Sequence record: PV754031.1
Reading direction: 5' to 3' (one strand)
Length of the DNA stretch: 64,000 nt
Shown one piece after another: positions 1 through 64,000 of the stretch. Below the pieces are notes generated by a model. That model worked only from the letters and a program-made list of their open reading frames with translations. It ran no database searches and was not told where the DNA came from. The translations under genes and the position numbers were made by a program. Numbering within the stretch: position 1 is the stretch's first letter; each line of letters starts with the position of its first letter.

Positions 1-348
1 ATTGAGTCTACCTGGTACAGAGTTGGTATCTACAGGACGAGTATTTTTTAACCAGGTATATTGAAGCATTGCTTCACGGATGGCATTAACAGTTTTAATA
101 GAGATGTATCTACTTCTATAATTCTTTACTGCTTCTAGCATGTAATATATTTCAGGAGCAAAGAATTTATAAAATGAAATACTACGACGACTAACCGTGT
201 TAAATAACTGCGTAGCTAATTTAGTGGTTCGCCAATACTTGTTAATATCTCTAATGAATGCAGCACCATCAAAACCACTGATGATAATTTCTTGATCAGT
301 TTCAGTAATTGATAGCGAGCCCATTAGCTTCCTAAATGAGTCTATCAT
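1..348 (-). CDS. 5' part of a large protein running off the left edge; probable SF2 helicase-like protein (phiKZ gp203 position)
   Basis: Manually translated open frame from ATG at 348 (MIDSFRKLMGSLSITETDQEIIISGFDGAAF...) to the window edge; AAGGA upstream. Product inferred from synteny; no helicase motifs in this fragment. Confidence 0.6.
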   Translation of the reverse strand, partial: MIDSFRKLMGSLSITETDQEIIISGFDGAAFIRDINKYWRTTKLATQLFNTVSRRSISFYKFFAPEIYYMLEAVKNYRSRYISIKTVNAIREAMLQYTWLKNTRPVDTNSVPGRLN

Positions 349-420
349 TGCATTTTTCCTTAAGGGGTATGTAAATATAATTCTAAGTCATAAGATTAGC
401 TAACGAATAAAAATACGCAC

Positions 421-617
421 AGTGCAATGATATAGAGCAAGGCAGTTTGCGTAAAACGCACTGCACTTTAAGGGGGTGATCCAGTCGTAAATAAACCGGG
501 GTACTAAAGTATCGTCAGGAACGACACGAACCCCAACTACGGTGCCTTGCTACTCACCGACCTCTAGATAGGGGTCGGACCTATTACATTAAAGGAGCCC
601 ACCAGGGGCTCCTTTAT
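421..617 (+). ncRNA. candidate structured ncRNA with its own terminator
   Basis: About 51% GC, non-coding; helices 436-444/543-551, 448-452/456-460, 498-502/530-534, 557-565/570-578; terminator at 591-615. Confidence 0.55.
591..615. terminator. intrinsic terminator hairpin (probably bidirectional)
   Basis: AAAGGAGCCC-accag-GGGCTCCTTT followed by ATG CC. Confidence 0.8.
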
Positions 618-644
618 GCCATTCATTATAAATTAATTTAAATC

Positions 645-652
645 TATATTAC
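645..652 (+). promoter_or_regulatory. phiKZ-type early promoter core TATATTAC
   Basis: AAATC-TATATTAC-A upstream of ORF 699. Confidence 0.7.
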
Positions 653-698
653 AGGATTACCATAAAGATATTTATCCTTTTATAATGAGGAAAAGATT

Positions 699-1094
699 AT
701 GTCCGATATTAATAGCACCAATGTAACAGATGAATTAGTACCTTATTTTCCATCGGCGGATGCCATTACTAGTTCTACTATTAGGGATGAAGTAATTCCT
801 AATATTTTGTTATTCTACAAGAATGCTTTTAGTGACTTCCAACACGTTAGAAATATCACAGGTACTAACCAGATTGCATCAGGTTATTTACCAGGTGTAG
901 GTTATTATTTCGAGTATAGTGTTACCGGTAATGCTAATCTTATTCCACCTGAAGCAATTAAAGTATTACGTAATGTAATCACTAAAAATGGATATAAAGA
1001 TGACATTACCATCACACCAAAAGGTTTTGGCCTAATCAATTGGTTCATTGTAAGAGTATACGTAGATGAGCAAATTAAGAAGACTACTCAATAA
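699..1094 (+). CDS. hypothetical protein
   Basis: ORF with GAGGA RBS, downstream of an early promoter. Confidence 0.8.
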   Translation: MSDINSTNVTDELVPYFPSADAITSSTIRDEVIPNILLFYKNAFSDFQHVRNITGTNQIASGYLPGVGYYFEYSVTGNANLIPPEAIKVLRNVITKNGYKDDITITPKGFGLINWFIVRVYVDEQIKKTTQ

Positions 1095-1242
1095 AGAATT
1101 AGAAAAAGAGTTAGTTAAAAAACTAGATTTTCTAGAACGTGATTTTAGAGCTATAAAAGAAGTTATCAAAACTGGAAAATATCCTGATCCTGTTAATCCG
1201 AATCGCAGACAAAGTGATTATGATTTATCTTTTAATAATTAA
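1066..1242 (+). CDS. small hypothetical protein (58 aa, not in ORF track)
   Basis: Manual translation MSKLRRLLNKELEKELVKK...; fills the gap between co-directional genes. Confidence 0.55.
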   Translation: MSKLRRLLNKELEKELVKKLDFLERDFRAIKEVIKTGKYPDPVNPNRRQSDYDLSFNN

Positions 1243-1258
1243 CCTATAAGAGGATGCT

Positions 1259-1660
1259 ATGGAAATCACATTTCCATCTGTAAAAGAAGTAATGACAACT
1301 GATCCAGCATTTATTGATTTGGTTCTGAAAAGTAAATTACTTACTATCCGTAAAGCAATGATTGATGTTATTCGAAACATTGAGAATACATCACTAGCAT
1401 CTAGTAGGCTTGTTAAACAGAAAAGCTATCCATATCAAACTACTTTCGAACTTGTATTTAACCCAAAGGTTTTTAAATGGTTTGATAAAACAGATGCTAT
1501 CAATATTAAAAATATTCTTCATGCTGAAGTAGTTAACCAGGATTGGGAGAGTATTGATATTTCTTATAATGGTAGGGATATACATGGTTTTGAAAAAGTG
1601 ACTATTGTATTAACTCCTATGAAAGATGAAGCTATTAAATATGATCTTTCAAAAGCATGA
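1259..1660 (+). CDS. hypothetical protein
   Basis: GAGGA RBS; followed by a terminator. Confidence 0.8.
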   Translation: MEITFPSVKEVMTTDPAFIDLVLKSKLLTIRKAMIDVIRNIENTSLASSRLVKQKSYPYQTTFELVFNPKVFKWFDKTDAINIKNILHAEVVNQDWESIDISYNGRDIHGFEKVTIVLTPMKDEAIKYDLSKA

Positions 1661-1676
1661 ATTAAGATAACATATA

Positions 1677-1698
1677 CCCTCCCCTTTATTGGGGAGGG
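1677..1698 (+). terminator. intrinsic terminator
   Basis: CCCTCCCC-tttatt-GGGGAGGG plus T-rich tail. Confidence 0.75.
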
Positions 1699-1902
1699 AT
1701 TATTTACTCATATGTTTAATAGAATAAGGACTCTACCTTGGAATAATGCTAATGCTCTTCACCAGAGAAAAGAGATATATAGATAGACGTATTACACATT
1801 ATCAGGTTGAGTAGTAAATTAAAACAACCAATAATACGTTATTCAATATTGAAATAGTTGTTATAAAACATTTATATTAATCTAATACAGGAAATAAAGA
1901 AA

Positions 1903-2613
1903 ATGGGTGATTATGTATATTTAGAAACTCAAGCTAAAGTAAATAATGAATGGATTGGTATCGAAGATATTGAACTAACACAGAATTATGATCTTTATGC
2001 ATATCTACTTGATATTCGCAATTATTGGGATGTAAAACCATTTGCTTACCATAATGGTGTTCCTGATGATCTGAAAAAGAAACCAGAATGGTGGAGTAGT
2101 TATGATGATGATCCACGCTGTGATGCATGGATTAGTGGTGAAGCTATTCTAAAAGGTATGAGTGAGCTTAAACCAGTTACTAAAACAGTATATATGAGTC
2201 TATATACTTATATGTCCTGGGATCGTATGTCAGAACCAGATTGCTATTCACGGTATAGCCCACGTATTGTAACAGATGAACCAAAAATTAATAAAATCTC
2301 TCAAAAACAATTACAGTATTATAAGAATTTAACTGAAAGTTTTTATTCTCTAAACCTTAAAGCTAATTATGATTGGAAGGTTATCGACGGTCGGTTACAA
2401 CGAGTCGGGCCTAAATGTGGTAAGAATCACCTACGTAATCTACGTCGAGTATCGCGTTATCTATCTTTCTGCAATGTTCCTAATGAACCTATCAAAGTAA
2501 CTTATACACTCACGGCTGATCAACAGCGAAAAGAATTTAAACCTTTTATTTATCAAGTCCGAAATGCCGTTCTTAAGTACGGTGATATCCGTCTTCTAAT
2601 GAGGGTTAGATAA
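1903..2613 (+). CDS. hypothetical phage protein
   Basis: 236-aa ORF, AGGA RBS; QNYDLYAYLLDIRN...GVPDD segment. Confidence 0.8.
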   Translation: MGDYVYLETQAKVNNEWIGIEDIELTQNYDLYAYLLDIRNYWDVKPFAYHNGVPDDLKKKPEWWSSYDDDPRCDAWISGEAILKGMSELKPVTKTVYMSLYTYMSWDRMSEPDCYSRYSPRIVTDEPKINKISQKQLQYYKNLTESFYSLNLKANYDWKVIDGRLQRVGPKCGKNHLRNLRRVSRYLSFCNVPNEPIKVTYTLTADQQRKEFKPFIYQVRNAVLKYGDIRLLMRVR

Positions 2614-3266
2614 TGGCAATGACAGCTATTGTCGGTAGTCGCTATGCCCCTACATGGGCCCTAGAATTGATGATACGCGCAGGAAGAACATTTGTTGATC
2701 TAGGTATAGGTATTTCATCAGGCGATGCATATGGATCAGATAGAGCTGGTTGGTATGGTGCAATTCAGTCTGATAAATGGGATACAGTAGAAAGTCGTAT
2801 TTACATTATTCGAAATGGATTTCTTGGAAGACGAATTGAGAATCTAGCGTGGTTTCATGATGCCTCCGTATATACTGATACCATTCCCACAGCTATGGCA
2901 ATGGCCTGTGCAGCTCGGGGAAGTTTCAATGGTTTAGGTAGAACAGGTATTGAACTACATACTCGTAATGTATTTCAAATTCATGGCCATACTTTACGTG
3001 AACCTGTTTCAACTATTATTGCATACGGTGAACAAAAGACACCAACCTCTGTAATTAGTGGTGGTACTAATACAGCGTGGCAGTTGGCATTAGATGCAAA
3101 TGTGCCAACTATGTATAACCTATACTGGTCCGATGATGTAAAGAGACTAGAAGAATGGTTAAATAAAAATGAATCTGATGAGCCATATATGCCAATTGAT
3201 TGGTCTGAAATCTTAGATCCTAGAGATAGCCGTCTACCTGAATTGATGGATGAATATAATAATTAA
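2613..3266 (+). CDS. SLOG/DprA-like Rossmann-fold nucleotide-binding protein
   Basis: AIVGSR, SSGDAYGSDRAG and SGGTNTA motifs typical of the SLOG (Smf/DprA, YspA) superfamily. Confidence 0.65.
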   Translation: MAMTAIVGSRYAPTWALELMIRAGRTFVDLGIGISSGDAYGSDRAGWYGAIQSDKWDTVESRIYIIRNGFLGRRIENLAWFHDASVYTDTIPTAMAMACAARGSFNGLGRTGIELHTRNVFQIHGHTLREPVSTIIAYGEQKTPTSVISGGTNTAWQLALDANVPTMYNLYWSDDVKRLEEWLNKNESDEPYMPIDWSEILDPRDSRLPELMDEYNN

Positions 3267-3300
3267 TTTTCTCAAATGAATTAGTTATAATAGCCAAAAT

Positions 3301-3326
3301 AAACCCTCCTCTTAGTAGGAGGGTTT
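3301..3326 (+). terminator. intrinsic terminator
   Basis: AAACCCTCCT-cttagt-AGGAGGGTTT. Confidence 0.75.
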
Positions 3327-3369
3327 ATATCGTCTCAAATTAGATTATCAATTAGAAAAGGAACATCAA

Positions 3370-4470
3370 ATGAATTATCGTAATAGCAAACTTACGTTAG
3401 TCCAGCAGAAGTGGATTGATCGTTTTATCTCCATTGCTATGGAGGTTGATAATGGCCGTGCAATTTCCAATGCATATCGCTATACTCTTAATGAACAGGG
3501 AATTAGTTCAGATAGTGAAGATCTACGTATTCACTATCCTTTTGGAGTTGATAGAAAAGAATTCATCAAAGAACAAATTTACAAACTATGTGATGAAGTT
3601 ATAAGCCCTTTAAATCTGAAAGCATTCAGAATTAGTGGTGGTTTTGCATTACTAGATGATGAAGGAATCATTGGTTTCCTAATGAATGGAATGGAAGGTA
3701 CCACTAGTCAGAACTTTAGATTATACTCCAATGAAGAACTGATCAAAGTATTTAAATTACGTTTTGAAGAAGTATTTGATCAGACTCGTCCACCTAGTAT
3801 TAAAAGAATTCGGGTTAACTATCAAAATAATGAACTATATAGCTTTAGTGAAGTTATTTCTGTTCGTAACTACAATCCAAATATGATGGAAATGTATCCA
3901 TTCCTAGATCGATCTCCAGCTGAAATCTGGACTGAATTCGCTGCATCTGAATCTAATGTTCTACTATTGATTGGTCCTCCTGGTACTGGTAAGTCTAATT
4001 ATATCAATGAGATTATTCGGGCTCGTGGTTATAATGATCGTAATGTGTATCTAGCTGATCAAGATGATGTACTTGGCCACGCCGGTTTGACTAATTTTAT
4101 TCGTGGTGTTGAGGATAATTCACTCATTATTACAGAAGACTCTGATAAAATGGTGGCTAAACGTGTAGATGGTAATAGTAATATGTCAGGGCTATTAAAT
4201 GCTACAGCTGGTCTAGTATCTACTAAGACCAAGATTATCATTTCTACTAATCTTCCGACTCTTCGTGATGTTGATGAAGCTTTAGTTCGACCTGGCCGTG
4301 CTTTCGATATTCTTACCTTCAAAACACTTACTGCTGAACAAGCGAATGCAGCTCGTTTAGCTAATGATCTAGATCCAGTTGAGTTTGTCGGTAATAATCT
4401 TACTTTAGCTGAAGCATTGAATACTAGCTCTTGCAGTACCCCGCGCAAAGCTAGTCGTGTAGGTTTCTAA
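3370..4470 (+). CDS. AAA+ ATPase
   Basis: Walker A GPPGTGKS, Walker B IITED, LLNATAG, sensor STN, ALVRPGRAF second region of homology. Confidence 0.9.
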   Translation: MNYRNSKLTLVQQKWIDRFISIAMEVDNGRAISNAYRYTLNEQGISSDSEDLRIHYPFGVDRKEFIKEQIYKLCDEVISPLNLKAFRISGGFALLDDEGIIGFLMNGMEGTTSQNFRLYSNEELIKVFKLRFEEVFDQTRPPSIKRIRVNYQNNELYSFSEVISVRNYNPNMMEMYPFLDRSPAEIWTEFAASESNVLLLIGPPGTGKSNYINEIIRARGYNDRNVYLADQDDVLGHAGLTNFIRGVEDNSLIITEDSDKMVAKRVDGNSNMSGLLNATAGLVSTKTKIIISTNLPTLRDVDEALVRPGRAFDILTFKTLTAEQANAARLANDLDPVEFVGNNLTLAEALNTSSCSTPRKASRVGF

Positions 4471-4535
4471 AGTAAAAATGTAAAACCTTTACTACGATAA
4501 CGTTCTGAATTGAGTAATCCAATTCTTGGATCGTT

Positions 4536-4970
4536 ATGAACTCGATTATACTTACGATGAGACCAACTGACATGACAGCCACCACCCAAAAGACCAAAGA
4601 TACCTGGCCTCTTAATAAACCTATCAAGGCAGTTATATTCAAGCACTCTCCTATTGATCCTATGGAACTGTACAAACAGATTCGTCGGAACTCTGGTGAA
4701 GAATATAACTTGGATAAAATCGCAAAGACAATACATAATGCAAAGACACCTGTACACTGGTCCAATCCACAGTGGCGTCCAATCGATCACCAAATGATCC
4801 TTGCCAACATCGAAATGGTTTTGGCAGAAGAAGCCCTTACTGGGAAAGAACTGGAGAATGCGTATAATCGTCTATTGCAACAAGCTTTTTTGAGCGATAT
4901 AGCTAAGCAGTTTGATTTCAAACATGCTTATTACGATACGGTTAATCTCAAAAAGAATTATTATACATAA
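4536..4970 (+). CDS. hypothetical protein
   Basis: Co-directional ORF; start uncertain. Confidence 0.7.
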   Translation: MNSIILTMRPTDMTATTQKTKDTWPLNKPIKAVIFKHSPIDPMELYKQIRRNSGEEYNLDKIAKTIHNAKTPVHWSNPQWRPIDHQMILANIEMVLAEEALTGKELENAYNRLLQQAFLSDIAKQFDFKHAYYDTVNLKKNYYT

Positions 4971-5100
4971 TGAGGTTAGTATAAATGGGCATTGACTTAT
5001 CTCCAGTATGAATATTCCAATTCCTTAAATATTCCCAAAGAGCAGTCTATGAATATCTTAGTGTTTGCTCTTTGGGGGTAATTACTCTGGAGCATCTAAT

Positions 5101-5433
5101 ATGTGTGCAATTCCTGTAATACCTGTATCAAATGACATCACTGTTATTAAACCAGGTGATACAGTTTGGTCAACAGGTGTTCTCGGTATGAAAGCATCCT
5201 GTGAGCACCCACCAGCGCTATTCTGTATACGGGGTGATGAACTTGAAGTTCTAGAAATTAGCCCTCCTACGAAATATGAGAAAAAAGCAATGTATAAGTG
5301 TCGCTTAAAAAGAGGCACTGGTCATTTCTGGATCTATCGTAGTGGGTTTACTAAAACAAAGCCATTTAATCACAATATGACTGGTTATGAGTTTTGGGAT
5401 AGTGAGAAAATTAGAGAATATGGTGGGTATTAG
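5101..5433 (+). CDS. hypothetical protein
   Basis: Track ORF 5065; ATG at 5101 preferred because GGAG precedes it. Confidence 0.7.
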   Translation: MCAIPVIPVSNDITVIKPGDTVWSTGVLGMKASCEHPPALFCIRGDELEVLEISPPTKYEKKAMYKCRLKRGTGHFWIYRSGFTKTKPFNHNMTGYEFWDSEKIREYGGY

Positions 5434-5444
5434 AGTAAAATAAA

Positions 5445-5570
5445 ATGGCTAGTGAAAATAATAAATCAGACATACAACATGATCAAGAAGAACCACCAAT
5501 TTTTAAGATGCTGTTTTTAAGTGCAGTTATAGGTGGATCATTATGGGAAATAATTAGACAGTGGTTTTAG
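5445..5570 (+). CDS. small membrane protein (41 aa, not in track)
   Basis: MASENNKSDIQHDQEEPPIFKMLFLSAVIGGSLWEIIRQWF. Confidence 0.5.
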   Translation: MASENNKSDIQHDQEEPPIFKMLFLSAVIGGSLWEIIRQWF

Positions 5571-5604
5571 CCACTGTCTTTATAATGTATTTTGAGTTAT
5601 AAAA

Positions 5605-5769
5605 ATGTCCATAGAAAAAGCCTATTCCAATTTAATAGCTTCAATTAAAACAGTTAGAAAACATTTTCCTAAATTAATTCAAGAGAAGAATTTAGATGAG
5701 GAATTACGACGGGAGTTTACGACTCCTATTCAATTCGACCCGACTAAGAAATCGGGAAACTCCTTTTGA
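5605..5769 (+). CDS. small hypothetical protein (54 aa, not in track)
   Basis: Manual translation MSIEKAYSNLIASIK... Confidence 0.45.
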   Translation: MSIEKAYSNLIASIKTVRKHFPKLIQEKNLDEELRREFTTPIQFDPTKKSGNSF

Positions 5770-5785
5770 TAACGAACAGTCAGAA

Positions 5786-5953
5786 ATGGATAAGTTAAAA
5801 CCAATCGATGACTTTTGGAAAACTAAAACAATTAAACCATCAGATGCTTATTTAGAAAGAAAGAATGAGCAACTAAAGATGATTAATCCGCATAAAGTTT
5901 ATAATCCATTCAATGAAAAAGATACGGTATTAAAACCTATTTCTAAATTATAA
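5786..5953 (+). CDS. small hypothetical protein
   Basis: 3' part of track ORF 5696 (MDKLKPIDDFWKTK...). Confidence 0.5.
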   Translation: MDKLKPIDDFWKTKTIKPSDAYLERKNEQLKMINPHKVYNPFNEKDTVLKPISKL

Positions 5954-5965
5954 AAAGGATTTACT

Positions 5966-6385
5966 ATGAAACAAGATCATCAATTCTGGCATGATAAACC
6001 ATTTTCAGAAAATGAAGTTAGGAAGAAACTTGGCGGATCGTCATTATCCAAACTAAGTACAGAACAGATTTTAGAAGAGTGGCGAACAGAACATATTGAA
6101 CGTAATACTCCTTTAAGTAAAAGGCTATATGACATTCGTAATAAAGCCATCAATGATTACTCACTTACTGATAATCAACAAGTTAATAATTTGTTGCAAT
6201 GTGCAGTGGATCAAGTCTTAGCAGATGTGATCATTATGTTAGATGGTTCAGTGCCACATAAGCAATTTCAAATTTCTGAATATGAAATTGAAATGGACAG
6301 TAAGGAATTATCGATTAAAGAACATACTCGTCCAATAACTGAAGATCTACTAAAAAATTATTTTGAATTGGTGAATGGCAAATGA
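5966..6385 (+). CDS. hypothetical protein
   Basis: AAGGA RBS, co-directional. Confidence 0.75.
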   Translation: MKQDHQFWHDKPFSENEVRKKLGGSSLSKLSTEQILEEWRTEHIERNTPLSKRLYDIRNKAINDYSLTDNQQVNNLLQCAVDQVLADVIIMLDGSVPHKQFQISEYEIEMDSKELSIKEHTRPITEDLLKNYFELVNGK

Positions 6386-6726
6386 CTGAACGTATTCATT
6401 ACTCAGATCGTAAGTTACCGCTGTGTTTTAAAGGTGTTTATGACATTCCAGTTGTAACCATCGAAAACTATTGTAAGTGGTATGGTCTTAATATTGTCTA
6501 TCCAGATGGGCGTGTTGAATGGGTTGACACTGATTTACTTGCTGAAATAGAACGGGAAAGCAAGTTCTCAGTAATGGGTGATCACAACTATCATCCAATT
6601 CTGCTGGACAAAGTAGCTGAGAAGATTGGCGGGGTGGCATGTGAGGTTGCACGTGAGTTGATGACTGGTCGTTGGGTACTAGAGGTTATGGACGGTAAAA
6701 TCCCTGGTCAAGAAAAATTCTGTTAA
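6382..6726 (+). CDS. hypothetical protein
   Basis: ATGA overlap with the upstream gene. Confidence 0.8.
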   Translation: MTERIHYSDRKLPLCFKGVYDIPVVTIENYCKWYGLNIVYPDGRVEWVDTDLLAEIERESKFSVMGDHNYHPILLDKVAEKIGGVACEVARELMTGRWVLEVMDGKIPGQEKFC

Positions 6727-6730
6727 ATGG

Positions 6731-7279
6731 ATGATTAAAATGGGTATTGATGTTTTCCCTGTAGTTACCAAACGTTCCACACGTTCTTCAGATGGTGCAC
6801 GTGTACTTAAATTCATTGACATGCATACATGCGAGGCTCTTAACTTTAGCCGTTGCTATTATCTTTGGGATTGGTTAACCGATAATAATGAGTATACCAA
6901 CCGATTCTGTCGACCGACTCTTAAAGGCTGTGGATTTGGTACACTCGTCAGTGATGACTCGCATCCAGTATGGAACAACTTTGAAGGTCGCCTTTCACAA
7001 ATTGTCAATTCCAAACAGGACAATCTAACACCGTACGCCTATTATAGTGAAGATGGTTGGTACCCACTTACAATGATCTTCAATATGGAAGACCTCTGGA
7101 ACTTCGATTATGATCAGAAGCCAACGATGTTCGATCAAGATGTTAATGGTGAAGTCATTTCGGAAAAAACCTATCGCCAGCTATTTTTGAGCAATGGTGT
7201 GGATGATGGTTATTTCAAGTTCCTGGAAGAAACTAAAAAGATGGAGTGTGTTCACTTCATCGCCCGATTCTGGGGATGA
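6731..7279 (+). CDS. hypothetical phage protein
   Basis: Co-directional, tightly packed ORF. Confidence 0.8.
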   Translation: MIKMGIDVFPVVTKRSTRSSDGARVLKFIDMHTCEALNFSRCYYLWDWLTDNNEYTNRFCRPTLKGCGFGTLVSDDSHPVWNNFEGRLSQIVNSKQDNLTPYAYYSEDGWYPLTMIFNMEDLWNFDYDQKPTMFDQDVNGEVISEKTYRQLFLSNGVDDGYFKFLEETKKMECVHFIARFWG

Positions 7280-7302
7280 TTACTTAACAGGAAAAGTTAA
7301 AA

Positions 7303-7872
7303 ATGGCTATTCTATCTGATAAAACAATCACTGACTTATCTAAAGGTCGTGAACCAATGATTACGGATTTCATTGGTCACCAGGTCCGTGAAAAAGATGG
7401 TAAAAAGATTATTAGTTATGGGCTTAGTTCATATGGGTACGATGTAAGGCTAGCCCGTAATTTTAAGATCTTTTCTAATGTAACAAGTGCAGTTATTGAC
7501 CCATTAGACCCTAGTGATGGATTCTTAGTAGATTGGACTGGTGATTATTGTATTATTCCACCTAACAGTTATATTCTTGGTCATACTGTAGAATCATTTA
7601 ATATTCCAGATGATGTCCTAGCTATTTGCACAGGTAAGTCAACCTATGCACGACTAGGCGCAATTGTTAATGTCACTCCTATTGAACCAGGTTTCAAAGG
7701 ACAAGTCGTTATTGAGATTGCGAACTGCACTACACTACCTCTAAAAATTTATGCTGATATGGGTATTGCCCAGTTTATGTTTTTTAGAGGGGATGCCCCA
7801 TGTGAAGTTAGTTATGCAAAACGTAATGGTAAATATCAAAATCAAATTGGTATCACAACAGCGAGGCTTTAA
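7303..7872 (+). CDS. dcd: dCTP deaminase
   Basis: ISYGLSSYGYDVRL, CTGKSTYARLG, NVTPIEPGFKG, YANKRNGKYQNQ-type motifs. Confidence 0.97.
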   Translation: MAILSDKTITDLSKGREPMITDFIGHQVREKDGKKIISYGLSSYGYDVRLARNFKIFSNVTSAVIDPLDPSDGFLVDWTGDYCIIPPNSYILGHTVESFNIPDDVLAICTGKSTYARLGAIVNVTPIEPGFKGQVVIEIANCTTLPLKIYADMGIAQFMFFRGDAPCEVSYAKRNGKYQNQIGITTARL

Positions 7873-7874
7873 TA

Positions 7875-8111
7875 ATGCTTAGTCCTAACCAAGAAAAGTT
7901 TGTCAGTCGGTTAACTGAAATTACAAAGGCATCTGATTCAGAACTTTGCGTGGTTAATGATACAATCTCATTTGATATTTCAACTGATAACATGCATGCT
8001 GAATTCTTTAATTTGGTTGCTGAACTGCATTTTAAGATTGTTCATATGTTTCCAATTAACCAATATAACACTCGTTATCGGGTTGTTATTCATGAACCAT
8101 TCTATCTATGA
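7875..8111 (+). CDS. hypothetical protein
   Basis: Tightly packed co-directional ORF. Confidence 0.7.
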   Translation: MLSPNQEKFVSRLTEITKASDSELCVVNDTISFDISTDNMHAEFFNLVAELHFKIVHMFPINQYNTRYRVVIHEPFYL

Positions 8112-8130
8112 TTGACCAACATAGTGGTTT

Positions 8131-8162
8131 ATACATTCAAAGCATTTTAAACAGTATATCAC
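8131..8162 (+). promoter_or_regulatory. early promoter (variant TATATCAC)
   Basis: AAAGCATTTTAAACAGTATATCACAAATGTGATA, one mismatch from the copy at 33279-33312. Confidence 0.7.
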
Positions 8163-8201
8163 AAATGTGATATAATCAACATATATAGGAGATTCTAATA
8201 C

Positions 8202-8678
8202 ATGTCACGCAATACTATTTCTTCCTGGAGTGAACTTGGTTCAATGCTGGGTGTACAGCCTAAACCTGTTCAGAAGAAACAGAAAAATCGAGCTAAGAAA
8301 AATCATGAAGCTGCGGTTCGTAAAAATTCTAGGGAAACCTTTATGGATATTGCTGCAAAACAAACTAAAGCAAGCCCTAACTTCCATAAGAACAAACAAA
8401 AAGATGTTCGTCATTGCAGTGTATGTGACAACATTAAACTAAAAGAAAATGGTATCGAAGAAGGGCGGGCCAAACCAATTGGCATGACCGAATTAGCTAA
8501 GTTCAAAGTTGAGCTAGCGAAAAATGGTCTTGAGCTATTTGGTTGTGAAGTACGTAAGCAAGAATCTTTTGCAGACGCATTTTATGGTAATAATACCATT
8601 TGTGAAGAAACTGCAAAGCTGATTAAAGCATACCAGGAAGAGTTTGATTCAGTCTTCCGCCGCGCTATTACTGCCTAA
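8202..8678 (+). CDS. basic early hypothetical protein
   Basis: AGGAG RBS, Lys-rich N-terminus, own promoter and terminator. Confidence 0.85.
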   Translation: MSRNTISSWSELGSMLGVQPKPVQKKQKNRAKKNHEAAVRKNSRETFMDIAAKQTKASPNFHKNKQKDVRHCSVCDNIKLKENGIEEGRAKPIGMTELAKFKVELAKNGLELFGCEVRKQESFADAFYGNNTICEETAKLIKAYQEEFDSVFRRAITA

Positions 8679-8684
8679 CGATAT

Positions 8685-8704
8685 AGGGGACCTTCTGGTC
8701 CCCT
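8685..8704 (+). terminator. intrinsic terminator
   Basis: AGGGGACC-ttct-GGTCCCCT. Confidence 0.7.
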
Positions 8705-8735
8705 TAGTCATTATTATTTTTTTTGGATTTTAGCT

Positions 8736-8927
8736 ATGGATGATATTGAAAAGAAAATAGCCAAAATGGAAGCTCTATTTAGGTACCATGGTATTACCGT
8801 TGATATTAACCATAAGTTGAAACCTAATGCTAAGACAAAATTAACTCGTGCGGAAATTAACCGATTACAAATACAATATGATAAGCTTTTAGCTGAACGC
8901 GAAGAAGCTTTAAAAGCAATTCCTTAA
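8736..8927 (+). CDS. small hypothetical protein
   Basis: Co-directional ORF. Confidence 0.65.
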   Translation: MDDIEKKIAKMEALFRYHGITVDINHKLKPNAKTKLTRAEINRLQIQYDKLLAEREEALKAIP

Positions 8928-8931
8928 ATTA

Positions 8932-9162
8932 TTGAGGATTTATAAAATGTTCAAGCGCGTTATGAGATATATTCGTGTTTTGAAATTAATTGTTATTTTC
9001 TATGTTAGGCGACAACTGGGTTTACACGATTATTGTACACGAAAAAATACAATTGCATTAGATCGTGAAAATAATAAACGTGTTCAAATAAATGCTATTT
9101 CTCGTAAAGTCGAAGAAGCATTATTTAAAGTTGAACTAGCTGCGATAATGAGTAAGCGGTAA
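8932..9162 (+). CDS. small basic hypothetical protein
   Basis: Co-directional ORF before a terminator. Confidence 0.55.
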   Translation: MRIYKMFKRVMRYIRVLKLIVIFYVRRQLGLHDYCTRKNTIALDRENNKRVQINAISRKVEEALFKVELAAIMSKR

Positions 9163-9173
9163 TGTTGTCATAA

Positions 9174-9195
9174 AGCCCTCCCTTCGGGGAGGGCT
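9174..9195 (+). terminator. intrinsic terminator (CCTCCC-TTCG-GGGAGG family)
   Basis: AGCCCTCCC-ttcg-GGGAGGGCT. Confidence 0.8.
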
Positions 9196-9219
9196 ATTGC
9201 ACTAAATTTTATTTGAGAT
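9175..9219 (+). repeat. 45-bp exact direct repeat, copy 1 (terminator plus promoter upstream element)
   Basis: GCCCTCCCTTCGGGGAGGGCTATTGCACTAAATTTTATTTGAGAT, identical to 23829-23873. Confidence 0.95.
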
Positions 9220-9272
9220 CTACATTATAGATTAGCATATACTAATGGAAACATCTACATGAGGTAATTATC

Positions 9273-9572
9273 GTGAACGAAGCTATTATTTCACTGGACC
9301 GCAGAGGAGCCCATCATTTAGGATCTCGCGGTTATCCAATTAGATCAATTGGAGATGTTACAGTATTTGATTTGAATCATAATCAACTATATCCCAAAAT
9401 CCATTCTCTTAAAGATCAAAATCATGATGGATGGCACTCCATTAGTGTTGATGATGAAAATGGAGTAACAGCATATACGTTTGTTTTGAATATGGATCTT
9501 AATCTAGGATGGCTAAGACCTAAGCAGCCTAATGTTGGTGGTGGATATATCAAAATCAAATTTGAACAATAA
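9273..9572 (+). CDS. hypothetical protein
   Basis: GAGGT RBS, GTG start. Confidence 0.75.
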   Translation: MNEAIISLDRRGAHHLGSRGYPIRSIGDVTVFDLNHNQLYPKIHSLKDQNHDGWHSISVDDENGVTAYTFVLNMDLNLGWLRPKQPNVGGGYIKIKFEQ

Positions 9573-9621
9573 GCGGTGTGTACACCGCTTTTATTCCGTG
9601 TTTATACTCAAAAGGTAATTT

Positions 9622-10755
9622 ATGATTATGTTTAAGTACTTAAAAAATGTTATTGATATTTTTAACAAACCAAAAAAGGTAGATACATTAGAACAAAAGA
9701 TAGCTAATCTAAATGATAAATACATCAGAGAAAATGTAGATGTTGATCAAATTGATATTCTGTCAGGTTATTTCACAGGAATGCTATCTGGGAAATTACA
9801 TGATCGAAGTTTAGTATGGGGTTATTATACCAAAGAAACTAAGACATGGATGATTTATTTTGTTGAACAAAATTTTGATTCATTCATGTATAAAGTAACT
9901 AATAATTCATTAGATATTATTAATCTAACTGATATAGAAGATCTTAAATTATTCTATTTCTCTAATGAACAATACATACCTGTAAATACACCAATCAATA
10001 GTGATCTAAATGTGGCTGTAATTTTCACATCAAAACCACTCACTAAGGATTTCATTGATCCATCTTTAATAGATCAAGTTAAATCAGTTAATAGTAATTA
10101 CAAGATTGTGATGGATGGGTTATCTGATAATTCCAAATTTGATAGTAACCCAATAACTCTAATTGTAGAGTCTTATGAAGCAGATGGTGATATCGTCGTA
10201 GTTGAACTAACTAATGGTACAACTGTGGCCATCAATAGAAAACTACTTAATATGTTTATGTATCAGTCAAGAATAGTTGATACATGTAATAACTCAAAAG
10301 TGCTTATAGATTTCAATGGACGGCTAAAGTTCACACCTATGGAGAATCATTTAGGTGGTATAAATAGTGCAATGCATTATTGGTCAAGTAATGGAATTAT
10401 CAAAATTAGGTGTGACTATAGTATCATATTAGATCTAGATAAGTTTCCAGAGATTGTTAATCATATTGGAAACTGGATACATATTGAAGCTAAAACAATT
10501 GCAAAAGTAATTGACTCGGTTGTGGTACCATACTTAACAAATGGGGAGCTTAGTACGCTCATTGTTGATTTAGATAATGTCGATATTCAGTATCGTGGTT
10601 TAACATTATCTGGTAATATCAGCTTGCGTGATCGTTTAGATAAATGCAAAATCAAACTGATAAATCCATCAACTGATCCATATGAGATACCTAGTCTAAA
10701 TGGTAAACGTGATGTCCATGGTTTTTATAGAGTAGATGGAAGTTTATTAAAATGA
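9622..10755 (+). CDS. hypothetical protein (377 aa)
   Basis: Long ORF, AAGGT RBS, no recognisable motif. Confidence 0.85.
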   Translation: MIMFKYLKNVIDIFNKPKKVDTLEQKIANLNDKYIRENVDVDQIDILSGYFTGMLSGKLHDRSLVWGYYTKETKTWMIYFVEQNFDSFMYKVTNNSLDIINLTDIEDLKLFYFSNEQYIPVNTPINSDLNVAVIFTSKPLTKDFIDPSLIDQVKSVNSNYKIVMDGLSDNSKFDSNPITLIVESYEADGDIVVVELTNGTTVAINRKLLNMFMYQSRIVDTCNNSKVLIDFNGRLKFTPMENHLGGINSAMHYWSSNGIIKIRCDYSIILDLDKFPEIVNHIGNWIHIEAKTIAKVIDSVVVPYLTNGELSTLIVDLDNVDIQYRGLTLSGNISLRDRLDKCKIKLINPSTDPYEIPSLNGKRDVHGFYRVDGSLLK

Positions 10756-11222
10756 TTAAATTAGTGATTAGTCTTTTTTATAAAATAGTTAATGAAAAGA
10801 TGTCACCCACATATAAGAAATTAGTTACATTAGATAGAAATGGATACATTTTCAATAATAAACAAGATCTGTATTCGATTAATCTTTCACTCTATCTTGA
10901 ACTTATTCATTCAGTGACGAATGACTATATTGTTCAAGAAATTATAATGTGTCTAAGTTCTAAGCCACAAGCAGTGAAAGAACTATTCCTTGAAGACCTA
11001 AGTACTAATAATCAACTACATTATTCATTGTTAGCTTGTAAAATAATGAATGAGAGGAAAATCATTAATAAGAATATTAATAAAGCGTGTGCTAAAAATA
11101 TGGCTACTTTTTTAAAGGGCTATTTCCCAAGAGACTACTTCACTTGGTATAGTTGTCTCTATTTAGCGCTATCGGCTAAAAGTAAAGCTGAGAATAACAA
11201 AGTATCTGTTATTAATGAGTAA
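10752..11222 (+). CDS. hypothetical protein
   Basis: ATGA overlap. Confidence 0.75.
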   Translation: MIKLVISLFYKIVNEKMSPTYKKLVTLDRNGYIFNNKQDLYSINLSLYLELIHSVTNDYIVQEIIMCLSSKPQAVKELFLEDLSTNNQLHYSLLACKIMNERKIINKNINKACAKNMATFLKGYFPRDYFTWYSCLYLALSAKSKAENNKVSVINE

Positions 11223-11324
11223 ATACAATACTATGTAGTAGTATTTCTATTACGTACCTTTCGAGGCATATACTCCATGACTTATGTTGTGGGGTATATG
11301 TGTTATAATGTTTAAGAGGTTAAA

Positions 11325-11672
11325 ATGCAAAAGCAACTAAATTCTGATGATCTAGATGTTCTTGACTCCTTTAATGCAGCATGGGAAATTGTTAAGGAAG
11401 AACATACTGATCTATTCTCACGTATAGCGATGATGGCTATTAATAAGTTAACTGATGATGATATCTCAGTCAATGATACTAAAGTAAGTATTCAACAAGT
11501 AGTTAATTTCCATGAGCGAATTCGAGATATCATTCCTAGCTCTGAGATTGTTAATCTTACGATTGTTAAAACTATCTTAGGTGAAATGAATGGTTGGTTA
11601 GAATTTGATGAACTTAATGAAGAACTATTTACAGCTTTAGGCAAAGCTTATAGCACTGTTAACTTTAATTGA
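11325..11672 (+). CDS. hypothetical protein
   Basis: GAGGT RBS; CTATGTAG late-type motif upstream at 11231. Confidence 0.8.
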   Translation: MQKQLNSDDLDVLDSFNAAWEIVKEEHTDLFSRIAMMAINKLTDDDISVNDTKVSIQQVVNFHERIRDIIPSSEIVNLTIVKTILGEMNGWLEFDELNEELFTALGKAYSTVNFN

Positions 11673-11740
11673 TCATTAATATGAAAATTAAAACAATATA
11701 AGTGAGGCATGTGCCTCACTACATAGTAGAGGACTAACAC

Positions 11741-12073
11741 ATGCAGATTCAATTAGATCCATTAATGGTTTACCATGGTAGCACTAGATCTTTATTTAAT
11801 GAAGATTCTAGTTTAAATGTTGTTGATGTAAGGGGCATTCAATTAAATGCTGAAGGGATAGCTGATAACAAAAATTACTATTTTGATTATGGACGTAAGA
11901 AAGATGATGATGGTGAAATACTCACTATTTACGTACATGATCGAAATGTAGCTAAAGATTTTATTGTACTGTACGTTGAATTCCATTTAGGCACACATAA
12001 ATTTCATACGTATGTACATCCACAATATCGGCATAAATTTCCAGTATTAGTACTGGAGTTATTATTCGTTTAA
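11741..12073 (+). CDS. hypothetical protein
   Basis: GAGGA RBS. Confidence 0.8.
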   Translation: MQIQLDPLMVYHGSTRSLFNEDSSLNVVDVRGIQLNAEGIADNKNYYFDYGRKKDDDGEILTIYVHDRNVAKDFIVLYVEFHLGTHKFHTYVHPQYRHKFPVLVLELLFV

Positions 12074-12078
12074 TATTA

Positions 12079-12101
12079 AGGGACTCTTAATGAGAGTCCC
12101 T
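12079..12101 (+). terminator. intrinsic terminator
   Basis: AGGGACTCT-taatg-AGAGTCCCT plus T-rich tail. Confidence 0.75.
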
Positions 12102-12261
12102 ATTTATTTTGCGTAAGTGTATATATGAAAAAGAAAGCATTTATTGAAACTAGTCTAAAATATTCAAACACCAAATATAACAAAGCGATCATCTGTAATG
12201 AAATAAAATTCAAACGGTACTAAACATACTAACCCTATGAATTAAAACGCATGGTGGTTGT

Positions 12262-12660
12262 ATGAAAATCTATGGTTCTTCTTTTCATGAGGTCACACTA
12301 GAATATGGAAAACCCTTTATACGCAATGGGGTTTTAAAACATTTACCTGATCTAGGTACACCAGACTTAGGATGGACTGATTTTAATATCCTTGAAATTA
12401 TTCCAGGACCAGGTTATATCGATAAGAATACTCTAAACTTTTATAAAGAAAGAGATTGCTTATTTCCAGCAATCGTCAGGTTTACTGTATTTGAAGAAGA
12501 GCGTAATCGTATTATATCAACAATTAATGTTGATCTGGCGAAAAAGGAATTAGAGTGGAATAAGACTGATCGTTTTTGGGAAATCGAAAACTTTGCAATT
12601 AGATTCCAATTAACTCAAAATCCTTATTCAGTTTTATGGGCATCCAATGGATCACTATAG
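12262..12660 (+). CDS. hypothetical protein
   Basis: Co-directional ORF. Confidence 0.75.
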   Translation: MKIYGSSFHEVTLEYGKPFIRNGVLKHLPDLGTPDLGWTDFNILEIIPGPGYIDKNTLNFYKERDCLFPAIVRFTVFEEERNRIISTINVDLAKKELEWNKTDRFWEIENFAIRFQLTQNPYSVLWASNGSL

Positions 12661-13081
12661 GTGTCATATGCTTACAATGGTTCCGTTATACCCTGGTGTG
12701 AGAGGATATCTTGAAGACTCGGTATTTTCAAAGAATGGGATTAATGATATTGGTTATCATAAATGGCTATCCCCTAAACGAGTGGTAGGTCCAGATGGGC
12801 TAATCATTAGTGAGGTAAAGATAACTCCACGTATAGCCAGAATGGAAGGCGAAGTAATTCTTAAAGTATGGGATAAATGGCGAAGAGCCCAGCCTAAGCT
12901 AGTTGCTACTGTGTATATTGATCCTAAAGATAATTCATACAGGGTAGAAGTAGAGCCTTTTTATGCATGTCGTCGGATATTACTTGAAGTGGATTTATGG
13001 GCTCAAGTAATACCTGGTGACCGTGCACCATTTGTAAATGACTCTGTAGATGGTACATGGGCATCAAGAGATATTATTTAA
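12647..13081 (+). CDS. hypothetical protein
   Basis: Overlapping co-directional ORF. Confidence 0.75.
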   Translation: MDHYRCHMLTMVPLYPGVRGYLEDSVFSKNGINDIGYHKWLSPKRVVGPDGLIISEVKITPRIARMEGEVILKVWDKWRRAQPKLVATVYIDPKDNSYRVEVEPFYACRRILLEVDLWAQVIPGDRAPFVNDSVDGTWASRDII

Positions 13082-13395
13082 TGCTTATACCAATTAAACT
13101 TCGTAAGACATTTAAAAGACTGGGCAAAAGACATTCTAAAAGAGTGTTGGCTGCCCAGTCATCTTTTCTGCCGTTTGGTGAATTAACGTTGAGGAAGCAA
13201 AGAATGCCTAAGAAAAATAAAGAATATATTCTTGATGTTATTGATACTAATACTAAAGAACTACAGGCACAGATTAATACGTTAAGTGAACTTGTATGTG
13301 AACAACAGAAACAAATTAGTTTATTAAACAGAACACTAGTTGAGTTACAAGATAATTTGAAAAAAAAGATAGGGATTAAAAATGAATGTAGTTGA
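13057..13395 (+). CDS. hypothetical protein with C-terminal coiled coil
   Basis: Heptad pattern LQAQINTLSELVCEQQKQISLLNRTL; start uncertain. Confidence 0.65.
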   Translation: MGIKRYYLMLIPIKLRKTFKRLGKRHSKRVLAAQSSFLPFGELTLRKQRMPKKNKEYILDVIDTNTKELQAQINTLSELVCEQQKQISLLNRTLVELQDNLKKKIGIKNECS

Positions 13396-13711
13396 TGAGT
13401 ACCTACTTTTGACCTTATTCTGGATAGTTGTTTTATTTTCATTTATCCATGTATCGCAACGTTATAAACGAATTAAAGAAAAACGAAGAGTTGATTTTCT
13501 AGTTAAAAGAGAATTAGTATATAATTATTTCAAAGTAACAGATCCTTCTGAATTAACTAATGATTCTATAGAAAGTATTATACTTAAATTAATTGGTGAT
13601 AATTATAGAAAATTAACAGATATGCAGAAATTAGTAATTAGGGCAGCAGCAGGTCGTGGTTATATGTATAACCCTAACAGACCAATTGGCAAACATTTGA
13701 AATATATGTGA
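13382..13711 (+). CDS. membrane-anchored hypothetical protein
   Basis: N-terminal hydrophobic helix YLLLTLFWIVVLFSFI. Confidence 0.75.
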   Translation: MNVVDEYLLLTLFWIVVLFSFIHVSQRYKRIKEKRRVDFLVKRELVYNYFKVTDPSELTNDSIESIILKLIGDNYRKLTDMQKLVIRAAAGRGYMYNPNRPIGKHLKYM

Positions 13712-13720
13712 GTTATAAAA

Positions 13721-14236
13721 ATGTCAGAAAACCGCCCGTTATATATAGCTGCTATTAAAAAAGATCTTTTAAAAACAACAGGTTTGTATAAACCTTATAA
13801 TGATTCACCAATAGCTGTGGTTAGTAATGAAACCAGTAAGTGGCATGTAATGCTAAATATATTACGACATGGTTGGGAATGGATTGAAATACCTGAAGGT
13901 GAGATTAAACAACCGGAAAGTTACCATGACTATGTTATTCTAGCATTAACCACTGTATTAACTGATACTTTAGATTATAAAAATGATCCAAACTCTGATA
14001 AATATATCAAGCAAATAATCTGTACTGATATAGCACTAAAAGTTGAATATGATAAATTAATCAATGTGCTAGAGACAAGTAACGAGTTAGATTTAGCTGA
14101 TGAATACACCTTTACTAAACAAGGTAATCTCAGAGGATATTTCCATTATGATGAGTATTATGGTTTAGATGTACTGGCATGTGCATCTTATGTGATCTGT
14201 TCACATATCGAACTAACACCTAGAAATGTTAAATAA
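13721..14236 (+). CDS. hypothetical protein
   Basis: Co-directional ORF. Confidence 0.8.
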   Translation: MSENRPLYIAAIKKDLLKTTGLYKPYNDSPIAVVSNETSKWHVMLNILRHGWEWIEIPEGEIKQPESYHDYVILALTTVLTDTLDYKNDPNSDKYIKQIICTDIALKVEYDKLINVLETSNELDLADEYTFTKQGNLRGYFHYDEYYGLDVLACASYVICSHIELTPRNVK

Positions 14237-14248
14237 TAGGAACTACTG

Positions 14249-14848
14249 ATGAAAAAACGTACCGCTTATATCGATCGTGCTAAATTCCGAGATTTTCTAG
14301 CCGAGAAAAAAATTAGCGTAAGTAGCCGACAGTGGATTGAAAAGAGCCACCCAGATCATAAAGAATATTACAAGGCAATCCTAGATTACGTCGTATCTAA
14401 TGTAAAATTCAAAGAAGAACGTTATATTGAAAAGGCAAATGAGGTTATTATTAATGGGTGTATTCGATATCATCTACCCATTCACGCTCAACGTGCACTA
14501 ACTGTAGTTGAAGAAGAATTCATTAATAATGCTAGTCTTCAATTTACTTATCTGAATGATAATGATACTAATATTGCCAATATTAACTTTGAAGAAGTTC
14601 TTGATGCACAAGTAACTGAGAATGAAACTGAACTAAGACAAAGTTGGGAATATGTCAATTGTGATATCAACCCATCAGAATACTTTATTGATGTTGTTGA
14701 TGTACCAGAAGAACTAATTCTTCGTCTATCTGTATTCCGTTTTGTACACAGTATCAAGAAACTGGAAGTAAAGGATAAGTTAGATCTTGCCGATGTTGTA
14801 GGTAAAGATCTAGTTATTGAAGATGGTAACGTTAAGGTTGTAGAATGA
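14249..14848 (+). CDS. hypothetical protein
   Basis: AGGA RBS. Confidence 0.85.
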   Translation: MKKRTAYIDRAKFRDFLAEKKISVSSRQWIEKSHPDHKEYYKAILDYVVSNVKFKEERYIEKANEVIINGCIRYHLPIHAQRALTVVEEEFINNASLQFTYLNDNDTNIANINFEEVLDAQVTENETELRQSWEYVNCDINPSEYFIDVVDVPEELILRLSVFRFVHSIKKLEVKDKLDLADVVGKDLVIEDGNVKVVE

Positions 14849-14925
14849 TTTAAGGCTATTTTAGTAGCTTTATATTCTGATCTTAGCAACCTAGGTACAA
14901 CGTGATGCAATGTTTAACACACGTA

Positions 14926-15270
14926 ATGAAGTTAGTGGCCGTATTAAGTACGTTGTTATACGTATCAAACCCACTAGCTGCATCGTTGGTAGTTGACGAG
15001 AATTACTGTAATGGTGTTGCACTTATAGCACATGCCACAGCAGAAGCACGTCAGCGTAAAACACCCATTTTACAATGGGAAGAAAACCTACGATCCCTAA
15101 AAGGGTACGGCGTGAAGAACAAAGATAACGTTCTTTACAATGTTCTCCCAGCAGCAATTAAAGAGGTGCACGTTGTGTATTCACGTAGACAAAGCCCACG
15201 TGATGCATACGTTACATCATTTAAAACCTGTATGGATAACAACTACGGTAAAGCTGTGGTTGTAAAATAA
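14926..15270 (+). CDS. secreted/periplasmic two-cysteine protein
   Basis: Signal peptide MKLVAVLSTLLYVSNPLAA; one Cys near each end of the mature chain. Confidence 0.7.
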   Translation: MKLVAVLSTLLYVSNPLAASLVVDENYCNGVALIAHATAEARQRKTPILQWEENLRSLKGYGVKNKDNVLYNVLPAAIKEVHVVYSRRQSPRDAYVTSFKTCMDNNYGKAVVVK

Positions 15271-15272
15271 AT

Positions 15273-15292
15273 ACCAGCCCTTCGGGGCTGGT
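15273..15292 (+). terminator. intrinsic terminator
   Basis: ACCAGCCC-ttcg-GGGCTGGT followed by TTATTT. Confidence 0.85.
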
Positions 15293-15305
15293 TTATTTCA
15301 TCTAG

Positions 15306-15623
15306 ATGAGAATCTGTGGGTTGCAAATGTATAAAGTATTTGTTATATCAATGATAACACTAACGGCTATATCAACATGTGTAACTTTCATTATTAATAT
15401 AAAAAATCATTATATTCACTGGATGGGTGTTTATAAGGTTAGATATGTATTAGATAAAATGCCCAATGGCATAAGTTATTTTTTCTATCAAAATGCTGTC
15501 CAAGACATTATAGATAAAGAATCATCTAAAATAACAAATCAACATATTTTTACATCTTTTATTTACGATATCAACTCATTGATTATATTAAAATGTAATA
15601 ATAGGGAAACAGCAAATGAATGA
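15306..15623 (+). CDS. membrane-anchored hypothetical protein
   Basis: N-terminal TM helix. Confidence 0.7.
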   Translation: MRICGLQMYKVFVISMITLTAISTCVTFIINIKNHYIHWMGVYKVRYVLDKMPNGISYFFYQNAVQDIIDKESSKITNQHIFTSFIYDINSLIILKCNNRETANE

Positions 15624-15906
15624 TATCATGACAGTAATTATAGGTATTTTGTTTCTGATTATAATGATGGCTTTAATTAACTGGGGTTATTATGCCATCA
15701 AACACACGATAAAGTGTAACAGGCTTTATAAAGAAGCACTATCAATTATTGACAATATGAGTGATGGTTTATCTGAATACCAGTATACAGTAGCTATTGG
15801 ACGTTTACGTAAAAAGGCATACTCTATCGACCATTTAACTGCTGTTAAAATGTTTGAAGCATTAGACTTAGTTATTAAAGATAAGTCAAGAAAGAAAAAT
15901 AAATAA
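15616..15906 (+). CDS. membrane-anchored hypothetical protein, probable paralogue of 15306
   Basis: N-terminal TM helix; IIDNMSDGLSEYQY vs VLDKMPNGISYFFY. Confidence 0.7.
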   Translation: MNDIMTVIIGILFLIIMMALINWGYYAIKHTIKCNRLYKEALSIIDNMSDGLSEYQYTVAIGRLRKKAYSIDHLTAVKMFEALDLVIKDKSRKKNK

Positions 15907-15914
15907 GCATAAAT

Positions 15915-15936
15915 AGGAGAGCTATTTAGCTCTCCT
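15915..15936 (+). terminator. intrinsic terminator
   Basis: AGGAGAGCT-attt-AGCTCTCCT. Confidence 0.8.
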
Positions 15937-15937
15937 T

Positions 15938-15971
15938 TATTGCATTAAATTTTTTTTGAAATCTATATTAC
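15938..15971 (+). promoter_or_regulatory. early promoter
   Basis: TATTGCATTAAATTTTTTTTGAAATC-TATATTAC. Confidence 0.75.
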
Positions 15972-16007
15972 ATATTTGGTCAAGTCATATCAAAATAGGT
16001 AGTTATA

Positions 16008-16067
16008 ATGCTAGCATTACATTCACTACTATTATTAGTTATAGTGATTTGTTATATAATTCATAAG
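16008..16067 (+). CDS. 19-aa hydrophobic peptide (not in track)
   Basis: MLALHSLLLLVIVILLYNS; AGGT RBS; first ORF after an early promoter. Confidence 0.4.
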
Positions 16068-16088
16068 TGGTTGTGGTATACTTTCAAT

Positions 16089-16181
16089 ATGTTTAAACTA
16101 AAAGACATTATTAAAAATAAAGACAATTTAACTAATGATGAACTATTAAAATTACTCATTGATAAAATAAAGGCAACCTAA
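16089..16181 (+). CDS. 30-aa peptide (not in track)
   Basis: MFKLKDIIKNKDNLTNDELLKLLIDKIKAT; its stop overlaps the next ATG. Confidence 0.45.
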   Translation: MFKLKDIIKNKDNLTNDELLKLLIDKIKAT

Positions 16182-16648
16182 TGTATCCATTCTTTACAGG
16201 TAATGAGAAAGTTACTGTAGATGTTCTTGATGATAAACATAATCTACATAGAAGTTGGACTGATTATAAACATCCCATCACGACGCGTGTGGACGGTAAA
16301 CTAACCAATGTGTGGTATAAAGTTGAACCACCGATGAGTGCTAAGGATATTGAAAATAACTTTACAATTGACAAAGATAAAGTTAAATTATCTAATCGTT
16401 TGCACCAAGCTTTAGATGCAACGTTGATTAAAAATGAATTAGAAGAGTTTAACAAATTAATTGATCTATGCGTAAAACATGTTAATTCAGTTAGTATTCA
16501 TCTAGGTCTTACTATTTGGAAATTAGCAGATACTGTAAAATATGAAAAAGCAGATTTAAAGAAACTATTTAATGCACATTATACCAAATCTACTGAACTT
16601 GTAAAAGAAAAGAATATAGTGCCCTCAGTAGAAGATATCTTCCTATAA
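16181..16648 (+). CDS. hypothetical protein
   Basis: Co-directional ORF. Confidence 0.8.
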   Translation: MYPFFTGNEKVTVDVLDDKHNLHRSWTDYKHPITTRVDGKLTNVWYKVEPPMSAKDIENNFTIDKDKVKLSNRLHQALDATLIKNELEEFNKLIDLCVKHVNSVSIHLGLTIWKLADTVKYEKADLKKLFNAHYTKSTELVKEKNIVPSVEDIFL

Positions 16649-16670
16649 TTTATTTAAAGGTAATGCAAAT

Positions 16671-17579
16671 ATGCTAAAGGTAAAATCATTACTCACTGGC
16701 CATATTCTTCGAGCTACCTATGATTGGTTTCTTGAGAATAACTTCAGAGATATTCTAATTGTAGCACATACTCAATTAGTACCTGATTTATCTGAGGTAG
16801 CTCTAAAGCATGCGAAAGAAGATCACACTATCACTTTCAATATCCATCCACGCTGTGCAAAGAATTTTTATATCAGTGACGAATATATCTCTTTCAATGT
16901 AACAGTAAATGGAGTTGGGGTCAGTATTAAACTTCCTCTTTATGCAGTATTGGGTGTAGTTACACCTATTGATGATAATTCTAACGCATTCTTTGAAATG
17001 CCACTAGTAGATAGATATCTCAATGCAGATACTATTCGTGCAACATTAGAAGGAACTGTTAATAATGTAGTTGACAAAAACCCAGTATTAACTACCGTAG
17101 GTAATGTCACTGAGGTTAATTTTAAAAATAAAGCCGATACCACTAATGGTAAGTTAGTTGTAAGGAATACATCTGAGAATGAGCATGATCAGATGATTGA
17201 AAGCGCCATTAACAGAGTAACTGAATTTAGTAATCCAGAATTAGATGCACATATTAGAGTAGCGGTAACTGTAATTAAACAGAATGCACCAGAATTAATT
17301 ATGGATTGGTGTGAGCGGGTTATTAATTGTACACGTAATGAAAACTATCAGGATAACATCAATGTACTTATGATGGAACTCCTCAGTTACCCTATTTCAA
17401 ATGTGGTTAGTGAATCAACTGTGGACTCGGGTGATAATACATCTAATTCATTTGACAATGATGTAAATAAGATGGTTGAGGATTTCAATAATTCTTCCAA
17501 TTCGCAGGTTATTATTAATAAACCTTCTCGTCCTACCGGTACACCAAAACTCACTGTTATTAAAGGTGGTAAGAAATGA
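16671..17579 (+). CDS. sspB: SspB-like ClpXP adaptor with an extra central domain
   Basis: LRATYDWF...ITFNI...ISFN...IKLPLYAVLGV SspB core; C-terminal RPTGTPKLTVIK resembles the ClpX-binding tail. Confidence 0.85.
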   Translation: MLKVKSLLTGHILRATYDWFLENNFRDILIVAHTQLVPDLSEVALKHAKEDHTITFNIHPRCAKNFYISDEYISFNVTVNGVGVSIKLPLYAVLGVVTPIDDNSNAFFEMPLVDRYLNADTIRATLEGTVNNVVDKNPVLTTVGNVTEVNFKNKADTTNGKLVVRNTSENEHDQMIESAINRVTEFSNPELDAHIRVAVTVIKQNAPELIMDWCERVINCTRNENYQDNINVLMMELLSYPISNVVSESTVDSGDNTSNSFDNDVNKMVEDFNNSSNSQVIINKPSRPTGTPKLTVIKGGKK

Positions 17580-17833
17580 ATGCAACTTTAGCAATTCTTT
17601 TTAGTAGTATCAGTATCGCTGGTTATCAAGCCAATGGTGCATCGCAGTCAACCGCTGAGTTCTCTGACATGGCTACTTGTTTTAGCGCGATTGAGCGCAT
17701 TCAAAAACTAGCTAAAGCAAGTGCTATTCGTAATAATGTAGAGACTGTAAAAATCAGTGATGGTGTTCTATTACGTTATTTTTCTTCTAGTACTAGTAAA
17801 GTAGAACATACTCTAATCTGTGTAAATAAATAG
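17576..17833 (+). CDS. small exported two-cysteine protein
   Basis: Hydrophobic N-terminus; EFSDMATCFSA...LICV. Confidence 0.65.
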   Translation: MNATLAILFSSISIAGYQANGASQSTAEFSDMATCFSAIERIQKLAKASAIRNNVETVKISDGVLLRYFSSSTSKVEHTLICVNK

Positions 17834-17841
17834 GTACGGAT

Positions 17842-18549
17842 ATGTCTGAGAAAATGTATTTATCTTTTTCTGGAATTGGACACAATGACGTAATCAAACA
17901 AGATCTTAATGGATTCGTTCCAATGGATGTATCAACTATTGATAATGAAGTGGCTGATCGATTATTTTATACTCCATTCAATAGTTCTGAACCAGGTACC
18001 TCATTACCTAATGTTGCTAATGTGGTATTCAAGGTATTACCTATCCATATCGAGGATAACACTATCTGTGTTTTAGATAGTTGTTCTAGTACCGAATACT
18101 CATTGAATGACTTAGTTGATACCAGTGTCTCATCATTAGAAACATATGGTCCATTAATAGATTTACGTAGTAGTGATCCAATTGAGACATATGCTAATCA
18201 GGCAGTGTATACTTGGTTAAATAAGAATATCTGTGATATCGAATTTGAAGTACATGGCGGGCTGCAAGTGCAACTAACTGCTGACCAAGTGCGTTCCAAT
18301 GTTAATGCATTTGTAGCAGGTATTGATCTTGACATCGACGATAAATTGATGGTATATGTGGTGATTAAAATCAATGATCGTTTATACGATGCTTGGTCTA
18401 GTCAACATGTGGTGGAACCATTAACAATGTATCATGTACAAGGTGGTCATGAGCCTATTGTCTATAGTGAAACCCATATTGAAAATAGCCTATTGCGATA
18501 TGCTAAAGAGAAAGGTTGGGCTGAAATTTTGACTCGTATTGGTCTGTAA
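17842..18549 (+). CDS. hypothetical protein
   Basis: Long co-directional ORF. Confidence 0.8.
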   Translation: MSEKMYLSFSGIGHNDVIKQDLNGFVPMDVSTIDNEVADRLFYTPFNSSEPGTSLPNVANVVFKVLPIHIEDNTICVLDSCSSTEYSLNDLVDTSVSSLETYGPLIDLRSSDPIETYANQAVYTWLNKNICDIEFEVHGGLQVQLTADQVRSNVNAFVAGIDLDIDDKLMVYVVIKINDRLYDAWSSQHVVEPLTMYHVQGGHEPIVYSETHIENSLLRYAKEKGWAEILTRIGL

Positions 18550-18654
18550 TAAAAATACTTTTAATAGACTAATATTATAGGCAAAATACTGGCCGATTGG
18601 TTAGTTGCGCTTAGGGGGTCCTTCGGGACTCCCGTATGCCGTCTAGGAGGTTTT

Positions 18655-18948
18655 ATGTATACAGTTACACTTGAACAAGTAGGACACCGTATACAGTCTA
18701 GTTTAAGTGCTTTTGTAATTAGACCGTTTGAAAATACCATTACGCATAATGATACGTCTTATTACTTGATTATGGGTAAAGATGATTTCGATAACATGCA
18801 CATGGAATGGCGAGATGTAGTTGTAGCTGATAGCCAAGCCGTTATAGTTGCTACATACACTCCATCGAAAAACTCATTTAATCTTGTAAAAAATGAATTA
18901 GGTATTCCAGTTAATATCAAATACAAACGGATAGAGGTTGATCTGTGA
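18655..18948 (+). CDS. hypothetical protein
   Basis: AGGAGG RBS. Confidence 0.8.
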   Translation: MYTVTLEQVGHRIQSSLSAFVIRPFENTITHNDTSYYLIMGKDDFDNMHMEWRDVVVADSQAVIVATYTPSKNSFNLVKNELGIPVNIKYKRIEVDL

Positions 18949-18975
18949 TTACCAGTAAGGTTAGAGGAATGAAAT

Positions 18976-19176
18976 ATGGATCGTCTTGATGAAAGAATCG
19001 CATTCAGTGTAAAGTCGTACAAAATTTTCAATGCTCTCACCCATGGTCGAGTTCGGGCATTGATTATTAACTTTAAAGATGGTAAGGGTACGATCGTATC
19101 TATTAGTGATGATCGCCGCCATGATAAACATCTCTGGTTCAACTGTGGACTAGTAGACAATCCGAGGATCAAGTAA
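18976..19176 (+). CDS. small hypothetical protein
   Basis: GAGGA RBS; TAATG coupling to thyA. Confidence 0.75.
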   Translation: MDRLDERIAFSVKSYKIFNALTHGRVRALIINFKDGKGTIVSISDDRRHDKHLWFNCGLVDNPRIK

Positions 19177-20636
19177 TGGAACAATATCTTAATTCAATTC
19201 GTTTAGTTAAAGAACACGGTGTGCATAAAGGTGACCGTACTGGTACTGGTACTCAGAGCATGTTTGGTCAACAAGAACGTTATAGTTTACGTAACAACGT
19301 TCTACCCGTAGTAACTACTAAGAAAATTCATCTTCCATCTGTTATCCATGAATTGTTCTGGATGCTTTCTGGTGATACTCGTGTAGATTATTTAATTGAA
19401 AATGGCGTACGCATTTGGAATGAATGGGTTAAACCAAATACCGCGATGTATCGTGAGTTAAATCAAGAAGAGCTTGACTCAGCTATTCTAAAGAAAGTTG
19501 GTGGCCCATTTGCCCTTTATTTTCATTGTTTAGATGATGAAGTAATCATTCAAACTAGAGATGAGTTTGAAGCTTCTTTAAGTGATGATGAGATAGCTAG
19601 CTTTTGGAATCAATATCCAACCATTAATATTGATGCTACGCATGTAATTGGTGTTAACACTAGCCAATGGCTGGCAGTATCTACTATAGATTTCGATGAG
19701 AGTGTAACACCAGAACTAATTAAATATGAATATGGTAAACGACTATATAAATTGCTATTTGGAGTTAAGCCTCTGAAACTCATCGGGGGCGATCTAGGTG
19801 CCGTTTACGGTAAGACTTGGCGTGATCTTGAAGACACTCGTGTAATCCCTAAATATGAGTGGGTGGATTATGAGAAGCGTGGCTTTAACTTCGTAGTTGA
19901 TATTCCTGGTACGTGTATGGAGAATGACCGCTGCGTTGTTACTCGACGTATCGACCAAATCCAAGACATCATCGATCAACTTCGTACCAACCCGGATTCT
20001 CGTCGGATCATTGTTTGTGCATGGGCGCCACATCTCGTTGATGAACAAGCACTTCCACCATGTCATAGCTTCTTCCAGTTCTGGACTCGTGAACTGACCG
20101 TAGATGAACGAGTGCAAGCTCTATACCAAACTCAGATCGAAGCTGATGCTTACCATGATCAGATTAGTGGTGAGATTACTCGTGGTCAACCTCCATTCGG
20201 TAGTGCTGAGCAGGTTAAAGCATTTCTACGTATCTGTCGTGGTTATGAAAAGGCTACCGATGAAGCAGTGGTAGAATGGCTGGATCAACATGGTGCTCCG
20301 AAACGAGCTATCAGTTGTCAACTCTATCAAAGATCTTGTGATACTTTCTTAGGAAAACCCTTTAACATCACGTTCTATAGTCTGCTGACTCACATGTTAG
20401 CTAACCAAATGAATATGATTGCTGAAGAGTTTATCTGGACTGGTGGTGATGTACATATTTACTCTAACCACCAAGAACAAACTGATCTTCAATTAACTCG
20501 TGAACCGAAGGTTCAACCTATCATCCGCTTTAAAGAAGAAGCTATTGGTAAAGATATTCGGGAAATTGGTGTAGATGATTTTGTTATCGAGAACTATGAA
20601 TATCATCCACATATTGCTGGTAAAGTTGCTATTTAA
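19176..20636 (+). CDS. thyA: thymidylate synthase with large insertions
   Basis: DRTGTGT, PVVTTKK, IWNEW, ALPPCH, YQRSCD, FNITFY, GDVHIY motifs. Confidence 0.98.
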   Translation: MEQYLNSIRLVKEHGVHKGDRTGTGTQSMFGQQERYSLRNNVLPVVTTKKIHLPSVIHELFWMLSGDTRVDYLIENGVRIWNEWVKPNTAMYRELNQEELDSAILKKVGGPFALYFHCLDDEVIIQTRDEFEASLSDDEIASFWNQYPTINIDATHVIGVNTSQWLAVSTIDFDESVTPELIKYEYGKRLYKLLFGVKPLKLIGGDLGAVYGKTWRDLEDTRVIPKYEWVDYEKRGFNFVVDIPGTCMENDRCVVTRRIDQIQDIIDQLRTNPDSRRIIVCAWAPHLVDEQALPPCHSFFQFWTRELTVDERVQALYQTQIEADAYHDQISGEITRGQPPFGSAEQVKAFLRICRGYEKATDEAVVEWLDQHGAPKRAISCQLYQRSCDTFLGKPFNITFYSLLTHMLANQMNMIAEEFIWTGGDVHIYSNHQEQTDLQLTREPKVQPIIRFKEEAIGKDIREIGVDDFVIENYEYHPHIAGKVAI

Positions 20637-20644
20637 CATAAACG

Positions 20645-20666
20645 CCTCCCTTCGGGGAGGTTTTAT
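20645..20666 (+). terminator. intrinsic terminator
   Basis: CCTCCC-ttcg-GGGAGG followed by TTTTAT. Confidence 0.85.
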
Positions 20667-20718
20667 TTTCCCTTGGTGGAATAATGAACTTCTTGCTTTT
20701 TGAAAAGGTAGGCGAATA

Positions 20719-21552
20719 ATGGATCCACGTCATCCGGTTAGTGATGAGATGCGTTCAGTCATTGATACAGAACTAACTAGAATTGAACAGAAGTATGGTG
20801 TAAAGGTTATTTATGCCTGTGAGTCCGGTAGTCGTGGTTGGGGTTTCGCTTCTACTAATAGTGATTATGATGTTCGCTTCATTTATGTTAACCATCCGAG
20901 ACATTACGTTCGTGTGGATAATGAAGCACGTGATACTATTGAAGAGATGGTGTCTAAAGAACTAGACCTTGCTGGTTGGAACATCACTAAGACTCTTCAA
21001 CTTGCTTACAAATCTAATCCCACTCTCTTGGAATGGCTAAACTCCCCAATCGTTTACCGTAAGGTTGATTGTGACTACAAGTTAATCCGTGATGCTGCAC
21101 TAAAGCACTTCATCCCTGAATCGAGTTACATGCATTATATCTCGATGGCCAAACAAACCAAAATGCGTTGGTTGTCAGATGAGAAGATCCGGATGAAGAA
21201 ATACTTCTATTCTCTTCGTCCTCTGTTGGCTGCAATGTGGGTCCGTGAAAGTCTGGAACATCCGCCGATGGTATTCCATGACCTACTGCCTCTTCTGTCA
21301 GATCCTATCCTTTATAAACGTATCCAAGAACTGGTTAATGATAAGGTTGAGTCTACTGAACAGGATCTGATAGATCGTTGTCCTATTCTAGATCAGTTCA
21401 TCGATTTTCAATTGAGTCGTGAGAAACCAGACTTCGGTAAATACGAACGTCCGGACATCTATACACTTACCGATCTAGCCTGGCATTTTGTTGACCAATA
21501 CAAGCTCGACACATTCGCGAAACTACAGGATATCGAACGAAGAAAATATTAG
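20719..21552 (+). CDS. RlaP/YcgL-family nucleotidyltransferase (DNA pol beta superfamily)
   Basis: ESGSRGWGFASTNSDYDVRFIY, SNPTLLEWL, KKYFYSLRPLLA. Confidence 0.9.
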   Translation: MDPRHPVSDEMRSVIDTELTRIEQKYGVKVIYACESGSRGWGFASTNSDYDVRFIYVNHPRHYVRVDNEARDTIEEMVSKELDLAGWNITKTLQLAYKSNPTLLEWLNSPIVYRKVDCDYKLIRDAALKHFIPESSYMHYISMAKQTKMRWLSDEKIRMKKYFYSLRPLLAAMWVRESLEHPPMVFHDLLPLLSDPILYKRIQELVNDKVESTEQDLIDRCPILDQFIDFQLSREKPDFGKYERPDIYTLTDLAWHFVDQYKLDTFAKLQDIERRKY

Positions 21553-21601
21553 TCAATAAAGAAAAAAGTTTAATACCATCTTATTAAAAGGAAAATATTT
21601 T

Positions 21602-22102
21602 ATGCTATTTAAAGATGAACTATGCATCGAAAATATCTTAGTAAAAGAAAAACTATATCTAGTTAGAAATATTGGTAGGAATCGTGAGGTATATCCTAAT
21701 CCAAAAGTAACATATAAAGATATTAAGGAATTCACTAAAATGTATGGTGTGATTCCAATGCAATTCTTAGGGCCGCTACTTCATGAAATCGTTGAACGAG
21801 AAGATTTCGCCTTAAAAGGAAAAGAAGCACAGAAATTCATTGATGATAATCCTTATACTTTAATTGAATATGGTAGCAGTTTTCATATTTACTACATTAT
21901 TCGTAATTATATTATCCCAACTACTACTGATCCAGATTGTAATAAATTCACTATTAATCTTTATAAGTATAAAGAATTTCTAGAAGAGGTTACTAATAGG
22001 TTAAACATGCCACCTTTTTTGGACACCAGTGAACCTTATCGTAATTTCTTACTGACAATGCAAGAAAGTCTACGTACCATCCAGGATATTGTGGAAAATT
22101 AA
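21602..22102 (+). CDS. hypothetical protein
   Basis: AAGGA RBS. Confidence 0.75.
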   Translation: MLFKDELCIENILVKEKLYLVRNIGRNREVYPNPKVTYKDIKEFTKMYGVIPMQFLGPLLHEIVEREDFALKGKEAQKFIDDNPYTLIEYGSSFHIYYIIRNYIIPTTTDPDCNKFTINLYKYKEFLEEVTNRLNMPPFLDTSEPYRNFLLTMQESLRTIQDIVEN

Positions 22103-22201
22103 TGAAGTTTAGAATGTTAAAAGTTAATGTATTAAATTTACTCTACTACATACTTTACCCTACTCCATATTGGGGTAGGGGTATTAAGGTGGAGTATAAA
22201 T

Positions 22202-22495
22202 ATGTCAAGCAACAAACTATCTGCACAACTTAATCGTCATCACAATACTCGTATAGTTAATTATTATGTTTCACTAGCCGAGAGTCGTTATAATGACACT
22301 AATCCTTCAGCAAAGGCTAAAGGTAAATGGCGTAAACATAATCCGTTTAACTGCGGTAGGTCTCGTTGTATGCTATGTGGTAATCCGCGTAAACATTGGA
22401 ATAGGATTACTCTTAATGAATTAAAAATAAATATTTCATTAAAAGAGCAACTCAATGATCTTTATGTAGATTATACTACGCTGACTGAGGATTAA
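22202..22495 (+). CDS. small basic protein with possible Zn site
   Basis: CGRSRCMLCGNPRK; GGAG RBS. Confidence 0.75.
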   Translation: MSSNKLSAQLNRHHNTRIVNYYVSLAESRYNDTNPSAKAKGKWRKHNPFNCGRSRCMLCGNPRKHWNRITLNELKINISLKEQLNDLYVDYTTLTED

Positions 22496-22566
22496 ATTAT
22501 GCATGAAGAATATGAAGCAATTTAATAGTTTAGATTAACCATTTGAAATAAATTTGGAATTAGCAA

Positions 22567-22689
22567 ATGAAAGTTAAAAATAAGCAACAGCCTAAGTTTG
22601 TCAATCTAGCTACTATGCAAGCTGCTTGGCGGCTTAATAATGCAGAACTCAAAGCTAAACGTGAAGCTAAAGAAAAGCAAAAAGAATAA
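22567..22689 (+). CDS. 40-aa basic peptide (not in track)
   Basis: MKVKNKQQPKFVNLATMQAAWRLNNAELKAKREAKEKQKE. Confidence 0.45.
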   Translation: MKVKNKQQPKFVNLATMQAAWRLNNAELKAKREAKEKQKE

Positions 22690-22705
22690 AACTATTTAGT
22701 TGCAT

Positions 22706-22734
22706 AAAGAGAGAGGAATTTATCCTCTCTCTTT
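22706..22734 (+). terminator. intrinsic terminator
   Basis: AAAGAGAGAGGA-attta-TCCTCTCTCTTT. Confidence 0.8.
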
Positions 22735-22830
22735 TTATGTTGTTTTATAATTTGTATACTACAGGTATATTTCAATATGGAATCTTACTTACACGTACCA
22801 TTCTAGATAGAAATATCCTAACTGATATGT

Positions 22831-23358
22831 TTGTTCTTTATTCTCGGATCACTGAACCTAAAGAGGATTTTTAAGATGGTTGAGCATTTAAATAAAGATA
22901 ACTTCTTTTCATGGGGTGCTGTAGTAGGTGGTGCGCTATTACAGTATTTTGAAAATGGTAAACTTGAAGGTGGGTATGATATATTTAAATTCAGTGATGA
23001 TGTCAACGGCCTAGTTATTACAGGTGGTATAACGCATCGAAAAAATATCGGGATCCTGAATGGTCAAGGTGATGATGAAGATCTGTTTTTAGTATTTGTC
23101 ATAAGTAATACCAATAATCCATATGTCGTATGGTATTATGATATTTATAAAGATAATGAAGGTATTTGTTTTACGAATGCTTCACCTACCAGTGGTCGTA
23201 TTTTTAAATCAGATACTGATGAAAATAATGACCTGTCGATAAGTCAATTACTTAAAGTAGTTAAATACCTAGTAGATGAACGAGTTCGTTTAAATAAAAA
23301 TATAGTTAATTTACCAGGTTATGAAATCATTGAAGAAGATAAAGACTTTCAACTATAA
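22831..23358 (+). CDS. hypothetical protein
   Basis: Co-directional ORF; start may be 22877. Confidence 0.75.
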   Translation: MFFILGSLNLKRIFKMVEHLNKDNFFSWGAVVGGALLQYFENGKLEGGYDIFKFSDDVNGLVITGGITHRKNIGILNGQGDDEDLFLVFVISNTNNPYVVWYYDIYKDNEGICFTNASPTSGRIFKSDTDENNDLSISQLLKVVKYLVDERVRLNKNIVNLPGYEIIEEDKDFQL

Positions 23359-23386
23359 TAAGTCTTTTACAAAGTCACCATAAAGT

Positions 23387-23408
23387 CCTCCCTTCGGGGA
23401 GGCTTTAT
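23387..23408 (+). terminator. intrinsic terminator
   Basis: CCTCCC-ttcg-GGGAGG followed by CTTTAT. Confidence 0.8.
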
Positions 23409-23414
23409 ATTTTA

Positions 23415-23450
23415 TTTTTTGTATTCAAACATATTTTAACAGTATATTAC
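23415..23450 (+). promoter_or_regulatory. early promoter
   Basis: TTTTTTGTATTCAAACATATTTTAACAG-TATATTAC. Confidence 0.8.
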
Positions 23451-23486
23451 TAATGTGAATTCAATCTTGAAAAAAGGAGATATGTC

Positions 23487-23816
23487 ATGAATATGTCAAC
23501 TATTTCCACTGGTGTTCTGGTGCTTGGTGGTATTGCATTTGGTTACCATCTCTTTGATGGGGCACGTTCCATTTATAAAGAATGGTCGATGGAATACATT
23601 TACAAAAAGCAAATGGCTAAGGTAAAGGAGCAGCTTACCGAATATGAAAACAAGTATGTTGAGATTCCATCAATAGCTGAAATAAATATCTATATCGAAC
23701 CAGTTCTAACTGAAGCTTTAAATAAACTTGATCGGTATAGTTACAACTGCTTCTTACATGATGTCGAACAGTACATCGAGTTTATTATTGATAATTATCG
23801 TGTAGTTAATCGATAA
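23487..23816 (+). CDS. early membrane-anchored protein, positional orthologue of phiKZ gp241
   Basis: Monocistronic early cassette, AAGGAG RBS, N-terminal TM (GVLVLGGIAFGYHLF); identity inferred by gene counting only. Confidence 0.6.
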   Translation: MNMSTISTGVLVLGGIAFGYHLFDGARSIYKEWSMEYIYKKQMAKVKEQLTEYENKYVEIPSIAEINIYIEPVLTEALNKLDRYSYNCFLHDVEQYIEFIIDNYRVVNR

Positions 23817-23828
23817 TAAGAGCATATG

Positions 23829-23873
23829 GCCCTCCCTTCGGGGAGGGCTATTGCACTAAATTTTATTTGAGAT
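23829..23873 (+). repeat. 45-bp exact direct repeat, copy 2 (terminator plus promoter upstream element)
   Basis: Identical to 9175-9219. Confidence 0.95.
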
Positions 23874-23874
23874 A

Positions 23875-23882
23875 TATATTAC
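23875..23882 (+). promoter_or_regulatory. early promoter core TATATTAC
   Basis: TTTGAGATA-TATATTAC-A. Confidence 0.75.
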
Positions 23883-23927
23883 ATGTGTGTATTACAAAAT
23901 CAAATTAATGTGTCGAGGTTTTAATAG

Positions 23928-24365
23928 ATGGACGTAGTTACTAACATTTGGGAGGACGTTCTTACGAACGTGCATCACAAACTAAAGGTAATGGCCACTA
24001 CTGCTGGCGATGTCATTCATATAGTGGAACCCAAATTAAATGAAATGATTAAATCGAATATTAATCAACTACAGACAGAAAGGTATAGTCTTAGTTTAAA
24101 CAAAACTAAAGACAATAAATACTACGCAAAATACCATGATAATCATCATGGCTGGGATGTTTATTTATTTGTTGAACAAACTAGGTATGGGGCTATTGTT
24201 GGTAGTGGGTTACGCCATCGTGCTAAAGAAGCTTGGGGGCTTAATAAATTCAGAGAATATAATCTTATCAAAGTAAGGTGTACTCGACAAAATAGTGTTG
24301 TTGATAGTATTGTCTTCTTCGATGATCCATCTGAATATTTTCTTAGAGCTGTAAATAAATTTTAA
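23928..24365 (+). CDS. hypothetical early protein
   Basis: GAGGT RBS. Confidence 0.8.
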   Translation: MDVVTNIWEDVLTNVHHKLKVMATTAGDVIHIVEPKLNEMIKSNINQLQTERYSLSLNKTKDNKYYAKYHDNHHGWDVYLFVEQTRYGAIVGSGLRHRAKEAWGLNKFREYNLIKVRCTRQNSVVDSIVFFDDPSEYFLRAVNKF

Positions 24366-24385
24366 ATTAACTAAAAGGTAAAAAA

Positions 24386-25282
24386 ATGAATAATCTACAA
24401 GTTAATACCACTATTAAAGAATTACATAAACTTTTAATCTGTAATATTATTGATGGTAAACTAATTGAATATAATGATATTGTGAAAGAACTGAAAATTA
24501 CTAATGATGAATTAGATAATCTACTAATAGCTATTTCAAAGCTATCTGATACACCAATTAATAATATCTTTAAATCACTTTCACTAGCAATTGATCTACG
24601 TACAATTACATCCGTCATTGAAAAACTTAGTAATTCTACGAAACTATCTAAAAAAGAAATCCAGCTAGATCTGTTAACTAGGTTAGGAATAAAAGATAAT
24701 TATTTTTCGAATAGTTTTACCAACGTGTATCATGAACTAAGTGATATTATCAAAAAGCTTGAATATAGTGATAAACTATATCAATCAGATTATCAAAACT
24801 TTATTATTGATAAAGTAACTAGTCATTTTAAAGATGTATTATATTCAGCTGGTTATGCAATCAATGATATTTATAAGTACACTGATTCTAAAGTAGTTAA
24901 TGTAGATGAAAATGGACTATTGATAGGTATGAGCATTACCAATTATGACTTCCATAATGAGGACGAACCAATTAGAACTATTGGTTTTTCATTAATTGAT
25001 GAAACTAAGGGTTGTGTTGGAAAATCTGAAACTATTAAAAAGTTTGATGTTGAATATTTTCTTAATGCAATGGATACTATCAATATTAACCCTGCTGTTA
25101 TTATTTTTTCAAATCAGTATCGAGAAAAAGACTTAGCCATTCATAATGCTATCATGAATGAATTTAAGGTGAACAAGATTTCAAATAATACACGTGACAA
25201 TATAGTATCTTATCATACTGTCATGATGGGACATAACTGTATTATCTCATTTAATCACAATGGGTTCCTATTGAAAATTTAA
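24386..25282 (+). CDS. hypothetical protein (298 aa)
   Basis: AAGGT RBS, long ORF. Confidence 0.85.
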
Positions 25283-25306
25283 TAGAATATCAATTAAAAA
25301 TTATCT

Positions 25307-25310
25307 TATG
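25307..25310 (+). promoter_or_regulatory. putative late promoter TATG
   Basis: AAAAATTATCT-TATG-TAG upstream of ORF 25340; TATG is the described phiKZ late motif. Confidence 0.45.
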
Positions 25311-25339
25311 TAGTTTATCTAATTAAGGAAACAAAAAGA

Positions 25340-25696
25340 ATGCCAACTTATATTGAATTAATCAATATTGTCAATGATGATACTCCTGTAGATGATGCAG
25401 TTATTAGTGATCTGATGAGTCAAATGAATGATAAACAAACTGTTCTTGACAGTTGTCGTATCAATCATAAAGGCTATGCTTATTTTAAGTTCCATGTTAA
25501 GGGATCAATTAGTAAGGATAAACTTAAGGCTCTAAATGAAACTTTAAAAGATTCTAATCTTGTTGTGACTGATGCTAGTACACAACGTGGTTTCATGCCA
25601 CCTAATAAGTTTGATGATATCACTTATACTGAAGAGAGTGTTGGTTATAGGGCAATGGTCTGGACAAGCTTCACTATTGAAAAGCTACTTGTATAA
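25340..25696 (+). CDS. hypothetical protein, possibly virion-associated (gp244 position)
   Basis: AAGGA RBS, late-type motif upstream, own terminator. Confidence 0.75.
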   Translation: MPTYIELINIVNDDTPVDDAVISDLMSQMNDKQTVLDSCRINHKGYAYFKFHVKGSISKDKLKALNETLKDSNLVVTDASTQRGFMPPNKFDDITYTEESVGYRAMVWTSFTIEKLLV

Positions 25697-25697
25697 T

Positions 25698-25717
25698 AAG
25701 AGCCCTTCGGGGCTCTT
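25698..25717 (+). terminator. intrinsic terminator
   Basis: AAGAGCCC-ttcg-GGGCTCTT. Confidence 0.85.
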
Positions 25718-25746
25718 TCTATTTCGCAATTAGGTATCTGTATTAA

Positions 25747-26181
25747 ATGGATAAGTATCCTATTCTACAAGCTATGTCTAAAGAAGAGGCATTTAGACTT
25801 TTAGACATACAAGGTGAGTTTAGAAAAACTCAAATGAAAGAAAGGTATTGGAATGAGGAAACTGGTCTATGGTGGTGGGAACAACATCCCGATGTGAAAT
25901 TAAGGATAGTTGCCGCCTGCAATAGATGGAAGGATGTTTATTTCATTGCAGCGAGGCATTCATCAATCATAATGACTCAACAACAGCTAATGTATGGTGG
26001 TCTTAAGGTATTGCATGAATATGCAGGAGATGATCATGAACAAGGTTTTATTGATCAGTATGAAAACTTCCACTCTAGGGAAGAAGCAGTAATTATCGCT
26101 AAGAATAATAATCAGTTATATCGAGCTGAATTAGAAAATAGATTAGTAACTAAATATTTATTTAGTGAAGACCTATATTAG
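25747..26181 (+). CDS. conserved phage hypothetical protein
   Basis: EQGFIDQY...REEAVIIA...LFSEDLY pattern recurrent in large phages. Confidence 0.8.
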   Translation: MDKYPILQAMSKEEAFRLLDIQGEFRKTQMKERYWNEETGLWWWEQHPDVKLRIVAACNRWKDVYFIAARHSSIIMTQQQLMYGGLKVLHEYAGDDHEQGFIDQYENFHSREEAVIIAKNNNQLYRAELENRLVTKYLFSEDLY

Positions 26182-26211
26182 GTTTCCAATAATTTAAATA
26201 GGAATATAGCT

Positions 26212-26868
26212 ATGCTAATGAATGAAATTATCGATATTCTAGAAGGAGGGAAAGAGAATATTCTCTTAACTAACCATCTAGGTAATGGCAAATATTCCAA
26301 TGCGGGTAATGCAATGGCTGCATCATATGCCATTGCGGCACATACTGCTGTTGGTCAATTGCGAGATGGTTCAGGAAAACCTTACTGGCATCATTTATTA
26401 CAAGTAGCTGAGATGGCGCAATTATTCGACCTATCTCACGCTGCTTATAAAGCAGCATGGTTACATGATGTAATTGAGGATACTGCTGTAACTGCTTCTG
26501 ATCTAACTAAACTATTCTCAATCCCTGTTGTTAATTTAGTAACTGAACTAACAAATGTAACTTACGAAGGTAATCGTAAAACTAGGATTAGTTTACAACA
26601 TGAAAGACTTTCTCGCATTTCATGGAGTGGTCAATCTCTTAAGTTACTAGATTCTATTTCAAACATGTGGTCGATTGTTAATGATAAGCCTGATTTTGCT
26701 GAACTGTATCTGACTGAGAAAGCTCAACTAATCAGTAAGTTAAATAATTGTCACCCCGCTATTAAAGATCTGGCTATATCTGTTCTCTATGGCAGGTGTA
26801 CTATGGTTGGTGGGGATGCACTAAAAGAATATAATAAACTATTTTCTGATAATGAAATTGTATGTTAA
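26212..26868 (+). CDS. HD-domain (p)ppGpp-hydrolase-like protein (small alarmone hydrolase/Mesh1 type)
   Basis: H..GQLRDGSGKPYWHH, AAWLHDVIEDT, KLLDSISN; no synthetase domain. Confidence 0.85.
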   Translation: MLMNEIIDILEGGKENILLTNHLGNGKYSNAGNAMAASYAIAAHTAVGQLRDGSGKPYWHHLLQVAEMAQLFDLSHAAYKAAWLHDVIEDTAVTASDLTKLFSIPVVNLVTELTNVTYEGNRKTRISLQHERLSRISWSGQSLKLLDSISNMWSIVNDKPDFAELYLTEKAQLISKLNNCHPAIKDLAISVLYGRCTMVGGDALKEYNKLFSDNEIVC

Positions 26869-26886
26869 AATAATTACTTAATATAC

Positions 26887-26906
26887 ACCCTCCCTTCGGG
26901 GAGGGT
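26887..26906 (+). terminator. intrinsic terminator
   Basis: ACCCTCCC-ttcg-GGGAGGGT followed by TTT. Confidence 0.85.
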
Positions 26907-26916
26907 TTTATTTATC

Positions 26917-26953
26917 TTTTTTTGTATTTAAACTATTTAAAAAGCTATATTAC
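26917..26953 (+). promoter_or_regulatory. early promoter
   Basis: TTTTTTTGTATTTAAACTATTTAAAAAGC-TATATTAC. Confidence 0.8.
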
Positions 26954-26986
26954 AAATATGAATTTAATAACCAAGAGGGCAATACA

Positions 26987-27250
26987 ATGACTGAACGTTT
27001 GAAATCCGTATGGTGCGCTTGCAGCTTACTGCGTGAACGCTGGAGACACATCCAAGACATTGCTGTCGGGGATGAACATCATGTCATAGTAAAAAACGAT
27101 ATGCTGATGGTGTTTCGTGGTCAAGTACCGGTAGGTAGCATGTACCGGGGTGACAGTGACCCACTCATCTACGAGGGTGGTGCACTGGAAGAATTTACTA
27201 AAGTTGTATTGGATTTAGAATTCAATACTCGTGGTGAAACCAATAGTTAA
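26987..27250 (+). CDS. hypothetical early protein
   Basis: GAGGG RBS. Confidence 0.8.
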   Translation: MTERLKSVWCACSLLRERWRHIQDIAVGDEHHVIVKNDMLMVFRGQVPVGSMYRGDSDPLIYEGGALEEFTKVVLDLEFNTRGETNS

Positions 27251-27276
27251 TAAAATTAATTTTGAGGTAATTCATT

Positions 27277-27684
27277 ATGAAATATGTAATTGTATTTATG
27301 TTGTCTATTGTAACTATCACTGCTAACTCGGCTGTCATGTACACTAATCGTGATTCATGCATCGAGTTTGTAAAACAGGCAGATGAATTGTTTGTAAAAG
27401 GTGCATCTGTAACTGAAGTGCAAATGAAGACTTATGAAAGGATTCATTATATCCTTAATAACACTAAAGATCTAAAGACCAACCAGTCTAAAGTTGAAGA
27501 ACTCACTGGTCTATTTTACCTATGGTCTAAGGTAGATAAAATGGCAATTGAGGCAAGTTTGCCACGTGCAACAAATGCTGCTAAAGTCTATAAGACCACT
27601 CCTGAGAAATTCATCATTGATGGTTATTTCCAGCGTTGTGTAGCGGCAGGTGCGTTTGAAGCAAAACCACTTACTCTAAAATAA
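27277..27684 (+). CDS. periplasmic two-cysteine protein
   Basis: Signal peptide ...TITANSA; RDSCIEF...QRCV. Confidence 0.8.
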   Translation: MKYVIVFMLSIVTITANSAVMYTNRDSCIEFVKQADELFVKGASVTEVQMKTYERIHYILNNTKDLKTNQSKVEELTGLFYLWSKVDKMAIEASLPRATNAAKVYKTTPEKFIIDGYFQRCVAAGAFEAKPLTLK

Positions 27685-27696
27685 TGGAGGTACAAC

Positions 27697-28056
27697 ATGC
27701 TTAAGAATTGGCTATTATTCCTTTTCCTGCCAATCCTGTCCATTGCATGTCAGCCTGCCCACGCTGTAGAAGTGGGTATTACTAAGAAATCATGTAATGT
27801 GGCAGTAAATCTTTCACAAAAAGCAACTGAGCTTTATGATAAGAACCTATCCCAATTTGAGATAATGATGCAGTTAGATATGATCTCTCGTAAGGATATG
27901 GATGACTTAGAGTTCTATGCAGGTACCGTATATGCTAAATTAAACTTAGTTGATATTCGCGTAAATAAACGAAAAGGATTTACCAATGGAGCTATTCTAG
28001 ATAGGCTAGCTGAAAACTGTGTTGAAGCAATTGGTACTAAATTTAACTTGGAGTAG
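27697..28056 (+). CDS. periplasmic two-cysteine protein
   Basis: Signal peptide ...QPAHA; KSCNVA...ENCV. Confidence 0.8.
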   Translation: MLKNWLLFLFLPILSIACQPAHAVEVGITKKSCNVAVNLSQKATELYDKNLSQFEIMMQLDMISRKDMDDLEFYAGTVYAKLNLVDIRVNKRKGFTNGAILDRLAENCVEAIGTKFNLE

Positions 28057-28059
28057 AAT

Positions 28060-28854
28060 ATGGTTAGTATTTATATTGTCATTATACTCATGGCTATGCT
28101 AGCTGCATTGACATGTGGTAATTTGGTAGATAGCTGGGTAAGGCCAGCTATTCTAAAGTGGTTAAATGATGATGTCGCTATTCATTTCACCAATGCTACC
28201 TGGATGGTTGGGGGGATCCCTAATAGTGTTCCAATGCAACTAGGTAAAGCTGTTTGGTTACCCAAATACGTGGGTGACGGAATACGTCTTTATATCACGG
28301 CTGATGAAATAAAATTTGGATGGAATGGTAAAGAAAAAGATGCTTTAGCACGAGCCATTGTTGAAGTTATCTTTATTGGTAAAAATCCAAATAGTAAACT
28401 TCTTGAAGTAAGTATTAAACCTATTTGGTTACACCCTTCTATCCAAAAAGAAAGTTTCTATTTAATGTTTGATTGGGAAAAGCTTTATACAAAAAATGAA
28501 GAGATGCGTATTTGTTGGAAGACAATACGTCACACTTTTTTCTATGGATTTCTAGGTTTGCTATTTGGCGGTAGTGCCAATGCAGATAACCTTGTATTAA
28601 CTGAACGTGGATGTGACCAATATGAAGCAATGGTGAGAACTATTGCATCTAAAGCTTATATTGGATTAGATCCAGTTATGGGTAGGGAATTCATTATTAA
28701 TGATCCTGATATGTTAAATGCCCGTGAGAAAGCACAACGTAATACCCGTATCATTATCGATATGGTGGAAACTGGACAAGAACCCAAAGACATTGCATTA
28801 TGGATGAATACTCAATGTAAACAAGAAGCAGTGTCAAATTTAATCAAACAGTGA
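28060..28854 (+). CDS. membrane protein fused in frame to a signal-peptide two-cysteine module
   Basis: N-terminal TM; internal MRICWK...GGSANA signal peptide from 28504; RGCDQY...TQCK. Confidence 0.75.
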   Translation: MVSIYIVIILMAMLAALTCGNLVDSWVRPAILKWLNDDVAIHFTNATWMVGGIPNSVPMQLGKAVWLPKYVGDGIRLYITADEIKFGWNGKEKDALARAIVEVIFIGKNPNSKLLEVSIKPIWLHPSIQKESFYLMFDWEKLYTKNEEMRICWKTIRHTFFYGFLGLLFGGSANADNLVLTERGCDQYEAMVRTIASKAYIGLDPVMGREFIINDPDMLNAREKAQRNTRIIIDMVETGQEPKDIALWMNTQCKQEAVSNLIKQ

Positions 28855-28867
28855 AAAAGGCATAGAT

Positions 28868-29251
28868 ATGAAAAGAAATTTTGAAGATGATCACGTGGTA
28901 ATGGCAGTGGAAGTATATGAGAAACTGAAAGAAGCTGCTGCTTATTCATTACACTCTTCTGAAATTAGTAAGATCGAACGACATATGCGTAAGTTTAATC
29001 GTGTTCAACGCGATAAACATATTGAAAATATGCGTATGGAAATGCTTGAGAAACGCGAGGCTATTAGAAAAGCAAAATCTTTCTTTTCTCAAAATGCCGG
29101 TAAAATTGGTTGCGTAGTAGATAGGCTTGTCAAAGTATGTGAAGTGTATAAAATGGATAAGTCTATGGTGGTTGTTGAGTTTCTCCAACATAAATCTAAA
29201 ATTAAAGTTCCAGTAAATCCTGAAAAAATTACTATTCTTACCATTAAATAA
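28868..29251 (+). CDS. hypothetical protein (coiled coil plus possible SH3-like C-terminus)
   Basis: Co-directional ORF; GKIGCVV...VVVEF...KVPVNPEKI. Confidence 0.75.
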   Translation: MKRNFEDDHVVMAVEVYEKLKEAAAYSLHSSEISKIERHMRKFNRVQRDKHIENMRMEMLEKREAIRKAKSFFSQNAGKIGCVVDRLVKVCEVYKMDKSMVVVEFLQHKSKIKVPVNPEKITILTIK

Positions 29252-29268
29252 ATGAAGAAGGATTTAAA

Positions 29269-29724
29269 ATGAAAAATGTAATTGCAGCAGCTTTCGCTGG
29301 TCTCATTGCCATTACCGGTATCATGTTCAATACCGCAATGGCTGAAATCAAGATTGGTAAAAAAGATGCTCAACTCACTGTGCAGTCGTGTGCAATGGTT
29401 GAAACCATTACTAAACAAGCTGTATTTCGAATGAGTGAAGGTCATAGCGCAGATGAAGTTGGTGTGCTTATGCTCAACAACTCTGCTAAACTCAAAGATG
29501 AGTTGGATACCAATAATTGGATTGCGTTAACATTCGTATTCAATAGTCTTAATAAAATCAATAATGACCTTAACAGTAAAGAGATCCATGATTATATCCG
29601 TAGTCAAGGTTACAATGTGACTACTCCTAATCTGGCAGCTTTTATCAGCGGGTATTATGGCAATTACTGCATGAAGCATATTGGTGAGAAATTCACTCAC
29701 ATGGTAATTGTTGAACTTATTTAA
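29269..29724 (+). CDS. periplasmic two-cysteine protein
   Basis: Signal peptide ...NTAMA; QSCAMV...NYCM. Confidence 0.8.
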   Translation: MKNVIAAAFAGLIAITGIMFNTAMAEIKIGKKDAQLTVQSCAMVETITKQAVFRMSEGHSADEVGVLMLNNSAKLKDELDTNNWIALTFVFNSLNKINNDLNSKEIHDYIRSQGYNVTTPNLAAFISGYYGNYCMKHIGEKFTHMVIVELI

Positions 29725-29756
29725 TTCATATCGAATACTTTCAAAAGGAAAATAGG

Positions 29757-30134
29757 ATGAAATACGTCTTCTCGCTCATTATCACTATGGTAGCAATGTC
29801 GGTTAATGCACAACCCGTAACCGTGTCATCTTGCTACGTGCTGCACAGCTTGGCAAAGAATATGGTTCAATTCTACACTAATGGCGGTGAGCCATTGGAG
29901 ATGTATGCAATACTGCAAGATGAACTATCCATTGCCATAGATAAAAACCAGAGTGATAAGGCACTCGCTATTAATATCGCATTGGATAATGTCGATGTAA
30001 TATACCAAAATCTCACTGATCCCGCACTTAAGCTTTTGGCAAAGAGCGAGGGAAGTGATCTTGGTGAGATGCTGACTGAAAAACTCAGTAATGGGTGTTT
30101 CAATATAGTCGGCGAGGAGTTGTATGATAACTAG
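29757..30134 (+). CDS. periplasmic two-cysteine protein
   Basis: Signal peptide ...MSVNA; SSCYVL...NGCF. Confidence 0.8.
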   Translation: MKYVFSLIITMVAMSVNAQPVTVSSCYVLHSLAKNMVQFYTNGGEPLEMYAILQDELSIAIDKNQSDKALAINIALDNVDVIYQNLTDPALKLLAKSEGSDLGEMLTEKLSNGCFNIVGEELYDN

Positions 30135-30363
30135 AATCATCCTAATTGTTGCATGGGTATGGGTAATCTCTCTTATGGGAATGATTACGTATGTTCTTTA
30201 TGATACGTATCAATTTCGTAAGAAATTAGAAATGCCTGTTGTAGAATGGGAAGATAAGGCGAAGGACACTCCTGTTAAGAAGTGTCCAGATGAAGTATTA
30301 TTCGCTGAAGACCCAAAGGATGGCAAACTCAAAATGGGATGCCCTGAGAGTTATAAGAAATAA
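30124..30363 (+). CDS. membrane-anchored protein with periplasmic Cys pair
   Basis: N-terminal TM; KKCP...MGCP. Confidence 0.75.
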   Translation: MITRIILIVAWVWVISLMGMITYVLYDTYQFRKKLEMPVVEWEDKAKDTPVKKCPDEVLFAEDPKDGKLKMGCPESYKK

Positions 30364-30365
30364 TT

Positions 30366-30385
30366 AGAGGACCTTCGGGTCCTCT
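30366..30385 (+). terminator. intrinsic terminator
   Basis: AGAGGACC-ttcg-GGTCCTCT followed by TTTT. Confidence 0.85.
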
Positions 30386-30445
30386 TTTTAACCGACTGGA
30401 CGGTTAAAACTAGGTGGGATAAATTAAACTATTTGAGGAAATCTA

Positions 30446-30553
30446 ATGCAACTTAGTAATGAACTTTTCTATGTGGGTATGGTAGCTGTATCAATGTCAA
30501 TCGGTATGCTATTTAGCTATATTTACCACACTCATAAGAAAAAATATAAATAA
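30446..30553 (+). CDS. 35-aa membrane peptide (not in track)
   Basis: [35 protein letters not shown]; GAGGA RBS. Confidence 0.6.
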
Positions 30554-30562
30554 AGTCATAAA

Positions 30563-30582
30563 CCCTCTCCCAAAGGAGAGGG
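30563..30582 (+). terminator. intrinsic terminator
   Basis: CCCTCTCC-caaa-GGAGAGGG followed by CTTTT. Confidence 0.8.
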
Positions 30583-30585
30583 CTT

Positions 30586-30617
30586 TTACATTAAATTTTT
30601 TTTGAAATCTATATTAC
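30586..30617 (+). promoter_or_regulatory. early promoter
   Basis: ATTAAATTTTTTTTGAAATC-TATATTAC. Confidence 0.8.
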
Positions 30618-30656
30618 ACTAATACAACATTAAACTATTAAATAGGTAATTAAAAA

Positions 30657-31031
30657 ATGAATGAAAATATTAAACGCTCATTTATTGGTATGCCACTGTC
30701 TATCAATATTGGTAAAGATATTGATTTATCAATGTATGAACGAATTGTATTTGTATCACAAGTAGATAAAAATGATATAAAATACTTTGTTTATAAATTA
30801 AATAAATCCAAATTTAAACATGAACCAAATGTAGTTAATTACGCCGAAACAGATAAGGATATTATTATTTATCCCCCGCTTGATTTCATTCAGACAATTA
30901 ATGAATATTATCGAGTATCATTGGAAAATGAATTTATGTGTCATCCTGTTATTCTAAAAGCAGATGATAGTAATAATCAAGAAGTATTTTTGAAAACTAT
31001 TAAAATGGTACATGAGTATGTCGATGAATAA
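30657..31031 (+). CDS. hypothetical early protein
   Basis: AGGT RBS. Confidence 0.75.
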   Translation: MNENIKRSFIGMPLSINIGKDIDLSMYERIVFVSQVDKNDIKYFVYKLNKSKFKHEPNVVNYAETDKDIIIYPPLDFIQTINEYYRVSLENEFMCHPVILKADDSNNQEVFLKTIKMVHEYVDE

Positions 31032-31479
31032 CTGCGCATTTATTAATTTAAGGCAACGTTTAGTTAATGATAAACTAACCTATGTGATTCATCCCATAGT
31101 GAAGGTTTATGATTTCACTAGAAAGGCTATTAGACAATTAACTGATTTTGCTATTTTAGATAGTTATAACTTCCCAGAGGAAACTTCCAATATTAGTGTT
31201 CAGCCAACTATCACAGATGATACTAATAATAGAAATTCTTTGATACATCTTGGGGTTATAGAAGAGCCTGATTTTGGACCAACTAGATTATACGCCATCT
31301 TAGATAGAGAAATCAAAGATGATTCTAATCTAATTGAAACAACTGATGATGGCTGGTATACATTGGATGAGTTAATTCTAGTTGAAGACGATATGGATGA
31401 ATTCGCGCGACTTATTGTTCAGTACTTGCGAACTATTCCGAGGAAGCCACAATGGTTAACTTCGACAAAAGATGTTTAG
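31012..31479 (+). CDS. hypothetical protein
   Basis: Overlapping co-directional ORF. Confidence 0.75.
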   Translation: MSMSMNNCAFINLRQRLVNDKLTYVIHPIVKVYDFTRKAIRQLTDFAILDSYNFPEETSNISVQPTITDDTNNRNSLIHLGVIEEPDFGPTRLYAILDREIKDDSNLIETTDDGWYTLDELILVEDDMDEFARLIVQYLRTIPRKPQWLTSTKDV

Positions 31480-31682
31480 AAATAGAGCCTAATCAGTTAG
31501 GTTATGTATTTACAAAGATCGGTTGGGAAATATGTGTTACTATTGGCATACGACATATATGTGCTAAAACCTATTATACAGTGTATTCACTTAATGATAA
31601 ATGCATTTATTACATTGAGCATTCAGCGCAATTTACTAAACGCATAAAACCAAACTATATACAAAGGTTTCATGTTCTATGA
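31452..31682 (+). CDS. small hypothetical protein
   Basis: Fills the gap; stop overlaps the next ATG. Confidence 0.5.
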   Translation: MVNFDKRCLEIEPNQLGYVFTKIGWEICVTIGIRHICAKTYYTVYSLNDKCIYYIEHSAQFTKRIKPNYIQRFHVL

Positions 31683-32365
31683 TCAATACAACCGATAAAA
31701 CTATAGTTGGTATAGGATTTGAAACAAAGGTTTCAGATTCACCGATTGAACAACCTGTAAAGAAAACTAAGACTCCTAAGATAAATAAACAAAAAGAATG
31801 GGAGAAAGTAGATGATCCGAGAGAATATACAAAAGAGGAACAAACTTCTCTCTTTGTAAATTGGCTTCAAAGCACACGTAATTACTGGCATAAACAGTAT
31901 ACCGATACTCAAAATACAGATAAGGCACTATCTATCAGAGATATGCTTGATGGATTTATATATAGCATCGCAGCTGGCCTAGATGGCAATGATCCAAATA
32001 TACCCGGATTCAAACTTATACCTAATGTTACTCAAGAGGATATTGACTACCTAATAAGTATTGGTGAGAATTATTGGCCAGTAAACCCAGTTGAAAATTT
32101 AAAAGATAATATCCGTGCAAAGTGTGATGCAGTTGATATTTCTGGTAATCTACGTTATCAAGTTTCTAAGACATTTACGGAACCTTTCAAAGGACCACAT
32201 GCACTATTGAACCATTTCCTTAGTTTAGCAGGTGAGAAACCTGTTAAGTATTACTCGGGTAATTTTACGCAAGAGCAACTTGCTATGTTAGTAGAAAAAG
32301 CTAAAGAAAAAGCGGAAAAGATACAATCACAAATAGCTGATGATATCAGTCGAATAATGCGTTAA
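31679..32365 (+). CDS. hypothetical protein, paralogue of 32410
   Basis: LDGNDPNIPGFKLIP...DISGNLRY. Confidence 0.8.
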   Translation: MINTTDKTIVGIGFETKVSDSPIEQPVKKTKTPKINKQKEWEKVDDPREYTKEEQTSLFVNWLQSTRNYWHKQYTDTQNTDKALSIRDMLDGFIYSIAAGLDGNDPNIPGFKLIPNVTQEDIDYLISIGENYWPVNPVENLKDNIRAKCDAVDISGNLRYQVSKTFTEPFKGPHALLNHFLSLAGEKPVKYYSGNFTQEQLAMLVEKAKEKAEKIQSQIADDISRIMR

Positions 32366-32409
32366 TGAACTAATAAATTTATAAGCTACTGATAACAAGG
32401 TATGTAATT

Positions 32410-32784
32410 ATGATCTATTTTGAAGGCGATGGTAATGTTAAACCTGTAACACAGGAACAAGTTAAAGAACTATTTATTAGTAGTGTTGTCAATATGCGTG
32501 ATAATGCTATCAATAACTCTAAACTTGATCAATTTACAGAGCCAGCTGATCGGGACAGGGCTGTAGCAGATAGTGTCATTACAGGCATGCTAGATATACT
32601 AGATGGCAATAATGACGATTGCCCAGCGTTTCATTTAATTCCAGCAGTTGGTGAGGAAGAATATTTAGCGGCTGTAGAAGCAGGTGCTGATTATATCCCT
32701 TATGATGATGGTAGTGATAATTATCAACCATTAGATTTAGCTGGTGAACTACGAGATTATTTTATCTTTGTTAATAGGGGTTAA
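32410..32784 (+). CDS. hypothetical protein, paralogue of 31679
   Basis: LDGNNDDCPAFHLIP...DLAGELRD. Confidence 0.8.
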   Translation: MIYFEGDGNVKPVTQEQVKELFISSVVNMRDNAINNSKLDQFTEPADRDRAVADSVITGMLDILDGNNDDCPAFHLIPAVGEEEYLAAVEAGADYIPYDDGSDNYQPLDLAGELRDYFIFVNRG

Positions 32785-32786
32785 TA

Positions 32787-33221
32787 ATGGCTGATATAGT
32801 AATTGCACTAATCCTGTCAGCAATTATTGTTTATCTAATTAATATTTTTAAACACCCAAAAATAATTTATGCCAATAGTGTAAATGATAATGTCTTCATT
32901 GTTACTGGTTGCTCTTATATATCTGAAAATAATGAAGATGGTACATTAACAACTTTTTCACCTAAATTAAATAATAGGTTAATAATTGATTTAACTAAAG
33001 GTCAACCCAATAAAGACTTTTATATTTCAGTATTAGATAACACACTTAAATTCCATCACACTGTTGATGAAATCATCACAGCTAATAAATGGGAAGCTTT
33101 ATTTAAAATTAGCATAACCAAAGAGGATGTGTGTATCTCAGGAATGTCTCTTAAAAATAAACACATTAAATGTAATTTACACTGGGTTATAGTACCAGGT
33201 AAAATGGCGAATAAATTGTAA
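32787..33221 (+). CDS. membrane-anchored hypothetical protein
   Basis: N-terminal TM IVIALILSAIIVYLI. Confidence 0.75.
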   Translation: MADIVIALILSAIIVYLINIFKHPKIIYANSVNDNVFIVTGCSYISENNEDGTLTTFSPKLNNRLIIDLTKGQPNKDFYISVLDNTLKFHHTVDEIITANKWEALFKISITKEDVCISGMSLKNKHIKCNLHWVIVPGKMANKL

Positions 33222-33234
33222 TAGTTATTATATT

Positions 33235-33255
33235 GCCCTCCCATTGCGGGAGGGC
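33235..33255 (+). terminator. intrinsic terminator
   Basis: GCCCTCCC-attgc-GGGAGGGC followed by TTATATTTT. Confidence 0.8.
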
Positions 33256-33266
33256 TTATATTTTAT

Positions 33267-33302
33267 TTTTTTGTATTTAAAGCATTTTAAACAGTATATT
33301 AC
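33267..33302 (+). promoter_or_regulatory. early promoter
   Basis: TTTTTTGTATTTAAAGCATTTTAAACAG-TATATTAC. Confidence 0.8.
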
Positions 33303-33345
33303 AAATGTGATAAAACTATCTAAATTTCAAATAGGTAAATCAATT

Positions 33346-33705
33346 ATGTTGGATTATGCTTTGGAAAAGTGTCGCGAGATCCCTTATGTAAAACATCGTC
33401 AACGTGTTTATTCAGTCATTACTGATAAGCGTGGCAGGATTATTAGTGAAAGCCAAAATATGTATGGTAAAACACATCCTGTTCAGAAACGTTATTCTCT
33501 AAAAGCAGGATTGTCTGATCTACGTTGTGAGATGCATAGTGAGTTGCGTTCTATCATCCTCTCCAAAGGAAAAGGATATAGGATCTATGTTGCGCGGGTC
33601 GGTGCTGATGGCAGGCCATTGGATGCGTATCCGTGCCCCACTTGTCAGATGGCAATTAATGACCATGGTAAATTAAAAGAGGTAATTGTATCTATTGGTA
33701 AATAA
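33346..33705 (+). CDS. cytidine/deoxycytidylate deaminase-fold Zn protein
   Basis: MHSE (HxE) and AYPCPTC (PCxxC) motifs, IYVAR strand; ATG 33346 preferred over track start 33244. Confidence 0.8.
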   Translation: MLDYALEKCREIPYVKHRQRVYSVITDKRGRIISESQNMYGKTHPVQKRYSLKAGLSDLRCEMHSELRSIILSKGKGYRIYVARVGADGRPLDAYPCPTCQMAINDHGKLKEVIVSIGK

Positions 33706-33758
33706 TAAACCATCAAAACGCGTATTAAAATTTATTTAACTCACGGGGAACTGATACG

Positions 33759-34103
33759 ATGACTCTTGGTATTTCAAAATCTCTTTTGGAAAATGCAATC
33801 AAAACTCTTCAAATAGAAACTGGCAATTGCTCTATTCCGACCAAAAATGAAATTCATGCAATGTTGGTTGAACGGCAAGCCAATGAAGTCTGTGCGGGTA
33901 TTCGGAGAAAGATGCTTGAAGACCTACCTGGTTTCAACAACTTCCATTTTATTCGCAGTTATGAAATTGTTGTCGAACATAAGGATGAAATTGCTCCATC
34001 TGTAATGAAGGTTGTTAAAGCACGATTGCGTGAAGCGGGCTGGAAAAAAGTCGAGTTCGGTGAGCACGATTGCGGTATTACAAAGATTAGGATTAAGCTA
34101 TGA
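33759..34103 (+). CDS. hypothetical protein
   Basis: Co-directional ORF. Confidence 0.8.
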   Translation: MTLGISKSLLENAIKTLQIETGNCSIPTKNEIHAMLVERQANEVCAGIRRKMLEDLPGFNNFHFIRSYEIVVEHKDEIAPSVMKVVKARLREAGWKKVEFGEHDCGITKIRIKL

Positions 34104-34522
34104 AAAATACACGCTTAGTTGAAGTTGCTGAACATGCATATTGCCTGATTGGTGGACTTCCTAAACCAGAAGAAATGGATGAAGCAGAAAAAGAGTATTG
34201 GGCATCTGTACCAAGTGAGGATATTAAATTAGCTTCATATTGGAAAATGGTTCAACCACCACTATATGCCCTAGTGATGAAATATAGTGGAATTGATTAC
34301 GAAAGATTTTATCCTTATCCTGGTGGTCCTTCTCTTAACACTGACGAGCTAAAGACTTTCAGGCTCAATGATATCGATGAAGGTGCGCTTATTTGGCGTG
34401 ATGTCTGCATTACTTGGTATAAACGACCAGGACGGTGTATGTGTGTTTCACGCGACATCGCAGATGATGAACTCGTGCAACTTGAACAGGAACTCATTAA
34501 AGCTATCGCAAAACCGAAATAA
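34100..34522 (+). CDS. hypothetical protein
   Basis: ATGA overlap. Confidence 0.8.
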   Translation: MKNTRLVEVAEHAYCLIGGLPKPEEMDEAEKEYWASVPSEDIKLASYWKMVQPPLYALVMKYSGIDYERFYPYPGGPSLNTDELKTFRLNDIDEGALIWRDVCITWYKRPGRCMCVSRDIADDELVQLEQELIKAIAKPK

Positions 34523-34573
34523 CTTATAAAAGAAGTTTAACAGATTTTTAATCCAACTAAAAGGAAATTGTAA

Positions 34574-34807
34574 ATGCAACATGTAACTGTAAAAACTATG
34601 AACTCTGGACTGAAAGTCATTGATCTGGATGGTATCCGACTCAAAGACAAAAATATTATCCAGCTACGTTCTATTATGAATCACGATGCAGCAAAGCAAT
34701 CGTCAGCTTTTATGCATCACGATAGCCAGTTCAATAATGTACGTATTGAATTTTGGCGCGAACCATCAGCGCGAATTATCTCGCTGATTAAAGATGCGGT
34801 CGCATGA
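34574..34807 (+). CDS. small hypothetical protein
   Basis: AAGGA RBS. Confidence 0.75.
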   Translation: MQHVTVKTMNSGLKVIDLDGIRLKDKNIIQLRSIMNHDAAKQSSAFMHHDSQFNNVRIEFWREPSARIISLIKDAVA

Positions 34808-34834
34808 CCGCTTTCTTTTAAGAAGGTAACTAAT

Positions 34835-35113
34835 ATGTCTATCTCTGATGTAGTATATGAAGCCGCTGTCAAAAGTGGTGTTAGTCTTGAACACCTTGGT
34901 AAAGAAGAGCCTATTCTAAAAATTCGCTCTGTTAAAGAAAGTGATGGATGGGATATCATCCTCTATTATCCTGGTAAGATTACCAAGACTGTGAAACTAC
35001 TATCAAGCGATGTAGCTGGGTCAGATGCATCAAAGTTTATTGAACATGTATTTGGAGATGTTCAATTTGCTAAAGAAGCAGTACGCAATGCTGAAGGCAT
35101 TGTAATAAAATAA
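34835..35113 (+). CDS. small hypothetical protein
   Basis: AAGGT RBS. Confidence 0.75.
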   Translation: MSISDVVYEAAVKSGVSLEHLGKEEPILKIRSVKESDGWDIILYYPGKITKTVKLLSSDVAGSDASKFIEHVFGDVQFAKEAVRNAEGIVIK

Positions 35114-35139
35114 TCAATCTGGAAAAAAAGGAAATATAA

Positions 35140-35559
35140 ATGTATATTGATGAAAAGTACTGGGCTCATTCTGTAAAAGCTATGGATAACAAACATCCAG
35201 TTTTGATGAATGTGCATGGTCTTCATTGGTGTTCACCGTCTTTGGTTAATTGGAGCCTAACTGCCGTCAAACGCGATGGATCACTTTCATCAAAAGAAGT
35301 GTTTGATATCACTAGCAAATATGCCAGCCATCTCATTGATCATGAAGTTAAAATCGTTAATGATCAATTGGTCTACCTGATCAAAAATAATCTGATTAGT
35401 GGTATCACTGAGCTTGATGATGGTTTCTTTGTATTTGCAAATATTGACGGTGAATCATGGTCCATGCATGTTGTAATTGAATGCTTGATGGAACATGAAG
35501 AAGATTGGGAAAAACTCGCTGCCGTTAAGTACAATGAGTTGACCATTTCTGCATTCTAA
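35140..35559 (+). CDS. hypothetical protein
   Basis: AAGGA RBS. Confidence 0.8.
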   Translation: MYIDEKYWAHSVKAMDNKHPVLMNVHGLHWCSPSLVNWSLTAVKRDGSLSSKEVFDITSKYASHLIDHEVKIVNDQLVYLIKNNLISGITELDDGFFVFANIDGESWSMHVVIECLMEHEEDWEKLAAVKYNELTISAF

Positions 35560-35573
35560 TTAATTATGAAAAT

Positions 35574-35591
35574 GGGGGTCTTTAGACCCCC
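35574..35591 (+). terminator. probable terminator hairpin
   Basis: GGGGGTC-ttta-GACCCCC. Confidence 0.6.
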
Positions 35592-35637
35592 TATCTATTT
35601 AATAGAATGAAACTAATCTTAATAATGGTGAATACTA

Positions 35638-35934
35638 ATGAATAAATATTACCATTTGAAGAAACAGAAGGATGCTACATGGACAATTGAATTTCTAGGA
35701 AAGATGCGTAATTTTAAATTCAACCATGTAACTAAAAATAAAAATAGTTGGGTTAGCATGGGTATTGAAGGTTATCCAGCACTTAAATTTAACTGTGATG
35801 GATTTGGTAGATTAGAAAGTATTCAACCCATTGATGATGATTTAACCATCGATGAAATATTTATTCCACGTAAACATTCTGTTTCACAGTGTATCGATAT
35901 AACAACACTTTATATGGGTGGTCAATGTGACTGA
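35638..35934 (+). CDS. hypothetical protein
   Basis: Co-directional ORF. Confidence 0.7.
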   Translation: MNKYYHLKKQKDATWTIEFLGKMRNFKFNHVTKNKNSWVSMGIEGYPALKFNCDGFGRLESIQPIDDDLTIDEIFIPRKHSVSQCIDITTLYMGGQCD

Positions 35935-36364
35935 GATAATATTAGTTATTTTATCATTGTTTGTTCTTTCAGTCATAACCGGCTATTGTATAACCCGGTT
36001 AGAGAAAACCGAAGATATAGCCTATTATGTTAAATCAATTACGTATTACTTAGGTGAACCCGGTGATACATTTTTTAATAGTGAACCCAAGGTAATACAG
36101 CTGGATAACCCTGTAAAACTAGTTTTCACTAATGAACCAGTTCAAATAAAAACACTTTATTTAGACCTAGATAAGAAAGAATTATATCTTAATCACCCCG
36201 AACATGCTTGTATTGTAATGCGTGTTATTTTCTTTTTAAATTATCATAACCAGAAAAAACTCATCGGTTATTCAGATGAGTACTATCATGACAATGAGTA
36301 TGTTGATAGTGAGTTTGATATGGTCATAAAGAAAATTAGTGTAGAATGCTATAAAGGTTTATAA
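35918..36364 (+). CDS. membrane-anchored hypothetical protein
   Basis: N-terminal TM IILVILSLFVLSVITGY. Confidence 0.75.
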   Translation: MVNVTEIILVILSLFVLSVITGYCITRLEKTEDIAYYVKSITYYLGEPGDTFFNSEPKVIQLDNPVKLVFTNEPVQIKTLYLDLDKKELYLNHPEHACIVMRVIFFLNYHNQKKLIGYSDEYYHDNEYVDSEFDMVIKKISVECYKGL

Positions 36365-36400
36365 TGGTCAATTTTATAGACCATCAATTAGGAGTTAATA

Positions 36401-36832
36401 ATGAGTGTTCTACAACCGCTAGGAAGTTTCCCAGTATATAAGAAAACTAATGGTGAAACTCGATTTCTATTAGACCATGATGTTGCTATCAGTATGGTTA
36501 CAACTGAGCAAGGTAGTTTTATGACAGCCCCATTAAAAACAGATGGGGTAGAGTTTAATCTATCTGAAGTCTTTGGTGATTATAAAAAATTCGATAATGT
36601 GATTGTAGATAAACTCTACTATCGTGATTTATCTGGTAAAATGCAGTCTAAAAAAGTACCAACTATCCCACAGCTTTATAAAGACATGACTGTATTTAAA
36701 AGTGGGTATACCACTAAAATAAATAACCTTCGCTGGGGTTATTGTGTAACTATTAAAAATGATGGTACAGCTAAAATTTGGACAGATTCAAATAGTCCTA
36801 TTTGTGGTGTGTCAATTCGTTTCACAATGTAA
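36401..36832 (+). CDS. hypothetical protein
   Basis: AGGAG RBS. Confidence 0.8.
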   Translation: MSVLQPLGSFPVYKKTNGETRFLLDHDVAISMVTTEQGSFMTAPLKTDGVEFNLSEVFGDYKKFDNVIVDKLYYRDLSGKMQSKKVPTIPQLYKDMTVFKSGYTTKINNLRWGYCVTIKNDGTAKIWTDSNSPICGVSIRFTM

Positions 36833-36842
36833 CGTCATAATG

Positions 36843-36864
36843 GCCTCCCTTCGGGGAGGCTTTT
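36843..36864 (+). terminator. intrinsic terminator
   Basis: GCCTCCC-ttcg-GGGAGGC followed by TTTT. Confidence 0.85.
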
Positions 36865-36894
36865 ATATCCCTTTATATAAACAGGCATATTCAA

Positions 36895-37197
36895 ATGAAA
36901 ATGAATAATAAGGTAATTGACTCGGCGTCGTATATGTTGGATAATACTGATAAATTCATAAGTGCTGTTTTCTCTGGTGAAGATCGATACATCGATGCAT
37001 GTGCTGGTCTAGTTGTAGCACATGGGGATAAAACTGAACAGTATCGTTATATCTGGGAAGAAGCTGGACTGGACTTTAATAAAGCCCAGGTAATATATTT
37101 TCTAACGTACACCAAGTTACTAGGTGATACTCCTAAACATATGTCATGCCAATGGGTTATCGATAACTATAATAAATATAGCAAACTATTGCCTTAA
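36895..37197 (+). CDS. hypothetical protein
   Basis: Co-directional ORF. Confidence 0.75.
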   Translation: MKMNNKVIDSASYMLDNTDKFISAVFSGEDRYIDACAGLVVAHGDKTEQYRYIWEEAGLDFNKAQVIYFLTYTKLLGDTPKHMSCQWVIDNYNKYSKLLP

Positions 37198-37282
37198 TAC
37201 GGGGTAATAGTTTATTATAATAAAATTTAAAGTTATATAACAACTATACCAAATAAAATAAATATTATCTGAGGTATCACAA

Positions 37283-37435
37283 ATGGAAGGAATGAAATAT
37301 GTAGCATTGTTTCTAGTTATAGCAGTTTTAAGTAGTATGCTAATTGGCATTAATAAAATTATCAGTATAGGTGATATCGATGGATACCGATCAGAAAAAG
37401 AAAGAATCACCGAAATTCAATCCTATCATAAATAG
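37283..37435 (+). CDS. 50-aa membrane peptide (not in track)
   Basis: MEGMKYVALFLVIAVLSSMLIGINK...; GAGGT RBS. Confidence 0.6.
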   Translation: MEGMKYVALFLVIAVLSSMLIGINKIISIGDIDGYRSEKERITEIQSYHK

Positions 37436-37491
37436 TATCTTTAACAAGTCATGGCTGACTGAAGAGAAGAGTTGCAAAGAGGTAAAAAGAA

Positions 37492-37794
37492 ATGAGTTCA
37501 ACAGTGAGCTGTCTAGCAAACGCGCTAGCTAATGGTATTAGTCTTATCGCTAAGAATAAAGTTCAAGTAGGTATGATTCTACAAGCAACACAAGACATAT
37601 GGATCATGAGAACCTGTAAAAAGAATGGTTATTTAGAATGGAAGTTTGCTAATGAAGGTGATGACCTAACCGTATTAGGTGTTGATGAGGGTAATCCCGA
37701 AGGCGGCTTTAGAGTTTTAAATGCCGACAATTATAATCAAATTGAAACTGTACAATGTACAGATATGGATGATATTCTTCACGCCTATAACTGA
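37492..37794 (+). CDS. hypothetical protein
   Basis: GAGGT RBS. Confidence 0.8.
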   Translation: MSSTVSCLANALANGISLIAKNKVQVGMILQATQDIWIMRTCKKNGYLEWKFANEGDDLTVLGVDEGNPEGGFRVLNADNYNQIETVQCTDMDDILHAYN

Positions 37795-37802
37795 GGTGAT
37801 AT

Positions 37803-38015
37803 ATGTCAAATTCATTTAAAGCCGGTGACAAAGTTGTAGTCAACACAGATATTATTAATAGCACTGGTGAATGCGGCTATGATCTTACACTATGCAAAGC
37901 TGGTACTGTAGTTATAATCGAATCTGTTAATGGAGACCATCTGTTAGTATATCCATCTAATAGTGGTCCTAGTAATGGGTTTTATGTTCATCTACATCAG
38001 GTTAATGCACAATGA
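37803..38015 (+). CDS. small SH3/KOW-like beta-barrel protein
   Basis: FKAGDKVVV...GTVVII pattern; GAGGT RBS. Confidence 0.65.
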   Translation: MSNSFKAGDKVVVNTDIINSTGECGYDLTLCKAGTVVIIESVNGDHLLVYPSNSGPSNGFYVHLHQVNAQ

Positions 38016-38389
38016 AACTTGAATGCGTAAGAGATACTGCACAGATCCTCTACAGTAAAAGAGCTTTTATAAAAGGTAATTATATTGGTAGCGAATACCA
38101 TATTTACCAATTACTAACCCATCTTCATCATCGCATCGTTAATGCGCTTATTGAAATATATGATGATGATTCACTAGCTGATGTGCTAAATAAAAGTCCT
38201 GATGATATTATTATCTTATTCTCTAAACATGCGACTAATGCGTATCAGCATTACAAAGTTCTTCGCCAAAATATAAATGCTAAGATTGAAGAAGTAAATG
38301 CATCACGAAATAGGTATACTCTATGGTCTAACTTAGTAGAGGATATTCTTAAGTTTAGACTATATTGCAGTAAACTAAAGGTGGGTTGA
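38012..38389 (+). CDS. hypothetical protein
   Basis: ATGA overlap. Confidence 0.75.
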   Translation: MKLECVRDTAQILYSKRAFIKGNYIGSEYHIYQLLTHLHHRIVNALIEIYDDDSLADVLNKSPDDIIILFSKHATNAYQHYKVLRQNINAKIEEVNASRNRYTLWSNLVEDILKFRLYCSKLKVG

Positions 38390-38390
38390 G

Positions 38391-38756
38391 ATGATCGAAA
38401 TTAATTCTGCTGAAGTGGAAATGCTTGTTAAAACAATTACTGGCGATTTACTCTACTCTATCCACGATGGTACATATCCAGCTGAAGTTCATTGGATGTT
38501 TAAAGCAGATGTTGCAATGCTGGATGCATGGTTTGCTAAAATTTATCAGTTTGGTATGTCAAAGCAAATCCCATATGCCAGTATTCCATTTGCCAATCTA
38601 GTGGATGTATCAACTGAATGGCTATTCCAATATATGGCCAATCTGTCAGCTAATCTAGGTGATTTTGAAGAGGTCCAAGAACCTATTTTCAATATCATCA
38701 ATAAGATCCATTCAATGTGGTCAGTTTATGATAAGTATTCATGGACTGGTAGCTAA
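38391..38756 (+). CDS. hypothetical protein
   Basis: Tightly packed ORF. Confidence 0.8.
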   Translation: MIEINSAEVEMLVKTITGDLLYSIHDGTYPAEVHWMFKADVAMLDAWFAKIYQFGMSKQIPYASIPFANLVDVSTEWLFQYMANLSANLGDFEEVQEPIFNIINKIHSMWSVYDKYSWTGS

Positions 38757-38799
38757 TACTTGACCGTCCAATTAGATAGTTATAGGACGGGAATTAGCC

Positions 38800-39135
38800 A
38801 TGTTTATAGTTGATGATAAGTGTTATAGTTGGTCAAGTACTTCGCACGGTCGTGGGAAAAGAAGCGAAATAGTTGGAGCAGGTGTTTACGTTATTGAACA
38901 CATTGCAACTGGGAAGTATTTGGTAGGACTTTCAAAGACTGTTAGTAATGAAGTTGATAAACATATCGCTGCATTACGTAATAATAGTCATCAAAATAAG
39001 GCAATGTTAGGTTTAGTACATCGGGACATGGATTTACGTTTATTAGAATATCCCATTAGTAAGGTTAGTGATCAAAAAGCACTTATTGCTAAGATCCGAG
39101 CCACTACTGAACCTAAATATCTAATGCTTAACTAG
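38800..39135 (+). CDS. stand-alone GIY-YIG-like domain protein
   Basis: GVYVIEHIATGKYLVGLS...H...L..NSHQNK matches the GIY-YIG N-terminus. Confidence 0.7.
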   Translation: MFIVDDKCYSWSSTSHGRGKRSEIVGAGVYVIEHIATGKYLVGLSKTVSNEVDKHIAALRNNSHQNKAMLGLVHRDMDLRLLEYPISKVSDQKALIAKIRATTEPKYLMLN

Positions 39136-39180
39136 GGAGGGTAATACCTCCCTTTCTTATATAAGAAAAGGAAATATACA

Positions 39181-39867
39181 ATGAGTAATCCGTTAGTTAT
39201 CAAATCGGCAAGTGATTTAGTAGAGCCGAAAGGAACAGACTATAAAGCACCTATTTTTAAGACTAGTTATGAATATTCAGCTATTCGTGAAAATAGTCGA
39301 AAGCAAATCGAAGAACAAATGAAGCGGTCCAAACAACCATTCGTTGTGCTTGAACGAGATGGTGATATTGGTTCGAATGTTGTATATTACACGTGCGGAT
39401 GTAATAAAGAAGATCCTCTGTTTCCTGAACTAGTAATCACTGCCTGTATTACTAAGGAATCAGCCATCAACACTATCTATGCTATTTTTGAAAAATTAAA
39501 AGAAGTTAAGCAAATTACAGGCGGCGTAGAAATTGCAGATCTTCTAAGTGCATTCGAAGAAGATCAACGAATGGGTCGGCAACCGAAGTTTGGTATTCGT
39601 CCAATTGATGCGCATCAATTTGTTTATGGCTTTGGTGGTAAACTACATGCGTATTACAATATGGATGACTATTATAACCAATTACCAATTTGGCAAATTC
39701 TCATTAGCGATATTGAAGGATTCCTACCTACCGACAGTGGTTACCTGCAAACAGTTTGCCCACAATTTCTTTTAGCGGATAAACCATTTGGACAGGCTGG
39801 TAATATCTATCCGACAGATATTTTCAAAACTATGACATGTCGTCCTTCTACTGCAATTATTCATTAA
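39181..39867 (+). CDS. DUF4262-like protein
   Basis: YYTCG...PELVIT and QILISDIEGFLPTDSGY...QFLL pattern. Confidence 0.55.
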   Translation: MSNPLVIKSASDLVEPKGTDYKAPIFKTSYEYSAIRENSRKQIEEQMKRSKQPFVVLERDGDIGSNVVYYTCGCNKEDPLFPELVITACITKESAINTIYAIFEKLKEVKQITGGVEIADLLSAFEEDQRMGRQPKFGIRPIDAHQFVYGFGGKLHAYYNMDDYYNQLPIWQILISDIEGFLPTDSGYLQTVCPQFLLADKPFGQAGNIYPTDIFKTMTCRPSTAIIH

Positions 39868-39879
39868 GAGGTTAATATA

Positions 39880-40119
39880 ATGCGTGAGTTTCGTACTGGT
39901 CAATATTGTATTACTAAAATTGATATCCCTCACCCAAAACCCAATGCATTAACTGGTCCAACTTATTTAACAGCTGGGCAGCAGTGTCAGATCATCGTCT
40001 ATGATCCATCGAAAACACCTTCTACTGGTATTCGTAAAGAAGGTGAAAACTTTGCAATGGTTTATGTAGATGAATCTGCATTAATTGCTGATCCATCAAA
40101 ACCGGTTCCAACTCTATGA
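39880..40119 (+). CDS. small SH3-like hypothetical protein
   Basis: GAGGT RBS; FRTGQYCITK...LTAGQQCQI. Confidence 0.7.
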   Translation: MREFRTGQYCITKIDIPHPKPNALTGPTYLTAGQQCQIIVYDPSKTPSTGIRKEGENFAMVYVDESALIADPSKPVPTL

Positions 40120-40475
40120 TATTTAAATTCTTTGATGTTAATGGAGAATATGATCCACGTAACTTATGGTTACCCGCTGCACGTCAGCTATACATCTCTA
40201 TTATTAATCCAGAGGGCCATGATGTACTCTGGTATGCTAGAAAGCCAGGCACCAATGTTGCCATTTGGACACCAAAGCGAGATGATTATGAGTTAGTTAA
40301 TTGCTCAGAAATCATAAAAGCTAGACAGGTGCTATTAGCCAATCATGAGGCAGGTTCAGTAGAAAAGGCATTACATGAATATGACTTACCTGTTAAAGGT
40401 AAATATAAATTAGCAAGTCGTACATGGGAATGTAGTGAACTATTCACTCTCCAATTTATTGAATATAATTTTTAA
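40116..40475 (+). CDS. hypothetical protein
   Basis: ATGA overlap. Confidence 0.75.
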   Translation: MIFKFFDVNGEYDPRNLWLPAARQLYISIINPEGHDVLWYARKPGTNVAIWTPKRDDYELVNCSEIIKARQVLLANHEAGSVEKALHEYDLPVKGKYKLASRTWECSELFTLQFIEYNF

Positions 40476-40489
40476 ACAGGTAATTATAA

Positions 40490-41011
40490 ATGGCTCTTAT
40501 TTGTGGATATGGTGAAAATGCCGTACTATTCGGCGGTGATGTTGATGTAGTCGATTATGCAATGTCTCAAAGAAAATATACCTTAGATAATAAATTCATT
40601 ATCCGTGGTATCGCTGTTATGAGTGCTGATAAAGAAGCACGACATAGTTTCTGCCGAGCTAATAGAGAGCTATTTCTTAGTCATCGCACAAAAGACTATA
40701 ATGTAATCACACAACAATTCCAAGAATCGGTTAATAATTATAAAGTGATGGTTTATATTGTATTCGATGATGAGTTAGCTGTCTTTGTACCGAATACACC
40801 AATCACTGTACTGAATTATAAAAATAACCCGGATGGAGTTACTGTGATTAATAAAGGTTTCCGCTATAAACAGAGGGAGAGGCTTAAAGTTCTCATTAAA
40901 ACATATCACAATGATCTACTGCTATTGGCTAAGAATATTGCAGATAATTCATTGAAAGATGTTAATCAACTAACTGTCTTTAAAGACGGAACTACCCAAC
41001 GGTTTATTTAA
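40490..41011 (+). CDS. hypothetical protein
   Basis: AGGT RBS. Confidence 0.8.
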   Translation: MALICGYGENAVLFGGDVDVVDYAMSQRKYTLDNKFIIRGIAVMSADKEARHSFCRANRELFLSHRTKDYNVITQQFQESVNNYKVMVYIVFDDELAVFVPNTPITVLNYKNNPDGVTVINKGFRYKQRERLKVLIKTYHNDLLLLAKNIADNSLKDVNQLTVFKDGTTQRFI

Positions 41012-41022
41012 GGTATCTTTAC

Positions 41023-41322
41023 ATGACCACTAAACAACAGCGCATTACCTATCACTACCACTGTAAAGGTCTTAAACAGACATATCACCCAGTCATTGGT
41101 AAAGATGGGGAATTGAAACTGTCTGTACTTACACCTGATAATATTTATAGTCAATATCCATTATACGAGGATGTAGAAGATGAAGCTATCGATAAATTAT
41201 GCGATCAGGTAGAACTACTACTGAGAAAAGAACTTGTGGGTGTAATTGCTATTAAATATAATGTCGATTATCTAGCTACCCCTGGTGAGAAATTAAAAGA
41301 AGTATATAGACTCGTAATTTAA
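41023..41322 (+). CDS. hypothetical protein
   Basis: AAGGT RBS. Confidence 0.75.
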   Translation: MTTKQQRITYHYHCKGLKQTYHPVIGKDGELKLSVLTPDNIYSQYPLYEDVEDEAIDKLCDQVELLLRKELVGVIAIKYNVDYLATPGEKLKEVYRLVI

Positions 41323-41335
41323 TAATGGTATAATT

Positions 41336-41353
41336 GCCCTCCTTCGGGAGGGC
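41336..41353 (+). terminator. intrinsic terminator
   Basis: GCCCTCC-ttcg-GGAGGGC. Confidence 0.75.
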
Positions 41354-41380
41354 TTCTATTTCGTAAAAAGGAAAATACAA

Positions 41381-41821
41381 ATGAAAGCGTTCATCCCAAA
41401 ATGGCGCCAAGACCCAAATAACGTTGACCATAAGTATGGTTATGAACTGAATGCATACACCTCTGTTTCTGGTACTCGCGTCTTCATCGAACGTCGTGTT
41501 GAATACTACAATAAGAAAAAGAAACAATGGTGCGATGAAACAATTCAAGTAATTCATCTTGGTAAACTGAATTGTTATATTTGGAAACACTATCCAGTTA
41601 TCAGTTTCAGAGATGTTGGTGTAATCTACGGTCGGTTAGAATTTGATGAACTAAAGAAAGTAAATAAACTTATTCAGAGTTCAAATTCCGTATCTATTGA
41701 ACTGATGGAATCTATTTCAAAAGAATATCAGGTTTATATCACAGCTGTAATTAATAACATCAAATATGTGTTCAGCCCTGAACGTACTTATGTATCTGAT
41801 GAGGGTTACGTAGATGACTAA
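41381..41821 (+). CDS. hypothetical protein
   Basis: AAGGA RBS. Confidence 0.8.
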   Translation: MKAFIPKWRQDPNNVDHKYGYELNAYTSVSGTRVFIERRVEYYNKKKKQWCDETIQVIHLGKLNCYIWKHYPVISFRDVGVIYGRLEFDELKKVNKLIQSSNSVSIELMESISKEYQVYITAVINNIKYVFSPERTYVSDEGYVDD

Positions 41822-42275
41822 AGCAACTACTAATATCGTAATACAAGAGAAGCTTAAAGAACTCCGTCATAATAGTGATTGGATGTATTACATGACTTCC
41901 CAGTTCACTAACTGGATGTCAATGACTCCAGGTGCACTGAATTATAAAAACAACATGACCCCAGATGAGTATTACGAGCATCTGGTAACTTGGCGGGTGA
42001 TGACTGAGGATCTAATCCGAGTTCGTAAATCAATTGGTATCAGTATGTCAGGTATGATTAGTGATACACTAACACATCTTGATGTAAATGAAGTAATGTG
42101 TGAGTTCAGTGTATCAGCTAAACTACGTGTTCATCGCAATCATTGGAAAACCAATATGCTTTACTTGGGTCTTGACTGCGGTGATCATCTATGGCGTCCT
42201 AAAGAACGAGTATTCGTAGTTGGTCAAACGGAATGGTCTCGTTTCCGCGATGCTATTGTCAATGGTGTTTACTAA
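41814..42275 (+). CDS. hypothetical protein
   Basis: Overlapping co-directional ORF. Confidence 0.8.
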   Translation: MTKATTNIVIQEKLKELRHNSDWMYYMTSQFTNWMSMTPGALNYKNNMTPDEYYEHLVTWRVMTEDLIRVRKSIGISMSGMISDTLTHLDVNEVMCEFSVSAKLRVHRNHWKTNMLYLGLDCGDHLWRPKERVFVVGQTEWSRFRDAIVNGVY

Positions 42276-42307
42276 GTGATTCCTTTATGTATTTAGGATA
42301 ATTAAAA

Positions 42308-42820
42308 ATGGCAAAAACACTCCGTGTAGTACGTGTCCGTGATGGGATCGTTGATAGTCTTAATAACGATGGTCTATGGGTTAACAAACATACCTTTTGT
42401 ATGGAAGAGGTATGGGAAGCCCACAAACAAACAACCCAATTCCAGTCTTACAACTGGGGGACTATGTACTTCGTTAGTGAAAATGATGTAGCATGTAATC
42501 CATATCCTCATCATCAATACCGTGAAGTATGGATCTGTCAACGAGGTGTGCAACAAAAACTGGAACTATGTGACTATCTGGAATCCGGTATGGTTGGGGA
42601 TGATCATGTTGTAGTTATTATGACCACTACGGATGGATTAGATTATAGTTTTGTAAGTGGTGTATATGGCAACCGTATTAACTACAGTCCTTACTATGGT
42701 GATGCCATTTCTATACCTTGTACCAATAATCAAGAAGCAGACGATGTCTATCATATTCTAGCTAAAATGGCTAATGGCATAAGTCTATCTGTTCCTCTAG
42801 TAATGAAGCTGATTAAATAA
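42308..42820 (+). CDS. hypothetical protein
   Basis: AGGA RBS. Confidence 0.8.
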   Translation: MAKTLRVVRVRDGIVDSLNNDGLWVNKHTFCMEEVWEAHKQTTQFQSYNWGTMYFVSENDVACNPYPHHQYREVWICQRGVQQKLELCDYLESGMVGDDHVVVIMTTTDGLDYSFVSGVYGNRINYSPYYGDAISIPCTNNQEADDVYHILAKMANGISLSVPLVMKLIK

Positions 42821-42827
42821 AGGAGTA

Positions 42828-43193
42828 ATGATTATGGATTATAAATGGCATGATAAGTTCATTATAGAAATTATTAGTAAAAGTTGTAAAAAAGATGGAA
42901 TTGGTAAAAGTTACTTAGTGCGTAAAGATTGGAGAGATGTTAATCAGCGTGATTACGCCATTCTATCACGTATTGGTTTCCATGATGCTCTTTTGCTTGA
43001 TGAACATGAAGTCGAATACTATTTGAACAATGTAGCATTTGATATCGCAAAGGCCGTATGGGAGTCTGAAGGTAAACCAAAAGATACTGATATGCATATT
43101 CGGGCATTGCGCGTAGATATGGATAGCCTATCTAATAGATTCAAGATATATACTGATATAAAACTAGATATGGATAAGCACCGGAAATCGTAA
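42828..43193 (+). CDS. hypothetical protein
   Basis: AAGGAG RBS. Confidence 0.8.
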   Translation: MIMDYKWHDKFIIEIISKSCKKDGIGKSYLVRKDWRDVNQRDYAILSRIGFHDALLLDEHEVEYYLNNVAFDIAKAVWESEGKPKDTDMHIRALRVDMDSLSNRFKIYTDIKLDMDKHRKS

Positions 43194-43233
43194 AAGATAT
43201 CCATCGTATACATTTATTAATAGGAACCTACAA

Positions 43234-43590
43234 ATGCAACTAGATAAAGACAAATTGAAAGAATTGGTAAATATCATTGAAGAGAATACACGCCTTAAAG
43301 GTAAAGTATTCCACCAGGAAACCTACTCCAGTATTCATGGTGAAATAGAGGTTCGCAGTTACGCTGGTAATTTCATTTTCTATAAAAATCATACTACTGA
43401 ACAATATGCAATGTTCAATGTAGAGTTTGACACACATGGTAAGGTAGTTAGATTCATAGCACCTGCACTATTACGTGCGACTATTATTTGGGAATTGAAC
43501 GAAGAACCAGAATACTACAAAATCAACATCGAGCAAATGCTGATCGAAGCAGTAACCAATCACTTCAATACTGCCACACTACTACCTTGA
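43234..43590 (+). CDS. hypothetical protein
   Basis: AGGA RBS. Confidence 0.8.
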   Translation: MQLDKDKLKELVNIIEENTRLKGKVFHQETYSSIHGEIEVRSYAGNFIFYKNHTTEQYAMFNVEFDTHGKVVRFIAPALLRATIIWELNEEPEYYKINIEQMLIEAVTNHFNTATLLP

Positions 43591-43636
43591 AGTTAATTGA
43601 TAACCATAACTCTTATAAAGCATAGTGGATTTTATT

Positions 43637-44152
43637 ATGAATAAACCAGAATTACTTTACCATGGTTCTCTTTATAAACAAGATGAATTAATGCCAGGAT
43701 TTAAAAGATCTGGTGAACTTGTTATGTGGGATGGTATTGAGTCTAACCAATACCTATATGCAACGTCATCTGAAAAAGATGCATCTTATTTAGGTATTGG
43801 TAGCGCTATCGAAAAGTTATTTGATAGTGATAGATATGCTACTGTTGATAGGGATATTACAATCTATTGTCAAAATAATATCGATAAAAGTGATATTTTA
43901 AAAATGGTTGTGTATGTTTATACCATTCCATTTAGGGACTCTGACAAATGGATTAAGAATAATAATCCTCACAATAGCATTGATACTGAGTGGATTACGA
44001 AAAACACTATCCATGATGTTACTGTAAGGAAATTAGATATTGGTGAATTTTTAAAAGGTGCTCGCTTAACTGTCACTAAAGCACCAGTGGATGTTGATCC
44101 ATTAAACATCATGTCACAATATCGTTCAGTAACAGAGCGTTATCTGTTTTAA
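43637..44152 (+). CDS. putative ADP-ribosyltransferase-fold protein
   Basis: LLYHGS, YLYATSS and distal TEW, the H-Y-E style spacing of ART folds. Confidence 0.5.
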   Translation: MNKPELLYHGSLYKQDELMPGFKRSGELVMWDGIESNQYLYATSSEKDASYLGIGSAIEKLFDSDRYATVDRDITIYCQNNIDKSDILKMVVYVYTIPFRDSDKWIKNNNPHNSIDTEWITKNTIHDVTVRKLDIGEFLKGARLTVTKAPVDVDPLNIMSQYRSVTERYLF

Positions 44153-44167
44153 TTAAATAGGTTAATT

Positions 44168-44632
44168 ATGTATCACATATCGACAGTATACCTTGGGGAT
44201 TATGTTTTATTAAGGCCATATATTCCAAGTAATAGAGCTGATGGCGAAGACAGTGTAACCAACCGTATATGTGTGGCCCCATCAGTTATTGAATGTATTG
44301 CAGCTAAAAGCGGGTGTTATGATATCGATCTTAATTTACTTGGTTCTAAATCAACTATTTACGCATACCGAAGTAATTCTACTGACTACATTATAGGAAA
44401 TGTACCTGATCAAAAACAATATAGGGAACACTGGTATTTAAAACCAACTTTATTTGCGTATGTTGGCTCTCTGCAATTATTAGAGACTGGGGTGATTAAG
44501 GTAAGTAGTGAAGTCGATATGCATTCTAAATTAATGGTATCACATCGGTTAAACTACTTCAATAATATTATTAGTAAAGAAGAACTAATACACCATTGGC
44601 ATATAGAGGCTTTATCTATTTTAAATGGTTAG
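44168..44632 (+). CDS. putative ADP-ribosyltransferase-fold protein
   Basis: MYHIS...LRPYIP...EDSVTNRICVAPS...REHW. Confidence 0.45.
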   Translation: MYHISTVYLGDYVLLRPYIPSNRADGEDSVTNRICVAPSVIECIAAKSGCYDIDLNLLGSKSTIYAYRSNSTDYIIGNVPDQKQYREHWYLKPTLFAYVGSLQLLETGVIKVSSEVDMHSKLMVSHRLNYFNNIISKEELIHHWHIEALSILNG

Positions 44633-44652
44633 ATCATAATTTATTTAAGATC

Positions 44653-44660
44653 TATATTAC
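44653..44660 (+). promoter_or_regulatory. early promoter core TATATTAC
   Basis: TTTAAGATC-TATATTAC-A. Confidence 0.7.
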
Positions 44661-44687
44661 AAGTGTACTATCAATAAACTAATAGGA

Positions 44688-45050
44688 GTGATACAAGTGG
44701 ATTTTATAATTGAAATTATCGATAATCCCAATAGTGATACTGCGTTGTATGTTTATGATTATTGGGGTACCCTAACTACGGTTGTGGGTAATGCAAAAAC
44801 CCTGGCAGAAGCATATAGTTTTAAATATTCATCCATTGACAGCATTGAAAAATTAAAAGCTGTCATTGGTAAAAATATCGAATGCATTTTTAAAGAAATG
44901 TATGATCAATCAAATAAGGTAATTCGTGTTAATATCGTAAAAGTAGATCTAGAGAATAAGATTATTAGTAAGCGCATCGAAATTGTAAAAAGCTATAGTG
45001 TTATCAATAGTGATGGTGAACTTATTCTAATCACAGATGTAGTACGGTAA
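44688..45050 (+). CDS. hypothetical early protein
   Basis: AGGAG upstream; GTG start (probably 44697). Confidence 0.7.
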   Translation: MIQVDFIIEIIDNPNSDTALYVYDYWGTLTTVVGNAKTLAEAYSFKYSSIDSIEKLKAVIGKNIECIFKEMYDQSNKVIRVNIVKVDLENKIISKRIEIVKSYSVINSDGELILITDVVR

Positions 45051-45091
45051 TTGAATAAATAATTCATTAATTTAACATAGGTGATATAACC

Positions 45092-45940
45092 ATGGCACGT
45101 CGTTCTAATAAAATTCGCATTGGCTTCAACATTATTAATAATACTGGAACACCAGTTCACAGCAATGATGTAGTTGAACTACGTAAGAGCATCATGGCTT
45201 GTTTTGGTCTGGGCGGCGATCACTATGTGCATATTGACACTATTATTGATGAATGTAATAGTTCAGTAGTGCCCAACTACATCGACGCTGTGGTACATGT
45301 AAATCTCAACACAGCAAAACAATCCGCTCGTTTTAAAAAGATCTATGATCTGGTAAATCACCTAAAGGTTAATCTAGGCGCAACCAACGTCGTAGTAGAT
45401 GCCAGTGAATATATCCAACCTAGTCATATGTCTTATATTGAAGATGATCATCTTCATATGCTAGTACGGCGAGAAGGTAAAGAAGTTATTAAAACTCTCT
45501 TCACTGATGAATATGGGGCTAAACCACTGTCCAATATGGCGTTTACTGATCACATGGTATTGGATAATGATATTTCAGGTATCTACCTTATTGGTGAGGA
45601 AAATCGAGCTAATAAACTAACGAATATTATCTCTACCTCTATCCGAACTGGCAATTTTAATTTTAGGACAATGCTTGCTATCCGTAATTTTTACAAAAAT
45701 CAATTTAGTGGGCAATCTGCACTAATTGCCAATGCATGGGCACGCAATGGTTTTTATGTAGATGTTTTAGTTAAGTTCACTAATGGTAAAGTCATCAGCT
45801 TTGCTAAAAATGATTTTGTTGGTGGACCAACTGAACTAGAGTTCCACTATTTTGGTGTAGATGGTCGTGAGAATTGGGATAATGCGTCAAATCGTTTTGT
45901 TCACCAAGAGTTCGAGAAAACCTATTCTGTAAAACTTTAA
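45092..45940 (+). CDS. hypothetical protein (282 aa)
   Basis: AGGTG RBS; own terminator. Confidence 0.85.
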   Translation: MARRSNKIRIGFNIINNTGTPVHSNDVVELRKSIMACFGLGGDHYVHIDTIIDECNSSVVPNYIDAVVHVNLNTAKQSARFKKIYDLVNHLKVNLGATNVVVDASEYIQPSHMSYIEDDHLHMLVRREGKEVIKTLFTDEYGAKPLSNMAFTDHMVLDNDISGIYLIGEENRANKLTNIISTSIRTGNFNFRTMLAIRNFYKNQFSGQSALIANAWARNGFYVDVLVKFTNGKVISFAKNDFVGGPTELEFHYFGVDGRENWDNASNRFVHQEFEKTYSVKL

Positions 45941-45945
45941 CCAGT

Positions 45946-45967
45946 AAAGGGCTCTTCGGAGCCCTTT
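45946..45967 (+). terminator. intrinsic terminator
   Basis: AAAGGGCTC-ttcg-GAGCCCTTT. Confidence 0.85.
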
Positions 45968-45997
45968 ATTTTTTTCTTTATTCAATAGGAATTTACA

Positions 45998-47521
45998 ATG
46001 ATTGATACATTCATTAACTATTATGCCATGTTTATTGATATCTCTCAAAAGAACATGGTGATGGGTGGTGCGATTGGTATGGCGATTGGTGGTGTATTAT
46101 GGACCACTATCCGAGGTCTACCAAGTAAGATAGTTAGATTCACATTAAATCAATTTACAGTTAGTTTACATATCACTAATACTGGTAATGGTTTAAATGA
46201 GAAAAACTTTGACTCATTTATGGAGTGGTATATTAAACAACCATTAGCTGGATTTAATCGCCGTTTTTCAACCAACGTTGATGAGCAAAGTTATAGTGCA
46301 ACTAAACAGAAAATTGGTGTTGGTTTTGGCTTACATTTCTTTCTATTTAAAGGTAGGTTATTCTGGTTTGTAAAAGCACGTCGGGATAGTCAAATTGCCA
46401 GTAGAGATCAAATGGATATTACTATTCGAGGATTGTCTAGGAGTAGTAAACTAATTATTGATTTAGTAGATGCTTATCATTGGCGCCCAAGTGAAAGGGG
46501 TTTGACTATTTCACATTGGGACGGTAATCGTTGGGGCAATGAGATTGAAGTTACTAAACGTGACATCAATACGGTAATTCTACGTAAAGACATCAAGGAA
46601 GAATTTCTTAGCAAAATCGAAGAATTTTATTCTGATCGGAAATGGTACGATGATCGTGGATTACCGTATAAATTCACTTGTGTTCTAACAGGTCCTCCTG
46701 GTACTGGTAAAACATCTATCAGTAAAGCCATTGCTTCACATTTCAATAAAAATGTTAGTGCGCTATCACTAGCCTCGATGACTAACGATAGTCTTAGAAG
46801 GGCATTTACTACATTACCTAAAGGAAATATTCTTTTAATCGAAGACTTTGACGATACGCCGGCAGTTAAAGATCGCGTTTTAAGTGATCCAGTCAAAATA
46901 GATAAAGAGATAAAATCATTAGAAAAAGAGTATTCGTTTGTTGATCTGGCTGAAAAATATCCAGCTACATGGAATGACCTCAAAGATGATTATGATGGTT
47001 TTGCAATGGTTGGGGTGAACGATACTATTTATATTTTTAATGAAGAAGGTATTGACGAAGGCTATGGGTTAAGTGGCGATCTCCTGGCTGAATTTGGGGT
47101 TTCGAAATGGGCGGATGAAAATGACCCATTATTTACCACTATTAGGCGATGGTGGAAATTAAAGAATTTTGCGAAAAGTGGAACAGTAAATGAACAGTCA
47201 ACCAATGGATTAACTTTGTCAGCTCTATTAAATGGGCTAGATGGCATTGTTCCACTAGATGAGACTATGACCATTCTAACTACAAACCATCCTGAGAATA
47301 TCGATAAAGCACTTCTAAGGAAAGGTCGCGTTGATTACATGGTGGAGATTCCATATCTACGAGATCAAGAAGTTAGGGAGTATATTAAACTAATGTTCCC
47401 TGACTTCGATATTCCTGAAGATATCAGATTTAAAGATCAACCAGGGTGTGATGTAATGGCGGCTTTTTCAAATAACCGTTATGACCCTAATGCTTTTATC
47501 AATAGTCTATTGAAATATTAA
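45998..47521 (+). CDS. BCS1-like membrane-anchored AAA+ ATPase
   Basis: N-terminal TM, KRDINTVIL...WYDDRGLPY, GPPGTGKT, LLIED, TLSALLNGLDG, TTNHPE, ALLRKGRVD. Confidence 0.85.
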   Translation: MIDTFINYYAMFIDISQKNMVMGGAIGMAIGGVLWTTIRGLPSKIVRFTLNQFTVSLHITNTGNGLNEKNFDSFMEWYIKQPLAGFNRRFSTNVDEQSYSATKQKIGVGFGLHFFLFKGRLFWFVKARRDSQIASRDQMDITIRGLSRSSKLIIDLVDAYHWRPSERGLTISHWDGNRWGNEIEVTKRDINTVILRKDIKEEFLSKIEEFYSDRKWYDDRGLPYKFTCVLTGPPGTGKTSISKAIASHFNKNVSALSLASMTNDSLRRAFTTLPKGNILLIEDFDDTPAVKDRVLSDPVKIDKEIKSLEKEYSFVDLAEKYPATWNDLKDDYDGFAMVGVNDTIYIFNEEGIDEGYGLSGDLLAEFGVSKWADENDPLFTTIRRWWKLKNFAKSGTVNEQSTNGLTLSALLNGLDGIVPLDETMTILTTNHPENIDKALLRKGRVDYMVEIPYLRDQEVREYIKLMFPDFDIPEDIRFKDQPGCDVMAAFSNNRYDPNAFINSLLKY

Positions 47522-47544
47522 TATACTAAAAAGGAATCTGTAAA

Positions 47545-47733
47545 ATGAGTCTACTCAACATTCTAAATACCGTTGCGGCTGCTAATGGTAGGGAAGTAGA
47601 TGATTTTAATATCACCTATTTAAACGATACGGATGTGTCATCTAGTTATACCTCATTTCGATATCGGTATGTTGATGAGGATCGTATTGCACATATTTTC
47701 ATTGTTTCTGAAAAAATCGAACAGGTTCGCTAA
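47545..47733 (+). CDS. small hypothetical protein
   Basis: AAGGA RBS. Confidence 0.6.
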   Translation: MSLLNILNTVAAANGREVDDFNITYLNDTDVSSSYTSFRYRYVDEDRIAHIFIVSEKIEQVR

Positions 47734-47881
47734 TTTGTATTGTTGGCAAAACTAACTGGTTACAATGTAACTGTAAATACATGTATTTAATTTTGAAAAC
47801 ATACTGGAGTTATTGATGTATTGAGTTGAAACTCAATAATAACTCCTACTTTAATTTAAAAAATACAAAAGGAATATTTCC

Positions 47882-48535
47882 ATGGCGTCAATCATTAGTC
47901 TACCTTTTATCAAACTAGTAATCAGCCGTAATAATAATTACACTGTTAACCATCAGTCAGGTGCTGATAATGTACCTCATCTATGTGTTAAAGTAAAACA
48001 TTCTAACGGTTATGCCTGGTTCGGTATTATCATTGTTGATTATGAAAAACGTACCAGCGGTTGGACTGAAGAAGAATTTAATGCAGTTGTAACTCGTTTT
48101 CATGAAGCAATGAATTCTCAATGTGATATCCAACGATTAGAAACAGACATTAACCGACTAATGGATTCCATCCAAGATGTTGTTACCGGTCGGAAACGAC
48201 CAACCCTATTTGGTGGCGATGGTAATGACTTCATTCAAATGCATCTTCAAAATAATATCCAACTTGATATTTATCGGAATGAAATTAACGAAGATACTCT
48301 AACCTATGGTGGGTATCGTGGTAAAGTAAGTCTTCGCCATGGTTATGATGAATACAGCTTCTTCCTGTATCATCGTGGTATTATTCTAAACCATTACATC
48401 GATGCAGAGATTGCTAAAGAGTTAATTGAAGATGCTCTTGATAAGACTTTCCCAGAGATTACTTATCTACCGCTAGCCACTGTCGAACCTATAGCTGTAG
48501 AACGCACTCGTAATCGACACCAGGATAAAAGCTAA
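47882..48535 (+). CDS. hypothetical protein
   Basis: AAGGA RBS. Confidence 0.85.
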   Translation: MASIISLPFIKLVISRNNNYTVNHQSGADNVPHLCVKVKHSNGYAWFGIIIVDYEKRTSGWTEEEFNAVVTRFHEAMNSQCDIQRLETDINRLMDSIQDVVTGRKRPTLFGGDGNDFIQMHLQNNIQLDIYRNEINEDTLTYGGYRGKVSLRHGYDEYSFFLYHRGIILNHYIDAEIAKELIEDALDKTFPEITYLPLATVEPIAVERTRNRHQDKS

Positions 48536-48537
48536 AT

Positions 48538-48951
48538 ATGGCTAGTCAACTTATCGTAGTTGATTTACAAAACCCTAGAAATAAACATATATACAGTGAA
48601 TTAACTCATGAACACCCTAGAACAATAACATCACATCTAGTTGAAGAATTAGATGATTTTGATGTTCATCAATATTCATACCAAGCGGAGTATAAATCTG
48701 GGATTGATCTTAGATTAATATTCTTTTGGGATGGACCATACACTGAACCAAGAGAAGAAGGTTACGAACCAACTGATCTAGAGAAAAGGTGTGTGAAGTT
48801 GTGTAGGCAATATGAGGCTGCGATTAACGGGCAATTATCTGTAGTTGATCACTCTCGGTTCCGGACGGTGTGTACCTTCAGATCAGATAATAGTTTACCA
48901 ACAACTTTAGACTGGATTCATAAAGAACCCCCATCTAAAGAGGTTGTGTAA
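48538..48951 (+). CDS. hypothetical protein
   Basis: Tightly packed ORF. Confidence 0.75.
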   Translation: MASQLIVVDLQNPRNKHIYSELTHEHPRTITSHLVEELDDFDVHQYSYQAEYKSGIDLRLIFFWDGPYTEPREEGYEPTDLEKRCVKLCRQYEAAINGQLSVVDHSRFRTVCTFRSDNSLPTTLDWIHKEPPSKEVV

Positions 48952-49044
48952 AAAATAGTAAAAGAAATACACTATTCTATGTAGTTCCTTTACGATTGCT
49001 CTTTTATCTTAGTTTCAGTTTTGCTGAAGAAGTACCAATGAGAT

Positions 49045-49067
49045 ACCCTCCCCTGATCGGGGAGGGT
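49045..49067 (+). terminator. intrinsic terminator
   Basis: ACCCTCCCC-tgatc-GGGGAGGGT followed by TTTT. Confidence 0.85.
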
Positions 49068-49092
49068 TTTTGACATCTAAGAGGAAAATATA

Positions 49093-49473
49093 ATGTGCAA
49101 ACAACATCGTGTAGTATCTATGAAAGTTACATGCACGCAAGCTCGCTATCCGATCGGTCTGTGCGATCTCGGATTTGATAATGCTGCTGATGCTCGGCAA
49201 TATCTACTAGATGTCGTCGAGTACAATATGGATCGTCTCCACCCACAACATGCTAATACATTCCAGCTACAAAATCTACAAGACGGGTTCGTAGTATCCT
49301 ACGATATCGAAAAAGATGGATCCGTTTATCTTCGGTTAACACTGGCGGCTGTAGCTTATCAATCAATCGATCTTGAGTTGGGGGTTACCGTTAAAGAAAA
49401 TGAAGGGATCAGTGTTGTAATCAAAAATTGGATCAATGGTGATTATACTGCGGGGAACAAATACTTGCAGTAA
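49093..49473 (+). CDS. hypothetical protein
   Basis: GAGGA RBS. Confidence 0.8.
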   Translation: MCKQHRVVSMKVTCTQARYPIGLCDLGFDNAADARQYLLDVVEYNMDRLHPQHANTFQLQNLQDGFVVSYDIEKDGSVYLRLTLAAVAYQSIDLELGVTVKENEGISVVIKNWINGDYTAGNKYLQ

Positions 49474-49478
49474 TACCA

Positions 49479-49600
49479 TATGTAAAGAATACCCAAATCG
49501 GGATCTCCCGGACTATCTCCCTTCAGCGTTCCCGTCCGCAAATGAAGGTGCCGCCGAGATCCCACCTATTGATAATGCCCTCCCTTCGGGGAGGGCTTTA
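49479..49600 (+). ncRNA. candidate rod-shaped small RNA
   Basis: TATG at 49479; 62% GC core; helices 49500-07/49556-63, 49520-25/49543-48, 49526-28/49537-39; terminator at 49577-96. Confidence 0.5.
49577..49596 (+). terminator. intrinsic terminator
   Basis: GCCCTCCC-ttcg-GGGAGGGC followed by TTTATTT. Confidence 0.85.
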
Positions 49601-49639
49601 TTTCGCTTAAGCCTATTTATTTTATTATAAGGGGTGAAA

Positions 49640-50371
49640 ATGACATATATCGTAAATGATGGTAAAGTCATGATTGCAGACTGCCTATTAATTGAGCGGA
49701 ATAATGCAACTGATAGCATTGGGCGACTTCCAGTATTAGATAACGGTTATATTGATCTAACTGCTAAAGCTGAAGGTGTAGATGTATATTACAATGATTG
49801 CCACAAGATAATTTTTCATCCGACTGTTACTTGGCAAGGCAAACGTGTTAAAACTATGGCTTTTGCTGGAACTATAGATAATGTTTATGATCTATTGAAT
49901 GCCCTTACCGCAGGTGTTGATTTAGCTGATTGGTTTAAAGTTGAAGTAAATATCTTGCCAGTCATAGAACGCAGGTTGTTTAATGGTAATACTTCTATGA
50001 TGTTCACTATGGAGAATGGTGACATATATACAGTTATTCTTAAAGACATGGGTATCAACATCACCAAGAAAGATTGGGCTCATTTGGGTAGTGGTGTAGA
50101 TGCAGTTAATAGTGTACTTGAGTTTATCCCTAATTGTAATGATAATGGATCAACCAAACTAACTGCACTTGAAGCATTTGCTATTGCATGTGCACATACT
50201 ACTACTGTAAGTCGTAAATTTGATTATTACATCCATGCTACAGGTGAGTACAAGCAAAATCAAGAACTATCAACTAAACAACTAAAATGGATACTAGCGC
50301 GCATTCAAAAGCGGATGGATCTTACCCGCATTTTCAATGACCGCGAATATGCCAATAACATATGGGGTTGA
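49640..50371 (+). CDS. putative Ntn-hydrolase/proteasome-beta (HslV-like) fold protein
   Basis: AAGGGG RBS then M-T-YIVNDGKVMIAD; AFAG; AHLGSG...A; EAFAIAC. Confidence 0.55.
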   Translation: MTYIVNDGKVMIADCLLIERNNATDSIGRLPVLDNGYIDLTAKAEGVDVYYNDCHKIIFHPTVTWQGKRVKTMAFAGTIDNVYDLLNALTAGVDLADWFKVEVNILPVIERRLFNGNTSMMFTMENGDIYTVILKDMGINITKKDWAHLGSGVDAVNSVLEFIPNCNDNGSTKLTALEAFAIACAHTTTVSRKFDYYIHATGEYKQNQELSTKQLKWILARIQKRMDLTRIFNDREYANNIWG

Positions 50372-50892
50372 TTTGTATGAGTAATTCTAATATGGATATG
50401 CTATATTACACTAATGTAAATTGGGAGCAATATTTTCATCATGTGAAACAACGTGCAGATGATACTGTTAAAGTAATGTATAAACCTGAATATGAAGATC
50501 TTATTGATGAAGCATGTAGGCCATTAATTAAATGGTTTAATCAATTTACCAATGTTGCAACTATTTATTGCTGTTCAGGCCATGTTGATGAAGAAACTGG
50601 TGGTAGCCCTGGATACATTAGTCTTTTATTTAAAGATACCAATGCAGAGAATTCTGCAATGCGTTTATTGCGTGAAGCAATGTGTAAGGGGCGTGAGTGT
50701 AAGATCCCATTCGAAATTGAACTGGGGGCTTATTTCGGGCATCTACATGAGACCATTGATCAGAATCACTGGGTCGCCAATCTAGTCATCCGCACCAATA
50801 GCTACAAACGTAAAAATACGTATGATCGCTATTGGCATCGTCTTTACAATATCATAACAACATGTAATACTGAGGGTTTATACACCGTCTAA
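50362..50892 (+). CDS. TYW3-like domain protein
   Basis: IDEACRPLIKWFN...TIYCCSGH...GYISL resembles the ID..I..LN..T.SSCSG(H/R) pattern. Confidence 0.5.
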   Translation: MGLICMSNSNMDMLYYTNVNWEQYFHHVKQRADDTVKVMYKPEYEDLIDEACRPLIKWFNQFTNVATIYCCSGHVDEETGGSPGYISLLFKDTNAENSAMRLLREAMCKGRECKIPFEIELGAYFGHLHETIDQNHWVANLVIRTNSYKRKNTYDRYWHRLYNIITTCNTEGLYTV

Positions 50893-50910
50893 AAAATCTG
50901 AGATAATTTA

Positions 50911-51060
50911 ATGAATGATATTAAAAATACATTATTAGTTAGATTAGAGAGGAAACAAAAAGCTAAGCGTATAGATAAATTACAAAGACTAGGTTTATGG
51001 TTTATTCTATTGCTATGTGTATCTAATCTATTTGTCCAATTAATAAAAGGTATATTCTAA
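50911..51060 (+). CDS. 49-aa membrane peptide (not in track)
   Basis: ...LGLWFILLLCVSNLFVQLIKGIF; stop abuts the next ATG. Confidence 0.5.
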   Translation: MNDIKNTLLVRLERKQKAKRIDKLQRLGLWFILLLCVSNLFVQLIKGIF

Positions 51061-51741
51061 ATGGTAGAAAAGCTCAGTTTTGCTGATATATTTAAGATGG
51101 CTAAAGAGGAAAATGTTAAGCTTGAATTGCATTGTCTAATTGGTACTCGACCAGTTAGGGGTCTTATTAAAAGTTTAAACTTTAATTCAATCAGACCTGA
51201 TATATGTGAATCTGTTAATTTATATGTAAATGTATTTTCTAAAGTAGTAGAGGCTAGAGTAGATCTATCAAGTACTACTGCTGATTATGGTTGCTGGAGA
51301 ATGACGCCAGAAACTAAGAATTATGTAGATAGTAAATATAACTTACCAGAAAAAATTGATATCACTAATCCAGATATCGTTAGGAGTAATATTAATTATT
51401 ACCTCAGTTTACCTACTAAGGAACGCACTGAGTTATTTAATAAAATAAATAATCCTAATGTCATTGAGGCAATAAACAAAGAATGGTCTAAAATGGTTGT
51501 AGAGTATTATCAATTTGAGATCGATTCGTTTATTGGATTAATTGATTTCGATCATGTCCTTATCAGTAAGTTCATGGTATTTAACTGGATGGATGATCTG
51601 TTTGAATATGCTTTAAATATCCCATTAAAACAAACCAATACAGTAAATGAAGGCACCTGTTGCTTACTGGTTCACAAAGATAAAAAGGCAACATATACCC
51701 ATTTTACTGATATTAAAAATCTTATCAAAGTAAGTGTATAA
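51061..51741 (+). CDS. hypothetical protein
   Basis: Last plus-strand gene of the long array. Confidence 0.8.
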   Translation: MVEKLSFADIFKMAKEENVKLELHCLIGTRPVRGLIKSLNFNSIRPDICESVNLYVNVFSKVVEARVDLSSTTADYGCWRMTPETKNYVDSKYNLPEKIDITNPDIVRSNINYYLSLPTKERTELFNKINNPNVIEAINKEWSKMVVEYYQFEIDSFIGLIDFDHVLISKFMVFNWMDDLFEYALNIPLKQTNTVNEGTCCLLVHKDKKATYTHFTDIKNLIKVSV

Positions 51742-51753
51742 TTACGGCATAAA

Positions 51754-51775
51754 CCCCTCTCCGTATGGAGAGGGG
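51754..51775. terminator. bidirectional terminator at the strand switch
   Basis: CCCCTCTCC-gtat-GGAGAGGGG between convergent genes. Confidence 0.8.
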
Positions 51776-51801
51776 ATATGTCTTTATTTTTTTATTTAAA
51801 C

Positions 51802-52191
51802 TCACTTAGAAAAATCTTCTACTGGAATATCATCCAGCCAATCATTAAGTAGTTTAAATTGATGAGGGTGTTGCATCTTAGTAACTTTACCATACTTAAC
51901 ACTAACTGCTTTACCAGTAGACACGGCAAGATCAACTAGTTTCTTTTCATATGCATTAAACTCATCATACCACCGAGTATGAATAAGTTTTGCTAGGCGA
52001 TCGTAAGCCGTCTTTCGATAATGATCTTCTTGTTCGCGACGCTGTTCGTCAAGTAGTTCTTTTTGACGTTGTTCTTGCTGACGCTTTTCTTCTTCCTTTT
52101 TCTCTTTCTCTAGTCGTTTCTTCTCAGCAAAATATGATAGAACCGGTAGTTTGAAAAGTAGGCTTAGAAGTAGTTGAAAGAATTGTTTCAT
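51802..52191 (-). CDS. coiled-coil hypothetical protein
   Basis: GAGGA RBS before ATG 52191 (MKQFFQLL...); E/K/Q-rich helix. Confidence 0.75.
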   Translation of the reverse strand: MKQFFQLLLSLLFKLPVLSYFAEKKRLEKEKKEEEKRQQEQRQKELLDEQRREQEDHYRKTAYDRLAKLIHTRWYDEFNAYEKKLVDLAVSTGKAVSVKYGKVTKMQHPHQFKLLNDWLDDIPVEDFSK

Positions 52192-52271
52192 TAGTATTTC
52201 CTCAGTTTGATTAAATAGATAATTTACAAATGGCAATCCGCCTAGTTACATACTAGATAGCTGTAAGTATT

Positions 52272-52682
52272 TTAATCCGTTACAATGTCTGGATAACGTT
52301 CATCAATTAATGATTTTCTATATGCAAACTCACGCACCTCTGCTTCTAATTTTTCTTTAGTTGCATCTGTAGCACCGATCACAATAATTGAATCATTATT
52401 AATTGATAACTCTACGTCATTATCTTTTCCAAATACTAATTTAAAAACAGTATTTAATTCATCTAATTGATCTTGAACGGTTACTGTATCATCATGGATT
52501 GCCCTAGACGGTTCCTCTAATAGACCCTCTAGCACTTTATAAGACTTTATAAAAAGAGTATCATTAAAATCTTCTTTTAACCATGTTAATTCAAGTGTAT
52601 ATAAATCAACCACTCTATTAAGATTTGAAGTAGTTATATCTGTTTTCCATTCATAACCTAGATAGTTAGTTTCATTACTCAT
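52272..52682 (-). CDS. hypothetical protein
   Basis: AGGAG RBS on the minus strand. Confidence 0.8.
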   Translation of the reverse strand: MSNETNYLGYEWKTDITTSNLNRVVDLYTLELTWLKEDFNDTLFIKSYKVLEGLLEEPSRAIHDDTVTVQDQLDELNTVFKLVFGKDNDVELSINNDSIIVIGATDATKEKLEAEVREFAYRKSLIDERYPDIVTD

Positions 52683-52724
52683 TATAAACTCCTTTGATTA
52701 ATACATATTAAATAATCTGGAGTA

Positions 52725-52901
52725 TTATTTCTTTGTAATGCGATAACCAACTGACCATAAATCTATACGGACGAAACCTTTTCCCTCATGTTGACCGTAT
52801 AAACATACACGTAACATTCTATTACCTGGCTTCATATCAATTCGTGTTACCTCAAATTTATTAGTAATGTATTCTTGGATGATAAATAATAGATGACTCA
52901 T
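52725..52901 (-). CDS. 58-aa hypothetical protein (not in track)
   Basis: MSHLLFIIQEYITNKFEVTRIDM...; AGGA RBS. Confidence 0.6.
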   Translation of the reverse strand: MSHLLFIIQEYITNKFEVTRIDMKPGNRMLRVCLYGQHEGKGFVRIDLWSVGYRITKK

Positions 52902-52932
52902 TTTATATTTTCCTGATTAATGACAAACATAA

Positions 52933-52952
52933 GCCCCTCCATATGGAGGGGC
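52933..52952 (-). terminator. terminator downstream of tRNA-Thr
   Basis: GCCCCTCC-atat-GGAGGGGC. Confidence 0.75.
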
Positions 52953-53030
52953 AATATGATTTACTGAGTCTTTCGCGTTCAATCCCATCCTAACTAATAT
53001 ATTTAAGAATAGTTTAAACCTCAGTAAATT

Positions 53031-53107
53031 TGGTGCCGCCACTCCGAATCGAACGGAGGACCTACGCATTACAAGTGCGTTGCTCTACCTAGCTGAGCTA
53101 TAGCGGC
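53031..53107 (-). tRNA. tRNA-Thr(UGU)
   Basis: Cloverleaf GCCGCTATAGCTCAG...ACGCA-CTTGTAA-TGCGT...GTTCGATT...CACCA, encoded CCA. Confidence 0.97.
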
Positions 53108-53168
53108 GGAATCTTCTACATATAGTGTATATGAAAGTATTATTTTATTTATTATAATAAATAAAGTT

Positions 53169-53198
53169 ATATTCAAACATATTTAAACAGTATATCAT
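53169..53198 (+). promoter_or_regulatory. early promoter variant
   Basis: ATATTCAAACATATTTAAACAG-TATATCAT, close to the 23415-23450 promoter. Confidence 0.6.
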
Positions 53199-53254
53199 TA
53201 ACTTGATATTACTAAAAGTAATATTTTCTATTAATTGTAAATAGGATACTAAAT

Positions 53255-53392
53255 ATGAATATTGATCCAAAAACTCTTGGCATTATTATTAGCACCACTA
53301 TTGGCACCGTAGGTGCTCTTATTCTTACGTATGGTATTGCGAGAGCAGTACGTTGGAATAATAAACCTGATGTAAAAGATGTAGCAGAGTAA
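53255..53392 (+). CDS. 45-aa single-TM peptide (not in track)
   Basis: MNIDPKTLGIIISTTIGTVGALILTYGIARAVRW...; AGGA RBS, own promoter and terminator. Confidence 0.7.
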   Translation: MNIDPKTLGIIISTTIGTVGALILTYGIARAVRWNNKPDVKDVAE

Positions 53393-53402
53393 GATAACAT
53401 AA

Positions 53403-53425
53403 AGCTAGCCCATTAGGGGCTAGCT
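53403..53425. terminator. bidirectional terminator
   Basis: AGCTAGCCC-attag-GGGCTAGCT between convergent genes. Confidence 0.8.
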
Positions 53426-53449
53426 CTTATATTTATTTTTTTATTTGTT

Positions 53450-54079
53450 TTAACTTAGAGTATTATAATAAATAAATTTAGTTAATTCATCTTGTTGCTC
53501 TTTGATTATATTATTTTTCGTTTGTTTAACATTAATGTAATATTCAATAAATAACCAACGTCTATCATGTTTGGCTAAGTCTTTGAATTCAATTTTCTCA
53601 AATCGCCATGACTGTACAGTAGTCCTAATGAGATTACCGGATTTATTGATAATATACCCTTGCATGGTGTTAATTTGATCATCGATAGTAGGCGTTGGTA
53701 AAAATATCAAATAAACACCATCTGTATTTTTAGTGTGCATACTTTTTAATTTATACATCATTGGGTTAAAGTATTCATCACTTTTATGATAATCGCTTAA
53801 TTCTAACACAGCATCAATCATCATTTTAGCGCTTTCAGTAACACCAACATTTAGTAAATAATCATTAAGCTCTTTTAATGAATTATCTGTAAGTGATGCA
53901 TCTATGTGTTCTTCACTTATAGGTTCATTATAAACTAGTTTATTAATAGTTGAATTAACAATATTTAGCCTATCGATATCATAAACTGCTAGTGTTTGTT
54001 TACCAACATTTATTTTTAAGTCTTTACCTGATTCATTGATAAAATCATTTAAATCTACTTCAGTAAAATGAAAAGCCAT
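53450..54079 (-). CDS. hypothetical protein
   Basis: AAGGTG RBS on the minus strand. Confidence 0.8.
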   Translation of the reverse strand: MAFHFTEVDLNDFINESGKDLKINVGKQTLAVYDIDRLNIVNSTINKLVYNEPISEEHIDASLTDNSLKELNDYLLNVGVTESAKMMIDAVLELSDYHKSDEYFNPMMYKLKSMHTKNTDGVYLIFLPTPTIDDQINTMQGYIINKSGNLIRTTVQSWRFEKIEFKDLAKHDRRWLFIEYYINVKQTKNNIIKEQQDELTKFIYYNTLS

Positions 54080-54238
54080 TTTTATACACCTTTATGTTTT
54101 CCGTAGTGTTAAATTTTATTAACACCCGGTTTCAAGTTGAGTTATGTGTAGAACTAATCTACAAATAATATTAACTCTATGTATAATTTTACTTATAAAT
54201 AGACCACTCTATATAGAGGGGTATTAAGTCATATAAAG

Positions 54239-54340
54239 TTATTTTAGTGTGGGTCTAAATACAAACATTACGTCTACTTCATCAGTTGGGTCGACATCAT
54301 ATTCTGTCCCAGTATTATCAATCGCAACCAACATTCTCAC
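54239..54340 (-). CDS. 33-aa peptide (not in track)
   Basis: GAGGA RBS, GTG start, MRMLVAIDNTGTEYDVDPTDEVDVMFVFRPTLK. Confidence 0.4.
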   Translation of the reverse strand: MRMLVAIDNTGTEYDVDPTDEVDVMFVFRPTLK

Positions 54341-54550
54341 ATTCCTCGGTAAAGGGCTTTATGTGATTTAGATAGGCGAGTGATAAAATACCTAAATGCA
54401 CTGAGATATTCTCTGATAAATCCTTTACCTTTATTAAAATTATCACCTACATGGACCATTCAATCACTTTTATGTAGCTTGATTTCAATCAATTAAAGGG
54501 TATAACGAATGTAATGTATTTATACACGAATATAGTTATCATAAGCTCAA

Positions 54551-54841
54551 CTACTTGGGGTAAAAGAGTGGACGGAGATCAGTCTCATGGTATTCATCTT
54601 TGATATGGGAAAAGTACTTATTGAAATTATCCACACTATACGAAGTTCTAAGCCCATTTGGCCAAATCACTAACATGTCACCAACTTCGAATGCCGTGAT
54701 CATAGCCTCAAAGTCTTTTATGTTTACATGATCATTACCAAGTTTCACGAATCGACATGCACGGAAACCACATTCCCAGTCAGACGACATCCATTGACCA
54801 GCCTCAGTAATCAGCTTTGCACGAACTAATGTCTTAGCCAT
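54551..54841 (-). CDS. hypothetical protein
   Basis: Overlapping co-directional ORF. Confidence 0.75.
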   Translation of the reverse strand: MAKTLVRAKLITEAGQWMSSDWECGFRACRFVKLGNDHVNIKDFEAMITAFEVGDMLVIWPNGLRTSYSVDNFNKYFSHIKDEYHETDLRPLFYPK

Positions 54842-55019
54842 ACTTGGTACCCCAGTTTATCGTTTTGTCGAGAAGAGCTTGACTAGGTCGTTTATTACGA
54901 ATCTGATTCTTAATAGACTCATTTAGCTCTTCCATCGTTTTCCGAACTTTAACTAATCGTTCCTTTTGTTCATTTGTAGGAACACTACTAACTATATCTT
55001 GCAATGCTTTAAGTGACAT
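54834..55019 (-). CDS. small coiled-coil protein
   Basis: AGGG RBS. Confidence 0.65.
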   Translation of the reverse strand: MSLKALQDIVSSVPTNEQKERLVKVRKTMEELNESIKNQIRNKRPSQALLDKTINWGTKYG

Positions 55020-55080
55020 GTCTTTACCCTATTTGTATTCAGCTATAAGATTCAACTACTGGGTACTTTTACAAGACGAC

Positions 55081-55106
55081 ATAAAGGCAGCATTAGCTGC
55101 CTTTAT
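55081..55106 (-). terminator. terminator downstream of tRNA-Asn copy 1
   Basis: ATAAAGGCAGC-atta-GCTGCCTTTAT. Confidence 0.8.
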
Positions 55107-55150
55107 AGTTTACATAGTAGTGAAATATAACTAAATCTAAAACTATGAAT

Positions 55151-55226
<76 letters not shown>

Positions 55227-55387
55227 AGAATTATGGCGATTTTATATTAGAGATGAGTTACTGACAACCTAATATAGATATGTAATAACTACATATTATT
55301 ACAATCTGAGTATTATTTATTTCTTGTTATGACATTATGTAAATAACGTGTAGTTAATCTTATTAGAAACTATCAAAGTTACTAATT

Positions 55388-55900
55388 CTAACTAAAACGA
55401 ACCACCATTACCTCTGTACCAAAAGTATCTGCAACCCACTGGTTAAATTCTTTATCAGTGATACCGCGTAGGTTCAGATTAAATGAGGCATTGTCAACAA
55501 GAATATATTTTACAGACGATATTAATTCTTCTTTAATATCTTTTTGAATAGATGATTCCTCAGGTTGATGAATATATTTGCGGAGTTGGTGTGTAATTAA
55601 ACAAGAAACAATATTATCTTTAGCATTCTGGAACTTAGCCAGTACAGCCTGTTTAATTTTATCTTCTACAAATACAGCTAGACATTCGCCAGGGTGACGA
55701 TTAGCAAACTCAATCAATGCAGTTGTACTACCACATTGCCGACCTACAAATAATCCAACAGTCCTGTATTCACGAATAACAATATGACCAATAGAATTAG
55801 ATCGATAATTAACCCAGTTCTCATTCGTTTTTTGAATTAAAGCATCTAGGATATCTTGGTACTTTACAATAGTTCTTACAAACTGATTAGAGTTAGTCAT
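55388..55900 (-). CDS. small P-loop-like protein
   Basis: VGRQCGSTT (Walker A-like), YILVD (Walker B-like); AGGAG RBS. Confidence 0.6.
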   Translation of the reverse strand: MTNSNQFVRTIVKYQDILDALIQKTNENWVNYRSNSIGHIVIREYRTVGLFVGRQCGSTTALIEFANRHPGECLAVFVEDKIKQAVLAKFQNAKDNIVSCLITHQLRKYIHQPEESSIQKDIKEELISSVKYILVDNASFNLNLRGITDKEFNQWVADTFGTEVMVVRFS

Positions 55901-56184
55901 AATAGACTCCTTTATTACAATGTAGCATAGATTCAGTTTTTTAACTGGAATTAAATGCCGATTTTGAAAAGGTGATAAAACCTTTTCTCATCTATAAATG
56001 AATTTATAATAGTAACAATGAATATAACCAGGGGTGGCAAACCCCTGGCATTTAGACACACTCTATAATAAGTTCTACCACCGAGTGTGTTTAGTGGATA
56101 GATTTAAGAATACTTTATTATAGTACTCTTACATAATATCATCGTGCCAGTATAATTATCTAAATAGTTATAAATATTATTATT

Positions 56185-57192
56185 TTAATCAATGATTAAT
56201 GGTGCTAGTTTTACCTGATAGATACCTGATAACAATTGGCTTTTCAACATATATGCTCCACCACCAACTGGCATTTTAGATCCACCTACAATGATCATGC
56301 TATTATCCGGACCTTTAGCTATAGATGAAATATTAAGGAATCCGATACCTAGTTCAAATGGTTCAGCCCATTTCCGGCGCCTAATATTAAAACGTTGTGC
56401 AAACATTTTAGTTACACCGCCGACATCAACAGCGTTAAGGTAATTAAAATAGTCCCCATCTACATAACCATTACCTTGCCAGATTGTTCCTTTATCAGCA
56501 GGTATAATCATCCAAGGTGTTTGCTCCCATATTAAGGTAGTTGCATTATATCGATAAACTTCAAGATTAGGTATGTTCTTTGTATTATCCCAACCACCAA
56601 AATGGTAAAAGTAACCATTATAAAAGAATAACTGTTGACCTGAACGAGCACCACCTGAATAGTCTTGCCCGCTAAGCCAAGACTTACTTGATGGTTTTAA
56701 TCGCATTGCGTTTACGCCAATTGGGTTAACGCATAGAATAAGATCATTACCATCTGATGCGGAGGCTGTGCCCCAAAGTGGTACGGGACCACTATATCGC
56801 TCAACCCTATTGCCTGTAGCTATATCAAAATGTTGTATAAAGTTAGATGTTCCCGTACCACCATTACCAGCCGAGTTCCATCCAGTAATACCGCCATAAA
56901 CAATAAAGTTATTCTTATGTAATGTCCCAAATCCTAAAGATACCCCTGGTAAGAATGTTCCAGAAGCAGTTGCACCTATATCGGCAAATGGCGATATGGT
57001 AAAACGTCTGAACACAGTTGCAGCTGTTTGTCCTTCAGTATGATGACCAGATCCAACATACAGTGTATTTCCATCCACATATGACATTGTACCAGCTAAC
57101 GCTACAGGTAGATCACCTAATTTAATAATTTCATTAAATCCAACCAAGGGTAACTCTTCGCCTATATCTGGTGATAATAGTAATTCAAACAT
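56185..57192 (-). CDS. Kelch-repeat beta-propeller protein
   Basis: Repeated LYVGSG / IVYGG / YHFGG / IIVGG blades with Y/W-x-x-W spacing. Confidence 0.8.
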   Translation of the reverse strand: MFELLLSPDIGEELPLVGFNEIIKLGDLPVALAGTMSYVDGNTLYVGSGHHTEGQTAATVFRRFTISPFADIGATASGTFLPGVSLGFGTLHKNNFIVYGGITGWNSAGNGGTGTSNFIQHFDIATGNRVERYSGPVPLWGTASASDGNDLILCVNPIGVNAMRLKPSSKSWLSGQDYSGGARSGQQLFFYNGYFYHFGGWDNTKNIPNLEVYRYNATTLIWEQTPWMIIPADKGTIWQGNGYVDGDYFNYLNAVDVGGVTKMFAQRFNIRRRKWAEPFELGIGFLNISSIAKGPDNSMIIVGGSKMPVGGGAYMLKSQLLSGIYQVKLAPLIID

Positions 57193-57246
57193 GAGTGTGC
57201 TCTCAAGTAAATCATTTTAATTCATAAGATAACCCATGGCAACATA

Positions 57247-57270
57247 AAAGAGTAGCCGAAGCTACTCTTT
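57247..57270 (-). terminator. terminator downstream of the tRNA-Asp/Asn pair
   Basis: AAAGAGTAGC-cgaa-GCTACTCTTT (UUCG loop on the minus strand). Confidence 0.85.
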
Positions 57271-57276
57271 AGAATA

Positions 57277-57352
<76 letters not shown>

Positions 57353-57358
57353 ATTAAA

Positions 57359-57435
57359 TGGCGCGCCCAAGGGGACTCGAACCCCTGACCACCCGCGTGA
57401 CAGGCGGGTATTCTAACCAACTGAACTATGAGCGC
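57359..57435 (-). tRNA. tRNA-Asp(GUC)
   Basis: GCGCTCATAGTTCAG...CCCGC-CTGTCAC-GCGGG...CGCCA. Confidence 0.97.
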
Positions 57436-57487
57436 AAACGTATGGACATGACTTCCTACATAGTATTACATAACCAGTAATATTTTA

Positions 57488-57835
57488 TTACGGGCGATCA
57501 GTCCAGTGCTTGAAATAGTTACCATCCTTGGGACGATCGTACTTAGCAAGAATATTTTTAAGTTCTTCGCCGGACAACTTAATACTATCGCCTACTGGGC
57601 TATCCAGTTCAGGGCAAGGTTCAGTTTTACGTGTAATGATTAAATTATCAGTCCCATCTTTGAAGATAAAGATAAACTGCGTTTCATTAGCACTAATCTT
57701 TTTCTTAACGCAATGCTTTACTTCTGGATGTTTCTTGTGGATCGCTACAAAAGATTCAACAAGAGTTAGCTTTATAAACTCAGGGCTAATAAATGTGAAA
57801 TATACAGCGCTCTGCGTTGGGGTTAGATGATCCAT
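57488..57835 (-). CDS. hypothetical protein
   Basis: GGAG RBS. Confidence 0.75.
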   Translation of the reverse strand: MDHLTPTQSAVYFTFISPEFIKLTLVESFVAIHKKHPEVKHCVKKKISANETQFIFIFKDGTDNLIITRKTEPCPELDSPVGDSIKLSGEELKNILAKYDRPKDGNYFKHWTDRP

Positions 57836-57837
57836 AT

Positions 57838-58143
57838 TTACTCCGTATGTTTGAGATAGGCTTTAACTGCTTTAAGACCTTTATTAAAGAACATAGCTTC
57901 AACATAAGTAATGTTACTTACATCCTCGCCGATAAGTTCCCATTTGATGCAACGTGTAACAGCGTTGATTGTAATATCTAATCCGTTTGGGAATAGGGTT
58001 ACTTCATCGGTCAGGTGAATCCAATCGGGAGCCTTCGCTCCATTACGTAAACGGGGACTAAAAGTAAGATTATAAAGTGTTTGTAATGGTTGTCTCAATA
58101 GTTCTTTTTGTTCTTGATGTTCCATGTATTTTCCTAGAGACAT
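57838..58143 (-). CDS. hypothetical protein
   Basis: Tightly packed; true start may be 58125. Confidence 0.75.
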   Translation of the reverse strand: MSLGKYMEHQEQKELLRQPLQTLYNLTFSPRLRNGAKAPDWIHLTDEVTLFPNGLDITINAVTRCIKWELIGEDVSNITYVEAMFFNKGLKAVKAYLKHTE

Positions 58144-58355
58144 TTAAAAATATAAATAGAATGGTTATCTCTTTCGGTTATCTTTAGAGTATTCTCATTT
58201 CGAATAACTTCAAGAGACTTGTATTTATGTTCCAGAATATCCAGATGAGAAATACACTGTTCCCTATTTTCAAATAGGATATTACTTTCATTAGTCGAAA
58301 TGAAACCAAATAATCCAACTTTGATAGATAATACCAACATTATTACTGTATTCAT
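58134..58355 (-). CDS. small exported two-cysteine protein
   Basis: GAGGA RBS before ATG 58355; hydrophobic N-terminus; FENREQC...FKCL. Confidence 0.7.
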   Translation of the reverse strand: MNTVIMLVLSIKVGLFGFISTNESNILFENREQCISHLDILEHKYKSLEVIRNENTLKITERDNHSIYIFKCL

Positions 58356-58381
58356 GTTTTCCTCAATGAGACAGTATAAAA

Positions 58382-58399
58382 CCTCCCCCAAGTGGGAGG
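58382..58399 (-). terminator. terminator downstream of tRNA-CAU
   Basis: CCTCCC-loop-GGGAGG with a T-tract on the minus strand. Confidence 0.7.
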
Positions 58400-58407
58400 C
58401 TAGTATA

Positions 58408-58484
58408 TGGTGGGCCCAGCAGGACTTGAACCTGCGACCAAGCGATTATGAGTCGCCTGCTCTAACCAACTGAGCTATAGGCCC
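58408..58484 (-). tRNA. tRNA with CAU anticodon, Ile2 (lysidine) type rather than Met
   Basis: GGGCCTATAGCTCAG...GGCGA-CTCATAA-TCGCT-TGGTCGCAGGTTCAAGT..., close to bacterial tRNA-Ile2; C4:G69 and C5:G68. Confidence 0.85.
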
Positions 58485-58491
58485 TTTTTAT

Positions 58492-58785
58492 TTATTCTGG
58501 TAAGAATGTTCCATCTTTTTGACGGACTAATACACCTGACCATTTGAATGTATTTGTATCACTAGCAGGGCACTCTCTAATTACATTGGTTCTAAATGTG
58601 CCATGTGGATAGGTTACAGTGAATGTAATATGGTTATTACAAACATGTAATACAGAAGACTTTGCTTCTGTTAGATAGTGTAAGCCTTGAGCTAATTGAA
58701 TATTAGTTAATTCAGGGTCACTAAGAATAGCGTAAAGAGCTGTTCCTATAATTTGATGTTCCCATGATATCCATTTATTATCCAT
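58492..58785 (-). CDS. hypothetical protein
   Basis: ORF between tRNAs with AGGA RBS. Confidence 0.75.
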   Translation of the reverse strand: MDNKWISWEHQIIGTALYAILSDPELTNIQLAQGLHYLTEAKSSVLHVCNNHITFTVTYPHGTFRTNVIRECPASDTNTFKWSGVLVRQKDGTFLPE

Positions 58786-58806
58786 CCTATTTACCTATTA
58801 TTAAAA

Positions 58807-58882
58807 TGGTCGGAGTGGGGAGACTCGAACTCCCGACATCCTGCTCCCAAAGCAGGCGCGCTACCAACTGCGCTACACTCCG
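58807..58882 (-). tRNA. tRNA-Pro(UGG)
   Basis: CGGAGTGTAGCGCAG...CCTGC-TTTGGGA-GCAGG...CGACCA. Confidence 0.97.
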
Positions 58883-58891
58883 TATTTAAAT

Positions 58892-58976
58892 TGGTGCCCG
58901 AAGTCGGATTCGAACCGACAAGACCGTAGCCGGAAGATTTTAAGTCTTCTGTGTTTACCAATTTCACCATTCGGGC
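58892..58976 (-). tRNA. tRNA-Leu(UAA)
   Basis: GCCCGAATGGTGAAATTGG...GAAGA-CTTAAAA-TCTTC, long variable arm, CCA end. Confidence 0.97.
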
Positions 58977-59034
58977 ATTGTGCTTCAATACATAACATGT
59001 AATGCTAGGTATTTTATTACAACTTATTTTAAAT

Positions 59035-59487
59035 TCAACGTGGCCATTGTAAAGAAGTTATCTTATTACCATTAATGTAGACATCGGTCACTTCGCACCA
59101 ATCATTAATTCTGTGTTCAATAATTGGAACATCATTTCGGCCAGCCACTCCAATCATATTCCATTTAACATAAATATTCATTAGATCAATTGTTAATTTC
59201 TCTTTTATGAGTTTAGGAGAAATTAATTTAATATTATTAATGTTAAAGAAGTAATTATTAACTTCTTCTAAATATTCATTAGTATTAGTAGTACTAACTT
59301 TGCCTTCATGTTCAAGTGAGGATGGTTTATTCTGATTTACAATATTGCTCACTAGACTTCTTAAAACGGCACTTGCCCTACCAGCTTCGCGTCTTTTATA
59401 CTTATCATAGTCTTTTACATTAGCTGCAATTTTATCAAATTCTTTTTGGGCATAGATTAGCCCTGGTAAAAGTTCATTTTTGATCAT
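59035..59487 (-). CDS. hypothetical protein
   Basis: Minus-strand ORF upstream of the tRNA cluster. Confidence 0.75.
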   Translation of the reverse strand: MIKNELLPGLIYAQKEFDKIAANVKDYDKYKRREAGRASAVLRSLVSNIVNQNKPSSLEHEGKVSTTNTNEYLEEVNNYFFNINNIKLISPKLIKEKLTIDLMNIYVKWNMIGVAGRNDVPIIEHRINDWCEVTDVYINGNKITSLQWPR

Positions 59488-59544
59488 TTTATAATTACTC
59501 TATGTTGTTTATACATATTTTAATATACATACGTAAAAACAAAA

Positions 59545-59700
59545 TATAAAGCCTCCCCGAAGGGAGGCGATATATCGTCATTAATGCCCAGCAAAGAGTT
59601 TTACTCTCTGGGAGCCAGTTGGAAGGGGGACTGGCTCCGATTTATTATGACTAATGTAGAAACGAGGGGGAGGGATCATTTCTACATATCATTACATACT
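59545..59700 (-). ncRNA. candidate multi-hairpin small RNA with C-rich (anti-SD-like) loops
   Basis: Hairpins 59652-59687 (loop UCCCUCCCCC), 59611-59638 (loop CCCCCUUCCA) and 59587-59612; TATG at 59698-59695; terminator at 59551-68. Confidence 0.55.
59551..59568 (-). terminator. intrinsic terminator
   Basis: Minus strand GCCTCCC-ttcg-GGGAGGC followed by TTTATATTTT. Confidence 0.85.
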
Positions 59701-59707
59701 CAGTAAG

Positions 59708-61591
59708 TTATTCTTCAATACCAATGACCGTATTGCGTTCATTGGTGTTCTCTACGGTTGAACCACTTGGGAAGCTACTGACAGATGCTTGCATTAGTTT
59801 CAACATGTCGATAGCAAATACTCGATATGTAGATTCAACCTTAGCGTCGTCGTACGATGCATGAATGTTAAGAATGGCATTATCGGCCCTTTTAGCCAGC
59901 AGATATACATCCTCAAGAGCATCTTTATCTTTAATAGTGGATAGCTTATGTTTGTAGATATCCCCATTGACAGATAGGTCAGGATACTGGGCTACCCAAG
60001 TGTCCGCAATAGTCTTAGTGTTGTTAGACAGAACGTCAATGATAACGTTAGCTGCTTCCACAATACCGGTAGCATCAAGCAACTTAATCTTAGCACCAGC
60101 ATTATCTGGCCATTTGGGTTCTTGGAAGTTTGTCTTTACATTGGGTTTCCATTCAGCCAGAAGAGTAGCGACTTTCTTAGGGTCTTGCCAATCATTCCCT
60201 TTGAACAGATTAACCACGGGGGCTAGTATCTTACTGTTCTCATCCAGAACTTTCTGGTTGTGACGATCAGCTTTAGCTACAGCATTAGTGATATTGGCTT
60301 TTGCGGTCTTAGGATCATTAGACGCGAACGTCTCGTAACTCGATACTTTTACTTCGCCGGTTTTAAGCTTTGCTTCTGCCACCCATTTGGCATCACCATA
60401 GGTACTTTTCAGTGTAGCAATAGCTTTCTTCTTTTTATCAAGATTGATCTCAGGGCCAGAGTCGAAGATACTCTTAATGGTGTCGATAAGACCTTCATTT
60501 GAGACTTGTATAAAACCGGGAGTATTAATGATGGACTTCTCTACATACCCGCCACGAATAACTCGATTTATAAAACCATTAAGACCACTACCAGTTTCGG
60601 CCATATCTTTCATGATTTCTATATTTGTTTCACCAGCACTCTGGGCATTGTATAAATAATAAGAACCATCTTTAAATTTTAGTATAATCCAGTCATCTCC
60701 AGTTAGATATGAATCAATATTACTATCATTCATACTTTGGTATTTAATGAATTCTGGATTAGTACTTAGTACTTCTTCAATAAACTCTTCTAATGCCGCA
60801 GAATTATTAATAGCATCAACAGGTGGAATTTCACCATCAATGGGTTCAGTAGTTGGACCAGTAACAATGGCAGGTAACGGATCCTCCTCTACAATAACAG
60901 TTTCTTCCACTGGTAGAGCACCACATGAAGCATCAATTAGTTTATTAAAACTACTAATGATCTCACCAAGTGCTACAAGAACTGCTGGCTGTTCAACTTG
61001 TTCAACTTTAGCAATACCAGTTTCTGTAAATTCTTCAGTAATTCGGTTATAGACTTCCACTAATTGATTAGTAAGCTCTGCTACTTTTGGCAGAGTCTGC
61101 TTAGACAGAGGTTCAACTACAGTTGTATCTGCTTCAACAAAAATAGAATCATCTTCTTCTAAACGGCTAGTATTAGCTGAGCCAGCTGTGAAGTTATAAG
61201 GCATATCTTGAATTACTTCATTAATTTCAGATGCCTCCATATCTTCATTTAGACGACCACTATAAGTACGCATCATACCTTCTGCTTCTTTAATAGTGGA
61301 ATGCGCTAAGCGTCCCCAATCACCACGCATAATACCGCGCTCGGTAAGACCGCGTGCAGCTGAACCAAGATCAATAGGTTCTTCAATAAATGATTGTTCT
61401 TCAACCCACTCTTCATTACTGTAACATTCTTTTAGAATGGTTTTAAATTTAGTACTAAAGGGTTGTAGAATCTTTTTATCTACTTGTTCAACATTTGTTT
61501 TAAAGTGTTCTAGACTTGGTGTAGCTTTTGAAGATACTTTTTCAGTACCGCTATATAGCGTACGGTTTAGGAAGTTTAGCATTTTATTCAT
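59708..61591 (-). CDS. large head-associated protein (phiKZ gp303 position)
   Basis: 627 aa, acidic N-terminal half, S-N-E|GLIDTIKSIF junction typical of prohead-protease-processed head proteins; identity inferred from synteny. Confidence 0.7.
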   Translation of the reverse strand: MNKMLNFLNRTLYSGTEKVSSKATPSLEHFKTNVEQVDKKILQPFSTKFKTILKECYSNEEWVEEQSFIEEPIDLGSAARGLTERGIMRGDWGRLAHSTIKEAEGMMRTYSGRLNEDMEASEINEVIQDMPYNFTAGSANTSRLEEDDSIFVEADTTVVEPLSKQTLPKVAELTNQLVEVYNRITEEFTETGIAKVEQVEQPAVLVALGEIISSFNKLIDASCGALPVEETVIVEEDPLPAIVTGPTTEPIDGEIPPVDAINNSAALEEFIEEVLSTNPEFIKYQSMNDSNIDSYLTGDDWIILKFKDGSYYLYNAQSAGETNIEIMKDMAETGSGLNGFINRVIRGGYVEKSIINTPGFIQVSNEGLIDTIKSIFDSGPEINLDKKKKAIATLKSTYGDAKWVAEAKLKTGEVKVSSYETFASNDPKTAKANITNAVAKADRHNQKVLDENSKILAPVVNLFKGNDWQDPKKVATLLAEWKPNVKTNFQEPKWPDNAGAKIKLLDATGIVEAANVIIDVLSNNTKTIADTWVAQYPDLSVNGDIYKHKLSTIKDKDALEDVYLLAKRADNAILNIHASYDDAKVESTYRVFAIDMLKLMQASVSSFPSGSTVENTNERNTVIGIEE

Positions 61592-61646
61592 GTCTACTCT
61601 CTCGTTGATGACTGTTAATAAGAGTGCTATAGAATTGTTAGCATAA

Positions 61647-61668
61647 ACCCTCCCAATTAAGGGAGGGT
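61647..61668 (-). terminator. intrinsic terminator (identical to 63321-63342)
   Basis: ACCCTCCC-aattaa-GGGAGGGT. Confidence 0.8.
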
Positions 61669-61676
61669 CATTATGT

Positions 61677-62090
61677 CTACATTATATCTCGTGTACCATC
61701 ATTCATTTCAACAACAGTGACTTTATCACCAACCTTTGGTTTTTCATTGGTAACTGTTTGAACCATGTACTGCTTGCCATCTGTATTAACAATCAGTTTA
61801 CATTGAAATGTTTCAGTAGCACTAACATTATTACCGACTGCGCCGCCTGCGGCACCACCGATTAAACCACCTACCCAACCTCCAGATTTACCAAAGATTG
61901 CTCGACCTAACACAGCGCCTGCGGTGGCTCCAACCGCACCTCCAACAGTAGTGCCGACAACACTACTATCTTTAGCAACTAGCTGACATTCTGAATGTGC
62001 AATAATACCATCTGTAGTTGATTTTACTTCAGTTGCTGCAAATAGGACAGTGGACCACATTAAAACTACGAATGCGATAATCTTAATCAT
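61677..62090 (-). CDS. exported glycine-zipper protein
   Basis: Signal peptide; GTTVGGAVGATAGAVLG...GGLIGGAAGGAVGN; C-terminal OB-like GDKV. Confidence 0.8.
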   Translation of the reverse strand: MIKIIAFVVLMWSTVLFAATEVKSTTDGIIAHSECQLVAKDSSVVGTTVGGAVGATAGAVLGRAIFGKSGGWVGGLIGGAAGGAVGNNVSATETFQCKLIVNTDGKQYMVQTVTNEKPKVGDKVTVVEMNDGTRDIM

Positions 62091-63250
62091 AAGAAGTCAA
62101 CCTCAAATTCTTCTTCTTCACCAACATCATTTACAACGTTGACCATGTAATCAGGCTTCTCTTCTTCCTGAGGAGATGCTTGGGTTGATGAAATATCTAG
62201 GTAGTCTTCCATATAAAGAAGTGGGTTCTTCTCTGGCCAAACAAAATCAAATCCAGCTGATTCTTTAAACTCCACTTGATACTGTTCTACAACATCATTT
62301 TCAATACTTAGGAATGTTGCTGCGGCATTAGCATTGAAAAGTACCCAGTTAATAAGTTTAGTCGCATTAACACCAGTTAGTTCACGACCTTCAGAGAATA
62401 GATAATTAACCCAGGTAACTTCAGTCTTTACAATTTCCCATAGTAGTTCAATGATTTTATCTTTACATTGACTGTAAGCGAGTTTACCGCGTTCAGTTGC
62501 CAGTAGTGCACGAATAACTTCTTGTCCATATTGTGCATGGATTTCGAATTCGTCTTGGGCAATTTTCTTAACAGCGGCTGCAATTTGCTGGAATGCACCA
62601 GTACGACCAATAGCAAAGGTTACTGCAAAGGATGCCATGAACTGGATACGTTCTAGGAAATATAGAGCGATGAAGAACATGAATACTTTATTGTAAAGTT
62701 CTTGATCATTGGGTACCTGATTAAGAGCATACGCATGAACTGCGTCATGTGCTTCACCCATAGTGCGGGCTACTGCAACCATTCGTTCTTGTGCTTCTTC
62801 TACCCTAAGAATTTCGTCTAGAATAACTTTAGGATCTTTAAAGCTATTACGTACAATTTCAGAATAAGTTAAAGCATGTACGTCTTCATTATCATTAATA
62901 CGTACATATCCCGCCCATACTCGTGAATCTGTCATGACAGGTGATAGAATATTAACAATGGAACGACTGGCTACAGAGTCAGCTTCCCATTGCCAGGCCA
63001 GTGTCTTAATCATCATGTCATAAGTTGATTTATCACACGTTTCAAATTCTACTAGACAAGTGGAAAAGTCAAATTCTAGCTCATCCCAATCAAGCATCTT
63101 TAGACGCTTATATAGCTCCCACATTTTAGGATAATGAGTGTGGATTGAATCTAGTAGACCTGGATCATCTCCAAGAATAATTTCCGGTAGATGATAATCA
63201 CTCTTAGCAACATTGAAGATTTTCTTTGGTAGTTGAGATTTAGTAGACAT
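62087..63250 (-). CDS. nrdB: ribonucleotide reductase class Ia beta subunit
   Basis: WQWEADS, NEDVHALTY, LERIQFMASF, IAQDEFEIH di-iron ligands; SPQEEE tail. Confidence 0.95.
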   Translation of the reverse strand: MSTKSQLPKKIFNVAKSDYHLPEIILGDDPGLLDSIHTHYPKMWELYKRLKMLDWDELEFDFSTCLVEFETCDKSTYDMMIKTLAWQWEADSVASRSIVNILSPVMTDSRVWAGYVRINDNEDVHALTYSEIVRNSFKDPKVILDEILRVEEAQERMVAVARTMGEAHDAVHAYALNQVPNDQELYNKVFMFFIALYFLERIQFMASFAVTFAIGRTGAFQQIAAAVKKIAQDEFEIHAQYGQEVIRALLATERGKLAYSQCKDKIIELLWEIVKTEVTWVNYLFSEGRELTGVNATKLINWVLFNANAAATFLSIENDVVEQYQVEFKESAGFDFVWPEKNPLLYMEDYLDISSTQASPQEEEKPDYMVNVVNDVGEEEEFEVDFL

Positions 63251-63318
63251 ATCAGTTCCTTTACAATTTAAAAATATTTCTTACAATAAATAATAGAGGT
63301 TAGTATAAATTGGGAATA

Positions 63319-63344
63319 ACACCCTCCCAATTAAGGGAGGGTGT
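63319..63344 (-). terminator. hairpin between nrdA and nrdB
   Basis: ACACCCTCCC-aattaa-GGGAGGGTGT. Confidence 0.7.
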
Positions 63345-63350
63345 ATACAC

Positions 63351-63998
63351 TTAAAGAGTGCACGAACCGCCTGCACACCCAACTTCAGTATTAGTTACCT
63401 CAACAGCACGTTCAAGTGATTTAATATCAAGTCCTGCTGCTGTTTCTAGATTTACATAATACCGGGTTTTCATTCCACGTTTCACCATGTAGAAGTGATT
63501 ACCTAGCATTTCATTAGAAGAGATCTTTTCAGAACCTACAATGCGTCGATAGAGATCCGCACTGATTGTTTGATCGGTCCACTTTTGAATAATGGCATAG
63601 CAATCAATAAGATCTTTAGTGGGGATATCATAAGCCGATTCATACACATAGGAATCATCATCGCCGTATGGGGCAGCCCATAGCACACGTGCGCCATTAT
63701 CAGTCTTATTAAGAATTAGGCGACGTACCGGATATGGACCATTAGTTGACCCTAGTGCCTTAGATGATGCCTCACCAGGCATGTATGCAGCTAGTACGGA
63801 GTGTGCAATACCACCATTCTCCTTAATCTCTTTCTCTAGCTCATCCCATGGATAAAGTTCTTCAAAGCCACCTTCAATGATAGTATCCACTGACTTATTA
63901 TAAGTCTTACGTGGAGTCCATCCCTCTGGCCATTTAGTCTTATGAATCCAAGGTGCATTTCCGCGTTCTTTAGCAATCTTAAGTGATGCCTTAATGAG
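63351..63998 (-). CDS. nrdA: ribonucleotide reductase class Ia alpha subunit, 3' part (runs off the right edge)
   Basis: AYMPGEASS, IQKWTDQTIS, GMKTRYY, terminal CAGGSCTL; frame stays open from 63890 to the window edge. Confidence 0.95.
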   Translation of the reverse strand, partial: LIKASLKIAKERGNAPWIHKTKWPEGWTPRKTYNKSVDTIIEGGFEELYPWDELEKEIKENGGIAHSVLAAYMPGEASSKALGSTNGPYPVRRLILNKTDNGARVLWAAPYGDDDSYVYESAYDIPTKDLIDCYAIIQKWTDQTISADLYRRIVGSEKISSNEMLGNHFYMVKRGMKTRYYVNLETAAGLDIKSLERAVEVTNTEVGCAGGSCTL

Positions 63999-64000
63999 GA

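Follow-up and report, generated by a model that had tools for sequence, protein, structure and literature searches.

In the window analysed, a stretch of 64,000 nucleotides, the genes of gp203, an SNF2-type helicase, and of gp204 flank a short GC-rich region, which raises the question what is encoded there and on what it acts. The 5' part of the helicase gene occupies positions 1-348 of the minus strand (start codon at 348; assigned by the annotation of relatives and synteny), a probable TATG promoter of this gene is located at 389-392 on the same strand, and both are outside the region in question. An ncRNA of about 183 nt is predicted on the plus strand at 435-617, equivalent to positions 212854-213036 of phiKZ (AF399011), on the basis of covariance model matches in relatives and the lack of a conserved ORF. 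The GC content of these 183 nt was 50.8 % in comparison to 34.9 % for the whole window, and only 0.28 % of the 183-nt segments were as high. An ORF common to the homologues was not found, and the original prediction of an element of about 51 % GC without an ORF was thus borne out, as was the agreement of all its coordinates with the sequence. The folding energy of the plus strand was -72 kcal/mol, that of shuffled sequences -51.9 ± 4.3 kcal/mol (z = -4.7). The minus strand is comparable (z = -4.3) and equally foldable, so the energy alone does not assign the strand. The Rfam scan that had been proposed confirmed the absence of a known family: with Rfam 15 at gathering scores the locus had no match and the window elsewhere only seven tRNAs, at E <= 10 only two terminator-like chance matches of 14-16 bits appeared, and a scan of four homologous loci had no match. 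The covariance model detected the element once in the 64-kb window. A self-cleavage assay had also been suggested; we found no pointer to such an activity.

Of 19 related jumbo-phage contigs, whose loci had been fetched via the helicase gene, 18 had a homologue adjacent to this gene, as had seven deposited genomes, in total about 18 distinct lineages. Relatives outside the training set of the covariance model scored 40-123 bits, always adjoining the helicase gene, and a further Noxifer-like clade had an identical layout. The downstream genes are non-homologous between lineages; the constant neighbour of the RNA is the helicase gene, in most cases oriented divergently. A strict pattern search in metagenome and GTDB genome contigs revealed no cellular homologue; it yielded two new jumbo-phage-sized contigs, and the remaining matches were coding sequences or real 16S genes. 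A loose DNA pattern gave mostly chance matches in IMG/VR; stricter patterns worked.

The RNA is organized by four helices and a terminator. Helix P1 pairs the 5' strand GAGCAAGGCA (435-444) with the 3' strand UGCCUUGCU-A-CU (543-553). It contains the long-range helix AGCAAGGCA (436-444) / TGCCTTGCT (543-551) of the original prediction, which is present and kept in relatives by compensatory changes. All 14 lineages tested can form P1, with differing sequences, among them GUCAAGGCA, GACAA-C-GGCA, GUCAAGAAGCA/UGCUUCUU-C-GAC and, with G-U pairs, GAGCGAGGC; in the Noxifer clade it reads GUGCAAGG or GUACGAGG. Three of the six core pairs were changed on both sides. The hairpin P2 (442-464, GCAG-UU-UGCG-UAAAA-CGCA-CUGC) is a hairpin in all lineages, with outer stems GCAG/CUGC, GGU/ACC, GAUA/UAUC or GUC/GAC, inner stems UGCG/CGCA, CGC/GCG, GUGC/GCAC or GCGC/GCGC, and CUAC-GACA-GUAG or UUUC-GACA-GAAA in the Noxifer clade. 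The hairpin at 448-460 and the competing GCAG/CTGC extension (442-445/461-464), both noticed before, are present, the hairpin being maintained by compensation. G442, C443 and A444 are common to P1 and P2, thus the helix boundary at the junction is ambiguous. The P3 domain (498-534) consists of the closing helix GGGGU/ACCCC (498-502/530-534), again predicted and again kept by compensatory changes, and an inner hairpin at 512-524 (UCGU-CAGGA-ACGA). The closing helix varies to GAUAC/GUAUC, GGUAC/GUACC, CAGG/CCUG or GAGCUGC/GCAGCUC, and the inner hairpin has a GNRA loop in relatives (GGGA, GAGA, GUGA or GCGA in 13 of 14 lineages). P4 in the 3' tail (557-578, CCGACCUCU-AGAU-AGGGGUCGG) has, as predicted, one G-U pair (T563-G572) on the plus strand only. 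A hairpin is located at the same place in most relatives, with different stems (CGUUGG/CCGACG in 201phi2-1, CGUCAAC/GUUGACG in Viktualia); P4 is the least well-aligned portion of the RNA.

Covariation was observed for P1, P2, P3 and the GNRA hairpin, with changes on both sides in 13 of 19 pairs. Among 19 sequences, 88.7 % of the alignment cells pair, compared to 27-43 % with the partners slid. Fifty compensatory cells were counted versus 16.6 ± 3.1 in shuffles, and none of 500 shuffles attained the observed value; fitting of the alignment to the model favours the structure, and independent folds of each sequence agree. For P1 and P2 the pairing was checked lineage by lineage. The fold is under selection: across about 18 lineages, the substitutions at the orthologous loci compensate the helices. 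Of the two suggested pseudoknots, GTCGT/ACGAC and GGTGA/TCACC, both exist in phiKZ and SL2, but the partner sequences are absent in other lineages. Judged by covariation, the RNA family is real and new and occurs in at least five genus-level groups of jumbo phages. It is absent from Rfam and from every genome annotation, and it corrects spurious small CDS calls in deposited genomes.

Upstream of the RNA, a promoter-like region (403-435, plus strand) comprises an A-rich segment (406-413), TAC (414-416) and TATAG (431-435), and G435 (± 2 nt) is the likely transcription start. The arrangement of A-rich segment, TAC(T), about 13 nt and TATAG recurs in all members of the phiKZ, PA1C, PhiPA3, Phabio and 201phi2-1 types; in the Noxifer clade TATG replaces TATAG. 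In every lineage the first paired base of P1 is the G of TATAG. Published for phiKZ are a middle motif with TACT centred about 22 nt upstream of the start and an AT-rich part at -24, and a late motif T-3ATG+1; the region fits both. At the 3' end, a terminator (591-618, plus strand) with a 10-bp stem (591-600/606-615) and the tail UUAUG agrees with the terminator motif of phiKZ, in which TTAT comes directly after a stem-loop. Its stem at 591-615 had been predicted and covaries in relatives. More than 40 hairpins with TTAT[GT] are present in the window; at the 3' end of the RNA only the plus strand qualifies. A generic scan for E. coli-type terminators did not call this site, since phiKZ terminators carry TTAT tails and no U-runs. 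Transcription is probably performed by the non-virion RNA polymerase of the phage from a middle- or late-type promoter up to the TTAT terminator, as far as the motifs indicate.

Such a transcript might be the 5' leader or attenuator of the following unit, stopping at the terminator or reading through to gp204 and beyond, with its Shine-Dalgarno (SD)-like strand loading or pausing ribosomes or polymerase. ONT-cappable-seq reports describe 17 short '5'UTR-derived' RNAs of phiKZ that arise by premature termination, some with read-through, and the gene that follows has the orientation of the RNA in phiKZ, Phabio, 201phi2-1 and PhiPA3. Nevertheless, we regard this cis-acting role as improbable. The element lies between convergent neighbours in PA1C and HPP-Temi, thus no co-oriented gene follows there and the element is not a leader; across lineages the RNA tracks the helicase gene and not the changing downstream genes. 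The next unit has its own early-promoter-like motif, AT-rich and at 637-653 (…AAATCTATATTAC, plus strand), ahead of the gp204 start codon (ATG 699), as foreseen in the original prediction of a terminator followed by the next early promoter. Early promoters of phiKZ consist of AT-rich elements with their centre close to -10, and the motif CTATATTAC/CTATATCAC 3' of the terminator recurs in Phabio, the Noxifer clade and the contigs L144, L124 and L363-L368. Moreover, the phage nucleus separates transcription from translation, which makes an attenuation coupled to ribosomes unlikely. In Phabio, 201phi2-1 and relatives the element is placed between two plus-strand terminators. Promoter-like motif, terminator and independence of flanking genes suggest a stand-alone ncRNA gene; the prediction of a structured ncRNA that is not a leader is supported by covariation, convergent neighbours, the placement between two terminators and the lack of an Rfam family.

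That prediction had missed the most informative feature, an invariant unpaired strand. The segment J2/3 between P2 and P3 (UAAGGGGGUGAUCCAGUCGUA, 469-489, plus strand) forms 21 contiguous pairs, three of them G-U, with the last 21 nt of the 16S rRNA, …UGCGGCUGGAUCACCUCCUUA-3', that is, with the anti-SD tail and the 3' strand of helix 45. The strand reads AGGRGGUGAUCCAG, and its core AGGRGGUGAUCCA is invariant in the family. The 16S 3' end was confirmed on a real rRNA gene (Rfam SSU model) and by PMC6288834. For phiKZ the 21-bp duplex has -38.2 kcal/mol; among 42,650 windows from the two strands of the 64 kb, the second-ranking site reaches -26.0 kcal/mol, at a mean of -7.8 and a standard deviation of 3.2. 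All homologues form 14-21 contiguous base pairs with 16S rRNA at -29 to -38 kcal/mol. All 14 lineages are complementary at positions 2-15 of the segment and 13 of them at positions 16-18, and the three variable positions toggle between Watson-Crick and G-U pairs, never to a mismatch. The 16S match is not due to chance. With the 13-nt tail alone, pairing yields -20 to -22 kcal/mol versus a predicted opening cost of 3.6-7.6. A conserved intramolecular partner of 469-489 was not found. Like the seed of a trans-acting riboregulator, the segment is conserved and unpaired, with its complementarity kept.

Pairing of the SD-like strand within the RNA was considered as well. RNAalifold proposed UAAGG/CCUUG, a possible switch sequestering this strand, which was rejected as a conserved feature because P1 of the contigs L349 and L350 now reads GAAGC/GCUUC by compensation and the alternative is largely lost. 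A second collinear complementarity, of CUACGGUGCCUUG to 16S CAAGGUAGCCGUAG, was also rejected, being not kept in L349 and L350; its loss there indicates that selection maintains the intramolecular P1. The unpaired, conserved junction J3/1 (AACUACGG, 535-542, plus strand), whose ACG is nearly invariant in the alignment, is tied to this second complementarity.

An SD-like strand would by itself suggest a genuine ribosome-binding site, from which the element would express a small peptide. Individual lineages do contain short ORFs, e.g., a 13-codon GUG ORF in the 201phi2-1 group, and two GenBank records annotate tiny CDSs here. These frames differ in position and length and none is shared, phiKZ and PA1C lack an ORF of the 201 type, and in no lineage does a start codon follow the GGRGG core after 5-10 nt, as an SD site acting in cis would have. 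We consider a peptide scarcely credible.

A further explanation reverses the strand. The minus strand carries CUGGAUCACCCCCUUA, a mimic of the 16S 3' end, which could serve as decoy for bS21, Era, KsgA, maturation RNases or a toxin cleaving the anti-SD, or as a sponge for SD sequences. It also reads CAAGGCACCGUAG, close to 16S CAAGGUAGCCGUAG, and it folds as well as the plus strand. G-U versus A-C counts of 16 to 14 and the comparison of total fold energies (8 of 14) did not separate the strands. Precedents are the OLE RNA, an ncRNA in which an anti-SD mimic binds bS21, and reported toxins that cut the anti-SD. Against this stand the promoter-like motif and the phage-type TTATG terminator, both on the plus strand in every lineage, the upstream terminators and flanking genes of Phabio, 201phi2-1 and PhiPA3, which are on the plus strand, and P1, which is more stable on the plus strand in 13 of 14 lineages. 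Furthermore, 13 of 18 lineages have GGGGG in place of the perfect GGAGG; a mimic would thus read CCCCC and not CCUCC as in 16S rRNA, an unexpected deviation, whereas in the complement the change is a harmless G-U wobble. We infer that the plus strand is the functional one and hold a role of the minus strand for quite doubtful.

A plus-strand RNA does not have to bind the ribosome. The partner of the invariant strand may be a protein of phage or host, a different RNA or a tertiary contact; the match to 16S rRNA would then be a by-product or a relic, e.g., of an rDNA fragment captured long ago. Neither fold nor conservation requires a particular target, unpaired strands without variation are frequently bound by proteins, and helix 45 is not freely available in the mature 30S subunit. 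Phages also carry rrn fragments, such as Aeromonas phage AP1, in which the 16S 3' end is followed by tRNA-Ile and tRNA-Ala. A BLAST search of the real 16S 3' end against all phage records revealed no other phage group with such an element; matches were rRNA contamination, the fragment of AP1 and a 21-nt match inside a scaffolding gene of a phiKMV-like phage, probably by chance. A captured fragment of an rrn operon was rejected: the match covers only 17-21 nt, is antisense and lies inside unrelated helices, and AP1 looks different. A relic would decay like the helix sequences, but a match of 17 nt was retained in about 18 lineages, varying only from Watson-Crick to wobble pairs, and an outlier of -38 kcal/mol in 64 kb is hard to credit to chance. 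Another partner is unlikely, although less so than a function of the minus strand or a leader.

The preferred reading remains a stand-alone RNA, about 183 nt in length, that is conserved next to the SNF2-helicase gene in phiKZ-like nucleus-forming jumbo phages and pairs in trans with the 16S 3' end of the host, for which we see about even chances. Conservation, fold, complementarity and energetics are observed, whereas the transcript ends, the strand, the pairing in vivo and its consequence are inferred. P1 closes the fold, and P2 and P3 with the GNRA hairpin hold a strand of 20-25 nt unpaired between them. This strand, with its flanks, would pair with the 13-nt anti-SD tail and, in most lineages, extend 4-8 nt into the 3' strand of helix 45. 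The RNA would dock on 30S subunits, pre-16S rRNA or immature 30S subunits, with GGUGAUCC as the stretch on which the binding to 30S or 16S should depend. In the mature 30S subunit, helix 45 is folded and packed, and pairing beyond G1530 needs its opening. Occupation of the anti-SD by an RNA without a start codon could block or re-programme SD-dependent initiation; alternatively, it could interfere with helix 45 and the maturation of the 30S subunit. The phage may thus grip or block the small ribosomal subunit with an RNA. The full version, a dedicated natural 'anti-anti-SD' RNA of nucleus-forming jumbo phages that forms 17-21 bp with the 16S 3' end, invades helix 45 and inactivates, marks or re-programmes ribosomes or blocks 30S maturation, is held more tentatively, at somewhat less than even chances. 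The mRNAs of the phage use SD sequences themselves, e.g., GAGGA ahead of gp204, thus a global block of the anti-SD would also harm the phage if it were not restricted in dosage, time or place. All named hosts of the phages with homologues are Pseudomonas, and to our knowledge their 16S 3' ends are identical.

The takeover of translation by phiKZ-like phages is the question addressed by this RNA. These phages transcribe inside a protein nucleus, their mRNAs are preferentially loaded onto ribosomes, and the factors shown to contact the ribosome, such as PhiKZ014, have all been proteins so far. An RNA pairing with the anti-SD would be a novel way for a virus to hold on to the ribosome; as far as we know, no other natural trans-acting RNA is directed at the 16S 3' end. 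If the target differs, a new covariation-supported RNA family would still have been gained. A description of the RNA was not found in the papers searched. Grad-seq and ONT-cappable-seq have yielded short ncRNA candidates in phiKZ and 201phi2-1, among them 3'UTR_PHIKZ298, 5'UTR_gp40 and an sRNA upstream of gp182/gp277. They resemble the present RNA in phage, size (70-200 nt) and a promoter closely followed by a terminator, and one is reported to be conserved across jumbo-phage genera; the candidates of the main text differ in their loci, and none is described there as complementary to rRNA.

The pairing itself resembles that of mRNAs with an SD sequence. The partner is the single-stranded 16S tail GAUCACCUCCUUA, the core is GGRGG, and the segment contains the full 13-nt complement, the 'maximal SD'. 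Unlike in mRNAs, neither a start codon nor a conserved ORF follows, the complementarity of 14-21 nt reaches into helix 45, and the segment belongs to a junction between the covarying helices of an RNA that has a promoter-like motif and a terminator of its own, thus it would act in trans. The OLE RNA, in which P6 mimics the SD/anti-SD pair and binds the ribosomal protein bS21 (PMC12054373), is likewise a structured ncRNA with SD/anti-SD-derived sequence and a link to the 30S platform. In contrast, the anti-SD itself is part of OLE, where an SD-like strand of the same molecule pairs with it, and the ligand is a protein; the phage RNA has the complement of the anti-SD in unpaired form. OLE, a bacterial RNA of 600 nt, comes from Bacillota, and no sequence or structural relationship to the phage RNA was found (no Rfam match). 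An OLE-like mimic was rejected, as the plus strand has no CCUCC, its SD-like strand has no conserved partner, and the minus strand deviates to CCCCC as described. An archaeal Val-tRNA fragment is reported to bind the small subunit and to inhibit translation (PMC11009984). This is also a small RNA acting on the small subunit and not on one mRNA; it is host-derived and directed to the decoding site, whereas the phage RNA is a dedicated gene with predicted Watson-Crick pairing to the 16S 3' end. Classical inhibitors of initiation in vitro are synthetic oligonucleotides with complementarity to this end. Literature searches revealed no natural trans-acting counterpart of these oligonucleotides. They are artificial, but their target sequence and the expected effect on SD-dependent initiation are those predicted for the phage RNA.

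Two genes flank the 350-bp gap that holds the element: the gp203 SNF2-type helicase gene, on the minus strand with its start codon at 348, and gp204, on the plus strand with its ATG at 699. The window derives from a phiKZ-like Pseudomonas jumbo phage with an identity of 100 % to Bobae and 99.7 % to phiKZ over 350-700; phiKZ coordinates equal the window position plus 212,419. The gap is without any annotation in the records of 57 phiKZ-like genomes. The GC-richness proposed originally was borne out: positions 435-617 have 50.8 % GC against 34.9 % for the window, a value equalled by only 0.28 % of windows of the same size. The fold energy of this segment is -72 kcal/mol (z = -4.7 against dinucleotide shuffles), and its minus strand folds equally well. 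No Rfam family matched the element, either in the window or in four homologous loci, as in the original reading. The homologues have no ORF in common, in agreement with the non-coding nature claimed for the element, which makes an encoded small peptide hardly credible.

BLAST revealed partial matches in PA1C/PS119XW/HPP-Temi, PhiPA3, Phabio, 201phi2-1 and Viktualia, always inside an unannotated gap of 250-320 bp. Hypothetical CDSs of 29-31 codons overlap the RNA gene in the GenBank records of HPP-Temi (L333:1440-1535, 1633-1722) and Viktualia (L334:1498-1587); they are not conserved and probably spurious calls. Exact-pattern scans added six uncultivated jumbo-phage contigs from IMG/VR (L124, L346, L349, L350) and metagenomes (L144, L175). 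In 185,579 bacterial and archaeal genomes, the same pattern hit coding sequences and genuine 16S genes only, and no cellular homologue was found at that stringency. A covariance model (R1) built on 11 sequences scored three members outside its training set with 86-102 bits and found a single copy in the 64-kb window. Among 19 contigs retrieved via the helicase N-terminus, R1 matched in 14, directly adjoining the helicase start, including a new, more distant clade (L363-L368, 40-54 bits). With filters off, inspection located a still more divergent copy of the same layout and place in four Noxifer-like contigs (L369-L372), and the sole retrieved contig lacking the element was L373, 58 kb long with a partial helicase match. 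Taken together, the family comprises about 18 distinct lineages; all named members infect Pseudomonas.

The helices of the original prediction were all present at their coordinates and stood as written, whereas its two pseudoknots occur only in phiKZ and SL2. P1 (435-444 with 543-553, plus strand) closes the molecule; its sequence varies by lineage and its pairing is kept, e.g., the core AAGGC/GCCUU is replaced by GAAGC/GCUUC in L349 and L350 and contains two G-U pairs in L124. P2 (442-464, plus) forms a hairpin in every lineage; its outer and its inner stem each occur in at least four different versions. P3 (498-534, plus) closes a domain; in 13 of 14 lineages, the loop of its inner hairpin is of the GNRA type. 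The variable hairpin P4 (557-578, plus) and the terminator form the 3' tail. P4 loops frequently show a YUAUCUA-like motif on differing stems (window 563-571; locus L003 about 1655-1668; L333 about 1668-1680), with the versions CUCUAGAUA in phiKZ, CUAUCUAAUC in Phabio and HPP-Temi and UUAUCUAG in L144. In an alignment of 19 sequences, which was fitted to the covariance model and leans towards the structure, 88.7 % of the cells held standard pairs, against 27-43 % with the 3' partners slid by 1-3 columns. Both sides had changed at 13 of 19 pairs, and 50 compensatory cells were observed against 16.6 ± 3.1 in shuffles, none of 500 shuffles reaching this number. An alignment of 14 sequences gave the same covariation picture, and per-sequence thermodynamic folds, independent of the alignment, agree with the fold. 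The element is a new, covariation-supported jumbo-phage RNA family tied to the helicase locus.

The region upstream of the element shows, in all members, an A-rich run followed by TAC(T), about 13 nt and TATAG; in the Noxifer clade, TATG takes the place of TATAG. In published phiKZ middle promoters, A-rich sequence precedes a TACT motif that lies about 22 nt upstream of the start; another description gives them a weak AT-rich motif at -24, and for late promoters the motif is T-3ATG+1. The first paired base of P1 is the G of TATAG/TATG in every lineage. Based on this coincidence and the resemblance to published promoters, transcription is predicted to start at about G435. A look-alike (TACT, 14 nt, TATATG) precedes the tRNA at 53107 by about 10 nt, within a cluster of seven tRNA genes (53034-58976, minus). 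Just left of the RNA promoter, a CATAAGATTAGC block (388-399) is kept in nearly all lineages. On the minus strand it reads ...CTTATGA (TATG 392-389), fits the late-promoter motif and would give the helicase mRNA a leader of about 41 nt; probably it is the gp203 promoter, back to back with that of the RNA. At the other end, the hairpin 591-615 followed by UUAUG fits the phiKZ terminator motif, a stem-loop and TTAT; the predicted own terminator is thereby supported, at a place where the plus strand alone qualifies, and was not called by a generic U-run scan. More than 40 GC-rich hairpins followed by TTAT(G/T) occur in the window (e.g., 15270/15293, 15912/15937, 22707/22735, 53402/53433, 61646/61671); many share the stem CCCUCCC...GGGAGGG, and several are terminator-like on both strands, i.e., bidirectional pairs. 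Past the terminator, the next unit has an early-promoter-like motif of its own, CTATATTAC. A second plus-strand terminator immediately precedes the promoter motif of the RNA in Phabio, 201phi2-1, L175, L346 and L349. The right-hand genes of PA1C and HPP-Temi are on the opposite strand, thus the RNA cannot be their leader; this upholds the proposed stand-alone transcript and leaves a conditional-termination leader improbable.

The strand between P2 and P3 (J2/3) has no conserved intramolecular partner. Its core, AGGRGGUGAUCCA, is identical across all members while the surrounding helices drift, and is the reverse complement of the 16S rRNA 3' end. The rRNA string ...CUGCGGCUGGAUCACCUCCUU was confirmed on real 16S genes from the pattern scan, one ending at position 1533/1533 of the Rfam SSU model. 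Pseudomonas 16S rRNA reads GGCUGG just upstream of the tail. Beta- and Gammaproteobacteria are reported to have the tail GAUCACCUCCUUA (PMC6288834). In phiKZ, 469-489 forms 21 uninterrupted pairs (three G-U) with the 16S end at -38.2 kcal/mol; of the 42,650 windows scored over the two strands of the 64 kb, the next best reached -26.0, interrupted (mean -7.8, sd 3.2). Other lineages form 14-21 contiguous pairs (-29 to -38 kcal/mol). Pairing with the 13-nt free tail alone yields -20 to -22 kcal/mol, with a predicted strand-opening cost of 3.6-7.6 kcal/mol. Complementarity holds at positions 2-15 in all 14 lineages and at positions 16-18 in 13. Three positions vary, two with A/G opposite U and one with C/U opposite G, always between Watson-Crick and wobble pairs and never to a mismatch, which is sensible for a plus-strand RNA needing 16S pairing and less so for a minus-strand mimic. 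Such a transcript, acting as mimic or decoy of the 16S end, would fold as well, and the strands were told apart neither by total fold energy nor by counting G-U against A-C; however, in 13 of 18 lineages it would carry CCCCC where 16S rRNA has CCUCC, and P1 alone is more stable on the plus strand in 13 of 14, so that we give this reading little credence. The RNA is very probably on the plus strand. That the invariant strand serves another partner is unlikely, yet deserves some weight. Past the tail, the match goes on into helix 45 (3' strand), and how it does so depends on the lineage. It is unbroken, with wobbles, in phiKZ and exact in PA1C; the 201phi2-1 group has one mismatch before a further 5 bp, and the Noxifer clade a bulge before a further 3-4 bp. 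These short extra stretches could be chance. A second antisense match pairs CUACGGUGCCUUG (536-549, the P3-P1 junction J3/1 and the P1 3' strand) with 16S CAAGGUAGCCGUAG (nt about 1498-1511), which forms the 5' strand of helix 45. The two matches are collinear, thus the RNA resembles an antisense copy of the last about 45 nt of 16S rRNA with domain P3 replacing the helix-45 loop; since L349 and L350 have not kept the second match, it may reflect ancestry rather than function.

The family is a conserved gene-like unit with a covarying fold and an exposed invariant strand extremely complementary to the 16S end in all lineages, and its defining feature is this complement of the anti-SD end of the ribosome. 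The original observation is confirmed, and is of more interest than was realised at first. From the sequences we strongly infer a ribosome-targeting function. The RNA would be made on the plus strand in the middle or late phase, leave the phage nucleus and base-pair either with immature 16S rRNA or with the anti-SD tail on 30S subunits. With no start codon behind the SD-like strand, it would occupy the platform unproductively; SD-dependent initiation would be blocked or biased, or helix 45 opened and the subunit disabled or stalled. Against such targeting, phage mRNAs likewise use SD sequences and helix 45 is closed in mature subunits.

Matches to the 16S 3' end were noted in other phages too. 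T4-like Aeromonas phage AP1 (MT713136 233,818-234,080; L354:1501-1763) has 24 of 26 nt of the 16S 3' end in sense, followed after about 75 nt by tRNA-Ile and then tRNA-Ala; this is the order of bacterial rrn spacers and suggests that part of a host rRNA operon was captured. LUZ19 (23,906-23,926; L374:201-221) and about 45 other phiKMV-like phages have an antisense match of 20 of 21 nt (GAACCUGCGGCUGGAUCACCU), about 110 nt inside the scaffolding-protein gene; with an E-value of 3 in coding sequence, it is probably chance kept by descent. In the papers searched, no phage RNA pairing with 16S rRNA or the anti-SD was described, and a 2025 review of nucleus-forming phages mentions none. Short ncRNA candidates were reported for phiKZ and 201phi2-1; those named in the main text are from other loci and none was linked to rRNA, while the present locus could be one of the unnamed entries in their tables. 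The phage RNA would follow the SD/anti-SD pairing rule, but in trans, embedded in a scaffold and over a length two to three times that usual for SD pairing. In OLE RNA, an SD/anti-SD mimic binds bS21 (PMC12054373); the two RNAs are unrelated, and the logic of OLE is the mirror image of that of the phage RNA.

Follow-up and report, generated by a model that had tools for sequence, protein, structure and literature searches.

A conserved, independently transcribed small RNA of phage phiKZ and its longer relatives in phiKZ-like Pseudomonas phages

We find that positions 49483-49603 of the 64,000-nucleotide stretch of DNA analysed here (sequence record PV754031.1; hereafter the window) are the gene for a stable small non-coding RNA of phage phiKZ, which is transcribed independently, has its own start (P130) and its own stop (T119), and accumulates far above the neighbouring mRNAs. 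Most of the RNA consists of a rod of four helices followed by an intrinsic terminator. As judged from comparative sequence analysis, the rod structure is under purifying selection across genera: compensatory substitutions have kept its pairing in phiKZ-like phages of Pseudomonas that belong to at least five named genera, and in unclassified relatives. The transcript is already catalogued, as TU198, by Putzeys et al. (2023/2024). The family to which it belongs, its covariation-supported structure, its invariant loops and the existence of long and short forms appear to be new.

Positions 48500-50500 of the window match Pseudomonas phage Bobae with 100% identity and 33 more phiKZ-type genomes with 99% or more, and the window was assigned to a phiKZ-type phage. 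The element and its flanks are identical to the phiKZ reference (NC_004629), in which the element lies within a 166-bp gap between PHIKZ288 and PHIKZ289; adding 213,689 (an offset taken from PHIKZ288) converts window coordinates to phiKZ coordinates. The features of the element, its two flanking genes and the long-form loci discussed below are collected in Table 1.

Table 1. Features of the small RNA locus and positions of long-form relatives (window coordinates, or locus and position for the long forms)
Feature	Position	Strand	Sequence, basis or remark
PHIKZ288	49093-49473		gene 5' of the element; stop codon 49471-73
Promoter P130 of phiKZ, "middle" class	49459..49482	+	AAATACTT, then TAAT, then TATG; overlaps the PHIKZ288 stop codon
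TATG	49479-82	+	published start site is the next base, 49483
Transcription start (49483) and unpaired 17-nt 5' leader	49483..49499	+	TSS 263172; X13 adapter joint 49482; fold
Conserved rod P1-P4	49500..49563	+	fold; match to model R1; covariation
P1, 8 bp	49500-07 with 49556-63	+	GGGAUCUC/GAGAUCCC
P2, 3 bp	49509-11 with 49551-53	+	CGG/CCG
Asymmetric internal loop	between P2 and P3	+	ACUAUCUC opposite UG
P3, 6 bp	49520-25 with 49543-48	+	CCUUCA/UGAAGG
AAA bulge	49540-42	+	fold
P4, 3 bp, with 8-nt apical loop	49526-39	+	GCG/CGC; loop UUCCCGUC
Single-stranded linker	49564..49570	+	ACCUAUU; same in most short-form members (alignments A2, A7)
Intrinsic terminator T119 of phiKZ	49571..49603	+	GCCCUCCC-UUCG-GGGAGGGC and UUUAUUU; TTS 263292, window 49603
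Terminator hairpin, GC-rich	49577-96, then U tract	+	UUUAUUU; fold
PHIKZ289	49640-50371		gene 3' of the element
Long form, 201phi2-1	L217:1369-1817		
Long form, PA1C	L218:1465-1893		
Long form, PhiPA3	L219:1500-1915		
Long form, Viktualia	L211:5-540		
Long form, uncultured 307-kb phage	L085:560-1190	-	

The start and the end of the RNA were mapped in the ONT-cappable-seq study of phiKZ by Putzeys et al. (bioRxiv 2023, 10.1101/2023.10.13.562163; microLife 2024, PMC10914365). Its supplement lists promoter P130 (TSS 263172, plus strand, class "middle"), terminator T119 (TTS 263292) and, running from one to the other, the 120-nt unit TU198, which contains no gene (10.1101/2023.10.13.562163). Positions 263172-263292 (+) of phiKZ translate to 49483-49603 of the window, and the sequence, the size of 120 nt and the folding energy of -46.6 kcal/mol all agree, so the element is TU198. 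In Table S7 the 120-nt RNA is a "5'UTR-derived" ncRNA candidate of PHIKZ289 (10.1101/2023.10.13.562163), and the main text counts 17 such candidates in phiKZ (PMC10914365). According to the same authors, the middle and late promoters of phiKZ are transcribed by the phage non-virion RNA polymerase (PMC10914365). The first-pass annotation of the locus, made from the letters alone, had proposed a late sRNA lying between a TATG and a terminator. Both boundaries are where it had placed them and a discrete transcript was detected by ONT-cappable-seq and in a public Nanopore run, but the promoter is classed as middle rather than late.

Public sequencing runs give the same picture. In the Nanopore cDNA run X13, the summed word depth was 1185-2552 over 49461-49562 and 771 in the next bin (to 49613), compared with about 60 in PHIKZ288 and 26 in PHIKZ289; the element thus stands about 20-100 times above its flanking genes, in contig word depths that are crude and a poor measure of expression. 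As for the ends, X13 contains a strand-switch adapter joint at 49482 and a poly(A) joint at 49604, and the Illumina run X6 contains an adapter joint at 49602. Crude as the depths are, the public runs agree with the map of Putzeys et al. (the raw-read run X24 contained no phage reads). A second poly(A) joint in X13 at 49568 (about 49567/8, in two records only) falls inside the linker and hints at a shorter species of about 86 nt that ends within this conserved segment.

A second short RNA is found one gene upstream. It runs from P129 to T118 (TU196, 89 nt, window 48982-49071, plus strand), reaches the top word depth of the stretch examined (up to 6825 in X13), and is catalogued as a "5'UTR-derived" candidate of PHIKZ288 (Putzeys supplement, 10.1101/2023.10.13.562163).

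The units that start at P128 and P129 also terminate at T119 (Putzeys supplement, 10.1101/2023.10.13.562163), and the rod therefore lies in their 3' UTR. One could thus regard it as a protective hairpin that, with the terminator, stabilises the 3' end of PHIKZ288 and other upstream transcripts and has no separate role as an RNA. We consider this very unlikely, because a start site is mapped for the RNA itself and its abundance far exceeds that of PHIKZ288, and because PHIKZ288 is confined to Phikzvirus while the rod occurs in many other genera behind different genes. Processing of the RNA from a 3' UTR is likewise ruled against by the primary start site, which was mapped by cap enrichment (Putzeys et al.), and by the promoter-like motif found upstream of the element in relatives that do not have PHIKZ288. 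This motif, of the form A(A/G)TAC...TAAT...TAT(A/G), matches the phiKZ P130 sequence and, by eye only, was recognised upstream of most members whose upstream sequence was inspected, from a few to about 130 nt ahead of the rod.

Folding of 49483-49603 yields the rod and the terminator in both the minimum free energy and the centroid structure. The fold energy of -46.6 kcal/mol compares with -31.2 +/- 3.5 kcal/mol for shuffled sequences (z = -4.44), and 0 of 200 shuffles folded as well; the opposite strand folds less exceptionally (z = -2.9). All stems named in the first-pass annotation (P1, P3 and P4), the AAA bulge and the terminator are present in both structures, and the 3-bp helix P2 has to be added to them. 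The G+C content of 62% that it reported holds for the rod (62.5%), while the full span it had annotated has 53% and the window 34.9%. It had also described CUAUCUCCCUUC as an unpaired pyrimidine-rich stretch; CUAUCUC is indeed unpaired, but CCUUC forms the 5' strand of P3. Two features bear on whether the RNA may be a base-pairing sRNA of the Hfq type, which would have a conserved single-stranded seed and a long unbroken U tail. Three single-stranded segments are conserved, namely AUCUC, CCCGUC and ACCUAUU. The U tract of the terminator is interrupted (UUUAUUU here, UUUAUGCCG in relatives), and a near-identical terminator type is found about 10 times per phiKZ-type genome. Terminator cassettes of this kind (a GC stem, a UUCG-type loop and UUUAU followed by GCCG or UUCG; here 49577-49603) recur across several phiKZ-like genera, and the RNA-seq contigs jump between their copies.

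Within Phikzvirus the element is better conserved than its surroundings. For instance, between the window and phage T2P, the segment from the start site to the linker is 96.6% identical, compared with 82% for PHIKZ288, 80% for PHIKZ289 and 75% for the terminator with its spacer (T2P and its relatives have about 80% amino-acid identity in PHIKZ288 and PHIKZ289). All three substitutions in the element fall on unpaired positions (the leader, the AAA bulge and a 2-nt bulge) and none in the stems.

Beyond the genus, distant homologues of PHIKZ289 are encoded by Psa21, D6 and Viktualia, and a related element was first spotted by eye in gene-free gaps near these homologues in Psa21 and D6. There the order of the helices is kept, the stem sequences differ, a terminator follows, and the motifs AUCUCCC, CCCGUC, GGUGC and CCACCUAUU are common to both elements and phiKZ. 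A motif scan of IMG/VR brought in further members, on contigs of uncultured jumbo phages (305-315 kb, and fragments). Five loose motif scans of viral, genome and metagenome collections were also run; the matches listed were mostly due to chance, and those remaining after a filter by model or pairing rule were on jumbo-phage contigs only.

A covariance model built from six non-phiKZ sequences, with phiKZ left out (R1), has a single match in the 64-kb window, at 49486-49572 (41 bits, E 3e-9), and also matches the 307-kb uncultured phage and PhiPA3. With a second model (R2), we obtained exactly one copy per genome in phiKZ, KEN49, PhiPA3 and Psa21 and single sites in PA1C, Viktualia, Phabio, 201phi2-1, RVTF4 and a 290-kb metagenome contig. 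The family comprises phiKZ, T2P, PhiPA3, PA1C, RVTF4, Psa21, D6, Phabio, Viktualia, 201phi2-1 and uncultured jumbo phages. R2 has no match in EL, Noxifer, Ralstonia phage RSF1, Serratia phage 2050HW or Erwinia phage Phobos. Since EL, Noxifer and the tested relatives from hosts other than Pseudomonas are blank, the element is not core to all nucleus-forming phages. The rod is unique within the window and so is not a local repeat. A search for a host RNA that it might mimic gave no match in 121 sampled Pseudomonas genomes, a weak negative in which a small share of the first-look candidates was scored.

To assess the structure across the family we used an alignment of 15 sequences (A7), which was fitted to the model and hence leans towards the structure; in it, 94.9% of the cells at paired columns hold standard pairs, compared with 38-44% when the partners are slid by 1-3 columns. 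Compensatory double changes occur at 18 of the 21 pairs (2-7 in the slid controls) and in all four helices, and the covariation score was reached by 0 of 500 shuffles. RNAalifold predicted the same helices from a plain MAFFT alignment of six non-phiKZ sequences. Several of the pairs are G-U, which would be A-C on the other strand, and it is therefore the plus-strand RNA that folds. Covariation across relatives had been put forward in the first-pass annotation as a check on its proposal. On the two points that it had named as decisive against the proposal, the results are that a discrete transcript exists and that the element is both present and structured in relatives.

Among the unpaired bases, AUCUC in the internal loop, the UG across from it and CCCGU in the apical loop do not vary, and the closing G-C pairs are fixed. 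CCCGUC is found at the apex in all members except perhaps Phabio, whose aligned sequence has gaps there. The internal loop of 201phi2-1 and Viktualia reads AUCUCUC, a difference balanced by a compensating change in P3, so the two bases after AUCUC are constrained by pairing rather than by an outside target. This weakens a simple "anti-Shine-Dalgarno" reading of the loop.

In the window and in T2P, a 64-codon frame (49436-49630) reads through the element, and it is annotated as a CDS in some records, such as that of phage Bobae. That the element is a small protein gene is nonetheless extremely improbable. The frame begins inside PHIKZ288 and runs through the terminator, the substitutions track base pairing and not codons, and in 5 of 10 members (Psa21, the uncultured L007, L014 and L016, and Phabio) the element is not crossed by any open sense-strand frame, in line with its initial description as non-coding. 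ORFs have been called across the element in several GenBank records, and these annotations can now be corrected.

The position of the element in the genome is conserved, while its closest neighbours are not. It always has homologues of PHIKZ287 and of the 137-codon neighbour of that gene upstream of it and PHIKZ289/290-like genes downstream; directly next to it, the genes vary between phages. We searched the neighbouring proteins for clues to function. PHIKZ288 has no Pfam family, PHIKZ289 is linked only weakly to HslV-type peptidases in PHROG (E 5e-5), and PHIKZ290 (window 50362-50892, plus strand) has a sub-threshold Pfam match to the tRNA-modifying methyltransferase TYW3 (E 0.0016); PHIKZ289 and PHIKZ290 adjoin the small RNA gene a few kb from a tRNA cluster. 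PDB relatives of PHIKZ288-PHIKZ290 were sought and none was found. A protein encoded by one of these neighbours as the partner of the RNA is thus unsupported by the Pfam, PHROG and PDB searches.

Further upstream, the AAA+ ATPase homologous to PHIKZ286 (window 45998-47521, plus strand) is 100% identical to that of phage SL2, but its identity falls to about 89-90% in comparisons with KTN4, PA7, T2P and most other phiKZ-type records. The genes flanking the small RNA are at least 99% identical to most of those records, and this difference points to a recombination mosaic.

Members of the family come in two sizes. In the short form the rod leads directly to the terminator within gaps of about 150-180 nt (phiKZ, T2P, Phabio, Psa21, D6, RVTF4 and several uncultured phages). 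The long form occupies gene-free gaps of about 417-530 nt in PhiPA3, PA1C, 201phi2-1, Viktualia and the 307-kb uncultured phage; with KEN49, there are six lineages in which about 300 nt of further RNA lies between the rod and the terminator. The long-form RNA, of about 350-450 nt, is multi-helix and begins with or contains the rod, which is preceded by an additional 100 nt or so in 201phi2-1 and Viktualia. When the extra regions are compared, they align block by block, and compensatory changes in consensus folds affect 12 of 45 pairs between PA1C and PhiPA3 and 6 of 89 pairs between 201phi2-1 and Viktualia. Two annotated small CDS of Viktualia (CDS0139 and CDS0140) sit on its long-form RNA.

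KEN49 (vB_Pae3705-KEN49, PP456877) is the bearer of a large 3' domain among the Phikzvirus records examined. Its flanking genes are essentially identical to those of the window, and a 280-nt insert (L003:695-975) lies exactly between the linker and the terminator. The insert has no further match among 50,697 phage records, and contains blocks common to the long forms of PhiPA3, PA1C, 201phi2-1, Viktualia and the 307-kb uncultured phage. The extra domain of KEN49 is bordered by short CYUAUU-type repeats. The 45-codon CDS annotated within the insert is probably spurious.

The phiKZ RNA is therefore the minimal version of a modular RNA whose constant part is the rod. One might go further and regard the phiKZ element as an evolutionary stump, still transcribed and functionless after the loss of the 3' domain of a long RNA; the long forms in six lineages, the KEN49 long form at exactly this site and the repeats that border its extra domain would fit such a history. 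We nevertheless hold a functionless remnant to be improbable. The rod is the best-conserved part of both long and short forms, it is more constrained than the flanking genes within Phikzvirus (the 96.6% against about 80% reported above), and short forms with all invariant loops occur in lineages of different rod type (phiKZ and Psa21). A broader reading of the same modularity, which we put forward tentatively, is that the rod may be the universal 5' core of an undescribed class of modular structured RNAs of about 120 to about 450 nt in Pseudomonas phiKZ-like (nucleus-forming) jumbo phages. Recombination at the CYUAUU linker would add and remove the large 3' domain, and the RNA would form a ribonucleoprotein with a dedicated phage or host partner instead of acting as an ordinary base-pairing sRNA or leader.

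The main rival to a free RNA is a cis-acting leader or attenuator, in which the rod would sense a protein, a ligand or the polymerase and set the passage of transcription through T119 into PHIKZ289, the short RNA being a by-product of premature termination. Several observations fit. Putzeys et al. labelled the RNA "5'UTR-derived", the longest reads from P130 extend over PHIKZ289, and between T119 and the PHIKZ289 start codon there is no mapped promoter (Putzeys supplement, 10.1101/2023.10.13.562163), which leaves PHIKZ289 with no other mapped promoter of its own. T2P, Psa21, D6 and RVTF4 each have a PHIKZ289 homologue downstream of the element, Viktualia has one farther downstream, and PhiPA3 has a positional equivalent. 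The order of promoter, structured domain, terminator and gene is that of riboswitches and attenuators, and a structured domain of the kind expected of a sensor does follow the promoter, in the form of a covarying rod with invariant loops whose transcript starts 17 nt upstream of it. On the other side, inspection of alignments A2 and A7 revealed no conserved, mutually exclusive pairing of an antiterminator and the terminator, and the terminator stems vary freely with no matching change in the rod. A small ORF lies directly behind the element in Psa21, D6 and RVTF4, two genes intervene before the PHIKZ289 homologue in Viktualia, and no such homologue was found in 201phi2-1 by tblastn; nor does any riboswitch family match. 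The differing downstream genes and the spacing of about 300 nt between rod and terminator in the long forms count against a purely cis-acting role. We therefore regard the attenuator as unlikely.

On balance we think it probable that the element makes a free RNA that acts through its invariant loops, which would most likely bind a protein or a second RNA during middle and late infection, and that T119 throttles transcription into PHIKZ289 as a side effect. The two invariant loops would form the recognition surface for the protein or RNA partner, and the RNA would act in trans, as part of a ribonucleoprotein, as a sponge or as a riboregulator.

We also asked whether the element belongs to a known class. 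The Rfam scan suggested in the first-pass annotation matched no family: at gathering thresholds, Rfam 15 found only 7 tRNAs in the whole window, and with E values up to 10 the region 49400-49700 gave weak, terminator-driven matches of at most 18.5 bits, compared with cut-offs of at least 41. Neither the long forms at E values up to 1 nor the KEN49 insert matched anything in Rfam, whose families include 6S, SRP, tmRNA, Y RNA, T-box, riboswitches, ribozymes, group I/II introns, GOLLD, ROOL and HEARO. ARAGORN likewise detected no tRNA, tmRNA or tRNA-like domain, whether at the window element or at six loci of long forms. Two specific identities were also considered and rejected. A T-box reading of GGGUGGUACC in the 201phi2-1 long form fails because the string is not conserved and no T-box model matches, and no group I intron model matches the KEN49 insert. 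We found no paper on the structure, family or function of the RNA. The papers on ChmC eCLIP and phiKZ Tn-seq do not address the locus; in the phiKZ transposon screen, the region around the element is a cluster of non-essential genes, and the element is not addressed there.

PhiKZ-like phages are a model for phage "nuclei" and candidates for therapy, and their RNA biology is almost unexplored. We know of no function for any of the roughly 20 phiKZ ncRNA candidates. With a defined transcript, a structure kept across genera, three short invariant elements and natural long and short variants, this RNA is ready for experiments.

The closest known entity is TU198 itself, which is the same molecule (Putzeys et al., PMC10914365). 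There it is an entry in a supplementary table only, with no structure model, conservation beyond the genus, long form or function, and our reading differs in treating it as an independent gene instead of a mere piece of a leader. Another short promoter-terminator RNA with cross-genus occurrence is the 5'UTR sRNA upstream of the tail gene gp182 (in phiKZ, and sRNA005 in 201phi2-1; PMC11512511), and the RNA upstream of PHIKZ302, at 59.6 kb of the window, likewise is short with a terminator close behind its promoter. Both are other loci of unrelated sequence, and R2 finds a single site in the window and a single one per genome. Riboswitch and attenuator leaders have the same order of promoter, conserved structured domain, intrinsic terminator and gene, but the element differs from them in lacking a conserved competing helix and a family match, in its varying downstream genes and in its inserts of about 300 nt. 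GOLLD and ROOL are large structured non-coding RNAs linked to phages and prophages. The long forms show no sequence or structure match to them in Rfam, are smaller, and are confined to Pseudomonas phiKZ-like phages, of which phiKZ itself retains only the 64-nt rod; by analogy, they may nevertheless resemble GOLLD and ROOL, as RNAs of several helices that are transcribed from a promoter to a terminator of their own within a tRNA-gene-rich part of a phage genome.

Follow-up and report, generated by a model that had tools for sequence, protein, structure and literature searches.

A probable conserved small non-coding RNA with C/U-rich hairpin loops preceding the tRNA genes of Pseudomonas aeruginosa jumbo phages

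Genomic context of the small RNA

The DNA analysed here (referred to as the window) is a stretch of 64,000 nt from sequence record PV754031.1 with a G+C content of 35%. Around the element under study, Pseudomonas phages kmuB, PaSz-1, and Bobae match the window with 100% identity and PA7 (Phikzvirus) with 99.8%; judged by sequence identity, the window is that of a PA7/kmuB-type Phikzvirus. Its minus strand carries, between the homologues of PHIKZ303 (5') and PHIKZ302 (3'), a candidate small RNA whose components are listed in Table 1. A stop codon, a TATG motif, three hairpins, and a terminator had been predicted for this strand from the sequence alone, and all of these elements were found. Genes for tRNA-Leu, Pro, Met, Asp, Asn, Asn, and Thr follow in this order 3' of the PHIKZ302 homologue. 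The gene for tRNA-Asn(GUU) is present twice (55151-55226 and 57277-57352, minus strand), with identical Rfam scores, the number of phage tRNAs being seven in all, and a TATG motif (58990-58993) is located about 17 nt 5' of tRNA-Leu. Ten-mers containing at least seven C residues are rare in the window (49 runs, both strands taken together), and the remaining C-rich 10-mer runs are nearly all terminator arms. A 40-aa ORF antisense to the small RNA (59584-59706, plus strand) is without support and most likely due to chance.

Table 1. Positions of the small RNA, its structural elements, its promoter, and the flanking genes in the window
Feature	Position	Strand	Description
PHIKZ303 homologue (upstream gene)	59708..61591	-	627 aa; virion structural/head protein
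TAA stop codon of PHIKZ303 homologue	59710-59708	-	read from the sequence
Promoter region of the small RNA	59686..59710	-	stop codon, AACTTAC, two TATG motifs
AACTTAC motif	59709-59703	-	at -24 to -18
First TATG	59698-59695	-	read from the sequence
Second TATG	59688-59685	-	G at 59685 is the predicted +1
Small RNA	59545..59685	-	141 nt; both boundaries inferred (G of TATG to U-tract)
Hairpin P1 (hairpin 1)	59656..59685	-	arms 59685-59676 / 59665-59656; loop UCCCUCCCCC 59675-59666
Closing helix P2	59577..59651	-	GUCAU 59651-59647 with AUGAC 59581-59577; encloses P3 and P4
Hairpin P3 (hairpin 2)	59611..59638	-	9-bp stem 59638-59630 / 59619-59611; loop CCCCCUUCCA 59629-59620
Hairpin P4 (hairpin 3)	59592..59610	-	CAGAGAGU 59610-59603, loop AAA 59602-59600, ACUCUUUG 59599-59592
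Intrinsic terminator	59535..59568	-	GCCUCCC 59568-59562, UUCG, GGGAGGC 59557-59551, tail UUUAUAUUUUGUUUUU; terminator scan
PHIKZ302 homologue (downstream gene)	59035..59487	-	150 aa; reached by terminator read-through

Correspondence to a published transcript of phiKZ

Over the RNA region, the window is 96% identical to positions 273984-274163 of phiKZ, and the order PHIKZ303 - RNA - PHIKZ302 - tRNA-Leu/Pro/Met, on the same strand, is common to both. Putzeys et al. (2024, microLife; PMC10914365) report a 141-nt primary transcript of phiKZ, TU237, which is located upstream of PHIKZ302 and has its 3' end at terminator T131. It was observed by ONT-cappable-seq (GSE231702), which captures primary 5' ends, and by northern blot, which also showed a longer read-through form; full-length transcripts were detected as well. 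In that article, TU237 is listed as a 5'UTR-residing ncRNA candidate "controlled by conditional termination", and a "regulatory function" is suggested for it. Locus, strand, and neighbours are shared with the window RNA, and the length of 141 nt fits the span from TATG to the U-tract. Judged by sequence comparison and by the published description, the window RNA is the orthologue of the phiKZ TU237/T131 transcript, its terminator corresponding to T131 (PMC10914365). The predicted existence of a discrete minus-strand RNA with a TATG promoter and a terminator of its own is thus borne out by the phiKZ orthologue and its northern blot, and the belief that the RNA was undescribed was mistaken, since the phiKZ transcript had already been published. 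The fold, the C-rich loops, and the conservation across genera are not accounted for in the accessible text of PMC10914365; with the transcript itself known from phiKZ since 2024, what appears to be new is its conservation in three genera, the covariation, the invariant loop, the presence as a single copy, and the noncoding nature. Neither a dRNA-seq study (PMC8244752) nor a Grad-seq study (PMC8545117) of phiKZ mentions the RNA, and a literature search found no paper on its function.

The PA7 type differs from phiKZ by one base in loop 1 (CCCUCC vs CCUUCC), by a G-C pair in place of A-U in the neighbouring part of the stem, and by an extra upstream TATG.

Promoter, transcript ends, and terminator

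In phiKZ, the consensus of late promoters of the non-virion RNA polymerase (nvRNAP) is TATG, with the G as +1, and middle promoters carry the motif AAanTTACc near position -24 (PMC4666361). At the promoter of the small RNA, both are found together: the AACTTAC motif resembles the middle-promoter element, and TATG is the late consensus. Of the two TATG motifs, the first, named in the original prediction, is present as described, but transcription most likely begins at the G of the second. Given the consensus position of +1 and the 141-nt distance from this G to the U-tract, the RNA most likely extends from 59685 to about 59545. Across Phikzvirus variants the corresponding distance is 141-143 nt, the phiKZ counterpart of the span being L002:4015-4155. 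Nucleotide +1 of the RNA already lies inside the stem of hairpin 1.

The promoter stretch TAACTTAC...TATGTAATGATATGTAGA is retained in PA7-type Phikzvirus, in the Pawinskivirus-like phages, and in PhiPA3; phiKZ proper has retained the second TATG alone, i.e., the one abutting hairpin 1. A recombination boundary is apparent at the promoter (window 59686-59720, minus strand; L002:3990-4015). Phages of the phiKZ type possess another C-terminus of gene 303 and another sequence up to the second TATG, while a TAACTTAC...TATGTAATGATATG stretch is common to PA7-type phages, Pawinskivirus-like phages, and PhiPA3. In T2P and PA7_Y12, gene 303 ends earlier, and a remnant of the old stop codon is retained.

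Hfq-dependent sRNAs carry an uninterrupted U-tail behind the terminator hairpin. The U-tail following the terminator of the small RNA is interrupted, reading UUUAUAUUUU in Phikzvirus and UUUAUGUUG in the other genera. Terminators of the phage share a near-identical stem, GCCCUCCC-UUCG-GGGAGGGC, followed by UUUAU. Within the window, such terminators occur at 9176-9195, 23830-23849, 26888-26907, 49044-49068, 49578-49597, and further positions, several of them being bidirectional palindromes; they are also present in pieces L022-L025. The shared stems account for nearly all C-rich and G-rich 10-mers of the phage genome.

Conservation across phage genera

Sequence comparison newly places the RNA at the same site in three genera (Phikzvirus, the Pawinskivirus-like group, and PhiPA3). 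In all Phikzvirus records it comes immediately behind the end of the PHIKZ303 homologue and opens the gene block that carries the tRNAs, and it is found at the same site in the Pawinskivirus-like phages PS119XW, BRkr, phiHQ, HPP-Temi, HHBS36_1, PA1C, and phiLBG22, which have genomes of about 300 kb, and in PhiPA3 (Miltoncavirus). The product of the upstream gene measures 627-646 aa in Phikzvirus, but about 250 aa in the Pawinskivirus-like phages and 233 aa in PhiPA3, and the replacement of the phiKZ-type C-terminus reaches as far as the TATG of the promoter. Since the upstream gene varies and is swapped while the RNA stays in place, the RNA is a module of its own.

This exchange of the upstream gene bears on the view that the element is a mere 3' UTR of the head-protein gene, composed of stabilising hairpins and a terminator without a function of their own. 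Such a view would suit the proximity of the start site to the stop codon (22 nt) and the fact that the RNA ends with the only terminator downstream of the head-protein gene. Nevertheless, the retention of the element next to upstream genes of such different length, the primary 5' end mapped for the small transcript (PMC10914365), and a conservation of the loops which exceeds the needs of stability make it very improbable.

A covariance model (R1) scored the window RNA with 108.7 bits and detected exactly one copy per genome; a search for paralogues with this model, covering the window together with the remainder of the PA7 genome, did not reveal a second copy. The Phabio locus did not match the covariance model, and an IMG/VR scan anchored on the protein of the PHIKZ304 homologue yielded PA7 itself and nothing else. 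Scanning IMG/VR with the pattern of hairpin 2 yielded PA7 and PhiPA3 only, and the single match in JGI metagenomes (L020) was located in G+C-rich coding sequence and is attributed to chance. When the PhiPA3 version was compared with phages by BLAST, 201phi2-1, Phabio, Psa21, and Viktualia gave matches at the level of the terminator only. As far as these sequence searches reach, the RNA family is so far confined to P. aeruginosa jumbo phages.

Secondary structure and covariation

The minus strand folds with -60.1 kcal/mol (z = -6.7), a value reached by none of 200 shuffled sequences, and the fold of the plus strand is less good (z = -4.4). P3 and P4 are nested in P2, and a linker of 17 nt separates P1 from P3. 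Hairpin 1 as quoted in the original prediction extends from 59687 to 59654 (minus strand); its U-G wobble pair (U59678-G59663), claimed to be compatible with the minus strand only, was confirmed, and in relatives the G-U pairs of hairpins 2 and 3 likewise fit this strand alone. A reading of the plus strand as an RsmY/Z-like sponge with GGA in its loops was rejected, as the G-U pairs would turn into A-C mismatches, the plus strand lacks a terminator, and the published transcript (PMC10914365) is on the strand of PHIKZ302. A pairing of a 5' extension with GUCAU, considered as a possible switch, was likewise discarded, not being conserved outside Phikzvirus.

The comparison set consisted of ten distinct sequences from the three genera. 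Folded independently, all ten adopt the same architecture of P1, P2 around P3 and P4, a linker, and the terminator. In the MAFFT alignment, 95.5% of cells pair, as compared to 38-48% with the partners slid, five pairs are changed on both sides, and the covariation score was reached by 0 of 500 shuffles. MAFFT misplaces hairpin 1 in the PhiPA3 version. Alignment A3, which was fitted with the model, puts it right, but is biased to the given structure, and its higher values (96.9% of cells paired, nine pairs changed on both sides) share this bias. RNAalifold recovered P1, P3, P4, and the terminator unaided.

In P1, the ninth pair changes from G-C to A-U, the sixth occurs as A-U, G-U, or G-C, and the eighth as U-G, C-G, or U-A. 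P2 is present in the minimum-free-energy folds of all ten variants; its Phikzvirus version comprises 5 bp and is invariable, and its equivalent in the Pawinskivirus-like phages comprises 9-10 bp and shows compensatory changes (ACC/GGU, AUC/GAU, ACCG/CGGU). In P3, 100% of cells are paired, and two pairs are changed on both sides (G-C/A-U/C-G and U-A/C-G). P4 contains one pair varying as A-U/G-C/U-A and two varying as G-C/G-U. The covariation of the inner helix upholds hairpin 3 in part, the outer CCCAG/CUGGG helix being lost in PA7_Y12. Covariation thus backs hairpins 1 and 2 and the inner part of hairpin 3, and with ten related sequences it is to be taken as supportive, not as proof.

In the ensemble, the two C-rich loops remain 100% unpaired. 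The 8-nt motif CCCUUCCA in the P3 loop is invariant in all ten distinct sequences of the three genera, so that a conserved, accessible single-stranded seed is present. The P1 loop is always C/U-rich, but its sequence depends on the clade: UCCCUCCCCC in the window, UCCUUCCCCC in phiKZ, and UCACUCCU or CCUACUCCU in others, with AACCCUUCCA as a further loop among the relatives. The expectation that stems vary and loops are fixed therefore holds for hairpin 2, with its stem exchanges and constant motif, and for hairpin 1 only as regards the C/U-rich character of the loop. The linker of the Pawinskivirus-like phages carries a 45-nt insertion with further single-stranded CUCCUU motifs, and a shorter insertion in PhiPA3 also contains CUCCUU. 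Predicted lengths of the RNA are about 141 nt for the PA7 type, 180 nt for the Pawinskivirus-like phages, and 158 nt for PhiPA3. The 45-nt insertion (L003:3124-3170 and the same region of L004 and L008) carries CCCCUCCUUUC and UUUCUCCUUG; its CAGUUGGUAA stretch resembles a tRNA D-arm, although no tRNA is called there by ARAGORN or in the records.

The PA7 type contains a 32-aa ORF with AUG 59679-59677 as its start, for which ANB1 carries a hypothetical-protein annotation (L017:5912-6010); short CDSs are also annotated within this intergenic region, 3' of the conserved hairpins, in HPP-Temi (L008:4307-4414) and HHBS36_1 (L009:4315-4407). That the locus acts through a small protein is nonetheless hardly credible: the start codon is AUA in phiKZ, T2P, and 124.01, indels break the frame in the other genera, and the AUG lies inside the P1 stem and lacks a Shine-Dalgarno (SD) sequence. 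With the AUG lost in phiKZ and the frame not kept across genera, a coding role of this ORF was rejected, and the short CDS calls in the three phages are probably over-annotations. Taken as a whole, the element is very probably a genuine conserved small non-coding RNA.

Relation to known RNA families

The tandem C-rich hairpins had been likened to sRNAs of the cuckoo/AbcR type. Searching Rfam at gathering and at permissive thresholds did not assign the RNA to a family; there was only a sub-threshold echo of ar14, for which cmscan places both C-rich hairpins onto two ar14 hairpins with 19.9 bits, as compared to a gathering threshold of 58.8 (E = 0.05-0.09 in a search of 171-311 nt). Features in common with the cuckoo RNAs of alphaproteobacteria (alpha-r14 / RSs0680, RF02344) are tandem hairpins with variable stems and C-rich, anti-SD-like loops. 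Cuckoo RNAs are defined by CCUCCUCCC in every hairpin loop and by two to four directly adjacent hairpins of similar size (PMC4615179). In contrast, the phage loops UCCCUCCCCC and CCCCCUUCCA are unlike each other and lack CCUCCUCCC, the hairpins are not adjacent but separated by the linker, the second one being nested in the closing helix, the P4 loop is AAA, and the carrier is a phage of a gammaproteobacterium. AbcR / ar15 did not match in Rfam at E <= 10. Membership in the cuckoo/AbcR group, as originally proposed, is thus contradicted by the ar14 score, the missing AbcR match, and the absence of CCUCCUCCC; by analogy, there may at most be a likeness in action to cuckoo-type RNAs.

The C-rich-loop sRNAs RsaE/RoxS and LhrC of Firmicutes occlude ribosome-binding sites. 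Like these and AbcR1/2, the phage RNA presents several redundant single-stranded C/U-rich sites on a small terminated RNA, but it has no sequence or Rfam relationship to them (none at E <= 10). The genes of RNAC and RNAD of phage T4 adjoin T4 tRNA genes, and both RNAs are processed from a tRNA precursor, whereas the window RNA has its own start site and terminator. RNAC and RNAD are small stable late phage RNAs whose function is still unknown (PMC9697503). Judged by description, they resemble the RNA studied here in being small, abundant, and structured, and together with the other ncRNA candidates of phiKZ they are its closest parallels among phages.

Predicted interactions of the loops

The genes of the window use AGGA, GAGG, and AAGG as ribosome-binding motifs, which are enriched 7-9-fold upstream of start codons. 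Both loops are predicted to pair with phage ribosome-binding regions in preference to the interiors of genes (p = 1e-9 to 1e-18); however, the predicted duplexes are weak, their energies averaging about -4.4 kcal/mol and being -8 or lower in just 8-13%, and composition-matched shuffled loops pair equally well. The signal consequently reflects composition rather than a specific seed or the order of bases in the loop, and in terms of this modelling the loops bind G/A-rich RNA in a generic manner and are not tuned anti-SD sequences. The likeness of GAUCCCUCC in hairpin 1 to the tail of 16S rRNA, noted in the original prediction, is not conserved: AAUCCUUCC stands in its place in phiKZ, and UCACUCCU or CCUACUCCU in the other genera.

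No specific complementary target conserved together with the seed was found beyond chance in about 267 kb of the phage genome. UGGAAGGG, the complement of the invariant 8-mer, occurs twice elsewhere in the PA7 genome, which is the level expected by chance, and neither site is located at a start codon. Complements of loop 1 in the window and the PA7 pieces are almost all 3' arms of terminators, because the phage terminators share the GCCCUCCC/GGGAGGGC stem, and do not exceed chance. Pairing with the seven phage tRNAs was no better than that of shuffles. As its sequence differs by clade, the P1 loop cannot read one fixed long target. In the Pawinskivirus-like phages, there is no ORF between the terminator and tRNA-Leu and hence no SD sequence in cis to mask, so that masking in cis cannot be the conserved role.

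The failure to find an RNA target in the phage genome would be in keeping with a protein-binding or decoy RNA, whose loops titrate a host or phage factor for C-rich or anti-SD-like RNA and do not pair with mRNA at all. The invariant loop on a covarying stem would suit such a role, as would the P1 loops, which resemble the 16S tail by GAUC-CCUCC in the PA7 type and, differently, by UCAC-UCCU in the Pawinskivirus-like phages. This resemblance is not conserved (CCUUCC in phiKZ), the Grad-seq study of phiKZ infection (PMC8545117) does not include the RNA among its phage ncRNA candidates, and no candidate protein is known; the reading is purely inferential, and we regard it as unlikely. A multi-site mimic of the anti-SD tail, in which the loops and the CUCCUU stretches soak up G/A-rich sites or a factor binding the 16S tail, appears still less probable. 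Such an RNA would be made in quantity from mid-infection, the sites soaked up would be ribosome-binding or GGA-type regulatory sites, and translation would tilt globally towards phage messages with short AGGA/GAGG sites.

Possible function of the small RNA

C-rich-loop sRNAs of other bacteria pair with G/A-rich sites and lower the translation or the stability of their targets. By analogy, we tentatively propose that the element is an independently transcribed, structured ncRNA of about 141 nt which acts in trans through its C/U-rich loops, a statement which, taken as a whole, is somewhat more likely to fail than to hold. The phage non-virion RNA polymerase, on which expression of the phage tRNAs depends (PMC12571901), would start the RNA at the TATG just past the end of the head-protein gene; most transcripts would end at the strong intrinsic terminator, and a minority would continue into PHIKZ302 and the tRNA genes. 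The RNA would owe its stability to the 5'-terminal stem and the terminator. The loops, as the presumed working surface, would pair with short G/A-rich stretches (SD-like or GGA sites) of host or phage RNAs, thereby lowering translation or stability of the putative targets. Synthesis inside the phage nucleus counts against a role in trans, for which access to the cytoplasm would be needed.

A serious rival, and the main one, is that the element is a cis-acting leader or attenuator of the PHIKZ302-tRNA operon: the promoter would drive the tRNA cluster, the structured leader and its terminator would set or conditionally tune read-through, and the 141-nt RNA would be a terminated by-product. The terms used by Putzeys et al. 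(5'UTR-residing, "controlled by conditional termination"; PMC10914365) and their detection of full-length transcripts speak for attenuation, as does the position of the element at the head of a tRNA-containing gene block in all three genera; in the Pawinskivirus-like phages, the terminator is only about 35 nt 5' of tRNA-Leu, with no TATG in between. Moreover, the 3' arm of the terminator, GGGGAGG, could in principle pair with loop 1 (CCUCCCC) in competition with the 5' arm. However, this complementarity is strong in Phikzvirus only and reflects the stem common to all terminators of the phage, and among the ten folds no conserved alternative pairing was found that would provide mutually exclusive terminator and antiterminator structures. 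Riboswitch and leader families of Rfam did not match at gathering thresholds, the best being Phe_leader with 22 bits (threshold 55) on the wrong strand. Phikzvirus possesses further TATG motifs 3' of the terminator and directly before tRNA-Leu, so that the operon need not depend on read-through, and an invariant 8-nt loop above a stem that covaries points to a surface which is recognised rather than to a mere roadblock. On this evidence, attenuation is possible though doubtful.

To our knowledge, a function is established for very few ncRNAs of virulent phages, and for none of those from nucleus-forming jumbo phages. Being abundant in phiKZ and under structural selection in three genera, the RNA ranks among the better candidates for a jumbo-phage riboregulator, and its invariant loop can serve as a guide when infection data already available are searched for targets. 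Should the RNA act on ribosome-binding sites, or on a factor reading the 16S tail, it would add an RNA layer to the takeover of translation; should it do no more than attenuate the tRNA operon, it would be an ordinary leader.

Two ncRNA candidates of phiKZ, 3'UTR_PHIKZ298 and 5'UTR_gp40 (Gerovac et al. 2021, PMC8545117), stem from the same phage group and the same tRNA-rich region. 3'UTR_PHIKZ298 resembles the window RNA in starting after a TATG with a 5'-terminal hairpin and in ending at a terminator; both candidates, however, are unrelated to it in sequence and lack C-rich loops, and the covariance model does not hit 3'UTR_PHIKZ298. In the window, a structured intergenic RNA (56010-56140, minus strand) is located 3' of the PHIKZ298 homologue. 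It consists of three hairpins (z = -4.8) without C-rich loops, a TATG lies directly 5' of its first stem, and its last hairpin is terminator-like; it corresponds to the 3'UTR_PHIKZ298 candidate as described in PMC8545117 and PMC10914365.
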